A stretch of 53,556 nt of DNA from Patescibacteria group bacterium. GTDB taxonomy: Bacteria; Patescibacteriota; Minisyncoccia; UBA6257; GWB1-50-10. Each line of letters opens with the position of its first letter. Position 1 is the stretch's first letter. The stretch covers positions 1 through 53,556 of the forward strand of contig JASEIC010000003.1 of NCBI GenBank assembly GCA_030017555.1. The letters are read 5' to 3'. The translations under genes were made by a program, and so were the position numbers. Positions 1-53,556 of this stretch are shown piece by piece. The notes beneath the pieces were generated by a model. It did not search any database and had not been told where the DNA came from. It saw only the letters and a program-made list of their open reading frames with translations.

Positions 1-2
1 AT

Positions 3-995
3 GGCCAGGATGTTATTATTTCATCCGGTCCGACCTTGACTGTTGCCGTTGATTCAGCGACTCCATCAGCGAAGCAAATGGTTATGAGCACGATCGATAA
101 TTCGGTTTTTGCTGTTCGTTTGAGCGCAAACAACGTTGAAAATATTAAAGTCACTGATCTTTCATTCTTAGACACGATTACCGGCAATACTGCTGGCAGA
201 ACTTCGTTCAAGGATATGAAGGTTTATGATGGCGCGTCTTTTGTTGGTCCAAGAACTCCGACAATTGCTGGTACGACAACTTCAACCGTGCCATTCAGTT
301 TCACTACTCCGATTATTGTTCCTAAAAACGGTTCCAAGACTTTGGTCTTGAAAGGCGACTTAGGCACATATGATGAAGGCGCGATTTCTGGTTCAGGCCA
401 TACTTGGAGCATTAATGCCACTTCAACAGATGTGACAGCTTATGGTGAGTCTTCAAATAATTCAGCGGTTGTGAGCTTTAGCGGCACAGTTGGCGGCAGC
501 GCTATGACTGTTTATCGCACCAAACTTAGCTTGACTGCCAGTTTGCTTGGCGCGGCCACAGGCCGATCACGAGCCTCGGTTGATGATTTAGCGACTGTTA
601 ACTGGACTGCGAATTCCGCATATCAAGTTCTTTTAGGCACAGTATCCATTAAATTCAATGGTTTTGCGGTTTCAAATGGTTCACCTAATTTTACGGTTGA
701 TCTTTTGAAATCTGATGGCACTGCTTTTGGCGGTTCAACCGAAACTTGTTCGCCGGGCGCGGGCAATTCTTGCTCTGTGACCTTTAGTCCGCAGTTTACG
801 ATTTCCTCTGGCGCGACGCAGGGTACGAAAGTTCGGGTTAATTCTTCGAGCTTCTATGATGTTGCGTACGGTCAAGGACTTTCTGTTTTGATTAACGCCG
901 CAAGTGATATTGCTTGGAATGATGGCGTAATTGGTGGTATTGGCCTTGAAGCGAGTGCAGTTCCGTTTACTCTTGCTAACACGAGTTACGAATAA
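3..995 (+). CDS. C-terminal part of a large Ser/Thr/Gly-rich secreted surface (S-layer-like, beta-rich) protein; 5' end outside the window
   Basis: Frame is open from base 3 (GQDVIISSGPTLTVAVD...); beta-strand-rich, T/S/G-rich composition; followed by a strong terminator. Confidence 0.6.
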   Translation, partial: GQDVIISSGPTLTVAVDSATPSAKQMVMSTIDNSVFAVRLSANNVENIKVTDLSFLDTITGNTAGRTSFKDMKVYDGASFVGPRTPTIAGTTTSTVPFSFTTPIIVPKNGSKTLVLKGDLGTYDEGAISGSGHTWSINATSTDVTAYGESSNNSAVVSFSGTVGGSAMTVYRTKLSLTASLLGAATGRSRASVDDLATVNWTANSAYQVLLGTVSIKFNGFAVSNGSPNFTVDLLKSDGTAFGGSTETCSPGAGNSCSVTFSPQFTISSGATQGTKVRVNSSSFYDVAYGQGLSVLINAASDIAWNDGVIGGIGLEASAVPFTLANTSYE

Positions 996-1031
996 TAATT
1001 TCCTGATCCTTGAACAGGAATTCCTTAATAG

Positions 1032-1067
1032 GAATCAAAAACCGCCTTTCGGGGCGGTTTTTGATTC
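1032..1067. terminator. Bidirectional intrinsic terminator
   Basis: GAATCAAAAACCGCC-TTTCGG-GGCGGTTTTTGATTC inverted repeat between convergent genes. Confidence 0.85.
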
Positions 1068-1120
1068 ACTTATAAGCTGATATTGCTGATTAATACTGAT
1101 TTTTAAGAACGTTTTCTATC

Positions 1121-1154
1121 TCTTCAAAATCTTCCATATGGAAGATTTTGAAGA
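1121..1154. repeat. Perfect 34-bp palindrome downstream of PaaX-like gene 1
   Basis: TCTTCAAAATCTTCCAT|ATGGAAGATTTTGAAGA equals its own reverse complement. Confidence 0.95.
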
Positions 1155-1180
1155 AACCCTTTTTCTACCACAGAATCAAA

Positions 1181-1711
1181 CTATTTATTTGAAGTTGTAA
1201 ACCGCTTAAAATGACGTTTTATATCCTCGTCGTTTTCTAAAAATTCTACCAACATTATTTTGCAATACTGGTTTATTTCTAAATCCACCAATAATTTCCA
1301 GAATTTTTCCGCTAAATAATCGGGGTAGATCCAAACGCTTTTTTGAAGTTGATAAAAACCTAAATCTTTAAGCAAACTTCTTAATATGTAGCGCTTTTTA
1401 TCAAAATTCACAGGCACGTCAAAAGTCACGAGCCGCCATTTTCCATCCCACGATTTGATATTTTTAAACTCGTCTTTAATAACTAATCGGTCAAAGAACA
1501 TGATTCCTTTTTTCGTAACTAAAAATTTCCCGTCTTGTTTCGTAATAAGACTATTTTTAATAAATCTATTGAGGCTTTGTCGGAGATATTTATTCTTTTG
1601 ACGATTTTTAAGAAACTCGTTGATAAGTGTTTCGGTTACGGTTTTAGCGCCAGCAAAAAATAGACCCCATTCCTTTATGTGTTGCCGCGCATCAATGGAA
1701 GTTTTTGCCAT
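1181..1711 (-). CDS. PaaX-family-like protein (N-terminal winged-helix, C-terminal Cas2/VapD-like fold)
   Basis: WDGKWRLVTFDVP...R..LR..L...GF..LQKSVW motif after a basic wHTH-like segment (LRQSLNRF...LVTKKG). Confidence 0.8.
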   Translation of the reverse strand: MAKTSIDARQHIKEWGLFFAGAKTVTETLINEFLKNRQKNKYLRQSLNRFIKNSLITKQDGKFLVTKKGIMFFDRLVIKDEFKNIKSWDGKWRLVTFDVPVNFDKKRYILRSLLKDLGFYQLQKSVWIYPDYLAEKFWKLLVDLEINQYCKIMLVEFLENDEDIKRHFKRFTTSNK

Positions 1712-1712
1712 A

Positions 1713-1744
1713 CTTCAAATTTTACCATATGGAAGATTTTGAGG
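1713..1744. promoter_or_regulatory. Degenerate copy of the 1121-1154 palindrome overlapping the promoter of PaaX-like gene 1
   Basis: CTTCAAATTTTACCATATGGAAGATTTTGAGG, 28/32 identical to the perfect copy; the minus strand reads TGG-TAAAAT-7nt-ATG. Confidence 0.8.
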
Positions 1745-1844
1745 AAAGTCATTATGCTATCGTCTCAAAAGTGCCTGCGGAGCGCAAACAAAATTGGGTG
1801 CGGTTATAAATTAACTTTGTTTTTTAGCATATTTTTATTATACT

Positions 1845-1880
1845 AATCAGTACAAATCCGTCTAAGTCCGCATTAATCAG
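1845..1880. repeat. 10-bp-phased short repeat array (AATCAG/AATCCG x4)
   Basis: Hexamers start at 1845, 1855, 1865 (AGTCCG) and 1875. Confidence 0.7.
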
Positions 1881-1903
1881 CGTCCAATTAATAGCGATTA
1901 CTT

Positions 1904-4213
1904 ATGCCTACTGAATCAAAATTAGTTAAATTTATTAAATTCGGTTTGTATTTAGTGCTTTTCACGCCATTTGTTTTTGGGCATAGTTTTATGTATCCGT
2001 TTATCTCTCTCAAGGTTTTTATTTTTCAATTTTTAGTTGAGGTAATTTTCGCTTTATGGCTCGCGCTTATTATCTTTTATAAAGAATATCGGCCGAAAAT
2101 CACAATGATTCGGCTCGCGTTTTTAATTTTTCTTGCCGTGATTTTTCTATCCTCGGTTTTTGGCATTGATTTTCACCGTTCGCTTTGGTCAACTCAAGCT
2201 CGCTCAATCGGTTTTATTGCTTTGGTTCATTTCGCGGCGCTGTTTTTCATACTTTCAAGTCTTGGCAGGTATTTGGATTTGAAAAAATATTTTACTGTAT
2301 CATTTTTTGTAAGTTCAATCATCAGTTTAATGACAATTCTTGTTAGTTTTAAATTGTTCGGCACAGATTCTTTTTTAGGCCAAAGTAGTATTCGGCCCGG
2401 CACTTTTTTCGGCAATCCTTCTTTTCTGGCGGCTTATCTTTTGCCTCATATTTTTATTGGTTTTTGGCTTTTAGTTGAAAATAAGGGGTTAAGGTTGCGT
2501 TTTTTGAAGTTTTCTTTGTTAGGGCTCGGTATTATTTTAACTATTGTTGCGCTTTTTATAACGCAGACGCGCGGGGCGATTTTAGGATTGGGGGCTGGGC
2601 TTGTTGCCCTTCTGATTTATTTTTCTTTTTCTAGAAAGGTACGCCTGCCTGCCGAAGTTTTAACGAAGGCGGGGATAGATACGGATAATTATCCGTATAA
2701 ATCCGCTAAAATCCGTATAAATCCGCGTCTTATTTCGATTGTATTGTTGACCTTGATTGTATTATTCAGCACGGCATTTGTCTTTACGCGCAATATTGAA
2801 ATATGGCAAAAAATTCCCGGGGTTAGCCGTTTTGCCGATTTAACGAAATTAAAAACAGGAAATGAACCGCGGCTTATTACTTGGAGTATTGCGTGGAAGT
2901 CGTTTTTATCTCGGCCGATATTGGGTTATGGGTTTGAGAATTTTAAATATCCTTTCGACCGCTATTATGATCCGAAACTGCTCCGTTTTAATTTTGAGGA
3001 AACTTATTTTGACAAGCCGCACAATGTTTTGTTTGAATATTTGGTTAACGGCGGCATGGTTGTTTTTTTGTCTTATGTTTTTTTGTTTTTTGCTTTATTT
3101 TTTGCGATGTTTCGTTCTAAATTATTAAATCGATTTTTGCCGTTTGGCATTGGATTAGTAATCGCATATATTGTTCAAAATTTGTTTCTTTTTGATACTT
3201 TCGGCTCCTATTTAGTGTTTTTTGTTGTCGCGGCTTTTATTGATTCGGTTTACGCGCAAGAAAAAAAGGGAGTATCGGAAAAATATGTTGTTGATGCGCC
3301 AAAATATCTAAAACCGGCATTCTTAATAATTTTTATTTTTTTATCTTTAATTCCAATTTATTTTTTAAATTACCGTTCGGTTTATGCTAACAATAAGCAG
3401 TATTGGGGTTTGAATTATTTTTTGAATCGTTTGTCGCAAGACGCGCTTGATTCTTATTTTTTGGCATTGACGACGCCTAATCCTTATCTTAATGAAGCGA
3501 GAAAAGACCTTGCCAATAATATTTCAGAAATATACATGCAGGGCATTGAAATACCGGAAATTGAAAAAGTTTCAGCAAAAGCAATGGAAGAATTTGCCAA
3601 AGCAATCAGAAAATCGCCCAATGATTATTTTCTACGCGTTAATTTTGCCGATTTAGCGGCGGTTTTTTATGTTTTTGATGAAGATTATTTAAAATTAGCC
3701 GAAGAGCAATTAAATTTAGCGTTTAAATTAAGTCCTAATCGGCAACAAGTTTATTATTCATTGGCTAAATTAAAAACAATAAAAGGCGATTTAAATAGCG
3801 CCAAAGCGCTTATGGAAAAGGCCGTTGCTCTTGACCCGAAAGCGCCCGATCCGCATATTTATTATGGTTTTGTTCTTTTGAAATCAGGAGACGAAGTAAA
3901 AGGTTTTGAAGAAATTGAAAAAGCCAAAGCTTTAGGTTGGCAGCCTAAGTCGGCTAATGACACGAGAATCCTCGCTAATTATTATGGCGAAGCCGGGAAT
4001 TATAAAGAAGCTATTTATTGGTATTTAGAAGCCATTGGAAGGAATCGAAGGGATTTAGAATCTTGGTTAAAATTAGGCATAGTTTATTTTTATAACGGTG
4101 AAAAAGACAAAGCGCGCGAAGCTATAAAGTTAGTGCTTGATGAAAAGCCGGATTTTAGAAATTCGCCCAATTTTGATTTTGTAAAACCAGTTGTTGAAAG
4201 TTTAGGACTGTAG
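1904..4213 (+). CDS. O-antigen ligase-like (Wzy_C) membrane protein with C-terminal TPR repeats
   Basis: Many TM helices; GNPSFLAAY, TQTRGA, RPILGYGFENF, FDKPHN motifs; TPR-like helical C-terminus. Confidence 0.8.
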   Translation: MPTESKLVKFIKFGLYLVLFTPFVFGHSFMYPFISLKVFIFQFLVEVIFALWLALIIFYKEYRPKITMIRLAFLIFLAVIFLSSVFGIDFHRSLWSTQARSIGFIALVHFAALFFILSSLGRYLDLKKYFTVSFFVSSIISLMTILVSFKLFGTDSFLGQSSIRPGTFFGNPSFLAAYLLPHIFIGFWLLVENKGLRLRFLKFSLLGLGIILTIVALFITQTRGAILGLGAGLVALLIYFSFSRKVRLPAEVLTKAGIDTDNYPYKSAKIRINPRLISIVLLTLIVLFSTAFVFTRNIEIWQKIPGVSRFADLTKLKTGNEPRLITWSIAWKSFLSRPILGYGFENFKYPFDRYYDPKLLRFNFEETYFDKPHNVLFEYLVNGGMVVFLSYVFLFFALFFAMFRSKLLNRFLPFGIGLVIAYIVQNLFLFDTFGSYLVFFVVAAFIDSVYAQEKKGVSEKYVVDAPKYLKPAFLIIFIFLSLIPIYFLNYRSVYANNKQYWGLNYFLNRLSQDALDSYFLALTTPNPYLNEARKDLANNISEIYMQGIEIPEIEKVSAKAMEEFAKAIRKSPNDYFLRVNFADLAAVFYVFDEDYLKLAEEQLNLAFKLSPNRQQVYYSLAKLKTIKGDLNSAKALMEKAVALDPKAPDPHIYYGFVLLKSGDEVKGFEEIEKAKALGWQPKSANDTRILANYYGEAGNYKEAIYWYLEAIGRNRRDLESWLKLGIVYFYNGEKDKAREAIKLVLDEKPDFRNSPNFDFVKPVVESLGL
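2644..2727. repeat. In-frame palindromic/phased-repeat insert inside the O-antigen ligase gene
   Basis: CCTGCCT...AGGCGGG hairpin, ATACGGATAATTATCCGTAT palindrome, ATCCG at 2691/2701/2711/2721. Confidence 0.65.
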
Positions 4214-4237
4214 TAAAATTTATCGTATTATTTGCTG

Positions 4238-5650
4238 ATGTCAATAGATTTTTTCAAAATTTCAAAATTCTTCCTGTATTTAGTTCCTCTTTGCGTAGTG
4301 GTTGTTTCAACTGCGACCTTATTTCCTTTTATTGTAGGTAAATATGTTTGGTTTCGGACGGCCATTGATCTCGCGTTTATCTTTTTTTTGCTAGGGCTTT
4401 TACTTTTACAAGAAGAAGCCAAAGAGCACGAAAACCGCTTGCGTAAAATTTTTAGTTCTCCGCTTACAATAATAATTTCGCTTTTTGTTCTTTTTTTTAT
4501 TTTAGCCGGATTTTTTGGTATTGATCCCTCTGCTTCTTTCTGGTCGAATTTTGAACGCGGCGAAGGCGGACTTCAGATTTTACATCTTTATGTTTTCTTT
4601 TTGCTTCTTTGCACTTTGTTTAAAAGAGAAAACTGGCTGACTTTATTCCGGGTTTCTCTTTTCGCGGCCGTGTTTTTGATATTATACGGAATTGCTGCTA
4701 CCGCTTTAATCGGCGGTTTTGTCGGGACTTTTCATGATCAAGGCGGTAAACTGATTGCGGATTCTTTTTTGGGTAGGCTTAACGTAGCTCGATTTCAGGG
4801 CAGTCTTGGCAATCCAGCTTACGTGGGTGTGTATTTGATCTTTATTATGTTTTACGCGCTTTACTTATTTACTGAAACTAAAGCGCGATGGCGAAAAAAT
4901 TTTTTAGTAGCGCTTTTGATTTTTTACTTTTTGTTTTTTTGGCTTGCTCAAACAAGAGGTGTCTTTCTTGGTTTGTTCGCGGCAATTTTTGCCGGAGTAG
5001 TTTATTTTATTTTTTCTTCCCGAGGCAGATTAAAAAAATGGGGGATCGGCATATTGGCGTTTTTTGTTGCAGTTACAAGTATTTTATTTTATTTCCGCGA
5101 TACTAGTTTTATAAATAATCTGCCCGGTAGCCGCGTTTTTCAAATTTCGCTAACAGAAGAAACGGCTCAAACCAGATTGTGGACTTGGGGTTCGGCTCTC
5201 AAAGGCTGGAAAGAACGGCCGATTTTAGGTTGGGGACCGGAAAATTTTAGCGTTGTTTTTGATAAGTATTTTGATACTCGTCATTTTTCGCCGGATAAAA
5301 AATCAGAAACTTGGTTTGATCGGGCTCACAGTATTTATTTTGATTATTTAACCGAAACCGGCATTTTAGGATATTTGAGTTTTGTCGGAATTTTTGTAGT
5401 TCTTTATGTGCTTATTTTAAGACGGCGAAAAACAATTGAACGCACAGATTCCAAACTAAAGATAAATAAAGAAATAATTAGTTTTCAGAATCTTAGTTTG
5501 GGTCAAAAATCATTAATTTTTGCAATACCTTTTGCGTATCTTGTTCAGGGCATCGTGCTTTTTGATATTTTACCGACCTATCTTAATTTATTTTTATTTT
5601 TAGCTTTTGCTAATTTTCATTTTACTAACGTAATAAAACAAAATGATTAA
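4238..5650 (+). CDS. O-antigen ligase-like (Wzy_C) membrane protein, paralog of 1904-4213
   Basis: GSLGNPAY, QTRG, RPILGWGPENF, FDRAHS motifs; multi-TM; first ATG at 4238. Confidence 0.8.
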   Translation: MSIDFFKISKFFLYLVPLCVVVVSTATLFPFIVGKYVWFRTAIDLAFIFFLLGLLLLQEEAKEHENRLRKIFSSPLTIIISLFVLFFILAGFFGIDPSASFWSNFERGEGGLQILHLYVFFLLLCTLFKRENWLTLFRVSLFAAVFLILYGIAATALIGGFVGTFHDQGGKLIADSFLGRLNVARFQGSLGNPAYVGVYLIFIMFYALYLFTETKARWRKNFLVALLIFYFLFFWLAQTRGVFLGLFAAIFAGVVYFIFSSRGRLKKWGIGILAFFVAVTSILFYFRDTSFINNLPGSRVFQISLTEETAQTRLWTWGSALKGWKERPILGWGPENFSVVFDKYFDTRHFSPDKKSETWFDRAHSIYFDYLTETGILGYLSFVGIFVVLYVLILRRRKTIERTDSKLKINKEIISFQNLSLGQKSLIFAIPFAYLVQGIVLFDILPTYLNLFLFLAFANFHFTNVIKQND

Positions 5651-6248
5651 GAAAATTGTTATTATTATTCTTATTATTCTTGCCGTAGCTGCGATTTTTT
5701 TTGGTTCTTATCTGCCTTATCAAAAAGCGCAGCTTTTTATTAACGCGTATAGGGCCTTGGGTTCAAGCCAGCAGTTTAGTTTTGATGATTTCAAAACTAT
5801 TTTTGACCGGGCGCTTAATTTTTATTCTCCGGTTGGGCAAGAAGAAGAAGTAAGATTTTTAGGCAATCAAATTCTCGATTTAGTTCAAAGAAAACCGCCA
5901 GAGGAAATTCTTAAAAAGCTGCAAATTTACGCGGAAGAAACAATCGGGATAAGCATTCGAGATTCAAGGGGTTTAAATTATACCCAAAATTTTTTGATTT
6001 TGGGCGGAATTTATCAAATGAGCTGGTCTTTTTATAAAAATCCGGCAGATTTAGAAAAAGCCATATCTTATTACGAATCCGGATTGAAATTAAGTCCGGA
6101 TCGGCCACAATTTCTTTTTGCGCTTTTTGATCTTTACCGGGCAAGCGGGCGCAATGAAGACGTTAAGCCTGTTGGTGAAAAAATTATGAAGTTCTGGCCC
6201 AGCAGTTTCCAGCCGCTTGTTGATGTTAAGCCGGCTAATGAGAAATGA
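5643..6248 (+). CDS. Membrane-anchored TPR-like protein
   Basis: N-terminal TM; LKLSPDRPQ resembles FKLSPNRQQ in the TPR part of 1904-4213; overlaps upstream stop. Confidence 0.65.
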   Translation: MIKKIVIIILIILAVAAIFFGSYLPYQKAQLFINAYRALGSSQQFSFDDFKTIFDRALNFYSPVGQEEEVRFLGNQILDLVQRKPPEEILKKLQIYAEETIGISIRDSRGLNYTQNFLILGGIYQMSWSFYKNPADLEKAISYYESGLKLSPDRPQFLFALFDLYRASGRNEDVKPVGEKIMKFWPSSFQPLVDVKPANEK

Positions 6249-6266
6249 GCCAAATAACGAATATAA

Positions 6267-6295
6267 TTGACAGAAAGATAAATGTGATTTAAAAT
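6267..6295 (+). promoter_or_regulatory. Sigma70 promoter of gmd, probably leaderless or near-leaderless
   Basis: TTGACA-17nt-TAAAAT, 8 nt before ATG. Confidence 0.6.
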
Positions 6296-6303
6296 CGATA
6301 TGT

Positions 6304-7326
6304 ATGAAGAAAGCTTTAATTACGGGCATCACCGGGCAGGACGGCAGTTATTTAGCCGAACTTTTATTATCAAAAGGTTATGAGGTTCACGGGATAATTC
6401 GTCGCACTTCAACTTTTAATACTTCCCGGATTGATCATATTTTTCAAAATGTGCACGATAATGATCGACGCGTCTTTCTCCATTACGGCGATTTGGCAGA
6501 TGCTAATACTATTAGAAAATTAATTTATCAAATTCAGCCAGACGAGATTTACCATTTAGGCGCCCAATCTCATGTGCGAGTAAGCTTTGATATTCCCGAG
6601 TATACCGCCAATATTACGGGCTTGGGGACATTGAGAGTTTTGGAGGCTATTAAAGATTTTCAAGACCATACCGGCAAGAAAATAAAATTTTATCAAGCAA
6701 GTTCTTCGGAGATGTTTGGCGCAACGCCGCCGCCGCAAAACGAAAATTCTCCTTTTTTGCCGCGTAGTCCTTATGGCGCATCGAAAGCTTTCGCTTATTA
6801 TACAACCAGAAATTATCGTGATGCTTATGGCATTTTTGCCGTAAATGGAATTCTTTTTAATCATGAGTCGCCGCGAAGAGGTGAAACCTTTGTTACTCGA
6901 AAAATTACTCGCGGTATTGCAAGGATTTTAAAAGGTTTAGATAAGAAAATTTATTTAGGCAATTTAGATGCGCGGCGTGATTGGGGTTATGCGCCGGAAT
7001 ATTGCGAAGCAATGTATTTGATGCTACAACAGCCAAAACCCGAAGATTTTGTTATTGGTACCGGCAAATCTCATTCTGTCCGTGATTTTGTAGAAGCCGC
7101 TTTTAAGTTGGTTGGTATTAATAATTGGAAAGATTATATTGGCATTGATTCAAAATATTATCGGCCAACTGAGGTAGAACATTTAATCGCCGATACATCA
7201 AAAGCGAAACAAAAACTTGGCTGGGAAGCCAAAACAAAATTTGAAGACTTGGTGAAGTTAATGATGAAACACGATCTTGAAAAACAGGGTCTTCACGATT
7301 ATTCGTCAAAAATCAGTCTTGAATAA
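6304..7326 (+). CDS. gmd: GDP-mannose 4,6-dehydratase
   Basis: [48 protein letters not shown]. Confidence 0.97.
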
Positions 7327-7350
7327 GATAGTTCTCTCTGATTTGTTAGT

Positions 7351-7869
7351 ATGATAAGCATAAAACCAGGGTTCAAAATTAAGGAACCAAAAAATAAAAA
7401 AAATTTAGTTATAGGCGATAATGGTTTTTTACCATCCGTTACATATAAAAAGATTTTTGCCGTCATACCCATTGTTTGTGTTGATGTGGTTGTAAAACAT
7501 AAAAATAAAGCTCTGCTGTGTAAAAGAACAAATAAGCCGGGGCAAGGAAAATTATTTTTGCCGGGCGGAAGAGTTTTTAAAAATGAATATTTAAAAAAAG
7601 CGGTTGTTCGTAAAACTTTTGAGGAGCTCGGCATAAGGGCTAAGCAGTCCGATTTTAAGTTTTTAACAATTTCCGAAGGAATATTTAAAGGTTCGCAAAT
7701 AGGCGGTTCAATGCATAATATTAATACTGTTTATTTGATTGAATTTAAAAAAAAACCGGTTATAAATTTTGATAAAACACAAACTTCAAAAATTGTGTGG
7801 GTTCGTAAGATTAATGATAAATTACACCCGTCCGTGAAAAGATCATTAAAAGCAGCAGGTTTAAAATAA
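7351..7869 (+). CDS. NUDIX hydrolase, GDP-mannose mannosyl hydrolase-like
   Basis: PIVCVD, PGGRVFKNE...RKTFEELG variant Nudix box; located in a GDP-sugar cluster. Confidence 0.7.
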   Translation: MISIKPGFKIKEPKNKKNLVIGDNGFLPSVTYKKIFAVIPIVCVDVVVKHKNKALLCKRTNKPGQGKLFLPGGRVFKNEYLKKAVVRKTFEELGIRAKQSDFKFLTISEGIFKGSQIGGSMHNINTVYLIEFKKKPVINFDKTQTSKIVWVRKINDKLHPSVKRSLKAAGLK

Positions 7870-7870
7870 A

Positions 7871-9040
7871 ATGATAAAGCTAATAAAATCAACATTTTAT
7901 AATGAAGAACTAACCAAAAAAGAATTGGTTGATTTTATCAAATTTGCAACTCAATTAAGCTTTGGTTCGGAGTGTGAAAAATTTGAAAATAATTTTGCCA
8001 AATATCAAGGAAGGAAATACTGTACTTTTTTTAATAGCGGAAGTTCCGCCAATCTCGCGCTTATTCAAGCTCTTTTGAATCTTGGAAAGTTAAAAAAGGG
8101 AGATACAGTTGGTTTTTCCGCGCTTACTTGGGCAACTAATGTTATGCCGTTTATCCAACTCGGCCTCAATCCCGTTCCGGCCGACGTTGAGATAGATACT
8201 TTGAATGTTTCAAGCGCAAAACTTAAAAAAGTCCTTTTAGCTATTCCTCTTAAAGCGTTTTTTCTGACAAATCTTTTGGGCTTTTGCGATGATATAGATG
8301 AAATATGGCGTTTATGCAAAGAGAAAAAAATAATTTTGATAGAAGATAACTGTGAGTCTCTTGGTACTGTATATAAAGGAAAAAAACTTGGAAATTTTGG
8401 CCTTGCTGGCACATTTTCTTTTTTTGTTGGCCATCATATGTCTATGATTGAAGGCGGGGCCGTCTGCACCGATGATGAAGAATTGGCCAATATGCTTAGA
8501 ATGGTGAGAGCTCATGGTTGGGATAGGCACCTTAATACCGAGGCGCAAAGCAAGCTGCGTGGGCAGTTTGGCGTTGACGATTTTTATGCCCGTTATTCCT
8601 TTTATGATCTCGCGTACAATTTAAGGCCGACCGAGATAAATGGTTTTTTGGGGAATATTCAGTTGCGATATCTTGACGAAATAGTGACGAAAAGGAAAGA
8701 CAATTTTATTGAATTAGCTGATTTTATTTATGGCAATAAAAATAAATTTTTGCCGATAAAATTTAATCATATTGATTTGATTTCAAATTTTGCCGTGCCT
8801 ATTTTATGCAGAACAAAAGCCATAAAAGAAGAGTTAATTAAAAAATGCGAAGGAAAAATAGAAATAAGGCCTATTGTCGGCGGTGACATAACTAAACAGC
8901 CATTTTTTAAAAAATATAATCCGGACACGGATTTTTCATGTTTGAATGCCGGGTTTATCCACGAAAATGGATTTTACTTCGGAAATAATCCGGAATTAAC
9001 AAACTCAGAAATACAGGAAATAAAAAATGTTTTTCAATAA
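7871..9040 (+). CDS. colD: PLP-dependent DegT-family enzyme, likely GDP-4-keto-6-deoxy-D-mannose 3-dehydratase (ColD)
   Basis: NSGSSANL, EDNCESLG, FSFFVGHHMSMIEGG with His at the usual Schiff-base Lys position, RAHGW. Confidence 0.7.
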   Translation: MIKLIKSTFYNEELTKKELVDFIKFATQLSFGSECEKFENNFAKYQGRKYCTFFNSGSSANLALIQALLNLGKLKKGDTVGFSALTWATNVMPFIQLGLNPVPADVEIDTLNVSSAKLKKVLLAIPLKAFFLTNLLGFCDDIDEIWRLCKEKKIILIEDNCESLGTVYKGKKLGNFGLAGTFSFFVGHHMSMIEGGAVCTDDEELANMLRMVRAHGWDRHLNTEAQSKLRGQFGVDDFYARYSFYDLAYNLRPTEINGFLGNIQLRYLDEIVTKRKDNFIELADFIYGNKNKFLPIKFNHIDLISNFAVPILCRTKAIKEELIKKCEGKIEIRPIVGGDITKQPFFKKYNPDTDFSCLNAGFIHENGFYFGNNPELTNSEIQEIKNVFQ

Positions 9041-9962
9041 CAAGAAAATTTTATTAACGGGTGGAGTCGGCTTCCTGGGAAGTTGTGTCGTGGAGAAATT
9101 GATTAGCAAAGGCGTCAAAGAAGAAAATATAATTATTCCCCGGTCGCGGGAATATGATCTGCGTGACAGATCGGCGTGCGATAAACTTGTTGATGGCGTT
9201 TGTTTGGTCATTCATTGTGCCGCCAAAGTCGGAGGGATCGGATTTAACAAAGAGCATGCCGGAGAAGTTTTTTACGACAACGCCGCCATGGCCCTTAATT
9301 TGATTAATGCCGCGTATCGGGCGGGAGCGGAAAAATTTGTGGGCATTGGGAGCGTTTGCGAATATCCGAAATACGTCCCTATTCCGTTTAAGGAAGAAGA
9401 TTTATGGATTGGTTATCCGGAAGAGATAAACGCCCCGTATGGTTTAGCGAAAAAAATGATGCTTGCGCAGTCGCAGGCGTACCGCAAGGAATACGGTTTC
9501 AATGCCATTCATCTTCTTATAATCAATCTTTATGGCCCGGGTGATAATTTTAACCCTAAATCTTCCCATGTTATTCCGGCTTTAATTAAAAAAGTGTTTG
9601 ATGCGAAAAAAGAAAAAAAGAATTTTATAGAAGTTTGGGGAACCGGAAAAGCAAGCCGTGAGTTTTTGTATGTTGAAGATGCGGCCGAAGGAATAATTTT
9701 AGCAACAGAGAATTATAACAAAGAAGAACCAGTTAATTTAGGTTCGGGTATGGAAATTACAATTAAAGATTTAGTGGAATTAATTTGCCGCTTGATGGAT
9801 TTTAAAGGAGAAATACGGTGGGATGCTTCAAAGCCGGACGGTCAGCCGCGGCGTTGTCTTGATGTGAGCCGGGCCGAAAAAGAGTTTGGTTTTGGGGCTA
9901 AAACTGATTTTAAGGAAGGTTTGAAAAAAACAATTGATTGGTATGTCATGAAAAATAATTAA
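9027..9962 (+). CDS. fcl: GDP-L-fucose synthase family epimerase/reductase (Fcl/ColC)
   Basis: GGVGFLGS, AAKVGGIG, YGLAKK, NLYGPGDNF, SHVIPALI, WGTGKASREFLYV, KPDGQPRR. Confidence 0.9.
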   Translation: MFFNNKKILLTGGVGFLGSCVVEKLISKGVKEENIIIPRSREYDLRDRSACDKLVDGVCLVIHCAAKVGGIGFNKEHAGEVFYDNAAMALNLINAAYRAGAEKFVGIGSVCEYPKYVPIPFKEEDLWIGYPEEINAPYGLAKKMMLAQSQAYRKEYGFNAIHLLIINLYGPGDNFNPKSSHVIPALIKKVFDAKKEKKNFIEVWGTGKASREFLYVEDAAEGIILATENYNKEEPVNLGSGMEITIKDLVELICRLMDFKGEIRWDASKPDGQPRRCLDVSRAEKEFGFGAKTDFKEGLKKTIDWYVMKNN

Positions 9963-9966
9963 TTTT

Positions 9967-10068
9967 ATGAGAAAGACTACGAAAAAAGCTCTTGTTGCTG
10001 GCGCCGGAGGTTTTATTGATTGTTATTTGGTGAGTTTCTTGAAGAAAGACCAAAAAGATTGTAATTGA
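9967..10068 (+). pseudogene. N-terminal remnant of an NAD-dependent sugar epimerase
   Basis: Translates MRKTTKKALVAGAGGFIDCYLVSFLKK... (decayed GxGGFIG Rossmann motif); stops after 33 aa. Confidence 0.7.
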
Positions 10069-10078
10069 AAATTAAAAA

Positions 10079-10840
10079 ATGAAGTTTTTACGATTTGTAA
10101 AGAAAATAATGGAATTTACTAAGAATTATATTTTCCGATTTTTTATATTTTCCGATTTTTTAAAATTTAGAAAAGCAATAGGAGGAAAACGATTTTCTAT
10201 AAAGTGGAAAGATTTTTACCCTCAAATACGTGATAAAACCAGAACTACCAATTTTGACCGACATTATTTATATCACACTGCGTGGGCGGCACGGAAAATA
10301 AAAGAAATTAATCCAAAGTTTCATATTGATATAGCATCAAGTTTATATTTTTGTTCTTTGGTTTCTGCATTTGTCTCGGTTAAATTTTATGATTATAGAC
10401 CGCCAGATTTAGAGCTGTCTAATTTAGAAGTACACCGCGGTGATCTTACGAAGCTTCTTTTTGCGGATAATAGCGTATATAGCATTTCGTGCATGCATAC
10501 TATAGAGCATATTGGACTCGGTAGATACGGAGAATCAATTGATCCAGACGGCGATTTGAAAGCGATAAAAGAATTAAAACGCGTTTTAGTGTCCGATGGT
10601 TCATTGCTTTTTGTTGTGCCAATTGGTGGGGAGTCGAAAATAATGTTCAATGCTCATAGAATTTATAGCTACGATCAGATTGTAGATTATTTTAAAGATT
10701 TTGAGTTGAAGGAATTTTCTCTTATCACGGAATTTGCAAAAAACAGCCTTGGAATTATTATTAATGCAACCAAAAAACAGGCAGAAAAAGAAAGTTATGG
10801 TTGTGGATGCTTTTGGTTTATAAAAAGAAGCAAAGTATGA
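10079..10840 (+). CDS. SAM-dependent methyltransferase-like protein (DUF268-like)
   Basis: SISCMHTIEHIGLGRYG...DPDGDLKAI..L.RVL motif. Confidence 0.7.
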   Translation: MKFLRFVKKIMEFTKNYIFRFFIFSDFLKFRKAIGGKRFSIKWKDFYPQIRDKTRTTNFDRHYLYHTAWAARKIKEINPKFHIDIASSLYFCSLVSAFVSVKFYDYRPPDLELSNLEVHRGDLTKLLFADNSVYSISCMHTIEHIGLGRYGESIDPDGDLKAIKELKRVLVSDGSLLFVVPIGGESKIMFNAHRIYSYDQIVDYFKDFELKEFSLITEFAKNSLGIIINATKKQAEKESYGCGCFWFIKRSKV

Positions 10841-11625
10841 AAAAACGTGTTTCAGTAATTATCCCCACTTATAATTTTTCTCAATATATCGGGGAAGCCA
10901 TTGATTCTGTTTTGAATCAAACATACAAAAATATTGAAATTATTGTTATTGATGACGGCTCTACTGATAATATCCATGTCGTTTTAGGAAAATATATTAA
11001 GAATGGGCAAATAAAATATTTCTATCAGGAGAATAGAGGACCGGGAGTGGCGCGAAATTTGGGTATCAAAAATTCTTTCGGAGATTTTATTGCGTTTTTG
11101 GACGCAGATGATGTTTGGCGTTCGGATAAACTTGAAAAGCAGATGAAGCTTTTCGAAAATCCGAAAGTTGGGTTGGTATATTCTGATATGGAGTTTTTTG
11201 GAAACAATTTTCATTTTAAAAAATATTCAGAAATGACTAAGAGATTTTATCAAGGAGAAGCAATGATGGAGCTTATTAAGAGAAATTTTATACCCGTCTC
11301 ATCTGTTATTCTCCGACGTGGGGTGTTTGATAGAACAGATTATTTTACTGAAGATTTTAAAAATCTTGCCATAATTGAGGATTATGAACTTTGGTTGCGA
11401 GTTGCAAAGATTTTCGAAATAGATTTTATTCCAGATGCGCTTGTGCGATATCGTATTCATGGAGCTCAAATGTCGCACGGCCGCGCAAGAAATTATCGCT
11501 CCCTTGCATTCCTTTATAAAAAACTTCTTAAAGACTCATCTTTTCCGCGAAGTTGTTTTATCATTTATGTTCGTTATTTAGAGAATAAACTGAAATTTTT
11601 TATTGCTTCTCTTTTTAATTTATGA
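10837..11625 (+). CDS. Glycosyltransferase family 2
   Basis: VSVIIPTYN, DDGSTD, ARNLG, FLDADD, EDYELWLR; ATG at 10837. Confidence 0.9.
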   Translation: MKKRVSVIIPTYNFSQYIGEAIDSVLNQTYKNIEIIVIDDGSTDNIHVVLGKYIKNGQIKYFYQENRGPGVARNLGIKNSFGDFIAFLDADDVWRSDKLEKQMKLFENPKVGLVYSDMEFFGNNFHFKKYSEMTKRFYQGEAMMELIKRNFIPVSSVILRRGVFDRTDYFTEDFKNLAIIEDYELWLRVAKIFEIDFIPDALVRYRIHGAQMSHGRARNYRSLAFLYKKLLKDSSFPRSCFIIYVRYLENKLKFFIASLFNL

Positions 11626-12707
11626 AAATCCTTTATATCGCGATGAAATATGATTATGGTGATTTGACGCGGGGATTTGGTTTTGAACATTATAATTTTT
11701 ATGATTCGCTCGTTAAAATGAACGACAGTCGGTATCAAATAATTTATTTCCCTTTTGATGAAATAATAAGTAAGAAAGGACGGCAAGAAATGAATAGGGA
11801 ATTATTAGAAACGGTTTGGCGAGAAAAGCCAAATCTTTGTTTTTTTTTTCTTTTTACCGATGAAATTAAAAAGGAAGTTATCAAAGAAATTTCAGAGAAA
11901 AGTGGTTCTATAACTTTTAATTGGTTTGCTGATGACCACTGGCGTTTTGATATTTTTTCAAAATATTGGGCGCCATTGTTTCATTGGATTTCTACGACGG
12001 ATTCTCGTGCTCCGGAGAAATACAAAAAAATAGGATATGAGAATGTAATTAAAACGCAGTGGGCCTGTAATCAATTTTTATATAAGCCGCCAGCGAATTT
12101 TAATTTTGAGAAACCAGAATATAAATACGACGTTACTTTTATCGGTCAACCGCACGGTAATCGAAAGCGGATTGTAAATTATGTCAAAGGAGCCGGAACT
12201 GATATTCAGTGTTGGGGGAACGGTTGGCCTAATGGTAGAATTTTGCAGGAAAAAATGATTGAAGTATTTAACACCAGTAAAATAAATCTAAATTTTACAA
12301 AATCGTCTGGTCGTTTCCTGAGTATAAAAGAAATTGCCAAGATTTTTTTAAATAGACGTGCAGACGGATCTTTATATTTGCGCCACCCACTTAGCTGGTA
12401 TGACAATTTAAAATCATTATGGCATAAACAAAGAGAGATGATCAAGGGAAGAAATTTTGAGATTCCCGGATGTGGCGGATTCTTTCTAACTACGAATGCC
12501 GACAACCTTCAAGATTACTATGAAGACGGCAAGGAAATGGTTCTTTTTAAAGACGCCAACGATTTAATTGATAAAATAAAGTACTATCTAGGAAATGAGG
12601 AAAAAATAAAAAGAATCGCTAAAGCTGGTTATAGGAGAACTCTCAAAGACCATACTTATGAATGGAGATTTAACGAGATTTTTAAAAAAATAGGACTAAT
12701 AAAATGA
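11622..12707 (+). CDS. CgeB/Glyco_trans_1_2-like glycosyltransferase
   Basis: WFADDHW, YDVTFIG, SKINLNF, KGRNFEIPGCGG, HTYEWR. Confidence 0.75.
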   Translation: MKILYIAMKYDYGDLTRGFGFEHYNFYDSLVKMNDSRYQIIYFPFDEIISKKGRQEMNRELLETVWREKPNLCFFFLFTDEIKKEVIKEISEKSGSITFNWFADDHWRFDIFSKYWAPLFHWISTTDSRAPEKYKKIGYENVIKTQWACNQFLYKPPANFNFEKPEYKYDVTFIGQPHGNRKRIVNYVKGAGTDIQCWGNGWPNGRILQEKMIEVFNTSKINLNFTKSSGRFLSIKEIAKIFLNRRADGSLYLRHPLSWYDNLKSLWHKQREMIKGRNFEIPGCGGFFLTTNADNLQDYYEDGKEMVLFKDANDLIDKIKYYLGNEEKIKRIAKAGYRRTLKDHTYEWRFNEIFKKIGLIK

Positions 12708-13840
12708 AGATACTTTTTACAGTTGAATTTTATGAGCCACATAAGGGAGGGGCGGAAGAAGCAGTGAAACAAATTTCCGAAAGATTAATTTTAAAAGGTC
12801 ATGAAGTAACCATTGCCACAAGTTTTATATCCCAAAGGCGATTCTCTGAACTGAACGGTATTAAAATAGAGAGTTTTAAAATTTTTGGTAATTTAGTAAA
12901 TGGTATTTATGGCAGCAATAAAGAAATAAAAAAATATCAAATGCTCTTGCTTAGAAATTTCGACGTAATAATCAACTACGCCACTCAAATTTGGACAACG
13001 GATTTAACCTTTAATTTTCTTGATAAAATTCCCGCCAAAAAGATACTTATTCCCTGCGGATATTCTGGATTGAAAAACTCAAAATACAGAGAGTATTTTT
13101 ATAATCTTCCGAGATTTCTCAAAAAATATGATTCCTTGGTGTATATGTCGCCCAGTTATCAGGATAAGATTTTTGGCGATCAAAATGGAGTAGGAGAAAA
13201 AGCGGTGATAATACCTAATGGAGCATCCGAAGAGGAATTTTTAAAAGAGGATACTTTTAATATTAGGGGAAAACTTGATATAAAGACTAAATATCTTCTT
13301 ATTTCCGTTTCAAATCATTATAAAACAAAAGGACACGCGTTTATCATTAACGCTTTTAGAAAAACAAAAAGAAAAGATACAACTCTTCTTATCATCGGAG
13401 AAAAATTTGTCTCTTTTGGGATAAAGAAAATAGCTCATTTTCTTTTGGATTATTGTCATTGTGCGCTTTATTCGTTGATAGACAAAAATGTAAGATTTTC
13501 CGAAGGGAATGATCGAGAACTTGTTTTATCCGCTTATAAAAGCGCCGATCTTTTTCTTTTTGGGTCTGAAATTGAATGTGCTCCACTCGTGATGTATGAA
13601 TCTTTTGCAAGCAAAACCATTTTTATAACCACAAATGTTGGTAATATAAGCGATTATATCGGATATCTAAAAATAGTTTCTTCTCCAAGTGAAATGTCTA
13701 ATGTTGTAAATATTTTTTTAAACGACAGGGAAAAGAGGGAAAAATTAACAGAGAAAGCCTTTCGATTATGGAAAGAAAAATATACATGGCAGAAAATTAC
13801 AGAGCTTTATGAAAAACTTTTTGCCTCGTTTGTGCGGTAA
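12704..13840 (+). CDS. Glycosyltransferase family 4
   Basis: PHKGGAE, IPNG, ADLFLFGSEIECAPLVMYES (EX7E). Confidence 0.85.
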   Translation: MKILFTVEFYEPHKGGAEEAVKQISERLILKGHEVTIATSFISQRRFSELNGIKIESFKIFGNLVNGIYGSNKEIKKYQMLLLRNFDVIINYATQIWTTDLTFNFLDKIPAKKILIPCGYSGLKNSKYREYFYNLPRFLKKYDSLVYMSPSYQDKIFGDQNGVGEKAVIIPNGASEEEFLKEDTFNIRGKLDIKTKYLLISVSNHYKTKGHAFIINAFRKTKRKDTTLLIIGEKFVSFGIKKIAHFLLDYCHCALYSLIDKNVRFSEGNDRELVLSAYKSADLFLFGSEIECAPLVMYESFASKTIFITTNVGNISDYIGYLKIVSSPSEMSNVVNIFLNDREKREKLTEKAFRLWKEKYTWQKITELYEKLFASFVR

Positions 13841-15141
13841 AGATCATAAATTGCAAGAATTGTCATAATAAACCACAGGGTTTTCGCTTGGAAGAAACTA
13901 TTTAAGAATATAAGAATGAAAACTCCTATAAATGCCATAAGAGATCCGATAAGAAGGGTATTGGACGGCGCGCGAAGAATGTCTTTAATTGTATTCGAAA
14001 AAATAATGTAGAGGAGATAAACAAATATGATAATTGCACCCCATCCGCCCCAGGCGCCCACTTGTAAAATTGTGTTATGCTCTGCTTTTTCGTATAAAAA
14101 CGTGTTTTTTTTAAAAAAAATAGCGGGTCCGAATTGACCAAATGGATGTGTTGCTACGAAGAGTATATATTTAGGCCAAAGTGCTTGGCGGTCTTGAGCA
14201 TGTAATAAATCTATATGAGAGGAAAAGATGTTTTTAACAATATATGGAGAGAGAACAAGAACGTTTGTTTGTTGAATATCGTAAGTAAGTTGTGGGTAAA
14301 AACGTTTAAAAATAAAAATTTGAGCTTGTGAGGGTAGAATCAATAATCCTAAGATAGGAATAGAAATAAAGAGTGTGAGAAGTTTGATAAAAGTGATTTC
14401 TCGGCGCCATTTAGCGAAAAATCCGCTTATGAGGATAATAAGAAGCGCTGCGAGGATTGTTCCTCGTGAATTCGTCCACCAAATAAGTCCCATCATAGCA
14501 ACGAGTAGTGGGAATATTACAAAAAAGCGTTTAAGAGAATTAATTTTCGTAAATATAAAAGGCGTTATAATTCCAATGGCTGTGATGAGCCATAATCCTA
14601 AACTGCTTTGATTGTGTTGAAATGCTTGGAGCGCGTAGCCGCTAAAAAAATCAAAAGAAAACCATAAACGTGCGGCATCGATGTTTCTCGCAAAAAAAAT
14701 GATCGGTGTAATAAGTAATGGAACAAGTAGGGCGCCTATTATCCAATAAAGGGAAGATAATTCACGACTGGCATGGAAAAGGATAGCGATAGAGAAAATC
14801 ATTAAGAAAATGACGCGTAATAAGTCTTTATAATAATGAATTGTAATCGTTTCTGTCGTAGCGACGAAGAAAGCTATATTTATGGCAAAAAATATGAGTA
14901 GAAGAAAAAAGAGTATCGTATAAAAACTGATTTTCCTTTCCTTTTCTTTAGATAAGGAAGGAGAAGAGAATGACTGGATCGCGATTCCGGTTATGGCGAT
15001 AATGGCGAAAAAATAAAAGAACTGCGGGAATAAAATTCCATCAATGCGGATTTCTTGTATAATAAAGAAAGAGCTTGCAACCGCTAGCGCAAGATTTAAG
15101 TTTATAATTATATTTAAAAAACTATGCCACGAGAATTTCAT
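13807..15141 (-). CDS. O-antigen polymerase/ligase-like (Wzy) membrane protein
   Basis: About 11 TM helices; SRG, HP.G.G and EHNTIL motifs; inside glycan locus. Confidence 0.65.
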   Translation of the reverse strand: MKFSWHSFLNIIINLNLALAVASSFFIIQEIRIDGILFPQFFYFFAIIAITGIAIQSFSSPSLSKEKERKISFYTILFFLLLIFFAINIAFFVATTETITIHYYKDLLRVIFLMIFSIAILFHASRELSSLYWIIGALLVPLLITPIIFFARNIDAARLWFSFDFFSGYALQAFQHNQSSLGLWLITAIGIITPFIFTKINSLKRFFVIFPLLVAMMGLIWWTNSRGTILAALLIILISGFFAKWRREITFIKLLTLFISIPILGLLILPSQAQIFIFKRFYPQLTYDIQQTNVLVLSPYIVKNIFSSHIDLLHAQDRQALWPKYILFVATHPFGQFGPAIFFKKNTFLYEKAEHNTILQVGAWGGWGAIIIFVYLLYIIFSNTIKDILRAPSNTLLIGSLMAFIGVFILIFLNSFFQAKTLWFIMTILAIYDLYRTNEAKSFS

Positions 15142-15954
15142 ATAAAAGTCAGTGTTATTTTACCTACCTACAATGGGTCGTATTTTATCGCACGTGCTTT
15201 GCAAAGCATTATAACACAAAGCATGCGCGAATTAGAAATTATCGTTATTGATGATGGATCGACTGATGGGACCGCAGAAATAGTAAAAAGGTTTGGCGCA
15301 ACGGATAGCCGCGTGAGATATTTTAAAAACGAGCGCAATCTCGGCATCCAAAAATCATTGAACCGTGGTCTCCGCGAGGCGGCGGGGAAGTATATCGCGC
15401 GGATTGACGACGACGACGAGTGGATGGATAAAGAAAAACTCCAAAAACAGGTGGATTTTTTGGATAGGAATACCGACTATGTGCTTGTGGGGACTGGTGC
15501 TGTTTTTACGGACGAGGAAGGGCGGGAACTTTTTAGATTCGTTGGGTCTAAGACCAATTTGGCAATACGAAAAACAATGCTCTCTAAAAACTGTTTTATT
15601 CATTCAAGCGTGCTCTTCAGGAGAGATTTGGTCATGCGTTTTGGTGGGTATGATGAAAGCGAAGAAATGAAGCATGTTGAGGATTATAATTTATGGCTGA
15701 AGCTTGGTTCTGTTGGGAAATTAGCAAATTTGCCGATTTACGGAGTTAAATTCCGTGTTCGTAAGACAAGCTTGAGCTGGAAAAATAAAAAAGAGCAGTT
15801 TAAAAAAGATTTAAAACTCTCAAAACAATTTAGGAAGATCTACCCCGGATATATAAAGGGGATTTTGATAGGATATGCAAGAATATTTTTCTATAACTTT
15901 TTTTATTTACTTCCGTTCAAAAGTTTTATTTTAAGATTATATAAGTTGTTTTGA
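15124..15954 (+). CDS. Glycosyltransferase family 2
   Basis: VSVILPTYN, DDGSTD, YIARIDDDD, EDYNLWL. Confidence 0.9.
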   Translation: MPREFHIKVSVILPTYNGSYFIARALQSIITQSMRELEIIVIDDGSTDGTAEIVKRFGATDSRVRYFKNERNLGIQKSLNRGLREAAGKYIARIDDDDEWMDKEKLQKQVDFLDRNTDYVLVGTGAVFTDEEGRELFRFVGSKTNLAIRKTMLSKNCFIHSSVLFRRDLVMRFGGYDESEEMKHVEDYNLWLKLGSVGKLANLPIYGVKFRVRKTSLSWKNKKEQFKKDLKLSKQFRKIYPGYIKGILIGYARIFFYNFFYLLPFKSFILRLYKLF

Positions 15955-17400
15955 TTTCAAGCCGATTATTTCAAGAAACGGTTCTTTTAATAAGAAAAGC
16001 ATCGCGCCGTAAACTGTTATTGAGAAAATAATATTCAAGATAACATTTATGTGGAGGAAAAATAAGATTAAGGTTACGAATCCCATAATAAGACTCGCGA
16101 TTAAGATTTTAGATAGAAAAGGCAGAATTTTGAAATCATTAATTTGCTTCATTTTATGCCAATTATAGCCATTGGCGAACAGCAGTGAAATAATTGTTGC
16201 GACAGCTGATCCGGCGATGCCATAGATCGGGATAAGAATAAGGTCTAACGCAATATTGCTTAAGGCGCCGAATAAGGTTGAGGTAATAAAAATTTTTTGC
16301 CGGTCATAGGCAAAAATCGTGTTGCCGATTATAGTGCCCGGAAAAACAAGAAGAGTTGTTATAAGCAAGAGCTGGAAGGTTAACGTAGCGTCAACATATT
16401 TGACGCCAAAGATAAGACTGATTAGCGGTTTTCCTAAAATTATTCCGCCTAATGTAATTGGAATGGCTAAGCCAATAACCGATGTTAAAGATTTTTCAAG
16501 AATTTTTTTTATCCGTTCGTAATTTTTATTTTTGATTAACTCATTTGTAAGCGGAAACAAACTAATACTAAGCAATGCGGGGATGGCATAAAGAAGCATA
16601 ACCGGCCTTTGAGCGGCGGCGTAGAGTCCTAATTCATGGGCGCTTCTGAACCAGCCAATGATTAGGGTGTCAATATTTATCATAAAGCCGCCAAGAAGAC
16701 CCATAATGGCAAATGGCCATGCCGAAGTTAATATCGGTTTTATGAGCGATTTTTGGAAGTGTTTAAAAATATCTTTGAAATGATGGCGGAGGATAATTAC
16801 TACTAACATAAAACCAATGGCCGAGCCGGCAATATAAGCGATTGTTAAAGAAAAAGCAGTGGGACGCATTATTAAACTTAAAAATCCTAAGGCGGCGACG
16901 GCAAGATTTGTTAAAATAAGAAGAATTGCTTCAAGTTCCATGCGACTTTGGGCGCGGATTAAAGCAAAACCAAAATTAGAAAGACTGTCAAAAGCAAGCA
17001 AAAGCGCTACTAAAGGAATGAGTGTTTTTGCGGCTTCCAGGCGAATGAAATTCGGGGCAATAAAAATTGTGATAAGTATTGTAAGAACAACAAGACCAAG
17101 TTTGATTAAAAAGGTTGTTGAAAAATATTCGGCTATTTTCTCTGGTTTTTTTATTGATTCTCTGGTGAGTAGACCGGAAAGGCCGATATCGGAAAAAATA
17201 GTAAAAAACGCGGCAAGACTTAAGGCATAAGAAAAAACTCCGTAACCTTCCGTGCCTAAGATACGCGCCGCATAGATTATTAAGGTGGCCCGAATTAAGC
17301 GGCTGGTAATATTTCCGAACGCCAACCAAAAGCTGTTTTTTATAACTGTTTGTTTTTCACTCTTATTTTTAAATAAGTAATCTTTAATGATTTTTAACAT
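15937..17400 (-). CDS. wzx: Wzx-type oligosaccharide flippase
   Basis: KNSFWL, ARILG.EGYG, DIGL, ID...IG, GLYAAA; about 14 TM. Confidence 0.85.
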   Translation of the reverse strand: MLKIIKDYLFKNKSEKQTVIKNSFWLAFGNITSRLIRATLIIYAARILGTEGYGVFSYALSLAAFFTIFSDIGLSGLLTRESIKKPEKIAEYFSTTFLIKLGLVVLTILITIFIAPNFIRLEAAKTLIPLVALLLAFDSLSNFGFALIRAQSRMELEAILLILTNLAVAALGFLSLIMRPTAFSLTIAYIAGSAIGFMLVVIILRHHFKDIFKHFQKSLIKPILTSAWPFAIMGLLGGFMINIDTLIIGWFRSAHELGLYAAAQRPVMLLYAIPALLSISLFPLTNELIKNKNYERIKKILEKSLTSVIGLAIPITLGGIILGKPLISLIFGVKYVDATLTFQLLLITTLLVFPGTIIGNTIFAYDRQKIFITSTLFGALSNIALDLILIPIYGIAGSAVATIISLLFANGYNWHKMKQINDFKILPFLSKILIASLIMGFVTLILFFLHINVILNIIFSITVYGAMLFLLKEPFLEIIGLKSKQLI

Positions 17401-17421
17401 TTAAAATTTTGTTAGCGGATT

Positions 17422-18756
17422 TTATTTCGGAGTGATAAAAAAAGTTTTAATGGTTTTTAAGATAATTAAAAGGTCAAGTATGATTGAACGATTCTTGATA
17501 TAAAAAATATCGTATTGAAGTTTTTCGTAAGCGTCTTCAATTGAAGAGCCGTAGTGATAATTTATTTGTGCCCAACCGGTAAGACCCGGCCTTACAATAT
17601 GACGTATATCATAAAAGGGTATTTTTTCTCTTAATTCTCTTACGAATTCCGGCCGTTCCGGCCGGGGTCCTACAAAAGAAATGTCGCCCTTAAAAAGGTT
17701 GAATAATTGGGGCAGTTCATCGAGATGGCTTGAGCGAAGAATTTTGCCGATTGGCGTAATACGCTCATCATTTGGTTGCGACCATTCAGGACCGTTTTTT
17801 TCGGCATTGATTCTCATTGTTCTAAATTTATAAAGAGTAAATATTTTTTCTTTCCTGCCAGCCCTTATTTGTTTGTAAATAGCCGGTCCGGGTGATGTTA
17901 ATTTAATCAAAAGATAAATTATTATAAGAAATGGCGCGAAAATTACAGTAAGAAAAAAGGCAATAAAAGTTTCTTCTATTTTTTTAATGCTTTCATAAAA
18001 CATTCTTTTTCGGGCAACATTTTCCAAAAACCACATTTCTTCGAGTTCGGTTAGCGGCGTTTTGCTAAATATTTGTTCGTAAAAAGTTAAAGTATCTAAA
18101 ATTTCTATTCCTTTAGTAAGTTGGTCGAAAATTACTTTTGCCGCTTCCTGGTTCTTTTTTATGTGCGGCGCAATCACAAGAGTCGATATTTGGTCTTTTC
18201 TGATGATTTCCGGAAGCGAAAGCCAAAGAGGATCATCAATACCGTTTTTGAGAATTAATTTTATATTTAAACCAAGCTGCGGGTTGGTTTTTAGATATTG
18301 AGCCACTTTTTCTATATCGGGCGTTGAGCCGATAACAAGGACGTTTTGGAGTCTTGTGTTTTTAACCAGTCTGTTGAAAAAGTAGCGCCAAACAATAAGT
18401 AAGGATGTGGAAATAACGGCAAAAAGCAAAAGATTGGTGCGCGGAGAAACTCCGAAAAATGGGAATAAATAGAAAAAAGCAAAAGCGATTAAGAGATTAA
18501 TGCTTTGGGCCGTGGAAAGTATTTTGAAAAAAGCCGGTTCGTTTTTTAAATGCTTCAAGTCATAAAGACCGCTGATATAAAAAGCGATTATTGAAACCAC
18601 AAAAATTATTGAAAAAGGAACGAGGTGTTGGTTCAATAAATATCGGGAAAAGCCGGTTTGGTAGCGCAAAACAAGCGTTAAAATAAGCGCTATGTAAAAG
18701 ACAATTACATCGCTCAAAAGAAGAAAAAGGGCTTTTGATTTTGCTTGACCGAACAT
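17422..18756 (-). CDS. Priming polyprenyl-phosphate sugar phosphotransferase (WcaJ/WbaP family)
   Basis: YKFRTM, LRSSHLDELPQL, SFVGPRPERP, RPGLTGWAQIN, KLQYDIFY. Confidence 0.92.
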   Translation of the reverse strand: MFGQAKSKALFLLLSDVIVFYIALILTLVLRYQTGFSRYLLNQHLVPFSIIFVVSIIAFYISGLYDLKHLKNEPAFFKILSTAQSINLLIAFAFFYLFPFFGVSPRTNLLLFAVISTSLLIVWRYFFNRLVKNTRLQNVLVIGSTPDIEKVAQYLKTNPQLGLNIKLILKNGIDDPLWLSLPEIIRKDQISTLVIAPHIKKNQEAAKVIFDQLTKGIEILDTLTFYEQIFSKTPLTELEEMWFLENVARKRMFYESIKKIEETFIAFFLTVIFAPFLIIIYLLIKLTSPGPAIYKQIRAGRKEKIFTLYKFRTMRINAEKNGPEWSQPNDERITPIGKILRSSHLDELPQLFNLFKGDISFVGPRPERPEFVRELREKIPFYDIRHIVRPGLTGWAQINYHYGSSIEDAYEKLQYDIFYIKNRSIILDLLIILKTIKTFFITPK

Positions 18757-18826
18757 TTGACTTTATCCTAGAGAGAATATAACATTTTATTAACAAATTC
18801 GCGAGGTCGTAAGAATATTTATTTTT

Positions 18827-19594
18827 ATGGAAGAAATAAAAACAAATTCGGATAATAATCTTGAAGTAAAGCCCAAGCGGGATTATGTTTTGCCGGCAAG
18901 CATTTTAATTGCCGCTCTTCTTGTTTCTATATCGCTTGTTTATAGCGCAGGTAAAAAGGCCGATGATAGCGAAAGCGCTAATTTAGTTCAAAAAATCGAT
19001 AGAGGCATAAATAACGAAGATCGAAATCTAATGCCCGCGCCAGCCGACATTAAACCAGTAACTTCAGCTGATCATATTTTAGGCAATTTGAATGCGTCAG
19101 TTAAAATTGTTACGTTTTCTGATTTTGAGTGCCCTTTTTGTAAAACATTTCACTTAACAATGAAGCAAATTTTACCGCTTTATGGTGATAAGATAGCTTG
19201 GGTTTTTAGACAACTTCCATTAGATATCCTTCATCAAAAAGCAAAAAAAGTGGCTTTGGCAACAGAATGCGTATCGGCGTTGGGCGGCAATGATAAGTTT
19301 TGGAAATATGTTGATAAGATCTTTGAAATTACTCCTTCTAATGATGGTTTAGATCTAAATGAATTACCAAAAATTGCTGAACAAGTTGGCGTTGACCGAG
19401 CTAAATTTCAATCGTGTTTGGATAGCAATAAATATATAGATAAAATAGAAGCGAGTCAGAAAGAAGCCGAAAATGTCGGTATTCGCGGAACGCCTTTTTC
19501 TTTAGTAATTGCGAAAGACGGCAAGAAATACGCGATTAATGGCGCTTTGCCGTTTTCAGATATTAAGTTAATTATTGACGAAGCTTTGAAATAA
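18827..19594 (+). CDS. Membrane-anchored DsbA-family thiol-disulfide oxidoreductase
   Basis: FSDFECPFC, GIRGTP, INGALP; N-terminal TM. Confidence 0.9.
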   Translation: MEEIKTNSDNNLEVKPKRDYVLPASILIAALLVSISLVYSAGKKADDSESANLVQKIDRGINNEDRNLMPAPADIKPVTSADHILGNLNASVKIVTFSDFECPFCKTFHLTMKQILPLYGDKIAWVFRQLPLDILHQKAKKVALATECVSALGGNDKFWKYVDKIFEITPSNDGLDLNELPKIAEQVGVDRAKFQSCLDSNKYIDKIEASQKEAENVGIRGTPFSLVIAKDGKKYAINGALPFSDIKLIIDEALK

Positions 19595-19635
19595 ATTGGC
19601 TTTTAGTAGTTATTTTTACTTTTTTGTGAAATAAT

Positions 19636-19800
19636 ATGAAACGGCAACATTGGATTATTGTTGTGCTTAGCATTTGGCTTCTTGTTTCGCCTTGGATTTT
19701 GGGTTTTTCAGCTTTAAATTTAGTGGTTTGGAATAATGTCGCGATCTCTTTTCTTATAATTATTTTGATTTTTTGGGATTTTTCTCCGCCTCTATCATAA
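19636..19800 (+). CDS. Small SPW-repeat membrane protein (54 aa; not in ORF track)
   Basis: MKRQHWIIVVLSIWLLVSPWILGFSALNLVVWNNVAIS...; W..SPW..G...WNN signature; 2 nt before glutaredoxin ATG. Confidence 0.75.
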   Translation: MKRQHWIIVVLSIWLLVSPWILGFSALNLVVWNNVAISFLIIILIFWDFSPPLS

Positions 19801-19802
19801 AA

Positions 19803-20054
19803 ATGATTATTAAAGTAAAAATTTACACGATTCCAACTTGCGTTTATTGTAAAATGGCGAAAGATTTTTTTGCCAAAAATGAGATTGAGTATGAAGAGTA
19901 TGATGTGTCAAAAGACAAAAAAGCTTTAGCAGAAATGGTTGAAAAGTCTCATCAAATGAGCGTGCCGGTTATTGATATAGAAAATGAAATTTTTGTTGGT
20001 TTTAACAGATCAGACATTGAAAAGGTTCTAAGAATTTTAAAACAAAAGAAATAA
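19803..20054 (+). CDS. Glutaredoxin/NrdH-like protein
   Basis: VKIYTIPTCVYC, SVPVI, VGFN; ATG at 19803. Confidence 0.88.
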   Translation: MIIKVKIYTIPTCVYCKMAKDFFAKNEIEYEEYDVSKDKKALAEMVEKSHQMSVPVIDIENEIFVGFNRSDIEKVLRILKQKK

Positions 20055-20061
20055 TTTAAGT

Positions 20062-20979
20062 ATGTATGATTTAGCTATTATCGGCGGCGGTCCGGCTGGT
20101 GTGGCGGCTGGAATTTACGCATCTAGAAAACAAATAAAAACCGTGATTATTACAGATATTTTTGGCGGTCAATCGCTTGTTTCTGCGAGTATAGAAAATT
20201 GGGTTGGGGACAAGTCGATTTCTGGATTTAATTTAGCCAAGAAACTTGAGGATCACTTAAAAGTACAGCAAGGCATTGATATAGTTGATGGCGACTTTGT
20301 TTTAAAAATAACAAAAAACAAAGATTTATTTGTAATCTTGACTAAGAATAATAAAAAAATCGAAGCAAAAACTTTGATTGTTGCTTCAGGTAGTCGACGC
20401 AGAAAATTGAATGTCCCCGGCGAACAAAAATTTGAAGGGCGAGGCGTAGCTTATTGTTCTACTTGTGATGCGCCGCTTTTTAAAAATAAATCTGTTGCGG
20501 TCGTGGGTACTGGTAATGCTGGTCTTGAGGCCACACAAGATCTTTTGTCTTACGCAAAACAAATTTATCTTTTCGGTCGGGCGAGTGATATCAGAGGCGA
20601 TGCTTCAACTCAAGCGAAAATAATAAAAAGCGAAAAAATTAAAATAATATTAAATGTTCAAGTGAAAGAAATTTTAGGAGATAAGGTTGTAACCGGACTG
20701 CGTTACATTGATTTAAATAAAAATAAAGAAGACATATTAGAAATCGAAGGCATTTTTGTTGAAATCGGTTCAATCCCCAACAGCGAACTTGTTAAAGATC
20801 TCGTGTTAATTAATAAATTTGGTGAAATTGTTGTTGATCATAAAACCCAACAAACTTCGATGCGAGGCATTTGGGCGGCGGGGGATGTTACCAACGGTCT
20901 TTATAAACAGAATAATATTTCCGTTGGTGACGCGATCAAAGCCGTTTTAAATATTCAAAGCCATTTAAATAGTTTGTAA
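20062..20979 (+). CDS. trxB: Thioredoxin reductase-like flavoprotein
   Basis: GGGPAG, GRGVAYCSTCDAP, GIWAAGD. Confidence 0.88.
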   Translation: MYDLAIIGGGPAGVAAGIYASRKQIKTVIITDIFGGQSLVSASIENWVGDKSISGFNLAKKLEDHLKVQQGIDIVDGDFVLKITKNKDLFVILTKNNKKIEAKTLIVASGSRRRKLNVPGEQKFEGRGVAYCSTCDAPLFKNKSVAVVGTGNAGLEATQDLLSYAKQIYLFGRASDIRGDASTQAKIIKSEKIKIILNVQVKEILGDKVVTGLRYIDLNKNKEDILEIEGIFVEIGSIPNSELVKDLVLINKFGEIVVDHKTQQTSMRGIWAAGDVTNGLYKQNNISVGDAIKAVLNIQSHLNSL

Positions 20980-21048
20980 AAGTTTGCATAAATTACTTAT
21001 CCACATAGTAAGTTTTTAAAGTGTGCTATAATTGTTAAAATAAATAAT

Positions 21049-21462
21049 ATGAGTGTTTTAAATAAAAAGATCCTTCTTATTATTGTAATTGTTCTTTTAG
21101 TTGCGCTTATCGCTTTATTTGTTTGGCGGTGGGGGTTTGTTAAGTCACCGCCCAATTATTACGCTCTATATTTAAAAACTGGCGAGCTTTATTTTGGCCG
21201 ATTAGTTCATTTTCCTCGTTTTGGCCTGAAGCAAGTTTATATGATGCAAATTAATAACGATAATGCTCAAACGCCTTTCAGCATCCAGAAATTCGCTAAA
21301 ATCTTTTGGGGGCCGGAGGATTATTTAAGGATAAATCGCGATGAAGTTGTTTGGATGACCCGTCTTTCTGAAAATAGTGAATTAGCAAAGGTTATTGCCG
21401 CAAATCCAGATTTAATGCCGCAAAATCCTCAAGTAATTTCACCAATCAAAGAAAGCAATTAA
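21049..21462 (+). CDS. Membrane-anchored hypothetical protein
   Basis: N-terminal TM, YALYL.TG..YFG segment; clean ORF with extended -10 upstream. Confidence 0.6.
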   Translation: MSVLNKKILLIIVIVLLVALIALFVWRWGFVKSPPNYYALYLKTGELYFGRLVHFPRFGLKQVYMMQINNDNAQTPFSIQKFAKIFWGPEDYLRINRDEVVWMTRLSENSELAKVIAANPDLMPQNPQVISPIKESN

Positions 21463-21571
21463 TTGCCCGGTAATCAAAACAAATAATCAGTAAAAAATAC
21501 GGATTAATTCGTTATTTTATTCCCGGTACTATTAAAACGTACTGGGTTTTGTTATTATAGTGTTAAGATAT

Positions 21572-22006
21572 ATGTCAGGGTTGTTTAAAAGCGGTCAAGC
21601 TACTTTAGCTTTTGTGCTTCTTGTTGGTGGCATTGTTATTGAAATTGCAATCGCTGGTGCTTTTGTTACTTATTTCCTAAGCACCTCTGGATTAGGAGAG
21701 CGTCTGTCGGCTCGTGCTCTTACAACAGCTCATGCTGGCGTAAGGGATGTACAGATTAAAATTACTCGAAATAAAGAATGGTGTTCGTCAGTTGGTTGTC
21801 CGTACGTTTATCCTATAGCGGTTGGCAACGATTCGGCATCAGTTACGGTTGGTTGGATGTCCGATGATAGTGATAATTACGTGTATACGATTGATTCTGT
21901 TGGGACTGCTTCAACTCGCGCTCGAAGATTAATTGCTACTTTAGTCGTAAATAGAACCACAGGGTTAGTTCAGTTTAGTTCATTAGTTGAAACGCCAATT
22001 CAATGA
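21572..22006 (+). CDS. Minor pilin/PilX-like protein
   Basis: KSG|QATLAFVLL class III-like leader, A...A.AG helix, Y.I.S.G C-terminal strand; next to pilM-like gene. Confidence 0.55.
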   Translation: MSGLFKSGQATLAFVLLVGGIVIEIAIAGAFVTYFLSTSGLGERLSARALTTAHAGVRDVQIKITRNKEWCSSVGCPYVYPIAVGNDSASVTVGWMSDDSDNYVYTIDSVGTASTRARRLIATLVVNRTTGLVQFSSLVETPIQ

Positions 22007-22019
22007 TTAGATTTTACAA

Positions 22020-23516
22020 ATGAAGAACTTTTTAAAAGGAATTACATATTTTTTAGAGCGATTAAACGCTAAACCAAAAGTTGGCGGAATTCAACTCAGT
22101 GATTCGGTATTACAATACGTTTTTGTTGATAAAGAACTCGAAGTTTTTTCTTTACGTTTACCGCCGGGCGTGGTGAAAGAAGGCAAAATAATTGATCTTA
22201 ATCAGTTTCTCAGTTCGTTGCGGCAGTTTCACCAAATGATTGATCCGGAAAAAAACAATCGAACCATACCAGTAATCGTTTCTTTGCCGCCAGCCTTAGT
22301 TTATACTCAAAGTTTTATTGTGCCTAATGTTGGGCCGGACCATCTTGAAGAATCAGCGTTTTTAAATCTTCAAATGATTTCACCAATACCTAAAGAATTG
22401 GCTTATATGAGTTGGGAAATAATTGGCGTAAGCGAAGATCAGTACGAGCTTTTAGGCGCTTTTGTTGAAAAGTCGGTTATTGATCAATTTGGATCTTTTT
22501 TAGAACAGGCAGGATTTTCACCAATAGCTTTTGAATTTCCAGGTCTCGCTCTTACTCGGCTTGCTGGTCATGTTTTAAGCGCAAGCGCTAAACCAGTTTT
22601 AGTTTTTCAGATTTCAAGCGATGGCTTGGAGCTGTTTATTATTCGTAACGGCTCGCTTTATTTTGATTATTTTAGATCTTGGCGTTCGATTCAGGGTGAA
22701 AATAGAGAGATTCCTAAAACACTTTTTGAACAAGTGGTGAATGAAGAAGTTCAAAAAGTTATTAATTTTACTCTTAGTCGATTCCATGAGAATTTATCAG
22801 AGGTTTTGCTTATTATGCCCGGTTTCGAACGAGAAGTTAGTGAATTTTTAGAGAAACGTTTTAGTTTACAAGTCAGGCCGCTTGAGCTTAAATCATGGTC
22901 TCTTAATTCGAGCTGGTACGCGCCTTTAGGATCAGCTTTGCGCGGAGCAATTGATCGAAAAGAGGACAAGTTTATTAGTTTATCAAATTTAAGTCCAATT
23001 GAAATATTTTATCGAGAACATCTTCTTGATTTTATTTGGTTTTGGAAAAATATTGTGATTGGAGTAATGGTTTTATTTTTAATATTTTTTGGAGGATCAG
23101 CTTATTTTTTAGTCAGTAATGCAAACGAACTTACTCAAAAACTTGAAGGTTTTAAAGTTCAGCCGTACCAACAAGAATTTTCAATTTTAAGTGATAAGGC
23201 AATTGAATTTAACCGATTGGTAAAAATGGTAACTGATGTTAAATTTTCTGCGCCACCTTGGTATTTTTTAGTTAATCAGTTAGAACTTTTAGCTTCACAA
23301 CATGAAGTAGTTGTTGTTCGTCTAGAAGTTAATTCTGCGAGCGAACCAATCTCTTTGCTTGCTCATTCTCTGCCGTCAAAACTTAAGACATTTACCAACG
23401 CCTTATATAAGGAAGATGGATTTTCTGAAATAAATTTACCAGCAACAGCTATAACTTCATTAAGTAATGGTTTGTTTAGTTTCAGGGTTGATTTTAAATA
23501 TAAAGCGCCCAAGTAA
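22020..23516 (+). CDS. PilM-like domain fused to a TM plus PilN-like domain
   Basis: GGIQLSD, LPPGVV.EG.I, AGF.P.AFE..ALTR, LGSALRG, then TM and coiled coil. Confidence 0.65.
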   Translation: MKNFLKGITYFLERLNAKPKVGGIQLSDSVLQYVFVDKELEVFSLRLPPGVVKEGKIIDLNQFLSSLRQFHQMIDPEKNNRTIPVIVSLPPALVYTQSFIVPNVGPDHLEESAFLNLQMISPIPKELAYMSWEIIGVSEDQYELLGAFVEKSVIDQFGSFLEQAGFSPIAFEFPGLALTRLAGHVLSASAKPVLVFQISSDGLELFIIRNGSLYFDYFRSWRSIQGENREIPKTLFEQVVNEEVQKVINFTLSRFHENLSEVLLIMPGFEREVSEFLEKRFSLQVRPLELKSWSLNSSWYAPLGSALRGAIDRKEDKFISLSNLSPIEIFYREHLLDFIWFWKNIVIGVMVLFLIFFGGSAYFLVSNANELTQKLEGFKVQPYQQEFSILSDKAIEFNRLVKMVTDVKFSAPPWYFLVNQLELLASQHEVVVVRLEVNSASEPISLLAHSLPSKLKTFTNALYKEDGFSEINLPATAITSLSNGLFSFRVDFKYKAPK

Positions 23517-23529
23517 GGCTAATTTGTAA

Positions 23530-24075
23530 TTAACTCATTTCATTAAGATTTCGATTTATTTCTTCGAAGACATCTATTAATTTTTCTAATTCACCTTTTT
23601 TAATTTTTTTAAGAATAAATTCTTCAGCTTTTTGTCGTTTGATTTCGCTTTTTTCTCGAACGCCTATTCTAATACGCCAGAAGAGCCTTGAGCCAATCGA
23701 ATTAATTATAGATTCAATGCCTTTGTGGCCCGCCGGACCCCTATCGAATTCTATTTTATAATTTCCTAATTTAATATCAGAGTCATCGTGAACTATTACT
23801 GTGTTTTCCGGTTTAATATTAAAATATTTCAAAATTTCTTTTATTGCTCGACCGGATTCATTCATGAATATTTCCGGTTTCGAAATTACCAGGCCATCCG
23901 TGGTTTTTATAAAAGAAAAATTTTTTATCGACTTGAAATTTAATTTTTGATTGATGAATTGTTTTAACAAATAATCTAAAAAAATCATTCCGATATTATG
24001 GTAGGTATTTTCATATTCTTTGCCAGGATTACCGAGTCCAATAATCAATTTTATGATCGGTTTTTGTTGCGGCAT
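23530..24075 (-). CDS. pth: Peptidyl-tRNA hydrolase
   Basis: LIIGLGNPG.EY..T.HN.G, FMNESG, HDD, GHKG, RIRIG. Confidence 0.95.
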   Translation of the reverse strand: MPQQKPIIKLIIGLGNPGKEYENTYHNIGMIFLDYLLKQFINQKLNFKSIKNFSFIKTTDGLVISKPEIFMNESGRAIKEILKYFNIKPENTVIVHDDSDIKLGNYKIEFDRGPAGHKGIESIINSIGSRLFWRIRIGVREKSEIKRQKAEEFILKKIKKGELEKLIDVFEEINRNLNEMS

Positions 24076-24165
24076 AATACTTTTGATTGGGGTTGAATTT
24101 AACTATTTTATTGTATACAATTATCGCATACTTTTTGAGTATTAACTAATACATATAATAAATTT

Positions 24166-24705
24166 ATGCGTAAATTTTTATGGTCTTTTTTTGAAATTGT
24201 CGAAACAGTGACAATTGCTATTATTGCTGTTTTTCTTGTGAGAACTTTTGTTGCTCAACCATTTTTGGTTAGCGGTTCTAGCATGGAACCAACCTTTGAT
24301 AATGGTAATTATCTTTTAGTTGATGAGTTGGTTTATCGTTTTCGAGAACCACAACGTGGCGAAGTGATGGTTTTTAAATATCCTGGAGATCATCGTTCTT
24401 ATTACATAAAACGAGTAATTGGTTTGCCGGGCGAACGACTCGTTATTGATCGTGGCACGGTTACGGTTTTTAGGAATGGAGAGGAAAAAATTTTACAAGA
24501 GCCGTATCTGGGTTCTGTTAAAACAACGGAGTATGTTGAGATGGAATTAGGAAGCGGTCAATATTTTGTCATGGGTGATAATCGTAATTTTAGTTTTGAT
24601 TCGCGAATTTGGGGACCAATAAATCATTCTGATATTATGGGATTAGTTCGTTTGCGTTTATGGCCGATTAATGAAGCTCAAGCTTTTAGCGCGCCGGTTT
24701 ATTAG
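24166..24705 (+). CDS. lepB: Signal peptidase I
   Basis: GSSMEPT, YIKRVIGLPGE, GDNR..S.DSR.WG. Confidence 0.95.
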   Translation: MRKFLWSFFEIVETVTIAIIAVFLVRTFVAQPFLVSGSSMEPTFDNGNYLLVDELVYRFREPQRGEVMVFKYPGDHRSYYIKRVIGLPGERLVIDRGTVTVFRNGEEKILQEPYLGSVKTTEYVEMELGSGQYFVMGDNRNFSFDSRIWGPINHSDIMGLVRLRLWPINEAQAFSAPVY

Positions 24706-24711
24706 AAATTT

Positions 24712-26022
24712 ATGCCAAAAACAAAAAAAAATAAAAAGACAATCTTAACCAAATCAAATAAATTTGATTTGTTAAAAAGCGTGAAAGGAATGCCCGATAT
24801 TCTTCCGAAAGATGGAGCATGGTGGAAATCGATTATTCAGACTGGGCAATCAGTTAGCGAATTACACGACTTCCATTTTATTGAAACGCCGATTCTTGAA
24901 CCGGCTACTCTTTTTGAACTAGCGGTTGGCGCTTCTACCGATATTATTGAAAAAGAAATGTACGTTTTTAAAACAAAGGGTGGCGATCGAGTGGCTTTAA
25001 GACCGGAAGGCACAGCGCCGGTTGTGAGAAGTTACATTGAACACCATTTAGGTTATTTCGCTTCCCCATTAAAAGTTTATTATTACGGACCTATGTTTCG
25101 ATATGGTCGGCCGCAAGCTGGTCGAGAAAGACAATTTCACCAATTTGGCTTTGAGATTTTAAGCGATAACGATCCGGTTTATGACGGTGAAATTATTTTG
25201 GTTGCGCTTGAATTTTTGAAATCGCTCAAGTTTAAAAATTTATCACTAAAAATAAATACGATTGGATGTAAGATTTGTCGTTCTAACTATCGAGAAAAGT
25301 TAAGAAAATACTATCAAGACATTAAATCGAAACTTTGTTGCGATTGCGAACGGCGATTAGAAAAAAACCCCTTCAGACTTTTAGATTGTAAAAACGAAAA
25401 TTGTATGCCTTTAAGGAATAATGCGCCGATTATTCTTGACTATCTTTGTCAGAATTGCAATAATCACTTTAAAACCGTTCTTGAATTAATAGAGGATAAT
25501 AACATTTCTTATGAACCGGATCCTTATTTAGTTCGCGGTTTAGATTATTATAATCGAACGGTTTTTGAAATTTACAGTCTGGATTTCAAATGGGCATTAG
25601 CCGGCGGCGGTCGTTATGATTATCTTTCGGAAATGTTAGGCGGGAGGTGTATTCCCGGCGTTGGCGTCGCAATCGGTATAGAGAGATTGATTGAGACGAT
25701 GAAGCTTCAGCAAATGACCCCTCATTTAAAATTAAAGCCCCGCCTTCTTTTTGCGGCGGTAGGCGATCAGGCAAAAAAAGCTAGTTTGCGTTTAATGAAT
25801 GAATTACGTTCAAACGGCATAGTTGTAATTGAGGCGTTAGGCAAGAAATCGTTGCGCGCGCAGATGAAAATTGCCGATAAATTTAAAGTGCCTTTAGTGT
25901 TGATATTTGGTCAGAAAGAGTTTTTTGAAAAAACAATAATCGTAAGAGATATGAAAACTGGCGCTCAAGAAAGTATAATTTTAAGTAAATTAGTCGAGGA
26001 AGTTAAAAAAAGAATAAAATAG
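24712..26022 (+). CDS. hisS: Histidyl-tRNA synthetase
   Basis: LRPEGTA, RPQAGRERQFHQ, LVRGLDYY, GGGRYD, GIERL. Confidence 0.97.
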   Translation: MPKTKKNKKTILTKSNKFDLLKSVKGMPDILPKDGAWWKSIIQTGQSVSELHDFHFIETPILEPATLFELAVGASTDIIEKEMYVFKTKGGDRVALRPEGTAPVVRSYIEHHLGYFASPLKVYYYGPMFRYGRPQAGRERQFHQFGFEILSDNDPVYDGEIILVALEFLKSLKFKNLSLKINTIGCKICRSNYREKLRKYYQDIKSKLCCDCERRLEKNPFRLLDCKNENCMPLRNNAPIILDYLCQNCNNHFKTVLELIEDNNISYEPDPYLVRGLDYYNRTVFEIYSLDFKWALAGGGRYDYLSEMLGGRCIPGVGVAIGIERLIETMKLQQMTPHLKLKPRLLFAAVGDQAKKASLRLMNELRSNGIVVIEALGKKSLRAQMKIADKFKVPLVLIFGQKEFFEKTIIVRDMKTGAQESIILSKLVEEVKKRIK

Positions 26023-26024
26023 CT

Positions 26025-26441
26025 ATGGATTGTTTATTTTGTCGAATTATTCAAAAAAAAATTACCGCCCAAGTTATTTATGAAAATGATACCGTCTTGG
26101 CGATTTTAGATATTCATCCCAAAGCGCCGGGGCATACAATAATTTTGCCAAGAATTCATACCGAAACAATTCTCGGCTATCCCGTAAGTAAAGGAAGCGA
26201 TCTTTTTGAATCAGTGAAAAAAGTGACGACTATACTCAATAAAGTTTTAAAACCGGACGGTTTTACAATTGGTATTAATCATGGAAAATCAGCTGGTCAG
26301 GCAATCGGGCATTTGCATATTCACATTATTCCTCGTTGGAGTAATGATGGCGGCAGTTCGATTCATGGAGTTGTAGATAATAGGTCGAACTCCAATCCAG
26401 AAGAAATAAAAGAATTAATTTCCCAGAGTTATAAAAAATAA
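26025..26441 (+). CDS. HIT family hydrolase
   Basis: CLFC, AGQ.I.HLHIHIIPR. Confidence 0.92.
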   Translation: MDCLFCRIIQKKITAQVIYENDTVLAILDIHPKAPGHTIILPRIHTETILGYPVSKGSDLFESVKKVTTILNKVLKPDGFTIGINHGKSAGQAIGHLHIHIIPRWSNDGGSSIHGVVDNRSNSNPEEIKELISQSYKK

Positions 26442-26444
26442 AAA

Positions 26445-26660
26445 ATGGCTATTGAAATAAAAAAGAAAGAGGGTGAGAATTTGAATTCATTTCTTTACCG
26501 CTTCAATAAAAAAATTCAACATAGCGGTTTAGTAAAAGAAGTAAAACGACGCCAGTTTAAAAAGCGCGTCGTCAATAAAACCAAGAGACGATTAGCCGCT
26601 CTTTATCGTTTGCAGAAAAAAGAAGAATTTGTCGCCAACAAAAAATACGGTTATCATTAG
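26445..26660 (+). CDS. rpsU: 30S ribosomal protein bS21
   Basis: IKKKEGE....L.RF.KK....G...E; context HIT-rpsU-yqeY. Confidence 0.75.
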   Translation: MAIEIKKKEGENLNSFLYRFNKKIQHSGLVKEVKRRQFKKRVVNKTKRRLAALYRLQKKEEFVANKKYGYH

Positions 26661-26665
26661 ATTTA

Positions 26666-27127
26666 GTGGATTCAGAACTTAAGAAAAAAATTACAAAGGA
26701 TCTCGAACAGTCTTTTAAAAGCCGTCATACTTCCAGGGTTGAAACATTAAGAATGCTTATGGCTGCGGTTCATAATAAAGAGATTGAAAAAAAAGGAAAA
26801 TTAAACAATTCGGATTTAAGCGAAGAAGAGGTTTTGGAAGTTATTGCTAAGGAAGCAAAAAAAAGAAAAGAAGCAATTGAACTTTATATTAAAGGAAATC
26901 GGAAGGATTTAGCTGAAAAAGAAAAAGGAGAATTAAAAATACTTGAAGAATATTTACCGGTTCAAATAGGTGAAGCAGAAGTAAGAAAAGTAGTTAAAGA
27001 AGTTTTGAATGGTTTGGGCGCGGTTCAGGATTTTGGCAAGGCAATGGGTGAGGTAATGAAGAAATTAAAAGGCAAAGCTGACGCAAAATTAATAAGCGAT
27101 GTGTTGAAAAAAGAACTTGGTCAATAG
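26666..27127 (+). CDS. GatB/YqeY domain protein
   Basis: LRML, KKRKEAIE.Y..GNR.DLAEKE..E...L..YLP, G.AD. Confidence 0.9.
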   Translation: MDSELKKKITKDLEQSFKSRHTSRVETLRMLMAAVHNKEIEKKGKLNNSDLSEEEVLEVIAKEAKKRKEAIELYIKGNRKDLAEKEKGELKILEEYLPVQIGEAEVRKVVKEVLNGLGAVQDFGKAMGEVMKKLKGKADAKLISDVLKKELGQ

Positions 27128-27143
27128 TGATATAATAAATTTA

Positions 27144-28565
27144 ATGAATTGTAAAATCACTTTTGTTGACAAACGGGGGTTTGCTACAATACCAGCAATT
27201 TTAATTGTTTTAGCTCTTATTACGGTCATCGGTGGATATTTTGCGATTTTCAGAAAACCAGCCCTGTCGCCACTAATAACCCAAAAACCGCCGCAATTAG
27301 TGGAATATAAGGCGCCGATAAAAACGGTGATATCTCCGGAAGGGACAAAATTAACCATATTTAGTCAATCTTCAGTAATTGGCGAAATATCTTTAGATAA
27401 TTTACCCGATTTAAATATTAGCGTTAATCCAACTGCCAAAATTATTAATGCCTGGATAGTTCCGTACACAATGTCTGTCAATATGATTCTAAACAGCGAG
27501 ATTTTATTTTTTGTCACTGCAAAAAATACTGTTCCTTCTTTTTGGTTGGTAGGGTTAGATGGAGAGAATGCCCGAAAAATTTTGAGAGTTAGTTTAATAA
27601 GTGGAGACATTTCGGTAGTTGGCGGCGCGCCAATATTTTCTCCAGATGGCAGTAAGTTTGTTATTTTGTTAAAATCACCCAGCTTTTACAAAAACAGAGC
27701 AGTGATTTGTAAAGACATTCAAGATATATTTGGTGGCGACAGCATTAGTGACGATTTCGTAGATATAATTGGCTATGATTTGATGCTAAGAAGTTCTGTT
27801 TTTAATAATCTTCCCTTCCCCGGTAGTAAGGACCCGACCTTTTTGGGGATAAGAGTCATAAATGCAAAATGGATAGATAATAATTCTTTAGAATTTACAA
27901 ACAGCCCACTACAATATCCTTATGTGGATACGCGAGCATTAGGTTGGTCGTCGTCTATATGTCCCGATAAATTGCCCGTCGAAACATATCATTTATCCCC
28001 CGTCTTTAAAAACGCATCTGATCGTCCATACTTTCATTCTAATTTTCCTAAGTCGTTGTCCAATCAAGATTGGCAAACTTATCGTGATGAGCAACAAGGG
28101 TTTCTGGTGCAATATCCGTCGGCATGGAAGAAAATTGCGAATTCTTTGACTTCTGGCGAGATAATACGGTTTAATAGTGAGCACTATACTGATAAAAGGG
28201 GTGATTATTGGGCCATGCTTAAAATATATTTATTAAATGACAAAAAAATCAAGACTGTTATTGAGGAACGGCTTGCAAGCGCAAAGCAAGGCTTCATAAA
28301 AATTGATTCAAGCAAGAATATAAATTTAAATAGTTATCAAGGCATTGAATTTATTTATACCAATTATAATATTTCTCCAGCAGGATCGCAAAGTATTGAA
28401 TATTTTATTCCTAAGGACAAGAAACTATATCAAATTCAATTTACTTTGTCTTATGTTTTTTCGCCGCCAAGAGAGAATTGGCTTAATGTATTCGATAAAA
28501 TTCTCTCCACTTTCAAATTTATCCCATCACCAAGTGGTAAGGGACAAGTTGGACCGTATGAATAA
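27144..28565 (+). CDS. Secreted/membrane-anchored hypothetical protein with PsbP-like C-terminal domain
   Basis: KRG|FA leader plus TM; WQTY....GF...YP..W ... FDKILSTFKF. Confidence 0.55.
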   Translation: MNCKITFVDKRGFATIPAILIVLALITVIGGYFAIFRKPALSPLITQKPPQLVEYKAPIKTVISPEGTKLTIFSQSSVIGEISLDNLPDLNISVNPTAKIINAWIVPYTMSVNMILNSEILFFVTAKNTVPSFWLVGLDGENARKILRVSLISGDISVVGGAPIFSPDGSKFVILLKSPSFYKNRAVICKDIQDIFGGDSISDDFVDIIGYDLMLRSSVFNNLPFPGSKDPTFLGIRVINAKWIDNNSLEFTNSPLQYPYVDTRALGWSSSICPDKLPVETYHLSPVFKNASDRPYFHSNFPKSLSNQDWQTYRDEQQGFLVQYPSAWKKIANSLTSGEIIRFNSEHYTDKRGDYWAMLKIYLLNDKKIKTVIEERLASAKQGFIKIDSSKNINLNSYQGIEFIYTNYNISPAGSQSIEYFIPKDKKLYQIQFTLSYVFSPPRENWLNVFDKILSTFKFIPSPSGKGQVGPYE

Positions 28566-28980
28566 AGTAGTGGTGGTTTCGGATTTGAGATTTAGAAAGC
28601 TCGGGCTACATTTGAAAGCTACAATCCAAAAATCCCTTAAGGTTTTAAACAAAAACAATCTTGCTTTTGATGTTTATTTGATAAAAGACGTTGAAATGAA
28701 GCGTCTTAATTTGCGTTTTCGAGGTAAAAATAAAATTACCAGTGTTCTTTCGTTTGTTGCTTCGCCTAAATTTCCACAGCCAGATCTTCGGCCGCCACTT
28801 CGTTATATTGGAGAGATATATTTAGCGCCGGATTATATAGAAAAACAAAAACAGAATATTGAATTACTCGCTATTCATGGACTTTTGCATTTATTGGGAT
28901 ATACACATAGAAAAAAAAATGATAAGCTCAAGATGGAGCATAAAGAATTAGAAATTATATCTAAGTTAAAAAATTTCTAA
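28558..28980 (+). CDS. ybeY: rRNA maturation endoribonuclease YbeY
   Basis: LN..FRGK...T.VLSF, GEIY, HGLLHLLGYTH; ATG at 28558. Confidence 0.9.
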   Translation: MNKVVVVSDLRFRKLGLHLKATIQKSLKVLNKNNLAFDVYLIKDVEMKRLNLRFRGKNKITSVLSFVASPKFPQPDLRPPLRYIGEIYLAPDYIEKQKQNIELLAIHGLLHLLGYTHRKKNDKLKMEHKELEIISKLKNF

Positions 28981-29006
28981 TTTTTATTCAGTTTTTAATT
29001 AGGACT

Positions 29007-30224
29007 ATGTCTAATATTATCACCGGGCTCGATATTGGTTCTTCGCAGATAAGGGGTGTTGTTGTTGAGCAAAAAAAAGACGGCGCTCTTTCTCTTATTA
29101 CCGCTTTTAAAAATCCTTCTACCGGTTTTAGAAGGGGCGTGCTTGTTGATATTGAAGAGGCGACATCGGTTCTTCGTGATGTTGCTTTAGATCTTCATAA
29201 AATTTCAAAGCGCGCTACTAAAAATATTTTTGTGAATGTTAATAGCGAATATGTTAAAGCTCGATCTTCTCGAGGTATTGTCGCGGTATCTCGCGCTGAT
29301 CAAGAAATTCATCAAGACGATATCGATCGAGTTGTTCAGGCTTCGCGCGCCGTAAAACTTCTACCCAATTATTTAATTCTTCACAATATTATTCGTGAAT
29401 ATTTTGTTGATGACGTTGGCGATATTGCCGATCCTTTGGGTATGACCGGTAATCGTCTTGAGGCGAGCACATTAATAGTTGAAGCGTTTGCTCCGCAGGT
29501 TAATCTTTTAGTTAAAAATCTAGAGCGCGTTGGTTTTAAAATTGGTGGCTTGATATTTAATCCGCTTGCTTCTTCGCGATCGGTTCTTACTAAACGTCAG
29601 AAAGATTTGGGCGTTCTTATGATTGATTTTGGTTTTGGCGCGACTTCAATGGCGGTTTATGAGGAAAATAAAGTTTTGCATACAAAAAGTTTGCCAGTTG
29701 GTTCGGGTTATATAACAAACGATATCGCTATTGGATTTAAGGTTTCTATTGACGCGGCTGAAAAATTAAAAGTAACTTATGGATTTGCGGTGGCTAAAGA
29801 TATTTCTCGGCGAGAAATGGTAAAATTAAGCGAAATTGATCCCTCAAATAAGAGTGAAGTTTCACGACGTTTTTTAGCCGAGATTATTGAAATAAGACTT
29901 GCGGAAATTTTAGATCTAATTAATAATGAGCTCAAAGTATTAGGACGGTCAGTTCAGTTGCCGGCTGGAGTAGTGATTGCGGGGGGTGGAGTGAAATTAG
30001 CCGGCATTACCGAACTTATCAAGCAAGAATTGAAATTACCAGTTCAAATAGGATTTCCAAATTTACAAGGTTTAGAAATAATGAATCCCGCTCATCAAGA
30101 ATTGTTAGATGATCCGGAATTCGCGAGCGCTGTTGGTTTAGTTCGGTGGGGAAGCGCGGAAGAAAAAAAGTCTTTAAGCGGCGCCGAAGTTATAAAGAAT
30201 TTTTTTAAAAATTTGGTTCCGTAA
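29007..30224 (+). CDS. ftsA: Cell division protein FtsA
   Basis: GLDIGSS, P.GM.G.RLE, IDFG.G.T, ITNDIA, AE.LK, GGG. Confidence 0.95.
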   Translation: MSNIITGLDIGSSQIRGVVVEQKKDGALSLITAFKNPSTGFRRGVLVDIEEATSVLRDVALDLHKISKRATKNIFVNVNSEYVKARSSRGIVAVSRADQEIHQDDIDRVVQASRAVKLLPNYLILHNIIREYFVDDVGDIADPLGMTGNRLEASTLIVEAFAPQVNLLVKNLERVGFKIGGLIFNPLASSRSVLTKRQKDLGVLMIDFGFGATSMAVYEENKVLHTKSLPVGSGYITNDIAIGFKVSIDAAEKLKVTYGFAVAKDISRREMVKLSEIDPSNKSEVSRRFLAEIIEIRLAEILDLINNELKVLGRSVQLPAGVVIAGGGVKLAGITELIKQELKLPVQIGFPNLQGLEIMNPAHQELLDDPEFASAVGLVRWGSAEEKKSLSGAEVIKNFFKNLVP

Positions 30225-30239
30225 ATTAAATTTAAGAAA

Positions 30240-31475
30240 ATGACAAAAAGATCATTACGATCAAAAATAGTTCCTCAAAAAGCATCGCGACCCAAGAATA
30301 AAAATATGTTAACGAGAATTAAGGTTGTCGGCGTTGGCGGCGGTGGAGGCAATATTGTTAGTCGAATGATGCAAGGCGATCGGATTCGTGGCGTTGAATT
30401 TATTGCTATTAATACTGATGCGCAAGATTTAGACCATGTAACAGCTCATCGCAAGATTTATGTCGGTAAGGCGCTTACCCATGGTTTGGGCGCGGGTATG
30501 AATCCTGAAATTGGCAAACAAGCGATTGAGGAAAATCGTTCTGAAATTGGAGAAGCGCTTGATAATGCCGATATTGTTTTTGTAACCGTTGGCCTTGGTG
30601 GTGGTACTGGTACTGGTGGTGGACCGGTGGTGGCGGAAATTGCTCGCGAGAAAGGAATTTTAACTATAGCAATTATCACTAAACCGTTTGCTTTTGAAGG
30701 TCCGCAGCGCGCTAATATTGCTCAAGAAGGCTTAGTTAGATTTAAAGATAAAGTTGACGCGCTTGTGGTTGTTCCTAATGACCGTATTTTTAGTTTAATA
30801 AATAAAGATACTCCTCTTTTGAGAGCTTTTGGTTATGTTGACGATGTTTTAAAAAATGCAGTTCAAGCTATTGCCGATTTAATTAATGTGCCGGGTATTA
30901 TTAATGTCGATTTTGCTGATATAAAAGCTATTTTAAAAGACGCTGGCGTTACTCTTATTGGCACTGGTTTTGCGTCTGGTCCTGAGCGGAGTATAAAAGC
31001 AGTAAATTTTGCTATAAATTCACCGCTTTTGGAGATTTCTATTGATGGCGCAAAGGGCGTTCTTTTCAGTGTTTCTGGAGGGCGAGATTTGAGGATGGCT
31101 GAGATAAATGATATTGCAAAGGCCGTAGCTTCTAATTTAGATGTTAATGCCCGTATAATTTTTGGCACGTATCATGATCGAAGCCTTAAAGATAAAAATA
31201 TTAAAGTTACGGTAATAGCTACGGGCTTTAACGGTATTTTTAATCGGCCGACTTCAACTCCAACACTTTTCATAAATAGCGAATATACCAAGAAAAAGGA
31301 ATCAAATTTAGAAAAATTTGAAAAAATGGATAAAGCCGAAAGAGAAAAATCTGAAAAAAAGACGCAGATTAGTGTTCCTGATGAAGGATCAAAAGGAGAA
31401 AAAGCGGAAAAAGACCTTGAATCTAAGTCTGAGCCGTGGGAAATCCCAGCTTTTTTAAGAAAGCGAAGAAGATAG
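30240..31475 (+). CDS. ftsZ: Cell division protein FtsZ
   Basis: GVGGGG.N, GGGTGTG, INVDFAD, C-terminal IPAFLRK. Confidence 0.98.
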   Translation: MTKRSLRSKIVPQKASRPKNKNMLTRIKVVGVGGGGGNIVSRMMQGDRIRGVEFIAINTDAQDLDHVTAHRKIYVGKALTHGLGAGMNPEIGKQAIEENRSEIGEALDNADIVFVTVGLGGGTGTGGGPVVAEIAREKGILTIAIITKPFAFEGPQRANIAQEGLVRFKDKVDALVVVPNDRIFSLINKDTPLLRAFGYVDDVLKNAVQAIADLINVPGIINVDFADIKAILKDAGVTLIGTGFASGPERSIKAVNFAINSPLLEISIDGAKGVLFSVSGGRDLRMAEINDIAKAVASNLDVNARIIFGTYHDRSLKDKNIKVTVIATGFNGIFNRPTSTPTLFINSEYTKKKESNLEKFEKMDKAEREKSEKKTQISVPDEGSKGEKAEKDLESKSEPWEIPAFLRKRRR

Positions 31476-31500
31476 TCTTGACTGTTTTTAAAAAAACTTG

Positions 31501-31527
31501 ATCGCGAGGCAACACTCGCGATTTTTT
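31501..31527 (+). terminator. Intrinsic terminator after ftsZ
   Basis: ATCGCGAG-GCAACA-CTCGCGAT followed by T run. Confidence 0.7.
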
Positions 31528-31552
31528 GTCAAAAAAGTTTTATAATTTTTAT

Positions 31553-31561
31553 TTATCCACA
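31553..31561 (+). promoter_or_regulatory. Consensus DnaA box upstream of nrdJ
   Basis: TTATCCACA. Confidence 0.4.
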
Positions 31562-31614
31562 CTTGTATGAACCTTCTCCTCTGTTATAGTGATTTCGGCG
31601 AATGAAAAATATTT

Positions 31615-34368
31615 ATGCTTACTCAAACTTTAGAAGTTAAAAAACAATCCCTGAATAAAAAAAATTCTTTTTCTTTAAAAAGAATTTTTACCAAAAAAAA
31701 TATCCATCCATTTGATGAAATTAATTGGGTAAAACGTGATGTGGTGATCGGAAGCGGCGATAAGAAGGTTTTTGAGCAAAAAGACGTTGAATTTCCTGAT
31801 TTTTGGTCAGCCAACGCAATAAATATCACAACTTCTAAATATTTTCGCGGTAAATTAGATTCATCAGAAAGAGAAGTCAGCGCGAAACAAATGATTAGCC
31901 GCGTGGCAAAAACTATTCGTGATTGGGGTGAAAAATACGGTTATTTTTTTGGTCGTGAACAAGCGCAAATTTTTGAAGACGAACTTACCCACCTTCTTGT
32001 TTATCAAAAAGCGGCGTTTAATAGTCCAGTTTGGTTTAATGTCGGCGTGGTTGAGAAGCCTCAATGTTCCGCTTGTTTTATTCTTTCCGTAGAAGATAAT
32101 ATGTCCGCGATTCTTGATTGGATAAAAACCGAAGGGATGATTTTCAAAGGCGGTTCGGGTTCTGGAGTTAATTTGTCATTGCTTCGTTCAAAACGAGAAT
32201 TTCTTTCTAAGGGCGGACGAGCATCTGGTCCGGTTTCGTTTATGCGCGGCGCTGATTCGGTGGCGGGTATGATTAAGTCTGGCGGTACGACGCGTCGCGC
32301 CGCTAAAATGGTAATTTTAAATATTGATCATCCGGACATTGTTGATTTTATTCGTTGTAAAACCGAAGAAGAGAAAAAAGTTCGCGCTTTTGCCGCGGCC
32401 GGTTATGATATGTCTGATTTGAATAATGAAGCTTGGACATCAATTCAATTTCAAAACGCCAACAATACTGTTCGCATCACTGATGATTTTATGAAAGCGG
32501 TTGAAACTGACGGCAAGTGGAAAACAAAATTCATAGCGAGTGGCGAAGCAGCCGATACTCATAAGGCTCGTGAGCTTCTTACCGAAATTGCCGAAGCGGC
32601 TTGGGCGTGCGGTGACCCGGGTGTTCAATTCGATACCATTATAAATAATTGGCACACCTGTCCGAACTCAGGACGAATTAATGGTTCAAATCCTTGCTCA
32701 GAATATATGCATCTTGATAATTCCGCGTGTAATTTGGCGTCAATAAATCTTATTAAATTTTTGAAAGAAGACGGTTCTTTCGCGACAAAAGAATTTAAGC
32801 ACGCGGTAGATATTTTAATACTTGCTCAAGAAATTTTGGTTAGTAATTCAAGTTATCCAACCGAGAAAATAAGTGAAAACGCCAATAATTTTAGGCAATT
32901 AGGTTTGGGATATGCTAATTTAGGTTTACTTCTAATGACTAAGGGTTTGCCTTATGATTCGCTTCAAGGAAGAACGCTTGCCGCTTCAATTTCTTCACTT
33001 TTAACAGGGGAAGCCTATTATTTTTCTGCTTTAATTTCAGTTAAAAAAGGCCCATTTTACGGTTATTTATTAAATCGTGAGCCAATGCTTAAAGTTATTG
33101 AAAAACATCGTACTGCTTCACAGGCAATTAATTCAAAATTAGTAGAAGACAAGGAGTTAGCAGTGGAATCTCGTCGGGTTTGGGATAAGGCTTTTTCTTT
33201 GGGTCAAGAATACGGATTTAGAAATTCTCAAGTGACCGTCCTTGCGCCCACGGGCACAATTGCTTTTATGATGGATTGCGATACAACCGGTATTGAGCCG
33301 GATTTTTCTCTTGTTAAAATGAAACAATTAGTCGGCGGCGGTTGGATGAAAATTGTAAATAGCGGTATTGAAAATGCTTTGCGCAAACTCGGTTATTCAA
33401 AAGAAGAAATTATAAAAATTCTTGAGCGGATTATTGAGCAAGGCACAGCAGAGGGCGCGCCGAATTTTAAAAACGAGCATTTACCGATTTTTGATTGCGC
33501 GGTTAAAGTTCCAAAAGGCACTCGTTATATTTCATGGCAAGGCCACGTTCGGATGGTGGGCGCGGTTCAGCCGTTTATATCCGGCGCGATTTCAAAAACT
33601 TTTAATATGCCGCATGAAACAACGAAGGAAGAAATTATTGAAGCATATATGATGGCTTGGAAATTAGGCATTAAAGCTTTCGCTGTTTATCGCGACGGTT
33701 CTAAATCAACCCAACCTCTTCATTCTGCTCAAGCAAAAGACGTGAAGGACAATAATAAGAAGGTCAGCGACTCCCGGGTTTTTAGAAGGCGATTGCCGAC
33801 CACTCGCGATTCTGAAACTCATAAGTTTGCGATTGCCGGCCACGAGGGTTATCTGACTTACAGTACTTATGAAGACGGGTCTTTGGCAGAAATTTTTATT
33901 CGCGTAGCAAAACAGGGCAGTACGCTTTCCGGGCTTCTTGATGCTTTTGCAATTTCTGTTTCTATGGCTCTTCAATACGGCGTACCCTTAAAAGCTTTAG
34001 CTCATAAATTTATTTATACTCGTTTTGAGCCGGCTGGTTTTACCGAAAACTCTGATATTAGGATTGCGACAAGTATTGTTGATTATATTTTCCGTTATTT
34101 AGCAATTCGATTCTTAACTGAGCAGGAACTTGCTGAATTTGGTATGACACCTGTTCATCATGAAGTAAAAAAAGTTAGAACATCGACAACGCCGCCACTT
34201 CTTGAAGAAGACAAAGAAATAAATAATGTTCAAGATGTGTCAAAGAATTCAAAAGAAAGAACTGTGCTTGCTGATATTGTTTGTCGGAAGTGCGGGGGAA
34301 TGATGGTTCGAACCGGATCGTGCCTTACTTGCCTTCAGTGCGGGGAATCTTCCGGCGGGTGTTCTTAA
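31615..34368 (+). CDS. nrdJ: Class II (adenosylcobalamin-dependent) ribonucleotide reductase with C-terminal TSCPD-like and Zn-ribbon region
   Basis: FNSPVWFN, QCSACFI, GGTTRRAAKM, NPCSE, ACNLAS, APTGTI, AISKT.N, YRDGSK; terminal CxxC...CxxC, GGCS. Confidence 0.93.
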   Translation: MLTQTLEVKKQSLNKKNSFSLKRIFTKKNIHPFDEINWVKRDVVIGSGDKKVFEQKDVEFPDFWSANAINITTSKYFRGKLDSSEREVSAKQMISRVAKTIRDWGEKYGYFFGREQAQIFEDELTHLLVYQKAAFNSPVWFNVGVVEKPQCSACFILSVEDNMSAILDWIKTEGMIFKGGSGSGVNLSLLRSKREFLSKGGRASGPVSFMRGADSVAGMIKSGGTTRRAAKMVILNIDHPDIVDFIRCKTEEEKKVRAFAAAGYDMSDLNNEAWTSIQFQNANNTVRITDDFMKAVETDGKWKTKFIASGEAADTHKARELLTEIAEAAWACGDPGVQFDTIINNWHTCPNSGRINGSNPCSEYMHLDNSACNLASINLIKFLKEDGSFATKEFKHAVDILILAQEILVSNSSYPTEKISENANNFRQLGLGYANLGLLLMTKGLPYDSLQGRTLAASISSLLTGEAYYFSALISVKKGPFYGYLLNREPMLKVIEKHRTASQAINSKLVEDKELAVESRRVWDKAFSLGQEYGFRNSQVTVLAPTGTIAFMMDCDTTGIEPDFSLVKMKQLVGGGWMKIVNSGIENALRKLGYSKEEIIKILERIIEQGTAEGAPNFKNEHLPIFDCAVKVPKGTRYISWQGHVRMVGAVQPFISGAISKTFNMPHETTKEEIIEAYMMAWKLGIKAFAVYRDGSKSTQPLHSAQAKDVKDNNKKVSDSRVFRRRLPTTRDSETHKFAIAGHEGYLTYSTYEDGSLAEIFIRVAKQGSTLSGLLDAFAISVSMALQYGVPLKALAHKFIYTRFEPAGFTENSDIRIATSIVDYIFRYLAIRFLTEQELAEFGMTPVHHEVKKVRTSTTPPLLEEDKEINNVQDVSKNSKERTVLADIVCRKCGGMMVRTGSCLTCLQCGESSGGCS

Positions 34369-34376
34369 TTTTCTTG

Positions 34377-34449
34377 TCCCCTCACCAGGACTCGAACCTG
34401 GGACCCACTGCTTAAAAGGCAGGTGCTCTACCAACTGAGCTATGAGGGG
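34377..34449 (-). tRNA. tRNA-Lys(UUU); CCA not encoded
   Basis: CCCCTCA/TGAGGGG acceptor stem, GCTC-AGTTGGTA-GAGC D arm, loop CTTTTAA, CCAGG-TTCGAGT-CCTGG T arm. Confidence 0.92.
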
Positions 34450-34470
34450 ATTTACGTAAATTATAAATAT

Positions 34471-34515
34471 CTGCTTAAAAGTCCGCCAGTTGGCGGATGA
34501 GCTATGCGGGGATTT
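34471..34515 (-). pseudogene. Degenerate duplicate of the 5' half of tRNA-Lys with its centre replaced by a palindrome
   Basis: CTGCTTAAAAG and TGAGCTATGcGGGGATTT match 34408-34418 and 34436-34453; TCCGCCAGTTGGCGGA lies between them. Confidence 0.75.
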
Positions 34516-34558
34516 TAATTGATTATAGATAGTGTAGATAAATTATAGTAAAAATTCA

Positions 34559-34632
34559 ATCCCGTAGTGAAAATTCGACTGTCTGCAATTTTGTTCCGTA
34601 AAACGGAACAAGTCAAATTTCTACTACGGGAT
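34559..34632. repeat. 74-bp inverted-repeat (REP/MITE-like) element
   Basis: ATCCCGTAGT...ACTACGGGAT termini; internal TTGTTCCGT-AAA-ACGGAACAA hairpin. Confidence 0.7.
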
Positions 34633-34681
34633 CAAATTTTACGCTTTGCTTATAAATGATAGTTTTTGTAGGATAAAAATA

Positions 34682-35380
34682 ATGCATATTCACAGATTTT
34701 TCGGGGATTTTGATTTTAGTAAGCGAGATATTAAAATTTTTGATAAAGAACAAATAAACCAAATAAAAAACGTTCTAAGGTTGGGCGCGGATGATTATGT
34801 TATTCTTTGCGACGGCGAGTTAATTGAAGCTAACGCAAAAATTGTAAACATAAAAAAAGACTTTATCGAATTAAAAGTTTTGAATGTTTGGCAAAACAAA
34901 AGTGAATCTCCGCGATTTGTTCGTCTTTTTCTTTCGGTTTTAAGAAGAGAAAATTTTGAGTGGGCAGTCCAAAAAGCAGTTGAGGTCGGCGTAAAAGAAA
35001 TTATTCCAATTATTACTAAACATACGGTAAAACTTAATTTCAAAAAAGATCGGCTGGAAAAGATTATAAAGGAAGCAGCCGAGCAATCCGGCAGAGGATT
35101 TATGCCAAAATTAAGAGATGTGATAGTTTTTGAGCAAGCCGTTTTAAAGTTTAATAAAGATCAATACAATCTACTTTTTGATAAAAACGGAGAACAATTT
35201 GACGGTGTTTTTAAAGAAATAAATGAAGTTGGCATTTGGATTGGACCGGAAGGCGGTTGGGAAGATAGCGAAATTAAAATTGCCCATAATAATGATTTTA
35301 GGATTATGAGATTAGGCAATCTTATTTTGCGATCAGAGACCGCAACGGCGATTGCCGTATTTTTGGCTTGCAAAGGGTAA
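34682..35380 (+). CDS. rsmE: 16S rRNA m3U1498 methyltransferase
   Basis: HRFF, VLRL, QKAVEVGV, EAAEQSGR, IGPEGGW, LG..ILRSETA. Confidence 0.93.
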   Translation: MHIHRFFGDFDFSKRDIKIFDKEQINQIKNVLRLGADDYVILCDGELIEANAKIVNIKKDFIELKVLNVWQNKSESPRFVRLFLSVLRRENFEWAVQKAVEVGVKEIIPIITKHTVKLNFKKDRLEKIIKEAAEQSGRGFMPKLRDVIVFEQAVLKFNKDQYNLLFDKNGEQFDGVFKEINEVGIWIGPEGGWEDSEIKIAHNNDFRIMRLGNLILRSETATAIAVFLACKG

Positions 35381-35406
35381 TTAAAAAATTATAATAGGAA
35401 AGTTAT

Positions 35407-35481
35407 TCCCCGGTAGCTCAATGGTAGAGCGACGCTCTGTTAAAGCGTGGGTTGTAGGTTCGAATCCTACCCGGGGAGCCA
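35407..35481 (+). tRNA. tRNA-Asn(GUU) with encoded CCA
   Basis: TCCCCGG/CCGGGGA stem, ACGCT-CTGTTAA-AGCGT anticodon arm, GTAGG-TTCGAAT-CCTAC, GCCA end. Confidence 0.95.
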
Positions 35482-35562
35482 GTGTGCACGAACAGAGGCG
35501 AAAATCGGCATTTTTTTGTAGCAAGGGTTTTTTTCGGTTTATAATCGCCATTTAAAAAATTT

Positions 35563-35591
35563 TTGACAAAATTTTATTTCTTCGATATCAT
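35563..35591 (+). promoter_or_regulatory. Sigma70 promoter of the cold-shock gene
   Basis: TTGACA-17nt-TATCAT. Confidence 0.55.
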
Positions 35592-35657
35592 TAAAAATAT
35601 AAAATTAAACAATCAAGAGACAAGGTCGAGTTTCTAAGTAAAAAAATAATTAAACAA

Positions 35658-35858
35658 ATGAACGGAACTATCAAAAAGCTTGTCACGGAAAGAGGATTTG
35701 GATTCATTACCCGTGAAGGCGAAACAAAGGATCTTTTCTTTCACTCCAAAGAATTAAAAGGAGTGACATTTGACGAATTGAAGGAAGGCGATGCTGTTAC
35801 CTTTGAAGTCGTTGATGGCGAAAAGGGTCCGAGCGCCACAAACGTATCGCGCGCCTAA
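35658..35858 (+). CDS. Cold-shock domain protein
   Basis: RGFGFI (RNP1), DLFFH (RNP2), KGPSATNV. Confidence 0.95.
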   Translation: MNGTIKKLVTERGFGFITREGETKDLFFHSKELKGVTFDELKEGDAVTFEVVDGEKGPSATNVSRA

Positions 35859-35869
35859 GCGCCGATTTT

Positions 35870-35907
35870 TAAAAACCGCCCTTTGATTTTTCTTTGGGTG
35901 GTTTTTA
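35870..35907 (+). terminator. Terminator-like hairpin after csp
   Basis: TAAAAACCGCCC...GGGTGGTTTTTA. Confidence 0.6.
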
Positions 35908-36009
35908 ATTTTATTAAATTGTATTCTGTTGACAAACTTCAAAGATTTTGTTAGGTTGATATTGGTTAATTTTGACAAATAAATAAAGTAAAGAAAGGAG
36001 ATTTATAAA

Positions 36010-36588
36010 ATGTCAGAAAATCAAAAATCTAGCCAAGAAACTACAACACAGCCTTATCGGCATAAACCCAGTTGGGAACGAGAATCGTCTGACGGAAAAG
36101 GCTTTCTATGGCTTCTAATGATTTCGATTGTTATAGGGATTCTGGTAATAATCGGCTTTGTTAGCGGTTGGTTTAGCGGTAAGAGTGATATTCCGCAAGC
36201 CGAACTTAAAGCAAAATATGAACTTTGCAAAAGTACTTCAGATGAAATTACTGCTATAACAGTAACTATAAGTTCGCTTGAAAAACGCAAAGTCGGGATT
36301 GAGAATGCTAATAAAAAGAAACCTCAAGCCAAATGGTCGAAAAAAGTCAAAGCGGATTATAATTTATTACTTTCTCAAATTAATTCTTTGAAAGCAAAAT
36401 ATGACAGTCTTAGTAATATGTATAACACCGAGATGGCTAAGCTCAATTGGCGTTTTACAAAACCTGATAGTTTGCCGGCTGATAAAATCGAAATATTGCC
36501 ACGAGAATTAGAACCCATTTTAAAAGATAAAATTTCCGGTTCGAAAGAAAAAATTTCTGGTCCTAGTGGTCAAATTCTGATTTTCTGA
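36010..36588 (+). CDS. Membrane-anchored coiled-coil hypothetical protein
   Basis: AAGGAG SD upstream; one TM then coiled coil. Confidence 0.6.
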   Translation: MSENQKSSQETTTQPYRHKPSWERESSDGKGFLWLLMISIVIGILVIIGFVSGWFSGKSDIPQAELKAKYELCKSTSDEITAITVTISSLEKRKVGIENANKKKPQAKWSKKVKADYNLLLSQINSLKAKYDSLSNMYNTEMAKLNWRFTKPDSLPADKIEILPRELEPILKDKISGSKEKISGPSGQILIF

Positions 36589-36615
36589 GGAAACAACCAT
36601 AGAGTAATTAATTTT

Positions 36616-36644
36616 AAACTCCCAGTTTTCATAGGGAGTTTTTT
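36616..36644 (+). terminator. Intrinsic terminator
   Basis: AAACTCCC...GGGAGTTTTTT. Confidence 0.65.
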
Positions 36645-36687
36645 GTTTGCGGTTGAAATTATTATTGAATTGTGTAATTATTAGACT

Positions 36688-37062
36688 ATGGAAAGAAAAG
36701 AATTAATTAGAACGATTTATTTATATCTTTTTTCCTTAGTTGGTTTGGTGCTTGTAATTATCGGGCTTGTAAGATTGGTTGATTTAGGTTTAAAGATTTA
36801 TGTTTTTCCAAAAGCCGATGAGGCGGTTGTTTATCCAGAATATCCTATGCCAAAGCCAGTTCCAGTAGCGGAAAAACAAGGCGAGCCGACAAAAGAAGAT
36901 TTGGCCCGTTATAAGGCTGATCAAGAAATATCTCAAATAAAACAAAAAGAAAGCGAGCGGGCGCGGACAGCTTCTAATTCAATTGCAATGCTTATTATTG
37001 GTTTGCCGATATTTTTTTATCATTGGCGGAGCGTGCAAAAAGATCGGAAAATAAAAATCTAA
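36688..37062 (+). CDS. Two-TM hypothetical protein
   Basis: IR.IYLYL.SLVGL ... GLPIFFYHW pattern. Confidence 0.65.
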   Translation: MERKELIRTIYLYLFSLVGLVLVIIGLVRLVDLGLKIYVFPKADEAVVYPEYPMPKPVPVAEKQGEPTKEDLARYKADQEISQIKQKESERARTASNSIAMLIIGLPIFFYHWRSVQKDRKIKI

Positions 37063-37083
37063 CTCCTCTTTAAGGAGTTTTTT
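37061..37083 (+). terminator. Intrinsic terminator
   Basis: AACTCCT-CTTTA-AGGAGTT plus T run. Confidence 0.6.
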
Positions 37084-37194
37084 GTTGAGGCAATTTTTCG
37101 CAGAATCTTGACTATTAATAATTTGCGACCGTTAAAAAAACAGGTAGAAATACCCGCTTTTTTCATTTTGTGGTTAAATTAAGAAGTAATCAAA

Positions 37195-39699
37195 ATGCGC
37201 CACATTAAATATGAGCCGTATCCGGGAGATATAAAAGGATTATCTCAAAGAGAGGCTAAAAAGAAGTTTTTGGAATTTGGCCCGAATGTCGTCTATAAAA
37301 AAGAAAAATTGCGGCCGTTGGTTGTTTTTCTGGAGAAGTTTAAAAGTCCGCTTTTGGTTGTTTTAATTGTTGCTTCGGTAATTTCGTTTTTCTTGGGGGA
37401 AAGTATTAGCGCCGCGACTATTATTTTTATGGTTTTGCTTTCCGCGGTTTTAGATTTTGTAAATACTTATAAATCGGAAAAGGCGGCAAAACTTTTGAAT
37501 TCAAAAGTTATTACTAAAGCAGCGGTCATTAGGGATAATAAAGAAGAGGAAATTAATTTAAAAAATATCGTACCCGGCGATATTGTTCTTCTTTCGGCCG
37601 GTAATATCGTGCCGGCAGATTGCGAACTTATTTCCGCCAAAGATTTTTTTATTGATCAATCTTCATTAACCGGAGAATCTTTTCCGATCGAAAAAAGACC
37701 TAGAGATTTAAGTGTTGAGGAAAAAGAAAAAAATAATTCTTTATTAAATACCGAACATCTTCTTTTTATGGGTACGACGGTTTTAACTGGTTATGCCACT
37801 GCCGTTGTGCGATTGACCGGCACTCGGACTGAATTTGGCAAAGTAGCGTTGCGGCTTTCGCAGGAGGCGCCGGAAACTGAATTTGAAAAAGGCGTAAAAC
37901 GTTTTAGTTTTTTTATGATGCGTGTAACTTTGGTTCTGGTTTCAGTTGTTTTTTTAATAAACGCATTAAGTAAAGATGTTTTTGATTCTTTTCTTTTTGC
38001 TATAGCGGTGGCGGTCGGACTTACGCCGGAACTTTTACCGGTAATTATGACGATAGCAATGAGTCATGGTTCGCTTAAAATGTCCAAGAAAGACGTGATT
38101 GTAAAAAATCTTTCGGCGATTCCAAGTTTCGGCAGTATGAACATTCTTTGTACCGATAAAACCGGCACACTTACGGAAAATAAAATTGTGCTTGTTAAGT
38201 ATCTTGATGTTTTTGGGGAAAAAGCCGATTCGGTTTTATTCTACGCTTATTTAAATAGTATTTTTCACACCTCGATTAAAAGCCCGTTAGATGACGCAAT
38301 TCAATCTTTTAAAGAATTGGCGGTTTCCGGTTATTACAAAATTGATGAAGTGCCTTTTGATTTTTCGCGGCGTCGCGATTCGATAGTTGTTGAAAAAGAA
38401 GGAGTAAGAACCATGATTACCAAGGGTGCGCCGGAGGATGTTTTGAGATCAGCAAAATTTTATCTGAAAAATAATCGTAAAAATATTATAAGTCAAAAAA
38501 TTAAAGAAGATATTCAAAACCAATTTAATTTTTTGAGCAACGATGGTTTTCGAGTGCTTGGGGTGGCGATAAAAAAAATCAATCAAAACAACAAAAAGGT
38601 TTATGAGGAGAAAGATGAGCGCGATATGGTTTTTTTGGGTTTTGTGGCTTTTCTTGATCCGCCAAAAAAAACCGTTACAGGAACTTTACGGGAATTAGAA
38701 CGACTTGGTCTCGAAATCAAAATTTTAACCGGGGATAGTGAAATTTTAACTGAAAAAATTTGTAAGGAAATTAATCTGTCAATAAAAGGCGTAATAACCG
38801 GCAAGGAGGTTAAAAATATGAGCGATGGCGAACTTGAACATCGCGTTTTGCGGACTACGATTTTTGCCCGTGTTTCGCCCGATGATAAAGTTCGTATTAT
38901 TTTAGCGCTTAAGAAAATCGGCAAAGCGGTCGGTTATTTAGGTGATGGTATAAATGATGCGCCGGCGCTTAGGGCCGCTGACATCGGTATTTCAGTGAAT
39001 AACGCCGTTGATGTAGCTAAGGAGAGCGCCGATATTATTCTCCTTCAGAAAAGCTTGCATGTCTTGAAAGACGGGGTTATTGAAGGCAGAAAGACTTTTC
39101 AGAATACCATAAAATATATTCTTATGAATTTTAGTTCCAATTTCGGCAATATGATTTCTATGACGGGGATTTCGTTTTTTATTCCGTTTTTGCCGATGTT
39201 ACCTCAGCAAATACTTCTCAATAATTTTATTTATGATACGAGTCAAGTAACTTTACCGACCGATTCGGTTGATGAAAGCGATATTGATCGGCCAGTTTTT
39301 TGGGATTTGAAATTTATTAAAAGATTTATGTTGGTTTTCGGGTCAATTAGTTCTGTTTTTGATTTTTTGACTTTTGCTGTTTTGATCTGGATTTTTAAAT
39401 TTTCGGGCAGTCATTTTCAAACAGGCTGGTTTATTGTTTCTCTCGCCACCCAAGTTTTTGTGATATATATTATTCGTACCAGAAAAATACCATTTTTAAA
39501 AAGCAGTCCCAGCAAACCGCTTTTTATTACTACTCTTGTTGCGGTAGTTATTGGTTGGATTATTCCTTATACGTCACTTGCTCGCGTTTTCGGTTTTTCT
39601 CAATTACCAATTTCTGTTTTAATTGCTAGTTTTGCAATTATGATTGCTTATTTAGCAGTTGTGGAGATTGCAAAAAGAAGATTTTATCGAAAGTTTTAA
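37195..39699 (+). CDS. mgtA: Mg2+-importing P-type ATPase
   Basis: TGES, AVGLTPELLP, DKTGTLT, PFDF.RRR, LDPPK, GDGIND, SSNFGNM, FQTGWF. Confidence 0.93.
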   Translation: MRHIKYEPYPGDIKGLSQREAKKKFLEFGPNVVYKKEKLRPLVVFLEKFKSPLLVVLIVASVISFFLGESISAATIIFMVLLSAVLDFVNTYKSEKAAKLLNSKVITKAAVIRDNKEEEINLKNIVPGDIVLLSAGNIVPADCELISAKDFFIDQSSLTGESFPIEKRPRDLSVEEKEKNNSLLNTEHLLFMGTTVLTGYATAVVRLTGTRTEFGKVALRLSQEAPETEFEKGVKRFSFFMMRVTLVLVSVVFLINALSKDVFDSFLFAIAVAVGLTPELLPVIMTIAMSHGSLKMSKKDVIVKNLSAIPSFGSMNILCTDKTGTLTENKIVLVKYLDVFGEKADSVLFYAYLNSIFHTSIKSPLDDAIQSFKELAVSGYYKIDEVPFDFSRRRDSIVVEKEGVRTMITKGAPEDVLRSAKFYLKNNRKNIISQKIKEDIQNQFNFLSNDGFRVLGVAIKKINQNNKKVYEEKDERDMVFLGFVAFLDPPKKTVTGTLRELERLGLEIKILTGDSEILTEKICKEINLSIKGVITGKEVKNMSDGELEHRVLRTTIFARVSPDDKVRIILALKKIGKAVGYLGDGINDAPALRAADIGISVNNAVDVAKESADIILLQKSLHVLKDGVIEGRKTFQNTIKYILMNFSSNFGNMISMTGISFFIPFLPMLPQQILLNNFIYDTSQVTLPTDSVDESDIDRPVFWDLKFIKRFMLVFGSISSVFDFLTFAVLIWIFKFSGSHFQTGWFIVSLATQVFVIYIIRTRKIPFLKSSPSKPLFITTLVAVVIGWIIPYTSLARVFGFSQLPISVLIASFAIMIAYLAVVEIAKRRFYRKF

Positions 39700-39700
39700 T

Positions 39701-39729
39701 TTGACATTTTTTAGTTGCAGTATTAAAAT
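39701..39729 (+). promoter_or_regulatory. Sigma70 promoter
   Basis: TTGACA-17nt-TAAAAT. Confidence 0.6.
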
Positions 39730-39767
39730 AAGGAAAAGTTCTTTGATAAATTTAAAAAGGAAAAACA

Positions 39768-40349
39768 ATGAAAGAAATTTATATTTCTATTGACGTGGAA
39801 ACGACTGGGCCGATTCCTAGTGAATATAGCATGTATCAATTGGGTGCTTGCATGGTAGGTAAATTTGATGTTCTGTTTTTTAAAGAAATCAAACTTTTAA
39901 ATGAAAATTTTGAGCAGAGCGCATTAGATTCTTGTAAGGTAACAATTGAGGAATTAAAAAATAAAGGCGAAGATCCGATTATTGTGATGGATTCTTTTGA
40001 TTCTTGGATAAAAGAGGCGATTGGCAATTGCCGGCCGGTTTTTATTGGTTTTAACGCTACATTTGATTGGATGTTTTTGCATTGGTATTTTATTAAATTT
40101 TTAAAGAAAAATCCTTTTGGCATCAGCGGTTTGGATATCAAGGCTTATTATATGGGCATGATGAATAAAAAATGGGGAGACACAACAAAGCGGGAAATAA
40201 AAAAGAAAATGCATTTATCATTGCCGCATACACACAATGCTTTGAGTGATGCTATTGAACAGGCCGAAATTTTTGAGAAACTTTTAGAAAAAAATGATGA
40301 CATTCGAAGAAAATTGAGAAATGCTTTAATTTTAAAAGCTGCTTCTTGA
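39768..40349 (+). CDS. DEDDh 3'-5' exo(ribo)nuclease
   Basis: ISIDVETTG, FNATFDW, HNALSDA. Confidence 0.85.
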   Translation: MKEIYISIDVETTGPIPSEYSMYQLGACMVGKFDVLFFKEIKLLNENFEQSALDSCKVTIEELKNKGEDPIIVMDSFDSWIKEAIGNCRPVFIGFNATFDWMFLHWYFIKFLKKNPFGISGLDIKAYYMGMMNKKWGDTTKREIKKKMHLSLPHTHNALSDAIEQAEIFEKLLEKNDDIRRKLRNALILKAAS

Positions 40350-40360
40350 GGCGGCTTTTT
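40334..40360 (+). terminator. Intrinsic terminator overlapping the stop codon
   Basis: AAAAGCTGCTT...GGCGGCTTTTT. Confidence 0.55.
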
Positions 40361-40463
40361 GTTTGCGTTTTTTGACTTTAATTGCGTTTTCAGTATACTA
40401 GATAAAAAGATGAAATACGCTTTTTCATTCTTTTAATAATTCAGGATTTTTATTTTCGTTGTT

Positions 40464-41246
40464 ATGAGTAAAAAATTTGTAGTTCTTATAATTTTTTTAG
40501 TATTGATTTTTGTTTCAGTTGTGTTTTTTAGGATTAGTCCGTCTGGCGTGACTTTGTTTCAGAATTTGGAACAAAGCGGAAGGTGGCTTCCTTTTATAAT
40601 TGGCGCTTCCGCGCTTATCGATAGCATTAATCCTTGCGCTTTTTCCGTGCTTTTGCTTACAATCGCTTTTCTTTTTAGTATTGGTAAATTACGTTCGAGT
40701 ATCTTGAAGATAGGAGTGTCTTATGTTTTTGGAGTTTTTTTAGTTTATATTCTGATTGGTTTGGGTATTTTGGAGGCTCTTAGTTTTTTCGGTATTCCGC
40801 GTTTTATGTCCAGGATTGGGGCGACCATTCTGATTTTATTTGGTTTGATTGAAATAATTAACGAGTTTTTCCCAAGCTTTCCGATAAAATTAAAGATTCC
40901 ACAGAGCACTCATCATAAAATGGCCGAGCTTATGAAAAAAGCATCGTTCTTTACTGCTTTCCTTTTGGGCGGATTTGTTGGACTTTGTGAATTTCCCTGC
41001 ACCGGCGGTCCCTATCTTTTTGTTTTAGGATTATTACATGATCAGGCAACTTTCTTTAAGGGATTTGGTTATTTAGTTGTTTATAATCTTATTTTTGTAT
41101 TGCCGCTTGTAATTATTCTTTTTATTGCAAGCGATAAAATTCTCTTAGAAAAAGTTCGGGATTGGAAAAAAGATAAAACCGGAAAGATGAGATTGTGGGG
41201 AGGATTAATAATGGTCGTTTTGGGCATTTTTATCTTTGTCTTATAA
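40464..41246 (+). CDS. CcdA/DsbD-beta-like transmembrane electron transporter
   Basis: DSINPCAF and EFPCTGGPY cysteine pair in TM helices. Confidence 0.8.
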   Translation: MSKKFVVLIIFLVLIFVSVVFFRISPSGVTLFQNLEQSGRWLPFIIGASALIDSINPCAFSVLLLTIAFLFSIGKLRSSILKIGVSYVFGVFLVYILIGLGILEALSFFGIPRFMSRIGATILILFGLIEIINEFFPSFPIKLKIPQSTHHKMAELMKKASFFTAFLLGGFVGLCEFPCTGGPYLFVLGLLHDQATFFKGFGYLVVYNLIFVLPLVIILFIASDKILLEKVRDWKKDKTGKMRLWGGLIMVVLGIFIFVL

Positions 41247-41257
41247 TTATTAATAAT

Positions 41258-41779
41258 ATGAACACCCAACAAAAATTTGAAGAAGTAATAAAAAAAGTCG
41301 AAGCATTAAAAAAATCAGGAAGCGTCGATTTATCGAACGAAGAAGATTTAAGCATCGCAATTATGAATTTAATCAGTCTTGAAGAGCATTTTTACTTCAC
41401 TGGAGAAAAAACCGGAAAAAATGAATATTTTGATATGCTTAATGAAGTAAGATCAATGAGAAAAGAATTGCTATCGAGATTAATTGATAAGCACGAAGGT
41501 GAAACTTGGTGTATTACTAAGCACTTACTTGCGGCCACGATGCGTCTTATTGAAGTCGGCACAAAATTCCAATCCGACGGTAAGAAAAAAGAAGCGAGTG
41601 AAATGTTTGAGCGCGCCCATAAAACTTATTCAATGTTTTGGGCATTACGGTTAAAACTTATTGATATTTCCGGATTTAAAAAAATAGCAGCGAGTGAATC
41701 CATTCAAGATGCTCAAGATAAGAAACCATGGACGCTACAGGACATAGTTGATAAACTCGTTGATTGTTGCGATGAATAA
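41258..41779 (+). CDS. Helical hypothetical protein with His/Cys motifs and C-terminal CCDE
   Basis: SLEEHF, WCITKHL, VDCCDE; ATG at 41258. Confidence 0.6.
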   Translation: MNTQQKFEEVIKKVEALKKSGSVDLSNEEDLSIAIMNLISLEEHFYFTGEKTGKNEYFDMLNEVRSMRKELLSRLIDKHEGETWCITKHLLAATMRLIEVGTKFQSDGKKKEASEMFERAHKTYSMFWALRLKLIDISGFKKIAASESIQDAQDKKPWTLQDIVDKLVDCCDE

Positions 41780-42152
41780 AAAATCAATTATAAACATAGC
41801 TATTATTTTATTGGTTATAGTCTTAATTGCTGTAATGTGGTATTTTTCTCGTCCTGGAGGCGGAGTCTTTACAGATTTGGATGATTTTGCCAAATGTTTA
41901 ACGGGTAGAGGGGCGGTTATGTATGGAGCAGAATGGTGTTCTCATTGTCAGAATGAGAAAAAAGCTTTTGGCGATTCTTTTCAGTATATTAATTATGTTG
42001 AATGTCCTCAAGAACCTCAAAGATGCACAGCCGCCGGCATTGAAGGATATCCAACTTGGATTTTCAGCGATGGGAAAAAACTTGAGGGCGAACAAGGATT
42101 AAAAAGACTTTCTGAAGCAAGCAATTGTCCGCTTCAGGAGCAGATTAAATAA
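41772..42152 (+). CDS. Membrane-anchored thioredoxin-like protein
   Basis: FAKCL...MYGAEWCSHC, YVEC, GYPTW. Confidence 0.8.
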   Translation: MNKKSIINIAIILLVIVLIAVMWYFSRPGGGVFTDLDDFAKCLTGRGAVMYGAEWCSHCQNEKKAFGDSFQYINYVECPQEPQRCTAAGIEGYPTWIFSDGKKLEGEQGLKRLSEASNCPLQEQIK

Positions 42153-42248
42153 ATTAATCTAATTAAAAATACTAAGAAGGTCAGGAAAAATCCTGATTCT
42201 TTTAAAAATCGCGGAAATTGCGGTTTTAATGATAAAATAGTAAAAGGG

Positions 42249-43529
42249 ATGAAAATCAAAAATTTTAACAACCTTGCTTTAACGCCTATCCGTAAAAATC
42301 TTCTGGAAATAATAGAGGCGGGACTTCAGGCAATTGATACAAAAATTGTTTTGGAAAAAAACATAAAATATGAAAATAATAGACTTTTTATCAATGAGCA
42401 AGTTTTTGAAATTTTACCGCAGAATAAGGTTTTGGTTATTGGAATAGGTAAGTGTTCGTTTGACGCGGGTCTCGCAATGGAAAAAATCCTTGGTGATCGA
42501 ATAAATGACGGCATTGTTTTTGATATTCGCGGCGGGCAGTTAAAGAAACTAAAATCTTTTGTCGGTACTCATCCATATCCCAGTGATAAAAATGTTGATG
42601 CGACAAAGGAGATAATAAAATTACTTTCTAATTTGGAGAAGGAAGATTTAGTAATTTTTATTATTTCGGGTGGCGGGTCAACTTTACTTTGTCAGCCCAC
42701 CAATTTTGAGCCGGAAGAAGAAACGAATCTTATTAAATATTTATTTAAAGCTGGCGCCGACATAGAAAAAATAAATATTGTTCGTAAACACATTTCTTTG
42801 GCTCGTGGCGGTAATCTTGCAAAATTTGCTTATCCGTCGCGAGCGGTATCGCTTATTTTTTCAGACGTGCCCGGCGATAATTTAGAATTTATTGCGTCCG
42901 GTCCAACCGTGAGAGATACCACGACTGTTGTCCAGGCCGAAGATTTGTTAAGAAAATATAACGCAAGAGAGATGGGTGATTTTAAAGGGCAATTAGTTGA
43001 AACGCCTAAGGAAGATAAATATTTTGAGAATTTGAAAAATATTTTGATTGTTACTAATCGGATTGCGTTGGATGTTATGGTAAAAAAAGCAAATGAATTT
43101 GGTTTTAAATCAAAAATTATGACAAATCAATTATATGGAGAGGCGCGTGAAATTGGCAAAAAAGTAATAAATGATTTAGAAATAGCCGGCCCTCGAGCAG
43201 CATTATTTTATGGAGGCGAAACAACAGTTTCAATAAAAGTCAGCGGCAAGGGTGGTCGTAATCAGGAACTGGTTTTGTCCGCGCTTCGGTTTGTAGGCGA
43301 TAATCAGATTGTGGCGTCAATTGCTTCAGATGGTCGTGACAATACTGAATTTGGCGGCGCAATTTGTGATAAAATAACCAAAGAAAGAGCGCAAAGGTTA
43401 AATTTGGATCCAAAAAAACATTTAGAGGAAAATAATTCGTTCGAATTTTTCTCTAAAACTGGTGATTATCTCTTAACAGGAGATACCGGATCAAATGTTT
43501 CGGATTTAATTATTGCTATCAATGAATAA
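42249..43529 (+). CDS. Glycerate 2-kinase (DUF4147/MOFRL family)
   Basis: GIGK, HP.P, ISGGGS, VRKHIS..RGG, SDVPGD..IASGPT, GGETTV, GGRNQE, TGSNVSD. Confidence 0.9.
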   Translation: MKIKNFNNLALTPIRKNLLEIIEAGLQAIDTKIVLEKNIKYENNRLFINEQVFEILPQNKVLVIGIGKCSFDAGLAMEKILGDRINDGIVFDIRGGQLKKLKSFVGTHPYPSDKNVDATKEIIKLLSNLEKEDLVIFIISGGGSTLLCQPTNFEPEEETNLIKYLFKAGADIEKINIVRKHISLARGGNLAKFAYPSRAVSLIFSDVPGDNLEFIASGPTVRDTTTVVQAEDLLRKYNAREMGDFKGQLVETPKEDKYFENLKNILIVTNRIALDVMVKKANEFGFKSKIMTNQLYGEAREIGKKVINDLEIAGPRAALFYGGETTVSIKVSGKGGRNQELVLSALRFVGDNQIVASIASDGRDNTEFGGAICDKITKERAQRLNLDPKKHLEENNSFEFFSKTGDYLLTGDTGSNVSDLIIAINE

Positions 43530-43530
43530 C

Positions 43531-43657
43531 CCCTCACCCTTCAAAGATTGTTTAATACAAAAATCAAAAACATCCTTATGAATCATAAGCAATTAAAAAC
43601 AACAAGTTCCAAAACGCTTCTCTGGTCGCGAAGCGACTTATCTTTGAAAGGTGAGGG
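43531..43657. mobile_element. 127-bp MITE-like element with 18-bp terminal inverted repeats and an ATGAATAA target-site duplication
   Basis: CCCTCACCCTTCAAAGAT ... ATCTTTGAAAGGTGAGGG (1 mismatch); ATGAATAA at 43522-43529 and 43658-43665. Confidence 0.72.
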
Positions 43658-46066
43658 ATGAATAAAAAACAAAAATTAATACTTTGGTTTAAAGATATTG
43701 GCATTGAAGATGTGCCTCTTGTTGGAGGAAAAAATGCGTCTTTAGGCGAAATGATAAAAAATTTAGTGCCTAAAGGAATGAATATTCCCGATGGTTTTGT
43801 CGTAACGGCTTATGCTTATCAAAAATTTTTAGAAAAAACGGGTTTAAAGCAGTTTATTAAAAAAACATTAACCGGGTTAAACACAAAGAATCTTTCTGAT
43901 TTATCGAAGCGCGCTAAGCTTATTCGCGAAACTTTTAAAAAAACAGAATTTTCAGAAGATTTAAAAATGGAAATTGTTAAAGCTTATCGAATTTTCGATA
44001 AGTTATATCCGGGCACGGTTGATGTGGCGGTCAGGTCAAGCGCGACGGCCGAGGATTTGCCTGGCGCGAGTTTTGCTGGTGAACATGAAACTTATTTGAA
44101 CATCAGAGGCGAAAAAGAAGTTTTAAAAGCGGTTCGAGCCGCCATGGCGTCACTTTTTACTGACCGGGCTATTTCTTATCGGGTTGATAAAGGATTTGAT
44201 CATTTTAAGGTAGCCCTTTCAGTGGGTGTCCAGAAAATGGTTCGTTCCGACCTTCATTCTTCGGGTGTAATGTTTACGCTTGATACTGAATCGGGTTTTA
44301 AAGATATTGTGCTTATTAACGGTTCGTGGGGTTTGGGAGAAATGATTGTTCAGGGAGAAGTGACGCCCGATGAGTTTCTTGTTTTTAAAAGGAAAATTGG
44401 AATTGCCTCAAAACCAATTATTGATAAAAAGCTCGGTCAAAAAAATCGGAAAATGATTTATTCAACCGGCGCCGGCATTAAGAAAACAAAAATTATCCCG
44501 ACATCTCAAAAAGAAAAGCAAACTTTTGTGCTTAATGATCAAGAAATTTTAAAACTTGCTAAATGGGCCAAGTTTATTGAAGACCATTATACAAAAAAAC
44601 GCGGCAAATGGACGCCAATGGATATTGAGTGGGCAAAAGACGGAAAAACCGGTGAGCTTTTTATTGTTCAAGCTCGGCCGGAAACTGTTCATGCGGAAAG
44701 AGATTTTTCAAAAATTAAAGAATACACAAGAAAAGAAAATGGCGCTTTACTGGTTCAAGGCGCTTCGGTTGGGAGCAAGATTGTTACTGGTAAAGTTAAT
44801 ATTATTTTGGACGCGAAAAATATAAAAACTTTTAAAAAAGACGAGGTGCTTGTAACTGATATGACTGATCCTGATTGGGAACCGATTATGAAAATTGCTT
44901 CGGCTATTATTACCGATAAGGGCGGTCGGACATCTCATGCGGCTATTGTTTCGCGCGAATTAGGCATTCCTTGTATTGTTGGGACGGAAAATGCGACTCG
45001 TAAATTAAAAACCGGGCAGGTCGTTACAGTTGATACAACCGGCAGTAAGGGATATGTTTTTGCCGGCGTTTTGAAATTTAGTGTAAATGAGCGCGATGTA
45101 AAAAAGCTGCCATCCGCCAGTTGGCGGACGAAAACTAAAATTATGGTGAATATAGCAACGCCAGATACGGCTTTTGAAAAATCATTTTTACCGACTTCGG
45201 GCGTTGGTCTTGCTCGAGAAGAATTTATTATTGCTTCAGAGATCGGCATTCATCCAAACGCACTTCTTGATTTTAGAAATCTTAAAGACAAAAAACTTAT
45301 TGCCGTCATTGGAAAAAAAACAGTTGGCTATGATGATAAAATTAAATTTTATGTTGATAAATTAGCATACGGTATTGCTAAAATCTGCGTGGCTTTTTAT
45401 CCAAAGTCAGTAATTGTAAGATTTTCTGATTTTAAGACTAATGAATATCGAACGCTTTTAGGCGGTGATATTTATGAACCGAATGAAGAAAATCCAATGA
45501 TTGGTTGGCGTGGCGCTTCGCGTTATTATCATCCAAAATTTGCGAAGGCCTTTGCGCTTGAGTGTAGGGCAATTAAGAAAGTTAGAGGCGAAATGGGTTT
45601 GGATAATATAATTCCAATGATTCCATTTTGCCGAACAGTTGAAGAAGGGCAAAAGGTAATTGAGATTATGGTTCAAAACGGCCTTGATCGCAAAAAAGAC
45701 AAAACTTTAAAAGTTTATGTAATGTGTGAAATACCATCAAATGTTATTTTAGCCGATAAGTTTTTAGATATTTTTGACGGTATGTCTATTGGTTCTAATG
45801 ATTTGACCCAGCTTACGGTTGGTATTGATCGCGATGGCAACGAGCTTATTCGCGGTATTGCTAACGAAAAAGACGAATCAGTAAAAACTTTAATTCGGGA
45901 AGTTATTCAAGTTTGTAAAAAACGAAAAAAATATATTGGCATTTGCGGACAGGGTCCGTCAGATTATCCTGATTTTGCGGAATTTTTAGTCAAACAAGGA
46001 ATTGAAAGCATATCATTGAATCCCGACACAGTCATAAAAACGATTTTGATGATTAGTAAGAAATAA
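43658..46066 (+). CDS. ppsA: Phosphoenolpyruvate synthase (pyruvate, water dikinase)
   Basis: VGGKNASLGEM, AVRSSATAEDL, DIEWAKD, QARPETV, GGRTSHAAI, EENPM.GWRG, SIGSNDLTQ, GICGQ. Confidence 0.97.
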   Translation: MNKKQKLILWFKDIGIEDVPLVGGKNASLGEMIKNLVPKGMNIPDGFVVTAYAYQKFLEKTGLKQFIKKTLTGLNTKNLSDLSKRAKLIRETFKKTEFSEDLKMEIVKAYRIFDKLYPGTVDVAVRSSATAEDLPGASFAGEHETYLNIRGEKEVLKAVRAAMASLFTDRAISYRVDKGFDHFKVALSVGVQKMVRSDLHSSGVMFTLDTESGFKDIVLINGSWGLGEMIVQGEVTPDEFLVFKRKIGIASKPIIDKKLGQKNRKMIYSTGAGIKKTKIIPTSQKEKQTFVLNDQEILKLAKWAKFIEDHYTKKRGKWTPMDIEWAKDGKTGELFIVQARPETVHAERDFSKIKEYTRKENGALLVQGASVGSKIVTGKVNIILDAKNIKTFKKDEVLVTDMTDPDWEPIMKIASAIITDKGGRTSHAAIVSRELGIPCIVGTENATRKLKTGQVVTVDTTGSKGYVFAGVLKFSVNERDVKKLPSASWRTKTKIMVNIATPDTAFEKSFLPTSGVGLAREEFIIASEIGIHPNALLDFRNLKDKKLIAVIGKKTVGYDDKIKFYVDKLAYGIAKICVAFYPKSVIVRFSDFKTNEYRTLLGGDIYEPNEENPMIGWRGASRYYHPKFAKAFALECRAIKKVRGEMGLDNIIPMIPFCRTVEEGQKVIEIMVQNGLDRKKDKTLKVYVMCEIPSNVILADKFLDIFDGMSIGSNDLTQLTVGIDRDGNELIRGIANEKDESVKTLIREVIQVCKKRKKYIGICGQGPSDYPDFAEFLVKQGIESISLNPDTVIKTILMISKK
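45113..45128. repeat. 16-bp palindrome in-frame within ppsA, identical to 34482-34497
   Basis: TCCGCCAGTTGGCGGA encoding SASWR. Confidence 0.75.
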
Positions 46067-46078
46067 AATAAGTTATTT

Positions 46079-46357
46079 ATGGCGATTATCAAGAAAAAAT
46101 GTTGGCCGGAATGGTTTGATAAATTTTGTTCGGGCGAAAGAACATTTGAATTAAGATTAGCTGATTTTGATCTTAAGGACGGTGATATTCTTTTGTTTGA
46201 AGAATATGATCCAAAATTAAAGAAATATACAGGAAGAGAAGCTAGATTTAAATGTATAAAAGTTGAACATTCCGCTCAAAATCCTTTGCAATTTTATGAT
46301 GTTGAAGATGTAAAAAAACATGGTTTTTGGATTATTAAATTAAAAAAAGAAAAATAG
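46079..46357 (+). CDS. ASCH/DUF3850-like small protein
   Basis: KK.WPE.F....SG..TFELR..DF..GD.L...E.D..YTGR. Confidence 0.75.
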   Translation: MAIIKKKCWPEWFDKFCSGERTFELRLADFDLKDGDILLFEEYDPKLKKYTGREARFKCIKVEHSAQNPLQFYDVEDVKKHGFWIIKLKKEK

Positions 46358-46368
46358 TATAGAAAATA

Positions 46369-46391
46369 AAAAGCCCCGATATGGGGCTTTT
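46369..46391. terminator. Intrinsic terminator
   Basis: AAAAGCCCC-GATAT-GGGGCTTTT. Confidence 0.75.
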
Positions 46392-46467
46392 GAATTAGTG
46401 CAAATTGACAATCAAATATTAGTTATGTTTAACTGTATAAGGTTCAAAAGTAATTTAAAAACTAAAC

Positions 46468-46758
46468 ATGAAAGGAAATATAGAAACGAGTGAATTTTTT
46501 TCAATAAATAAAGGAGATTTGTTAGTAATCAGGATAGTGGGAATGTCTGGTAAATATATTGCTGAAGTGATTAGAAAATATCCTTTGAAGCTTAAAGTTA
46601 CGGAAGCCGGCCCATTTGCTAAACTGATTCAAAAAGATTTAAAATTAAACAAGCTTCTTCATGAAGCAGTTGTTTCTGGGAAGCCGCTTATTTCAGGATT
46701 GAAGTGTCTCGGTGTTATTGATAATAAACTTCATGAGATATTGCCATTTGAAAATTAA
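46468..46758 (+). CDS. Hypothetical protein
   Basis: 96-aa ORF with TTGACA upstream; no recognised motif. Confidence 0.4.
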   Translation: MKGNIETSEFFSINKGDLLVIRIVGMSGKYIAEVIRKYPLKLKVTEAGPFAKLIQKDLKLNKLLHEAVVSGKPLISGLKCLGVIDNKLHEILPFEN

Positions 46759-46775
46759 CAAAAAAAGGATAATAA

Positions 46776-46909
46776 ATGAAAAATGTGATTGCAATAGTGC
46801 TTGCCGGCGGTGCGGGAAAACGTTTGCGCGTGCTTACGATAAAAGAAGCAAAACCCGCGGATTTTTTGTGGAAGATGGTATTACAATTGTAACCGCTGAT
46901 ATGTTTTAA
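46776..46909 (+). pseudogene. glgC: Internally deleted GlgC-like (ADP-glucose pyrophosphorylase) gene
   Basis: MKNVIAIVLAGGAGKRLRVLTIKEAKPA joined out of frame to FFVEDGITIVTADMF*, resembling the GlgC N- and C-termini. Confidence 0.65.
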
Positions 46910-46925
46910 AAAATAAGTGAAATAG

Positions 46926-46952
46926 AAAACCCCGAAATTTTTTCGGGGTTTT
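46926..46952. terminator. Bidirectional terminator
   Basis: AAAACCCCGAAA-TTT-TTTCGGGGTTTT between convergent genes. Confidence 0.8.
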
Positions 46953-46975
46953 ATTATTTTAAAATAATTAAAATT

Positions 46976-47983
46976 TCATTCTATTGGCGACGTATTAAAC
47001 ATACCATCAATTTCACTGATTGATTGATGGGTGTGATTTCGGTAAATAGTTTCACCAATTAATTCGCCAGCTGAAACAATCTCAATAAAATTGGATGGTA
47101 GATTACTTTTTTCGTGGTTAATCGAATCAGTAATGAAGATTTGTTTTATGCCTGCTTCCATTAAATTTTCAATTGCTTTTTCGGCAAAAATACCATGAGT
47201 TGCGCAAATATATATATCGTTTTGTTCGGCGCTTATTTCATCTAATTTCAATACTACTTTAATAATCGTGCCGGCAGTAGAAATCATATCTTCAGGAATT
47301 AGTAGAGTTCTGCCGGAGACAAAACCAATAATATCTCTAATATATGCGTGATCATCTTTATCCCGTCGTTTATCAGCCATAGCAAACGTATCGCAGTTTA
47401 AGCGTTTTGCAAAAATACTTGCAAGTTTCGCGCCTCCGGCATCGGCAGCAAGAGGTTCTAATTTTGAAAGATCTCCGCCAATACGTATTTCAAGATGCCG
47501 ACAGAATATTTCTGTGGGGTAAATAAGATCTACTGGAATTTCAAAAAAACCTTGAATTTGAGGAAAATGAGGATGAAGAATAATCGCGTGTTTTCTTGGG
47601 GTGGCGCCCATAGCAGCTTCAATTTCTTTGGCATTTTCTTTGGCAGTGATTGCCACTCTCGGTCTATCTTTTTTATCTTGTCGCAATCCGCCCATATAAG
47701 GTATAACCGCAGTAAGAGAATCAGCTGAAGCACGCGCTACGGCATTGAGTAGTAGTTTTAAATATTTAAAGTTGGATTCGGGTGAGTTAGTTGATTGTAT
47801 GATATAAACGTCAGCGCCTCGCACATTTTCCATAATTTGCGGTAAAAACTCGCCATCACAGAACTTAATATCTTTCCACAAAGTGAGTTTGAATGGTTTT
47901 TTGGATAATTCACTGATTCTTTTTTCTGCCCCTTCTTTTAACGTGGCAGCACAAGCTGGTCCAGCAATAACTACAAGTTCCAT
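46976..47983 (-). CDS. prs: Ribose-phosphate pyrophosphokinase
   Basis: F.DGE...I.ENVRG.DV, PY...RQDKK, D.GG, KRR, DMISTAGT, THG.F, TDSI. Confidence 0.9.
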   Translation of the reverse strand: MELVVIAGPACAATLKEGAEKRISELSKKPFKLTLWKDIKFCDGEFLPQIMENVRGADVYIIQSTNSPESNFKYLKLLLNAVARASADSLTAVIPYMGGLRQDKKDRPRVAITAKENAKEIEAAMGATPRKHAIILHPHFPQIQGFFEIPVDLIYPTEIFCRHLEIRIGGDLSKLEPLAADAGGAKLASIFAKRLNCDTFAMADKRRDKDDHAYIRDIIGFVSGRTLLIPEDMISTAGTIIKVVLKLDEISAEQNDIYICATHGIFAEKAIENLMEAGIKQIFITDSINHEKSNLPSNFIEIVSAGELIGETIYRNHTHQSISEIDGMFNTSPIE

Positions 47984-48054
47984 TATTTCTCCTAATATAA
48001 GATTAGATTTTAAATTTCTGTTTCTAGTATAAACTTAAAAAGTTTTATTTGTCA

Positions 48055-48110
48055 ACTCGGTACTACAACTTCAGCGTAAAAAATGCATCACTGAAGTTGT
48101 AGTGCTGGGT
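48055..48110. repeat. 20-bp-stem hairpin element
   Basis: ACTCGGTACTACAACTTCAG / CTGAAGTTGTAGTGCTGGGT with three G-T pairs. Confidence 0.65.
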
Positions 48111-48152
48111 CAATTTTGTAGTAAAATTCCAATTCATTTTATTGTATGCTTT

Positions 48153-48216
48153 ATCTCCACACCTTCCTGCGTGGTGTTGAACCCCGCGGGAAGGGTATTC
48201 TGGAAGGTGTGGGGAT
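48153..48216. repeat. 64-bp inverted-repeat element
   Basis: ATCTCCACACCTTCC ... GGAAGGTGTGGGGAT (1 mismatch). Confidence 0.7.
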
Positions 48217-48243
48217 TTATCGAATAAGCTATAATTAAATTAA

Positions 48244-49446
48244 ATGAAAATAAAAGATATAATTTTGCGTGAAATTTTTAATTCTCGCGGTGAACCGGTT
48301 TTAGAAGTCGGCATTGAAGACTCGTTGGGACATAAATTTATTGCCCAAAATCCTTATGGCGTGAGTCGCGGTAGGAACGAGGCTTTGGTTTTTTCTTATG
48401 AGCGCGCAAAAAAAGTTTTAAACGGCGGTTTGGCTCGTGAAATCGTTAAAAAAAGTTTTGGATCAGTCAGAAGTTTTGATCATCTTCTTTTTAATTTTGA
48501 CGGTACTTGTCAGAAAGAAAAAATTGGCGGTAATTTAGCGTTGGGATTGTCAGTGGCGTTTGCGCGAGGATTGGCTTACGAAAGAGGGCAAGTATTGTGG
48601 GAGCTTTTGAATGAAGAATTTTTTTCGAGTCGGCCTTTTCGCAACCATCCTTTAATTTTTTCTAATCTTATAAATGGCGGCGCTCACGCCAATAATAATC
48701 TTGATTTTCAAGAATATATGGTGGTGGTGAAAATTACCGGTTCAGTAAGAGATACCGTGGAAAAACTTATAAATTTTTACAAAAGACTTGGCAGCCTTTT
48801 GGAAAAGAAATTCAAAAAAAACGGATTAATTATTGGCGATGAAGGCGGATATTCTTTAGAATTTGAAAATAATTTTGAACCAATTACTATTCTCGAAAGT
48901 TTTATTGAAAAGGAACGACTAGTCGGAAAATACAGCATTGGATTAGATATTGCCGCTTCCAATTTTTACAGTAATGGCCGTTATTCTTTTGAAGGCAAGA
49001 GAATTTCAAAAAAAGATTTATATAATCAATATGTTGAATATTTTAAAAAATCTAAGTTTTTGTTTTCAATTGAAGATCCTTTTGAAGAACGCGATATTCA
49101 ATCTTTTAAAGACTTGGCGAGCGAGCTTAATGATAAGCTTACGATCGGCGACGATTTGACCGCCACTAATCCGGTCGCAATCCTCGCGCTTTCGAAAGCG
49201 AAAGTCATAAACGGCGTAATTATTAAACCTAATCAAATAGGCACTGTTACAGAAAGTTGCGAAGCAGTAAGAGTGGCGCACGAAAATGGAGTAAGGTGTA
49301 TAATTTCTCATCGTTCCGGAGAAACCGAGGATAATTTTATTATTAATCTTGCTCGAGCAAGCGGCGCTGATGGAGTGAAAATTGGAGCGCCTATTCGGGA
49401 AAGACTTTCAAAGTTCAATGAATTAATCAGGGTTTATGATAGGTAA
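48244..49446 (+). CDS. eno: Enolase
   Basis: REI.NSRG.P, NGGAHA, QEYM, GDEGG, IEDPF, GDDL, KPNQIGT, SHRSGET. Confidence 0.93.
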   Translation: MKIKDIILREIFNSRGEPVLEVGIEDSLGHKFIAQNPYGVSRGRNEALVFSYERAKKVLNGGLAREIVKKSFGSVRSFDHLLFNFDGTCQKEKIGGNLALGLSVAFARGLAYERGQVLWELLNEEFFSSRPFRNHPLIFSNLINGGAHANNNLDFQEYMVVVKITGSVRDTVEKLINFYKRLGSLLEKKFKKNGLIIGDEGGYSLEFENNFEPITILESFIEKERLVGKYSIGLDIAASNFYSNGRYSFEGKRISKKDLYNQYVEYFKKSKFLFSIEDPFEERDIQSFKDLASELNDKLTIGDDLTATNPVAILALSKAKVINGVIIKPNQIGTVTESCEAVRVAHENGVRCIISHRSGETEDNFIINLARASGADGVKIGAPIRERLSKFNELIRVYDR

Positions 49447-49516
49447 AAAATTAATATAATTCCAATTAAATATAATTAATAACATAATTAAAAAATTCGG
49501 TTTTTTAAAAAAGAAA

Positions 49517-49857
49517 TTGTTTTTACTCGGCATACTGATAATTATTGTCGTGGTATTTTTTTTAATTTCAAATTCCAATAATAAAAACAACCCTGATTTA
49601 GTGATGGCGAAAAAAGCGACAATAAATCAAGAAGTTTCAATTACGGGCAAGATTAAATCAATAAAAAAAGTAGATTTGGGTTTTGAGCGAAGCGGGACCT
49701 TGAGCGAGGTTAAGGCAAAGATTGGAGATAAGATTAATGCTAATTCCATTATTTTAAAATTAGATATAAGCGAACTTATGGCTAAATTAAAATCAGCGGA
49801 AGCCGCATTAGAAGTTGAACGAGCAAAATTTGATGGATTAAAATTAGGAACGCGGCC
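49517..49857 (+). pseudogene. 5' fragment of an efflux membrane-fusion (HlyD/RND adaptor) gene
   Basis: TM, then VSITG, VDLGFERSG...V..K.GD.I, GTRP; truncated, no in-frame ATG. Confidence 0.65.
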
Positions 49858-50040
49858 GGCATTGGAAAATTTTACAAACCGGAAAATCTTATTGGCCGGA
49901 AAATTGTGGTAGTGACTAATTTAGAGCCGCGGACGCTTATGGGTCTTGAAAGCCGGGGAATGCTTTTGGCGGCAGAGAACGGGGGAGTTGTTTTGCTTAT
50001 GCCGGATAAAGAAGTGCCGGCCGGCAGTTTAATTCATTAA
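49855..50040 (+). pseudogene. 3' fragment of a tRNA-binding OB domain (Trbp111/MetG C-terminal/CsaA)
   Basis: AGIGKFYKPENLIGRKIVVVTNLEPRTLMGLESRGMLLAA...VPAGSLIH*; no start. Confidence 0.8.
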
Positions 50041-50049
50041 TTTTAATCT

Positions 50050-50724
50050 ATGGATTTTTTATTTGGTTCGTTTTTAACATGGTTGCCGCGGATTTTTTGG
50101 TGGTTGGTTTTTGTTTTTGCGGCAATTTTATATATCTTTCGGAATAAACAAAAATTGTTTTTTAAATTACCAACCTTCTTAAATTATCGTTTTCTTATTA
50201 AAAGCTCGATTATCTTTAGAATTTTTTACGCAATTTTGCTTACAGCCGGCCAATATTATATTTGGTCTGCCGATGCTTTCGGAAAATTATTTTTGAATTC
50301 GCCGCTTAATAGCGCTGTGCCGCTTAGTTTGGTTCAAAAGCTTCCTTGGCTTTTTAATCATCCGCTCGGCTATTTTATTTTTTACTCATGGGGAAGGTTT
50401 TGGCTTAATGTTTTTGTTTCGATTGGCGTGGCTTTGCTTTTTTTCTGGTTTTTAAAATTTTTAAAAAAACACAAAGAGCGATTTTTTGAAGAAGGGGAGA
50501 TTGAACTTGGTTTTTTATGCATGCTTATTTTAAATTGGCCTGTTAATTTAATTTACGTTCTTTTTGTTTTCGTTTTTGTTGTTATTTCGTCAATTTTCAG
50601 GAGTATTGTTCTAAAGCGAAACTTAACTACGCTTGGCTTACCTTTTATTTTTTCGTCATTGATTCTTCTTATTTGGGGAAATGCGCTTTTGATGTTTTTA
50701 AATTTAGGCATTTTAAAGATTTAG
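50050..50724 (+). CDS. Multi-pass membrane protein, weakly prepilin-peptidase (A24) C-terminal-like
   Basis: 5-6 TM; FEEGEIELG...W in place of G.GD.KL; P.I near the C-terminus. Confidence 0.45.
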   Translation: MDFLFGSFLTWLPRIFWWLVFVFAAILYIFRNKQKLFFKLPTFLNYRFLIKSSIIFRIFYAILLTAGQYYIWSADAFGKLFLNSPLNSAVPLSLVQKLPWLFNHPLGYFIFYSWGRFWLNVFVSIGVALLFFWFLKFLKKHKERFFEEGEIELGFLCMLILNWPVNLIYVLFVFVFVVISSIFRSIVLKRNLTTLGLPFIFSSLILLIWGNALLMFLNLGILKI

Positions 50725-50772
50725 CCGCTTTTTAAGATAGAATCGGAAAGCAATAAATGTTAAAATAAAGAC

Positions 50773-52326
50773 GTGAAGACCTCAATAAGGCGAGAACAAA
50801 AAAAGAGGGTATTTTTTGATATTCAGAATGATAAACCCAAAGATTGGTGGTTAAGTTGGATAAGTTCAAGAAAAACTCTTAATTTAAAGAAAAGATTTTA
50901 TGAACGAAGGCCTCTTATAGCATTATTTATTGTGCTTTTGATTGGCGGTGGAGTTTTTGTCTTGAGAAGCGCTTTGACCAAGGCAGAAGTTGCGGATTTT
51001 TATCCTGGTAGTTGTCTCGGTACTTGGCAAAGTCCTCAAAACGCGCAAGGTATGCCGGAAACTTTTAATTCTTCAGAATTAATTTTAGACGAAAACAATT
51101 CCGCTGTTTTTTCAAGCGGAACTGAAAAAATATTTTGTGGCAGTTTCGTGCCTGATAGCTATGAATCAAAAGGTGATTTGAAAAACGTTGGTTTAACTCT
51201 TGTCTGGCGCGTAGAAGATTTAACCTCATCCAGTTCGGATGCCCAGTTTGCGCCTGCGACATCCACGCTTGAAAATATTCCTGAAAATATTTCAACGAGC
51301 ACCGAAGAAGAGTTAAAACCGCAAAGTTTTTTGCGCTATTTATTTAATTTTGCTTTTGCCCGCCTGCCATCGCCTACGGCTCAGGCCACTGACGGGCAGG
51401 CCGAAGAATCAAATGAGTCCGCCGAAGATTTAACTATTCAAGCTACAACCACCGAAGTCATGGTGCCTGTATTAGAAAGCACGACAACTGCCGATGTTTT
51501 AGGCGTTTCCACTTCTACAACAACTGAAACTACAACCATTATTATTGCTCCGCCGATTATAGCGCCTCTTGGGCCAATTAGTTCATCAAGTGACGTCATT
51601 TTATTTGAAACCAGCACTGTAACTTCTACAGCCACTACCACCGCTTTAGAAGTGATAGAGCTGATAATCGATGAAAATTTTATTCGGGTAAGTTTTAGTT
51701 TGAATGGTTATGATTGGTTTGAATTAGGCAGAGTTAATTTAAAAAACTGGTCAAGTTTTACCGCTACTTTGCCTGTAAAAACCTGGGATGAGCTTAAAAC
51801 TTTACAGATAAGCATAGAGGGGATGCCGACTATTTTAACAAATATGCCGCGGATATTTTTAGATGGTATGTTTGTAGAGGCGCGTTTTGAACTGCCGCCG
51901 GCTCTAGATACTATTATTTCGTTAATGCCCAAATCAGATGAGCAAGCCGTTAAAATTGTACTTCCCGCTGCAGAATTCCCGAAGCCGTCAATTCAGATAT
52001 TTGACCCGGAAGCTCGGCACTCATGCCGCGTTGAGCCGTTTTCAGTGACGATCAAAAGGGGCGGTGAGGCGCAATATTCAATTTTGCTTACGTCATTCGA
52101 CGACGATGCGGCTTACGAGCTTTTAACGGGCGATCTGCCCTCGGGCGTTTCCGCATCAATCTCGCCCATGGCCGGTAGAGAGACGTCGTCTTCCTCGTCG
52201 GCCTACTTCACGGTCGCCGAAGAAGCACAGCAAGGATCATTCAATATTGTGGTTATCTATCGTGAAGAAAACAAAGATAACAGGTTTATTCCTAATTTTT
52301 GTCAGCTAAACTTAATAATTGAATAA
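50773..52326 (+). CDS. Membrane-anchored surface protein with Ser/Thr-rich linker and Ig-like C-terminal domain
   Basis: One TM, STST/ATTT-rich middle, beta-rich C-terminus; GTG start after extended -10. Confidence 0.6.
   Translation: MKTSIRREQKKRVFFDIQNDKPKDWWLSWISSRKTLNLKKRFYERRPLIALFIVLLIGGGVFVLRSALTKAEVADFYPGSCLGTWQSPQNAQGMPETFNSSELILDENNSAVFSSGTEKIFCGSFVPDSYESKGDLKNVGLTLVWRVEDLTSSSSDAQFAPATSTLENIPENISTSTEEELKPQSFLRYLFNFAFARLPSPTAQATDGQAEESNESAEDLTIQATTTEVMVPVLESTTTADVLGVSTSTTTETTTIIIAPPIIAPLGPISSSSDVILFETSTVTSTATTTALEVIELIIDENFIRVSFSLNGYDWFELGRVNLKNWSSFTATLPVKTWDELKTLQISIEGMPTILTNMPRIFLDGMFVEARFELPPALDTIISLMPKSDEQAVKIVLPAAEFPKPSIQIFDPEARHSCRVEPFSVTIKRGGEAQYSILLTSFDDDAAYELLTGDLPSGVSASISPMAGRETSSSSSAYFTVAEEAQQGSFNIVVIYREENKDNRFIPNFCQLNLIIE
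51358..51402. repeat. 42-bp in-frame palindromic insert flanked by GCC
   Basis: GCCTGCC...GGCAGGC arms, inner GCCT/AGGC; encodes RLPSPTAQATDGQA. Confidence 0.6.
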
Positions 52327-52441
52327 TTGTGGAGTTTGTTCAAAATTTAAATTTTAAAGGCATTGGCTGTTCTTATATAAAAAGAAAGACGTGAAAATTA
52401 CTGATATATATAATGGTGAGTATTCTAGATGTTTTTGTTTA

Positions 52442-52457
52442 ATCTACGATCGTGGAT
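52442..52457. promoter_or_regulatory. Palindrome upstream of PaaX-like gene 2
   Basis: ATCTACGATCGTGGAT, sharing the ACGATCGTGG core with the downstream repeats. Confidence 0.7.
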
Positions 52458-52488
52458 ATAACGAAAATATACTTTATTATTATAAATA

Positions 52489-53079
52489 ATGTTTAAACAA
52501 AAAAGATTTAGAGAGAAAATAGGAGGGAAAACCATTATTATAGGATTAAGTGGTATTGCGGTTTTGTTGGCTTTTGCTGATGCCGCCGCGAAAACATTTT
52601 TGAGTTTTCCCGATCATAGAACTTCAATTGGTCACGTTTGGAAAAATCTACGGCGTTATCCGTCAAAATCAGTACGTGAATATTTTGAAGAACTTAAAGA
52701 AATAAGCGGCGTTAATTTGAGAAATATTTTATATCGTTTGGAACGGAAGGGATTGGTTAGAAAAACAGGTGACGGTTATGTTGCCACGTCTCTGGGCGGG
52801 GAAGTTGCCGAAAATGTAAAAGATTTGATTGAAAAATCCGCCCTTTGGGATGGCAGATGGCGGCTTATTACTTTTGATGTACCAGAAAAAAGTCGAAGAG
52901 ATAGAGATTGGCTTCGTGATATTTTACGATTGTACGATTATAAATCTCTTCACAAAAGCGTTTTTCTTGGCAAAATCCCTTTACCGGAAAAAATTTATCG
53001 AGAAATTTATGAACGAAAAATGAGCAGTTATATAAGACTTCTAACGGTGGGGGAAATAGATGAGGATGAATTAACATAA
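52489..53079 (+). CDS. PaaX-family-like protein (winged-helix plus Cas2/VapD-like fold)
   Basis: LRNILYRLERKGLV...Y.AT..G, then WDGRWRLITFDVPEK.R..RD.LR..L....LHKSVF. Confidence 0.8.
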   Translation: MFKQKRFREKIGGKTIIIGLSGIAVLLAFADAAAKTFLSFPDHRTSIGHVWKNLRRYPSKSVREYFEELKEISGVNLRNILYRLERKGLVRKTGDGYVATSLGGEVAENVKDLIEKSALWDGRWRLITFDVPEKSRRDRDWLRDILRLYDYKSLHKSVFLGKIPLPEKIYREIYERKMSSYIRLLTVGEIDEDELT

Positions 53080-53113
53080 AAAGATTAATATAGGAAAGTA
53101 TAGAGTGAATTAA

Positions 53114-53252
53114 TGGTCGGATTTCTATTTATCCCACGATCGTGGGCGGAGAGGAAATATAGTTTTTTCATTTAGTTTTGTTTTGATTTTGTTTGATATT
53201 GGATATTGGTTGGATTTCTATTTATCCCACGATCGTGGGTGGAGAGGAAATA
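53114..53252. repeat. Two 46-bp direct repeats with palindromic core CCCACGATCGTGGG, separated by 47 bp
   Basis: 53114-53159 and 53207-53252 differ at 2 positions. Confidence 0.9.
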
Positions 53253-53262
53253 CGGGAATTTT

Positions 53263-53350
53263 GGTTTAATATCGCGACTTTTTTGTTTATAATTAAAATT
53301 GGTTTAATTTGATTCGGTTTGATATCGCGGGCTTTTTGTTATAATTAAAA
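53263..53350. repeat. Imperfect ~36-bp direct repeat, each copy containing TATAAT
   Basis: GGTTTaATATCGCG..TTTTTG..TATAATTAAAA at 53263-53298 and 53316-53350. Confidence 0.7.
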
Positions 53351-53361
53351 AAATGGAGAGT

Positions 53362-53556
53362 TTGGAAAAATTCGTGATATTTTTCAAAGTCAAAACGCAA
53401 GGCAATAACATCGGACGTCAATATATTGAAAAACGGAATTATGATTGGAAAAATTCGTGATATTTTTCAAAGTCAAAACGCACGGCAATGACATCGGACG
53501 TCAATATATTGAAAAACGGAATTATGATTGGAAAAATTCGTGATATTTTTCAAAGT
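53362..53556. repeat. 83-bp tandem repeat (at least 2.3 copies, runs off the window)
   Basis: Units start at 53362, 53445 and 53528; copies 1 and 2 differ at 2 positions. Confidence 0.92.

Follow-up and report, generated by a model that had tools for sequence, protein, structure and literature searches.

A winged-helix Cas2-fold gene between two palindromes

Near the left end of the window, by which we mean the whole 53,556-nt stretch of the patescibacterial contig analysed here, a single short gene lies between two copies of one long palindrome, designated D (downstream of the gene) and U (upstream). The features of this locus are as follows.

1032..1067: G+C-rich hairpin with 15-nt arms, a 6-nt loop, and A and T runs alongside; between convergent genes
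1121..1154: D, downstream copy of the gene 1 palindrome, TCTTCAAAATCTTCCATATGGAAGATTTTGAAGA; perfect 34-bp palindrome
1181..1711, minus strand: gene 1, encoding a 176-aa winged-helix and Cas2-fold (Pfam PaaX_M) protein; stop codon 1181-1183, ATG 1709-1711
1713..1745: U, upstream copy of the gene 1 palindrome; 29/33 identical to D (88%), ending 1 nt before the ATG
1719..1727, minus strand: extended –10-like motif TGGTAAAAT, read from the sequence; ends 7 nt before the gene 1 ATG

D comprises two 17-nt arms (17+17) joined without a spacer at a CATATG centre, and has convergent genes on either side. Spacer-free perfect palindromes with 17-nt arms occur only four times in the 674-kb genome, D among them. 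A preceding sequence-only reading had described a perfect palindrome 26 nt past the gene 1 stop codon, which is confirmed at 1121-1154, and a copy immediately before the ATG, which is likewise present, albeit with an identity of 29/33 and not the 28/32 given there. In a consensus scan, D has a terminator-like score on the plus strand only, with the tail AACCCTTTTT. The hairpin at 1032..1067 has the sequence of a likely bidirectional intrinsic terminator, and D is therefore not the sole 3′ structure at gene 1.

U is a predicted operator, and the bases at which it deviates from the perfect D are those that spell TGGTAAAAT. Since this motif ends so close to the ATG, the gene 1 mRNA may be leaderless. 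The motif is missing from a consensus promoter scan of the gene 1 region, which gave another promoter-like site at 1864-1837; in the consensus scans of the gene 1 and gene 2 regions, the counts of promoter-like sites in the window show no excess over shuffles. A chance origin of the paired palindromes is excluded: the gene 1 34-mer (up to 3 mismatches) has one match in the window compared to 0 in 100 shuffles, matches to its 16-nt core (up to 2 mismatches) are confined to the positions of U and D, and a search of the whole genome with up to 10 mismatches returns U and D only. The exact 34-mer has 0 matches in metagenome contigs. Insofar as only these two copies exist in the genome, the description of the module as self-contained holds for gene 1; it does not hold for the family as a whole.

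A paralog, gene 2, lies at the other end of the window.

52442..52457: gene 2 upstream dyad, ATCTACGATCGTGGAT, with a CGATCG centre and 7/8 arm pairs
52489..53079, plus strand: gene 2, encoding a 196-aa paralog with winged helix-turn-helix (wHTH) and PaaX_M domains and a hydrophobic N-terminal segment
53111..53252: gene 2 downstream dyad in two copies, CCCACGATCGTGGG at 53133-53146 and 53226-53239

The gene 2 protein matches PaaX_M with an E-value of 3.3e-14 and shares 30% identity with the gene 1 protein over 120 aa. Its upstream dyad overlaps the –35-like hexamer of a promoter-like site (TGGATA-16-TATTAT, 52453-52480), the –10 of which ends 8 nt before the ATG, and both CCCACGATCGTGGG copies lie within a 49-nt direct repeat (94% identical, spacing 93 nt). 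The recurrence of the architecture at 52.4-53.3 kb asserted in the earlier reading is thus real, with CGATCG-centred dyads around gene 2, but the case is weaker than that of gene 1: the shared core is 10-14 bp, and a U/D score of 10 is inseparable from background by the control statistic alone. A third paralog scores 32.9 bits against PaaX_M; in this gene and its ortholog in another genus, TGnTACAAT is kept in U while D remains symmetric. All three PaaX_M genes of the genome (3/3) have their own palindrome on both sides, the three palindrome types being present in 2, 3 and 3 copies, and only one orphan site, of the third paralog's type, occurs away from a gene of the family. Neither a pseudogene (tblastn, E up to 10) nor a known RNA or tRNA gene was found beside orphan sites of this genome.

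Fold and family of the encoded protein

Pfam PaaX_M (PF20803) matches the gene 1 protein with an E-value of 8.5e-18 (64.7 bits) and the gene 2 protein with 53.2 bits, compared to a curated cut-off of 24. The AlphaFold2 model of the gene 1 protein has a mean pLDDT of 90.9, and a Foldseek search of the PDB places E. coli PaaX (8a39), Rv0674 (3kfw) and 3l09 at ranks 1, 2 and 6, with Cas2 (5zyf) coming after 8a39 and 3kfw. In a search of PDB sequences with the family profile, the best match is a true Cas2 (6jhz, E 5.6e-4), which indicates relatedness only, and the FD of the family is aligned to Cas2 FDLP. The Asp at this Cas2 β1 (metal-site) position, D98, is invariant in 30/30 proteins, and an [FYH]D[IVL] motif is found in 104/104; PaaX-like Rv0674 has no Asp in that column. 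Model, Foldseek and profile alignment together bear out the proposal of a wHTH plus Cas2-like fold with an Asp at Cas2 β1, and the protein contains LQKSVW and WDGKWRLVTFDVP as had been stated. Shared with E. coli PaaX, the phenylacetyl-CoA-responsive paa repressor, is the order of an N-terminal winged helix and then a Cas2-like middle domain; shared with Cas2 and VapD are the ferredoxin-like fold, FD(I/V)P at the end of β1, and QKSVW.

The protein nevertheless differs from each of its known relatives. Unlike PaaX, with 305 aa in the solved chain, the proteins here have 176-196 aa; the C-terminal ligand domain is absent, the gene 1 protein stopping ~15 residues past the Cas2-like domain, and the Cas2-type Asp is kept. 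The PaaX-proper equivalog TIGR02277 gives 23.6 bits against a cut-off of 264.55, in a match limited to positions 81-157 of 279. PaaA/PaaC (PF05138) is absent from the whole genome (99% complete), which argues against a phenylacetate catabolic link and extends to the genome the earlier remark that the window holds no paa genes. Unlike in Cas2, a winged helix is fused to the fold, and Cas2 models score below cut-off: PF09827 (CRISPR_Cas2) with 20.5 versus 23.8 for gene 2, and TIGR01573 with 22.9 versus 24.5 for gene 1. A link to CRISPR was rejected, since Cas1 (PF01867) is absent from the genome and what lies between the flanking repeats is a gene, not spacers. A Pfam scan found no Y1_Tnp domain, and hence no HUH/Tyr of a Y1 transposase, in either protein; the NCBIfam IS200 match (E 0.16) is at chance level. 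The homodimer prediction score of 0.25, compared to a mark of 0.42, gives no verdict. The family is large (5363 cluster representatives at an E-value of 1e-10 or better) and patchy, being present in 24/41 relatives with 0 to 10 copies; up to 10 paralogs occur in a 0.5-Mb genome.

Bracketing palindromes and their dispersed copies in relatives

Across Patescibacteria, 61/95 unique PaaX_M loci have a U/D score of at least 15, compared to 9/571 control ORFs, and long palindromes occur on both sides of 26/95 loci versus 1/571 controls, that one control being the third paralog. The earlier reading had proposed gene and flanking palindromes as a unit and had suggested comparison with control genes; the excess is clear, and the unit is recurrent. 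Palindrome type differs paralog by paralog, each paralog being single-copy, and near-identical gene copies are found within no genome: the 15 paralogs of genomes G059 and G056 reach at most 59% identity. Related loci were gathered with a 9-row subfamily alignment, and protein subfamilies were set by N-terminal motif, single-linkage clustering having merged nearly all proteins. The CATATG centre characterizes 12/14 'MAKTS'-type pairs versus 2/31 others.

The sites have a median length of 38 bp, and relative to the start codon the U centre has a median position of –41 (–153 to –17 over 45 loci). Of the 45 U/D pairs, 38 are direct and 7 inverted; for asymmetric centres, the orientation follows no rule. 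In some subfamilies (L119, L128, L135) symmetry is limited to the outer arms and the centre. Variable arm positions are kept complementary at 474/532 mirror positions, compared to 228 with shuffled partners; between U and D, mirror positions changed on both arms number 51 versus 16.2 ± 3.3 in shuffles, 33 of which keep both sites paired. Two candidate features were rejected. A –10 box is not general in U, the ATG-proximal arm being better than D at 15, equal at 20 and worse at 10 of 45 loci (not significant). Nor is a strand-specific RNA hairpin indicated, as there is no sense-strand G:T excess at mismatched positions (12 versus 11 in D, 8 versus 14 in U, 5 versus 6 in orphans). A T run is absent at most sites. 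The module is found upstream of the same release-factor gene in at least three genomes of three genera (G000, G007 and G014), where U and D each retain their own character.

Relatives also carry the same palindromes of the 'MAKTS' subfamily, 30-38 bp long, as orphans, which look like U or D and number up to 13 per 0.5-Mb genome. Dispersed sites of this type were found in 23/61 genomes, and a reversed-pattern control gave 0 in all 61. Among classifiable orphans, 14/47 lie between convergent genes versus 30/296 background intergenic regions (odds ratio 3.8, p 7e-4), while divergent regions show no enrichment (8/47 versus 52/296); in co-directional regions, 19/25 orphans are closer to the 3′ end of the upstream gene. 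Identical 32-38-bp sites stand at unrelated places (6 identical copies in G018, for example), which is beyond point mutation and calls for some copying process. Hybrid sites combine the left arm of one variant with the right arm of another, and several sites lie at contig ends, as is seen for repeats. Site counts vary sharply within a genus (0 in G020 versus 9 in G068; 5 in G010 versus 0 in G064), and such palindromes, perfect ones included, number 4 in G001 and 2 in G023, where no PaaX_M gene is detectable. Site loci at orthologous places in two species of one genus were found in 2/6 cases checked, one of the two lying ~40 bp upstream of a promoter-like stretch that is itself conserved.

Genome comparisons, in four attempts, revealed no insertion with defined ends, and the search for empty sites in related genomes that the earlier reading had advised yielded none that was clean. 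At the aldolase-release-factor junction of a same-genus genome (G001) there is neither a module nor a palindrome with an arm score of at least 11, and the intergenic DNA is unalignable; between G068 and G020, synteny is lost at the site, with no clean empty site; between G062 and G005, one locus proved to be conserved, its centre reading CATATA, another shows rearrangement around tRNA genes, and the gene locus has no syntenic left flank.

A proposed truncated PaaX-type repressor and its alternatives

Our best explanation, to which we give an even chance of being right, is a PaaX-type dimeric repressor without the ligand domain that binds a dyad at its own promoter and a copy past its stop codon, extra copies being further binding sites. 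The winged helix would read the sequence and the Cas2-fold domain would pair two subunits, such that the dimer could bind a 30-42-bp dyad in which the outer arms and the central 6 bp are conserved. Through the copy over its own promoter, the protein would turn off its own synthesis. The second copy, usually more perfect, may serve as a high-affinity anchor that loops to the promoter copy, stops RNA polymerase going into or out of the gene, or both; extra copies between other genes in relatives, mostly past 3′ ends, could act as bound roadblocks, insulators or local regulators. From lac (O2), gal and deo it is familiar that a repressor can have a second operator within the regulated gene or past it, and there too a pair of similar operators is separated by some hundreds of bp, which a protein loop could bridge. 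In contrast to those systems, the second site here lies past the repressor's own stop codon, is often more perfect, and is a family-wide rule.

Several observations argue for the repressor. U sits at the expected promoter position, the palindromes are paralog-specific with a centre that tracks the protein subfamily, and the PaaX_M matches, the model and the best structural matches (PaaX 8a39, Rv0674) all point to PaaX. The release-factor module, kept with U and D distinct, fits a resident regulator, and the site loci at orthologous places also count in its favor. Passages of a review (PMC9493321) describe PaaX as binding TGATTC-N27-GAATCA, a long dyad operator (39 bp) with outer inverted hexamers that matches the present sites in size, and as repressing its own promoter by steric hindrance; the subfamilies with symmetry in the arms and centre only resemble this operator, whereas the sites here are mostly palindromic over their whole length. 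With this likeness in site size, and with the self-repression established for PaaX, autoregulation through a promoter-borne operator fits best of the two mechanisms that the sequence-only reading had offered.

However, the second copy past the stop codon and the dispersed further copies are also unlike PaaX. A plain repressor needs no site past its stop codon, and at D of gene 1, with convergent genes on either side, no promoter is present. The placement of orphans, enriched in convergent and not in divergent regions, is not operator-like, and the spread of identical sites to many places is left unexplained. The mirror-symmetric double changes between U and D are not expected if one protein reads half-sites, and the sites in G001 and G023 occur without a PaaX_M gene. 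In addition, the invariant Cas2-position Asp would be superfluous for a pure dimerization scaffold, the –10 box in U is not general, and promoter-like sites are no commoner than in shuffles.

The main alternative, which we consider rather unlikely, is a REP/RAYT-like pair, in which the wHTH-Cas2-fold protein would recognize the palindrome (perhaps as a hairpin or cruciform), nick or cut it at the dyad centre with a Cas2-type metal site on the axis of the dimer, and so copy or move palindromes within the genome, its own gene remaining, like a RAYT gene, in a single copy flanked by two of them. All four non-catalytic RAYT features in the relevant passages of Bertels and Rainey (PMC3337134) are found here; there, RAYTs (REP-associated tyrosine transposases, IS200/IS605 relatives) have short single-copy genes flanked by their own palindromic repeat, with one repeat type per paralog and repeats dispersed in extragenic DNA. 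The present genes are short (~500 bp), single-copy with distant paralogs, and flanked by their own repeats, one type per paralog. The number of orphans against a control of 0, their concentration between convergent genes and near 3′ ends, the sharp within-genus differences in site count, the sites at contig ends, the hybrid sites and the invariance of the Asp would all be consistent with such a pair, as would the metal-dependent double-stranded DNA nuclease activity of subtype I-C Cas2 in the account given by the abstract of PMC5438308. Furthermore, a true RAYT-like gene with an identical bracket layout lies at C7:9940-10629 of the 674-kb genome, and genomes carrying 7-13 PaaX-type sites (G007, G018, G059 and G056) have no Y1 transposase.

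Against this, HUH and tyrosine motifs are missing from the protein, and the four attempts to find an insertion polymorphism with defined ends were all negative. Recombinase chemistry is not known for a Cas2 fold, and PaaX-family proteins are established repressors. Copies number 2 to 13, not hundreds, tens of times below classical REPs, and within one genus two of the six site loci checked occupy orthologous places. With 30-42 bp, the palindromes exceed those of REPs in length; most are perfect, and their symmetry runs through the centre, where a hairpin requires none. Two acceptable half-sites explain the hybrid sites equally well. The first reading's REP/RAYT-like mobile cassette survives only in part: the palindromes of relatives are dispersed and the paralogs single-copy with their own type, but 'mobile cassette' is unsupported.

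A bracketed gene with dispersed repeat copies has so far been known only for RAYT transposases; what is new here is that the 'MAKTS' palindromes also stand as orphans, which are over-represented in convergent regions and lie close to 3′ ends. In the literature covered on PaaX/Cas2-like wHTH proteins, Patescibacteria and CPR REP/RAYT (main texts, few of them from subscription journals), no description was found. We consider it unlikely that the REP/RAYT way of life was invented independently a second time, with a sequence-specific Cas2-fold protein whose metal site acts on the centre of a 30-40-bp palindrome, and which spreads and maintains a palindrome family and has its own gene trapped between two members. 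If true, it would give the first example outside CRISPR of a Cas2-fold protein linked to palindromic repeats by its sequence specificity, and would bear on the first meeting of Cas2 and palindromic repeats. The likeness to RAYTs leaves two cases, a repressor family that has gained REP-like sites or a Cas2-fold protein that acts on palindromic repeats; the latter would bear on how CRISPR repeats arose. In Patescibacteria, genomes are very small and recognizable regulators few, yet the family of short wHTH-Cas2-fold proteins is large; the gene-specific palindromes would supply a predicted binding site for each member without experiment, which opens an easy way into gene regulation in mostly unculturable organisms.

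The palindromes might instead act alone, as DNA or RNA structures at gene ends (terminators, stabilizers of mRNA 3′ ends, or cruciforms) or through another factor, with PaaX-like genes between two of them merely because small accessory genes need insulation. Orphans at 3′ ends and between convergent genes, the terminator-like score of the gene 1 D on the plus strand, the complementarity of mirror positions, and the perfect sites in genomes with no detectable PaaX_M gene would agree with this. We nevertheless regard it as quite improbable: an unrelated element is not expected to be paralog-specific and to track the protein subfamily, the absence of a G:T excess speaks against a strand-specific RNA hairpin, most sites have no T run, a symmetric centre is not needed in a loop, and ordinary G+C-rich terminators stand alongside. 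Least credible, and in our view very improbable, is a mobile or excisable gene cassette, in which the protein would recombine U with D, the gene circle would reinsert elsewhere and orphans would be scars: the gene always lies between two like sites, orphans look like U or D, hybrid orphans could be U/D recombinants and the family is patchy, but two copies of one gene occur in no genome, three genera have the module upstream of one and the same release-factor gene, U and D remaining distinct, U and D orientations are mixed with no rule for asymmetric centres, and the empty aldolase-release-factor junction holds no solo site.

Genes bracketed by their own palindromes

Gene 1 and gene 2, the two PaaX_M (winged-helix plus Cas2-fold) genes of the window, are listed below with a third paralog. 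The sequence-only reading had placed a perfect 34-bp palindrome 26 nt past the stop codon of gene 1 and a degenerate copy directly before its ATG, and this pair was confirmed.

Features of the PaaX_M genes and their surroundings (window coordinates unless a contig, C, of the same genome is named; U and D, upstream and downstream copies of a gene's flanking palindrome)
3-995, + strand: ORF, convergent neighbour downstream of gene 1
1032-1067: G+C-rich terminator hairpin, separate from gene 1 D
1121-1154: gene 1 D, perfect 34-bp palindrome, beginning 26 nt beyond the stop codon
1181-1711, minus strand: gene 1, 176 aa
1713-1745: gene 1 U, 29/33 copy of the palindrome, ending 1 nt ahead of the ATG
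52442-52457: gene 2 upstream dyad, CGATCG centre
52489-53079, + strand: gene 2, 196 aa
53133-53146 and 53226-53239: two gene 2 downstream dyad copies, both within a 49-nt direct repeat
C2:19391-19900, + strand: third paralog, 169 aa; U, TCCTCAATTTTGTATCATATGTTACAATATTGAGGA, ends 21 nt ahead of the ATG; D, perfect 26-bp AAAATTGTAACATATGTTACAATTTT, lies 82 nt beyond the stop codon

Allowing up to 3 mismatches, the gene 1 34-mer gave 1 match compared to 0 in 100 shuffles, and just two copies exist in the whole 674-kb genome with up to 10 mismatches allowed; chance and a genome-wide repeat are both excluded as the cause of the pair. Gene 1 D lies outside any promoter region, because that stretch holds the convergent neighbour gene and a separate terminator hairpin. 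The claimed recurrence of the architecture at 52.4-53.3 kb held in part: dyads of a different palindrome do flank gene 2 (30% protein identity to gene 1 over 120 aa), but this bracket is weaker, with a common core of 10-14 bp. Located 280 nt beyond gene 2, an 83-nt unit is repeated head-to-tail at least 2.3 times (98% identical; 53362-53556) and runs off the contig end; each unit contains the 12-nt palindrome TCAATATATTGA, and the repeat is probably non-coding, its unit length not being divisible by 3.

The genome (99% complete, 39 contigs, the window being contig 33) contains exactly three PaaX_M genes; all three have brackets, and the palindrome differs from one to the next. To score brackets elsewhere, the best ungapped match (S) was calculated between the 200 nt preceding each ORF and the 250 nt following it. 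S was ≥15 in 20 of 31 loci from 24 related genomes (one locus dropped for a short flank), and in 51 of the 75 scorable loci among 80 further ones from named Patescibacteria contigs (Jorgensen-, Brenner-, Nomurabacteria, Paceibacterota and others). For unique proteins with full flanks, S reached 15 at 61/95 loci, palindromes with arm score ≥12 occurred on both sides at 26/95, and one or both signs at 77/95. The control, all 571 ORFs of ≥100 aa with full flanks in the window's own genome, yielded 9, 1 and 48, respectively; the single two-sided case is the third PaaX_M paralog, and the nine include two PaaX-like genes and one RAYT-like gene, ranked between two of the PaaX-like ones. The bracket is therefore real, far more frequent than around ordinary genes, and extends to a large family. 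The top control score belongs to a 796-aa ORF (C11:42935-45325) with a 71-nt sequence repeated up- and downstream.

A PaaX-like protein with a Cas2-type aspartate

Both window proteins matched Pfam PaaX_M far over the cut-off (E 8.5e-18 for gene 1, 3.3e-14 for gene 2) and reached the cut-off of no other Pfam model; the PaaX equivalog and Cas2 models scored under their cut-offs. An AlphaFold2 model of gene 1, built from a 30-row alignment, reached a mean pLDDT of 90.9, and Foldseek ranked E. coli PaaX (8a39) and Rv0674 (3kfw) first, followed by Cas2 chains. Searched against PDB sequences, the family profile found a true Cas2 as best match (6jhz, E 5.6e-4), aligning its FDIP and QKSVW with FDLP and QKSVY. 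The Cas2-type Asp is invariant in 30/30 aligned proteins and the motif is present in 104/104, whereas PaaX-like Rv0674 has no Asp at the aligned column. The Cas2-like fold with its Asp, as first read from sequence, is thus supported, as is the abundance of short PaaX-like genes: 6845 cluster representatives were found at E ≤0.001 and 5363 at ≤1e-10, the best 150 all being 124-241 aa. The absence of paa genes extends from the window to the whole genome, where searches found neither PaaA/PaaC nor Cas1.

Near the N-terminus of gene 2's protein, ahead of the winged helix, lies a hydrophobic stretch (residues about 14-33; window 52489-52600) that a large part of the PaaX_M family shares (e.g. IIIGLSGIAVLLAFADAAA or LALVAPNALQVL). 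This stretch could anchor the protein in the membrane or form a buried helix.

Anatomy and dispersal of the sites

In the 45 loci with both U and D centrable, sites span 18-46 bp (median 38), with median centres at -41 relative to the start codon and +36 relative to the stop. Most are spacer-free around symmetric hexamers such as CATATG, CGATCG, CGGCCG, CTATAG or CCATGG; CGGTCG-type centres form a minority. The centre goes with the protein subfamily: CATATG occurs in 12/14 pairs with a protein beginning M[AGS]KT[SA], compared to 2/31 others, and the outer arms C(C/T)TCA...TGA(G/A)G are likewise retained in this subfamily. Consensus scans of the window for promoter-like sites gave counts no higher than in shuffles. 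In gene 1, the departures of U from D read TGGTAAAAT, 7 nt ahead of the ATG. For the third paralog, and equally for its genus g7 ortholog, U keeps TGnTACAAT, D being symmetric. A -10 motif as a general distinction of U was rejected, a crude -10 score being higher in U at 15 loci, equal at 20 and higher in D at 10.

Comparing U and D of one gene, 51 mirror positions had changed on both arms, against 16.2 ± 3.3 when the differences of one arm were shuffled; both sites remain paired at 33 of the 51, and one-sided differences number 116. Because one protein reading two half-sites predicts no mirror double changes, the sequences suggest either some symmetrising force or that the arms need to pair. 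The lack of G:T excess on the sense strand at mismatched site positions speaks against a strand-specific RNA hairpin. Symmetry is not absolute: in genus g5 most sites, among them both gene-flanking sites of G062 (G, numbered genomes of the set), are hybrids with four unpaired inner bases per side, and sites in G059, G051 and G056 combine arms from two variants.

Palindrome copies also occur away from any PaaX-like gene (orphans). The third paralog's palindrome has one extra copy in its genome (C8:12449-12484), in a 700-bp stretch without an ORF of ≥60 aa or any Rfam, tRNA or pseudogene match; that of its ortholog in G007 has seven, two gene-flanking and five orphans, and G018 carries six identical copies, two flanking the gene and four elsewhere. 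The pattern CTCA-N8-9-CATATG-N8-9-TGAG, fixing the four outer bases and the centre alone, was present in 23 of the family's 61 genomes (up to 13 matches, in G059; 10 in G056; 9 in G007 and G068; 8 in G005; 7 in G018, G051 and G062); reversed, it matched none of the 61. Across 61 distinct sites (72 distinct arms; 34 sites perfect throughout), the unconstrained positions were complementary at 474/532 mirror positions, compared to a mean of 228 and a maximum of 272 for arms paired across sites.

Among 74 sites in the loci examined, 16 lay beside a PaaX-like ORF, 5 were ambiguous and 6 touched a contig end; the remaining 47 orphans separated 25 co-directional, 14 convergent and 8 divergent gene pairs. 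Against intergenic regions of ≥60 bp in the window's own genome (214, 30 and 52, respectively), orphans were enriched between convergent genes (odds ratio 3.8, p 7e-4) and not in divergent regions, and 19/25 co-directional orphans lay closer to the 3′ end of the upstream gene (p 0.015), p-values that are rough given a one-genome background, a simple ORF caller and non-independent relatives. Orphans are thus placed like REPs or terminators, unlike operators.

Genomes of one genus can carry very different numbers of sites (0 in G020 and 9 in G068; 5 in G010 and 0 in G064). Direct comparison of the two g5 species revealed a single pair of site loci with common flanks; a second conserved site has a CATATA centre and escaped the pattern, so conservation is underestimated. 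Sites also occur without a PaaX_M or subfamily match (four in G001, of the window genome's genus, with no PaaX_M match genome-wide; two in G023), and G005 has eight with a sole gene from another subfamily. Several sites lie at contig ends (G001 contig 9 stops inside one; contig 25 begins 58 nt before one), and repeat-flanked genes may have been lost during assembly. At G001:C9:7345-7870 (locus L254), two perfect CATATG-centred palindromes of 30 bp, differing from each other, are separated by 496 bp, with no PaaX-like remnant between them (tblastn E 0.026 or worse).

Proposed roles: autorepression, repeat handling or mobility

By analogy with PaaX, the protein would repress its own gene, with a second site after the stop. 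We consider this the most likely mechanism, with about an even chance of being correct, because autorepression is the sole function established for the fold and fits the size and placement of the sites. According to the review PMC9493321, the operator of E. coli PaaX reads TGATTC-N27-GAATCA, and the protein represses the promoter of its own gene through steric hindrance; the family's sites agree with that operator in size and placement. Autorepression leaves unexplained the post-stop site, the spread of identical sites and the invariant Cas2-type Asp.

A role like that of REP-associated tyrosine transposases (RAYTs) would account for all three, including the spread to 3′ ends of unrelated genes, but has no biochemical precedent, and no insertion event with defined ends was found; we regard this role as rather unlikely. 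PaaX_M genes share the four RAYT features listed by Bertels and Rainey (short, repeat-flanked, one repeat type per paralog, single copy; PMC3337134), yet their proteins are without RAYT's HUH/Tyr chemistry. A classical REP/RAYT layout does occur in the genome: a Y1-transposase gene (C7:9940-10629, 229 aa, Pfam Y1_Tnp 36.3 bits, HFH motif) is flanked by the REP-like palindrome ATTATCGAGGTT(C/G)AACCTCGATAAT (C7:9902-10672, outside the window), with six copies at C1:28058, C2:5175, C7:9902, C7:10144, C7:10652 and C39:21672. No Y1 transposase was found in G007, G018, G059 or G056, each with 7-13 PaaX-type sites. The two roles are compatible: a repeat-handling protein could repress its own gene as well.

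A mobile cassette, as initially proposed, is not supported, no sign of gene mobility having been found: the 15 paralogs recovered (9/10 in G059, 6/6 in G056) are at most 59% identical mutually, and in G000, G007 and G014 alike the module immediately precedes the same release-factor gene. Most of the 15 have palindromes of their own. Between G000 and G007, U and D each retain separate identity; G032 has a module of another subfamily at this position, and in G001, G008, G011 and G013 aldolase and release factor are direct neighbours, with no module between them. The genome's release-factor homologs (C2:20110-20847 and C15:720-1400) are each ~240 aa, starting near a ILEIRAGTGGDEA motif, and the best match's open frame is 241-275 aa in 24/26 related genomes (loci L033-L058); because RF1 and RF2 have about 360 aa, these homologs may lack the N-terminal domain, or it may be encoded elsewhere.

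Other palindromes were observed in the window's genome. A G+C-rich perfect family, (A)CCCGCC...CCATGG...GGCGGG(T), may represent terminators with a conserved CCATGG tip or another repeat family.

Sites of the CCATGG-centred family
C4:300
C39:12696
C1:23343
C11:11948
C22:5610
C34:726
C36:22827

An ATTAAT-centred palindrome (GCGCTTCAATTAATTGAAGCGC core) has three copies (C4:11110-11141, C35:6498-6527, C22:58578-58601), one of which is 55 nt away from a perfect 34-bp ACATGT-centred palindrome (C35:6582-6615). An orphan near-palindrome of 36 bp, TTTTCATTCATCCTACGATCGTGGGATGAATGAAAA (C7:2844-2883), is flanked by clpP-like and tyrS-like genes and has the CGATCG core of gene 2's sites with different arms. 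Finally, a MITE-like repeat of ~118 bp in G062 (contig C5; locus L241, 2388-2505) also occurs at no fewer than 12 places in G005, where copies are many; it is itself an inverted repeat, since it matches in both orientations.

Follow-up and report, generated by a model that had tools for sequence, protein, structure and literature searches.

Gene 2 of the window, the 53,556-nt stretch of DNA analysed here, encodes a short PaaX-type protein and stands between copies of one long dyad, one upstream and two downstream. The same up-plus-down layout was found at 124 of 169 homolog loci in other Patescibacteria, compared with 4 of 176 control ORFs, and paralogs within one genome have different sites. 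At the sequence level, this pattern, in which private tripartite dyads flank the gene of a short PaaX-type protein on both sides, is real, large and previously undescribed; in the literature outside subscription journals, no paper was found on short PaaX-type proteins with their own palindromes. We consider it probable (at roughly 60%) that the product of gene 2 is a minimal repressor of the PaaX type with these dyads as its cognate sites, and that it would regulate its own gene and bind a few additional sites.

The gene 2 protein and its flanking sites

The window is the whole of contig C33 and belongs to a genome (G000) of 674,215 bp in 39 contigs, with 37% G+C and a completeness of 99.02%. 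A homolog search of the species collection found relatives of gene 2 in Patescibacteria MAGs only. Residues 119-189 of the protein match PaaX_M (PF20803) with 53.2 bits against a cut-off of 24; all winged-helix Pfam matches were sub-threshold (22.2, 15.4 and 12.7 bits), and so was the match to Cas2 (PF09827; 20.5 bits, cut-off 23.8). The Pfam search at E up to 1 gave no match to Y1_Tnp or another transposase family, and no Pfam match to PaaX_C was obtained, the protein ending at residue 196, right after the PaaX_M match. In an AF2 model built from an alignment of 9 sequences (mean pLDDT 68.6), residues 47-99 form a beta hairpin preceded by three helices (ten-residue blocks with pLDDT 51-78), and the C-terminal part is modelled as a beta-alpha-beta-beta-alpha-beta domain that follows this helix-helix-helix-strand-strand region, with pLDDT values of 83-91 per block across residues 121-180. 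E. coli PaaX (8a39; E 6.9e-4) and Rv0674 (3kfw) were the top Foldseek matches of the model, followed by many Cas2 chains that matched the C-terminal domain, and the alignment to 8a39 spanned 192 columns with a TM-score of only 0.32. A PDB sequence search with the protein returned nothing meaningful. The first-pass annotation had proposed a Cas2 fold from the letters. Gene 2 probably encodes a minimal PaaX-type DNA-binding protein with a predicted winged helix (residues ~47-99) and a Cas2-like domain, and its N-terminal hydrophobic helix is more likely to be the first helix of the DNA-binding domain than a membrane anchor. The Cas2-like domain of PaaX is a dimerisation motif; a homodimer prediction for residues 44-196 of the gene 2 protein scored 0.04, which is uninformative either way.

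An imperfect palindrome 31 nt upstream of the gene 2 ATG and two downstream repeats with a palindromic core had been reported by the first-pass annotation, and both were recovered, as the dyad U with its core ATCTACGATCGTGGAT and as the copies D1 and D2 (Table 1). The downstream copies are 49 nt each and start 93 nt apart in a repeat search of the window, and the search also returned a 47-nt repeat family that takes in U, to which the downstream copies are 70% and 62% identical. With up to two mismatches allowed, CCACGATCGTGG occurs three times in the window (at 52444 with one mismatch, and perfectly at 53134 and 53227), compared with a mean of 0.52 in 100 shuffled windows, one of which reached three. 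In D1, the ACGATCGT 8-mer is preceded by ATTTC and followed by GAAAT, each at a distance of 10 nt. The 93-bp duplication detected by Tandem Repeats Finder holds D1, the T-rich stretch behind it, D2 and sequence beyond, and the T-rich "spacer" is therefore duplicated and not unique sequence.

Both sides of the gene also carry promoter-like elements, which are consensus matches. The TGGATA hexamer of the upstream element is within the right arm of U, and only 8 nt separate the end of TATTAT from the ATG, so that the gene 2 mRNA may have no leader or almost none. The downstream element points towards the contig end, beyond which, by synteny with a sister genome (G001), the next gene is that of a large protein at the end of contig C39.

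Table 1 Positions in the window of genes 1 and 2, of the sites flanking them and of neighbouring sequence elements.
Feature	Position	Strand	Description
Gene 1	1181..1711	-	Paralog of gene 2, 176 aa, PaaX_M 64.7 bits
Gene 1 downstream copy	1121..1154		34-bp perfect palindrome, begins 27 nt after the stop codon
Gene 1 upstream copy	1712..1745		5 mismatches to the downstream copy; abuts the ATG
Gene 2	52489..53079	+	Short PaaX-type protein, 196 aa (ORF call, Pfam, AF2, Foldseek)
U, upstream copy	52432..52478		Imperfect dyad; core ATCTACGATCGTGGAT at 52442-52457; RAAAT 10 nt after the ACGATCGT 8-mer
D1, downstream copy	53111..53159		Perfect 14-bp palindrome CCCACGATCGTGGG at 53133-53146
D2, downstream copy	53204..53252		94% identical to D1; perfect 14-bp palindrome CCCACGATCGTGGG at 53226-53239
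Diverged tandem duplication	53114..53304		Tandem Repeats Finder: 93-bp unit, 2.1 copies, 76% matches
Promoter-like element TGGATA-16-TATTAT	52453..52480	+	Consensus match only, 9/12
Promoter-like element TTAATA-16-TATAAT	53266..53293	+	Consensus match only, 10/12; 14 nt after D2

Paralogs and homologs with the same layout

The 674-kb genome contains three PaaX_M genes, namely gene 1, gene 2 and gene 3 (on contig C2), and the two paralogs of gene 2 score 64.7 (gene 1) and 31.0 bits. The sites claimed for gene 1 in the first-pass annotation exist: CTTCCATATGGAAG is perfect at 1131, in the centre of the 1121-1154 palindrome, and has two mismatches at 1722. The upstream copy of gene 1 includes TGGTAAAAT 7 nt before the ATG, and the downstream copy, with gene 1 on one side and a convergent gene on the other, precedes a hairpin-plus-T-run identified by eye. 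Gene 3 is followed by a perfect palindrome of 26 bp and preceded by an imperfect one of 34 bp, so that all three local paralogs have their own site, as had been claimed for genes 1 and 2, with an imperfect long dyad by the start and a perfect copy after the stop. The idea that the upstream copy is the degenerate one held for these three genes but is only a tendency across the family, where the downstream copy was the better palindrome in 24 of 72 distinct pairs, equal in 35 and worse in 13; the upstream copy is likely less perfect because it must also hold the promoter. Genes 1 and 2 are 30% identical at the protein level across gene 2 residues 77-194, which include the Cas2-like part, to which their similarity had been mainly ascribed, but also the end of the winged helix.

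A genome-wide scan for similar strong palindrome pairs within 3 kb returned three loci only, gene 3, a Y1_Tnp (IS200-like) gene and a pilin-peptidase locus, while genes 1 and 2 were missed because their degenerate upstream copies fall below the threshold. The Y1_Tnp gene (contig C7; 35.7 bits) is flanked by its own palindromes.

The family-wide comparison drew on 40 related genomes, with 30 homolog loci, and on the species collection, with 80, and 105 genes were analysable. For each gene, the 220 nt that precede the first ATG were compared with the 300 nt that follow the stop codon, and the layout was scored by their best ungapped match, with a threshold of 16. Up-plus-down copies were detected at 73 of these 105 genes, compared with 4 of 176 other ORFs of 130-300 aa from the same loci, and at 51 of 64 loci in an independent metagenome set; gene 2 is in neither count. 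The metagenome scan found no relatives with the gene 2 protein alone as query and 80 loci with the family alignment, and no relatives were found in viral contigs. Among short proteins, the family comprises 2135 representative clusters (E up to 1e-3). In the relatives closest to gene 2 (53% and 50% identity), the layout and the CGATCG centre are conserved and the arms differ; elsewhere in the family, the central hexamers include CGGCCG, CATATG, CTATAG, CCATGG and others besides CGATCG. Up to five paralogs occur per genome, and in one relative (G007) two paralogs have a common core, different arms and a separate set of copies each.

The first-pass annotation had also proposed that each paralog co-diverged with its site. 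On the protein tree, the type of site core changes 29 times, compared with 43-51 times in 300 label shuffles, so the core type does follow the tree; this amounts to joint inheritance and is no proof of co-adaptation because kin share labels by descent, which leaves the result weak on its own. At the homolog loci, what stands between the two repeats is the gene itself, and at least seven loci with an asymmetric core have upstream and downstream copies that are mutually inverted. The downstream neighbour of the regulator is convergent at 27 of 73 loci, so the downstream copy cannot as a rule serve as an operator for the next gene; neighbours identified by Pfam are unrelated housekeeping genes. 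In the sister genome G001, the slot of gene 2 is occupied by a gene of the Trp-repressor family (32.5 bits against a cut-off of 27), which has a private dyad, with one copy upstream, two downstream and two elsewhere. None of these is present in G000. The layout is therefore not tied to the Cas2 fold.

Anatomy of the sites and their dispersed copies

The sites are tripartite, with outer arms that are identical between upstream and downstream copies, an inner spacer of 4-6 nt that often differs, and a conserved core. The site of gene 2 reads ATTTY-N10-ACGATCGT-N10-RAAAT, with half-sites ~28 bp apart. A genome-wide search for its core found the ACGATCGT 8-mer six times, in intergenic sequence each time. 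RAAAT follows at exactly 10 nt in five of the six sites (background frequency 0.0095 per position), ATTTY is at the mirror position in four, and ATTTY and RAAAT stand 28 bp apart in four. Besides the flanking copies, a full-motif site lies 70 nt after clpP and before tyrS, another lies upstream of clpB, and the sixth, an intergenic site on contig C4, has the 8-mer core only.

Across the family, the right end of the upstream copy is a median of 20.5 nt from the ATG, and many downstream copies come directly after the stop codon (median 17 nt). At many loci, a -10-like hexamer lies in or directly after the right arm of the upstream dyad and is missing from the downstream copy. In 27 of 105 family genes (controls 16/176), the end of the best -10-like hexamer is 3-8 nt upstream of the first ATG, a match to the consensus and to an assumed start codon rather than to mapped transcription starts, and Shine-Dalgarno-like words precede 9 of 105 family genes compared with 28 of 176 controls. 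Symmetry is conserved between copies: in 62 up/down pairs, 63 compensatory double changes leave each copy complementary, where ~15 would be expected if positions changed independently, and single dispersed copies have symmetric extensions of their own. Spacers are not symmetric in one widespread subfamily, and the dyads of one genome (G005) mix two half-site variants. These hybrid dyads and the non-complementary spacers of gene 2 fit recognition by a protein rather than hairpin pairing.

Copies away from the regulator genes are few, with 2-8 per genome besides the flanking ones and totals of 2-10. Of 41 genomes, the 23 with a family match contain CACGATCGTG 60 times and the 18 without one contain it 7 times, compared with 2 occurrences of its reversed control in the whole set. 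In five relatives it is found 7, 4, 7, 10 and 2 times (reversed control 0), and in each of them it is the complete dyad of 30-44 bp that is repeated, with unchanged arms. Gene-1-class dyads (CCTCAA-N18-24-TTGAGG) number 7-9 per genome in seven genomes. Dispersed copies are near-identical along 34-44 bp with unrelated flanks; identity within one genome can span 34-40 bp, as in six copies of G018. In G000, a third copy of the gene 3 upstream site (37/38 identical) is present on contig C8, and one dispersed site follows a presumed tRNA identified by eye.

Dispersed copies favour regions that contain the 3' end of a gene. By their flanking ORFs, 12 of 38 dispersed sites are between convergent genes, 20 between co-directional and 2 between divergent ones, with 2 inside ORF calls and 2 unresolvable. 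The 18 gene-2-class sites among them divide into 7 convergent, 9 co-directional, 0 divergent and 2 unresolvable, and the 20 gene-1-class sites into 5 convergent, 11 co-directional, 2 divergent and 2 inside ORF calls. Functionally, the neighbours are mixed and include four aminoacyl-tRNA synthetases, CorA and ribosomal proteins. Sites were seen near clpB and clpP in G000 and near grpE, clpP and an HtrA-like gene in relatives. A heat-shock regulon was dropped as the main reading, given the otherwise mixed neighbours and the presence of an HrcA homolog, and the count had been made after the fact. A fuzzy motif search with an 83-bp repeat near clpB was unspecific.

The sister genome differs from G000 at all three paralog loci. 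A search of G001 (99% complete) at E up to 10 gave no PaaX_M match; at its gene 3 slot there are 215 bp of intergenic sequence with no palindrome, and in its clpP-tyrS spacer ~115 bp including the dyad are missing relative to G000. G001 nevertheless carries three perfect gene-1/3-class dyads with no PaaX_M gene between them. Insertion with target-site duplication was considered and rejected: the empty gene 3 slot in G001 holds no solo palindrome, and no duplication was visible around the aligned dispersed copies.

Proposed autoregulation, alternative readings and known systems

In the reading that we favour, a putative dimer of the gene 2 protein would read the tripartite dyad. U would cover the -35 region of the gene 2 promoter, and the bound protein would shut off its own transcription. 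Such negative autoregulation would resemble that of PaaX, which, according to the review PMC9493321, represses its own promoter Px by blocking RNA polymerase. D1 and D2, which would derive from the 93-bp tandem duplication, are placed just after the stop codon and just before the promoter-like element of the next transcription unit. What these and the dispersed copies might do is a guess: they could serve looping as auxiliary operators, or act at the ends of genes as roadblocks or insulators.

Some observations sit uneasily with a plain operator. Copies occur between convergent genes, where a promoter operator has no place, and neither the compensatory changes nor the copy-specific extensions are predicted if a dimer reads its half-sites independently. 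The near-identical copies within a genome, as in G018, look copied and not independently evolved. To these may be added the orphan dyads of the gene 1/3 class in G001 and the mixed neighbours of the dispersed sites.

The same observations could be read in the manner of REPIN/RAYT systems, in which, as described in PMC3116915 and PMC3337134, a single-copy gene is flanked by its own repeats and several private families exist per genome. The dyads would then be extragenic palindromes that form a small population and spread by copying into further intergenic positions, regulation would be secondary, and the protein would be a maintenance or mobilisation factor whose Cas2-fold domain acts on DNA. 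This is the main rival of the favoured reading, and we think it rather unlikely. It would account for a gene flanked by cognate palindromes with 2-8 more copies elsewhere, for a copy family per paralog as in G007, for long near-identity between unrelated flanks and for the position of most copies by gene 3' ends (12 convergent compared with 2 divergent), and it agrees with the dyad-containing segment missing from the clpP-tyrS spacer of G001, the gene 3 site copy on contig C8, the self-complementarity kept by compensatory changes, the orphan dyads and the existence of a true Y1_Tnp gene with flanking palindromes in the same genome. However, the gene 2 protein is a PaaX homolog that matches no transposase family, and the copies per genome number 2-10 and not tens to hundreds. 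The Trp-repressor-family gene of G001 has the same layout, which makes it independent of the Cas2 fold, and the G005 hybrid half-sites and the gene 2 spacers fit reading by a protein better than hairpins; neither target-site duplications in aligned copies nor relatives in viral contigs were found. Alternatively, the palindromes may act as RNA hairpins in 5' or 3' untranslated regions, in stability, processing or termination, with or without a bound protein, and to this we give little credence. The many copies that closely follow stop codons, two cases (by eye) with a copy between the stop codon and a hairpin-plus-T-run, the compensatory changes and copy-specific stem extensions, the strong folding of the gene 1 downstream copy (-14.1 kcal/mol, z -7.4) and the failure to find a Rho RNA-binding domain in the genome would all suit an RNA role. 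Upstream copies, however, often carry or abut a -10-like hexamer and the ATG and would therefore lie outside the transcript of their gene, and mismatched pairs on the sense strand show no clear excess of G-T (71) over A-C (58), hence no sign of one transcribed strand. D1 and D2 fold no better than shuffled sequence (z -0.45 and -1.3), no terminator-like site was detected in 52250-53556 and no Rfam match in 52300-53556 (E up to 1). The symmetry of the palindromes also extends across the centre, where the loop of a hairpin requires none, a weak point since the terminator-like hairpins of this genome are symmetric too.

The first-pass annotation had compared the duplicated site to a one-spacer CRISPR-like array beside a Cas2-fold gene, and two direct 49-nt repeats with palindromic cores do adjoin a gene whose C-terminal fold is predicted to resemble Cas2. 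This comparison did not survive, and we give it practically no chance: the stretch between the repeats belongs to the duplicated 93-bp unit, Cas1 (PF01867) had no match at E up to 1 in the 99.02% complete genome (the control was positive in 9 of 14 known genomes), the Cas2 score stays below its cut-off when that of PaaX_M is far above its own, and family-wide the repeats bracket the gene itself and can be mutually inverted, as in the seven or more loci mentioned above.

Patescibacteria have very small genomes with few recognisable regulators, and to our knowledge almost nothing is known about the control or punctuation of transcription in this group. If the favoured reading of gene 2 is extended to the family, the likely DNA target of each short PaaX-type protein may be readable from the flanks of its own gene. 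More than 100 natural protein-site pairs would then form a data set on how a winged helix and a Cas2-like dimer could read a tripartite dyad, and could be used to predict the regulons of bacteria that have not been cultured. Whether the copies are operators, protein-dependent insulators or low-copy mobile palindromes is a question raised by their placement at gene ends, by the compensatory changes and by the orphans. A wider proposal, which we put forward as a speculation more apt to fail than to hold, is a previously undescribed Patescibacteria binder-plus-palindrome system in which short winged-helix/Cas2-fold proteins would each recognise, keep symmetric and perhaps spread a private family of palindromes of 30-45 bp, located on both sides of the protein's own gene and marking the ends of genes. 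If true, it would be a functional parallel to REPIN/RAYT built on a Cas2-fold protein, and the first case outside CRISPR in which a Cas2-fold domain is linked to specific palindromic repeats.

With known systems, the gene 2 locus has likenesses of different depth. CRISPR arrays with Cas2 have in common with it the predicted fold of the C-terminal domain and partly palindromic repeats of 30-45 bp, but the locus has no Cas1, no unique spacers and no array, and its family's repeats can be inverted. Repressor genes between their own operators are familiar from phage lambda CI, with OR and OL, and from lac, where O1 is joined by the auxiliary O2. As in those systems, looping could let a weaker promoter site cooperate with a strong one several hundred bp away; in contrast to them, gene 2 gives no sign of oligomers above the dimer, and a third of the dispersed sites lie between convergent genes. 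REPIN/RAYT systems are like the gene 2 family in the gene flanked by palindromes, the intergenic copies, the private families and the kept self-complementarity. They differ in that the gene 2 protein is no Y1/HUH transposase and the copy numbers here are tiny, and a REPIN consists of two inverted REPs, whereas a site of the gene 2 family is one continuous palindrome. PaaX, the phenylacetate repressor of E. coli and Pseudomonas, has a winged helix followed by a Cas2-like domain, as predicted for gene 2. In PMC9493321, the E. coli PaaX site is given as TGATTC(N27)GAATCA, so that both proteins have widely spaced inverted half-sites (N27, compared with ~28 bp for gene 2, the latter judged from the letters) and a site at their own promoter, represented in gene 2 by the overlap of U with the promoter-like match. 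PaaX is longer, with ~305 aa (8a39 chain) compared with 196 aa, and gene 2 has no C-terminal effector (phenylacetyl-CoA) domain and therefore no obvious ligand; no paa genes were seen adjoining it. Further differences from PaaX are that the gene 2 sites have a strongly conserved central core and bracket the gene, and that several paralogs of the gene 2 type occur per genome, each with its private sites.

A different regulator at the gene-2 slot of the sister genome

In the sister genome G001, the slot of gene 2 (the short PaaX-type gene near the contig end) is occupied by a Trp-repressor-family gene encoding 132 aa. This gene has its own dyad, GGTTCAAT-NN-ATTGAACC, present in one copy upstream and two downstream; here a different regulator shows the layout of gene 2, ahead of the large gene common to both slots. 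In two other relatives, G021 and G018, a Phage_integrase (tyrosine recombinase) gene adjoins the PaaX-type regulator.

Gene 2 itself begins with a hydrophobic N-terminal helix that is conserved across the gene-2 clade, with G19 and A24 invariant in the protein alignment (A1). The helix was modelled with low confidence and could either anchor the protein in the membrane or open the DNA-binding domain as its first helix. Beyond gene 2, a duplicated unit carrying TATAAT-like words, whose 18-nt core is 89% alike between copies, lies between D2 (the second downstream copy of the gene-2 site) and a tandem repeat, and represents the third local duplication within ~450 bp of intergenic DNA. The 83-bp period of the tandem repeat is no multiple of 3, and this repeat is probably the cause of the assembly break. 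Synteny with G001 predicts that the contig joins the end of contig C39.

Coordinates of the features described in this part (G000, source genome; G001, sister genome)
Feature	Location	Position
Hydrophobic helix of gene 2, residues 15-38	window	52531-52602
Unit with TATAAT-like words, two copies 52 nt apart	window	53262-53352
83-bp unit, 2.3 copies, 98% matches, reaching contig end	window	53362-53556
Trp-repressor-family gene with its dyads	L043 (G001:C40)	1697-2496
Phage_integrase gene beside regulator	L130	407-1288
Phage_integrase gene beside regulator	L136	1128-1688
Perfect dyads, CCTCAA...CATATG...TTGAGG class	L165 (G001:C9)	1045-1076; 1541-1572
Perfect dyad, same class	L166	58-91
Gene 3 upstream dyad, solo copy	G000:C8	12450-12483
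Perfect palindrome (16 bp) containing the gene 1 site core	G000:C35	40766-40781
Terminator-like palindromes, identical 30-mers	G000	C4:300; C39:12696
Terminator-like palindromes, further recurring	G000	C4:11110; C35:6498
Y1_Tnp gene	G000:C7 (L187)	9940-10629
Palindromes flanking Y1_Tnp gene	G000:C7	9901-9923; 10650-10674
Third palindrome copy, within Y1_Tnp gene	G000:C7	10138-10170

Dyads away from the regulator genes and mixed half-sites

Three perfect dyads of 32-34 bp were found at two loci of G001, a genome in which a search at E up to 10 found no PaaX_M gene; between the two dyads of locus L165 there is no ORF of at least 60 aa. In G000, a solo copy of the upstream dyad of the paralogous gene 3 (37/38 identical) is followed after ~190 nt by the word TTATCCACA, which we take to be DnaA-box-like, and the contig ends ~700 nt further. 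The site core of the other paralog, gene 1 (TCCATATGGA), recurs in a palindrome that is immediately preceded by TATAAT and contains the ATG of an apparent glutamyl-tRNA synthetase gene; this could be a leaderless gene with the site on its start, or a chance occurrence.

In the relative G005, dyads at nine loci are built from two variants of the half-site, ..CCACATATGTGG.. and ..CTGCATATGCAG.., hybrids included, as would be expected with two specificities or a heterodimer.

Other palindromes in the source genome

G+C-rich, terminator-like perfect palindromes of near-identical sequence occur at multiple loci on several G000 contigs; their centres are symmetric, for instance CCATGG or AATTAATT. 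A whole-genome search at E up to 0.01 detected no Rho RNA-binding domain (PF07497), and an HrcA homolog is encoded on contig C22. The genome also contains a 229-aa Y1_Tnp (IS200-like) gene (35.7 bits), whose flanking palindromes are similar to each other. Together, this gene and its palindromes form a classical REP/RAYT-like arrangement inside G000.
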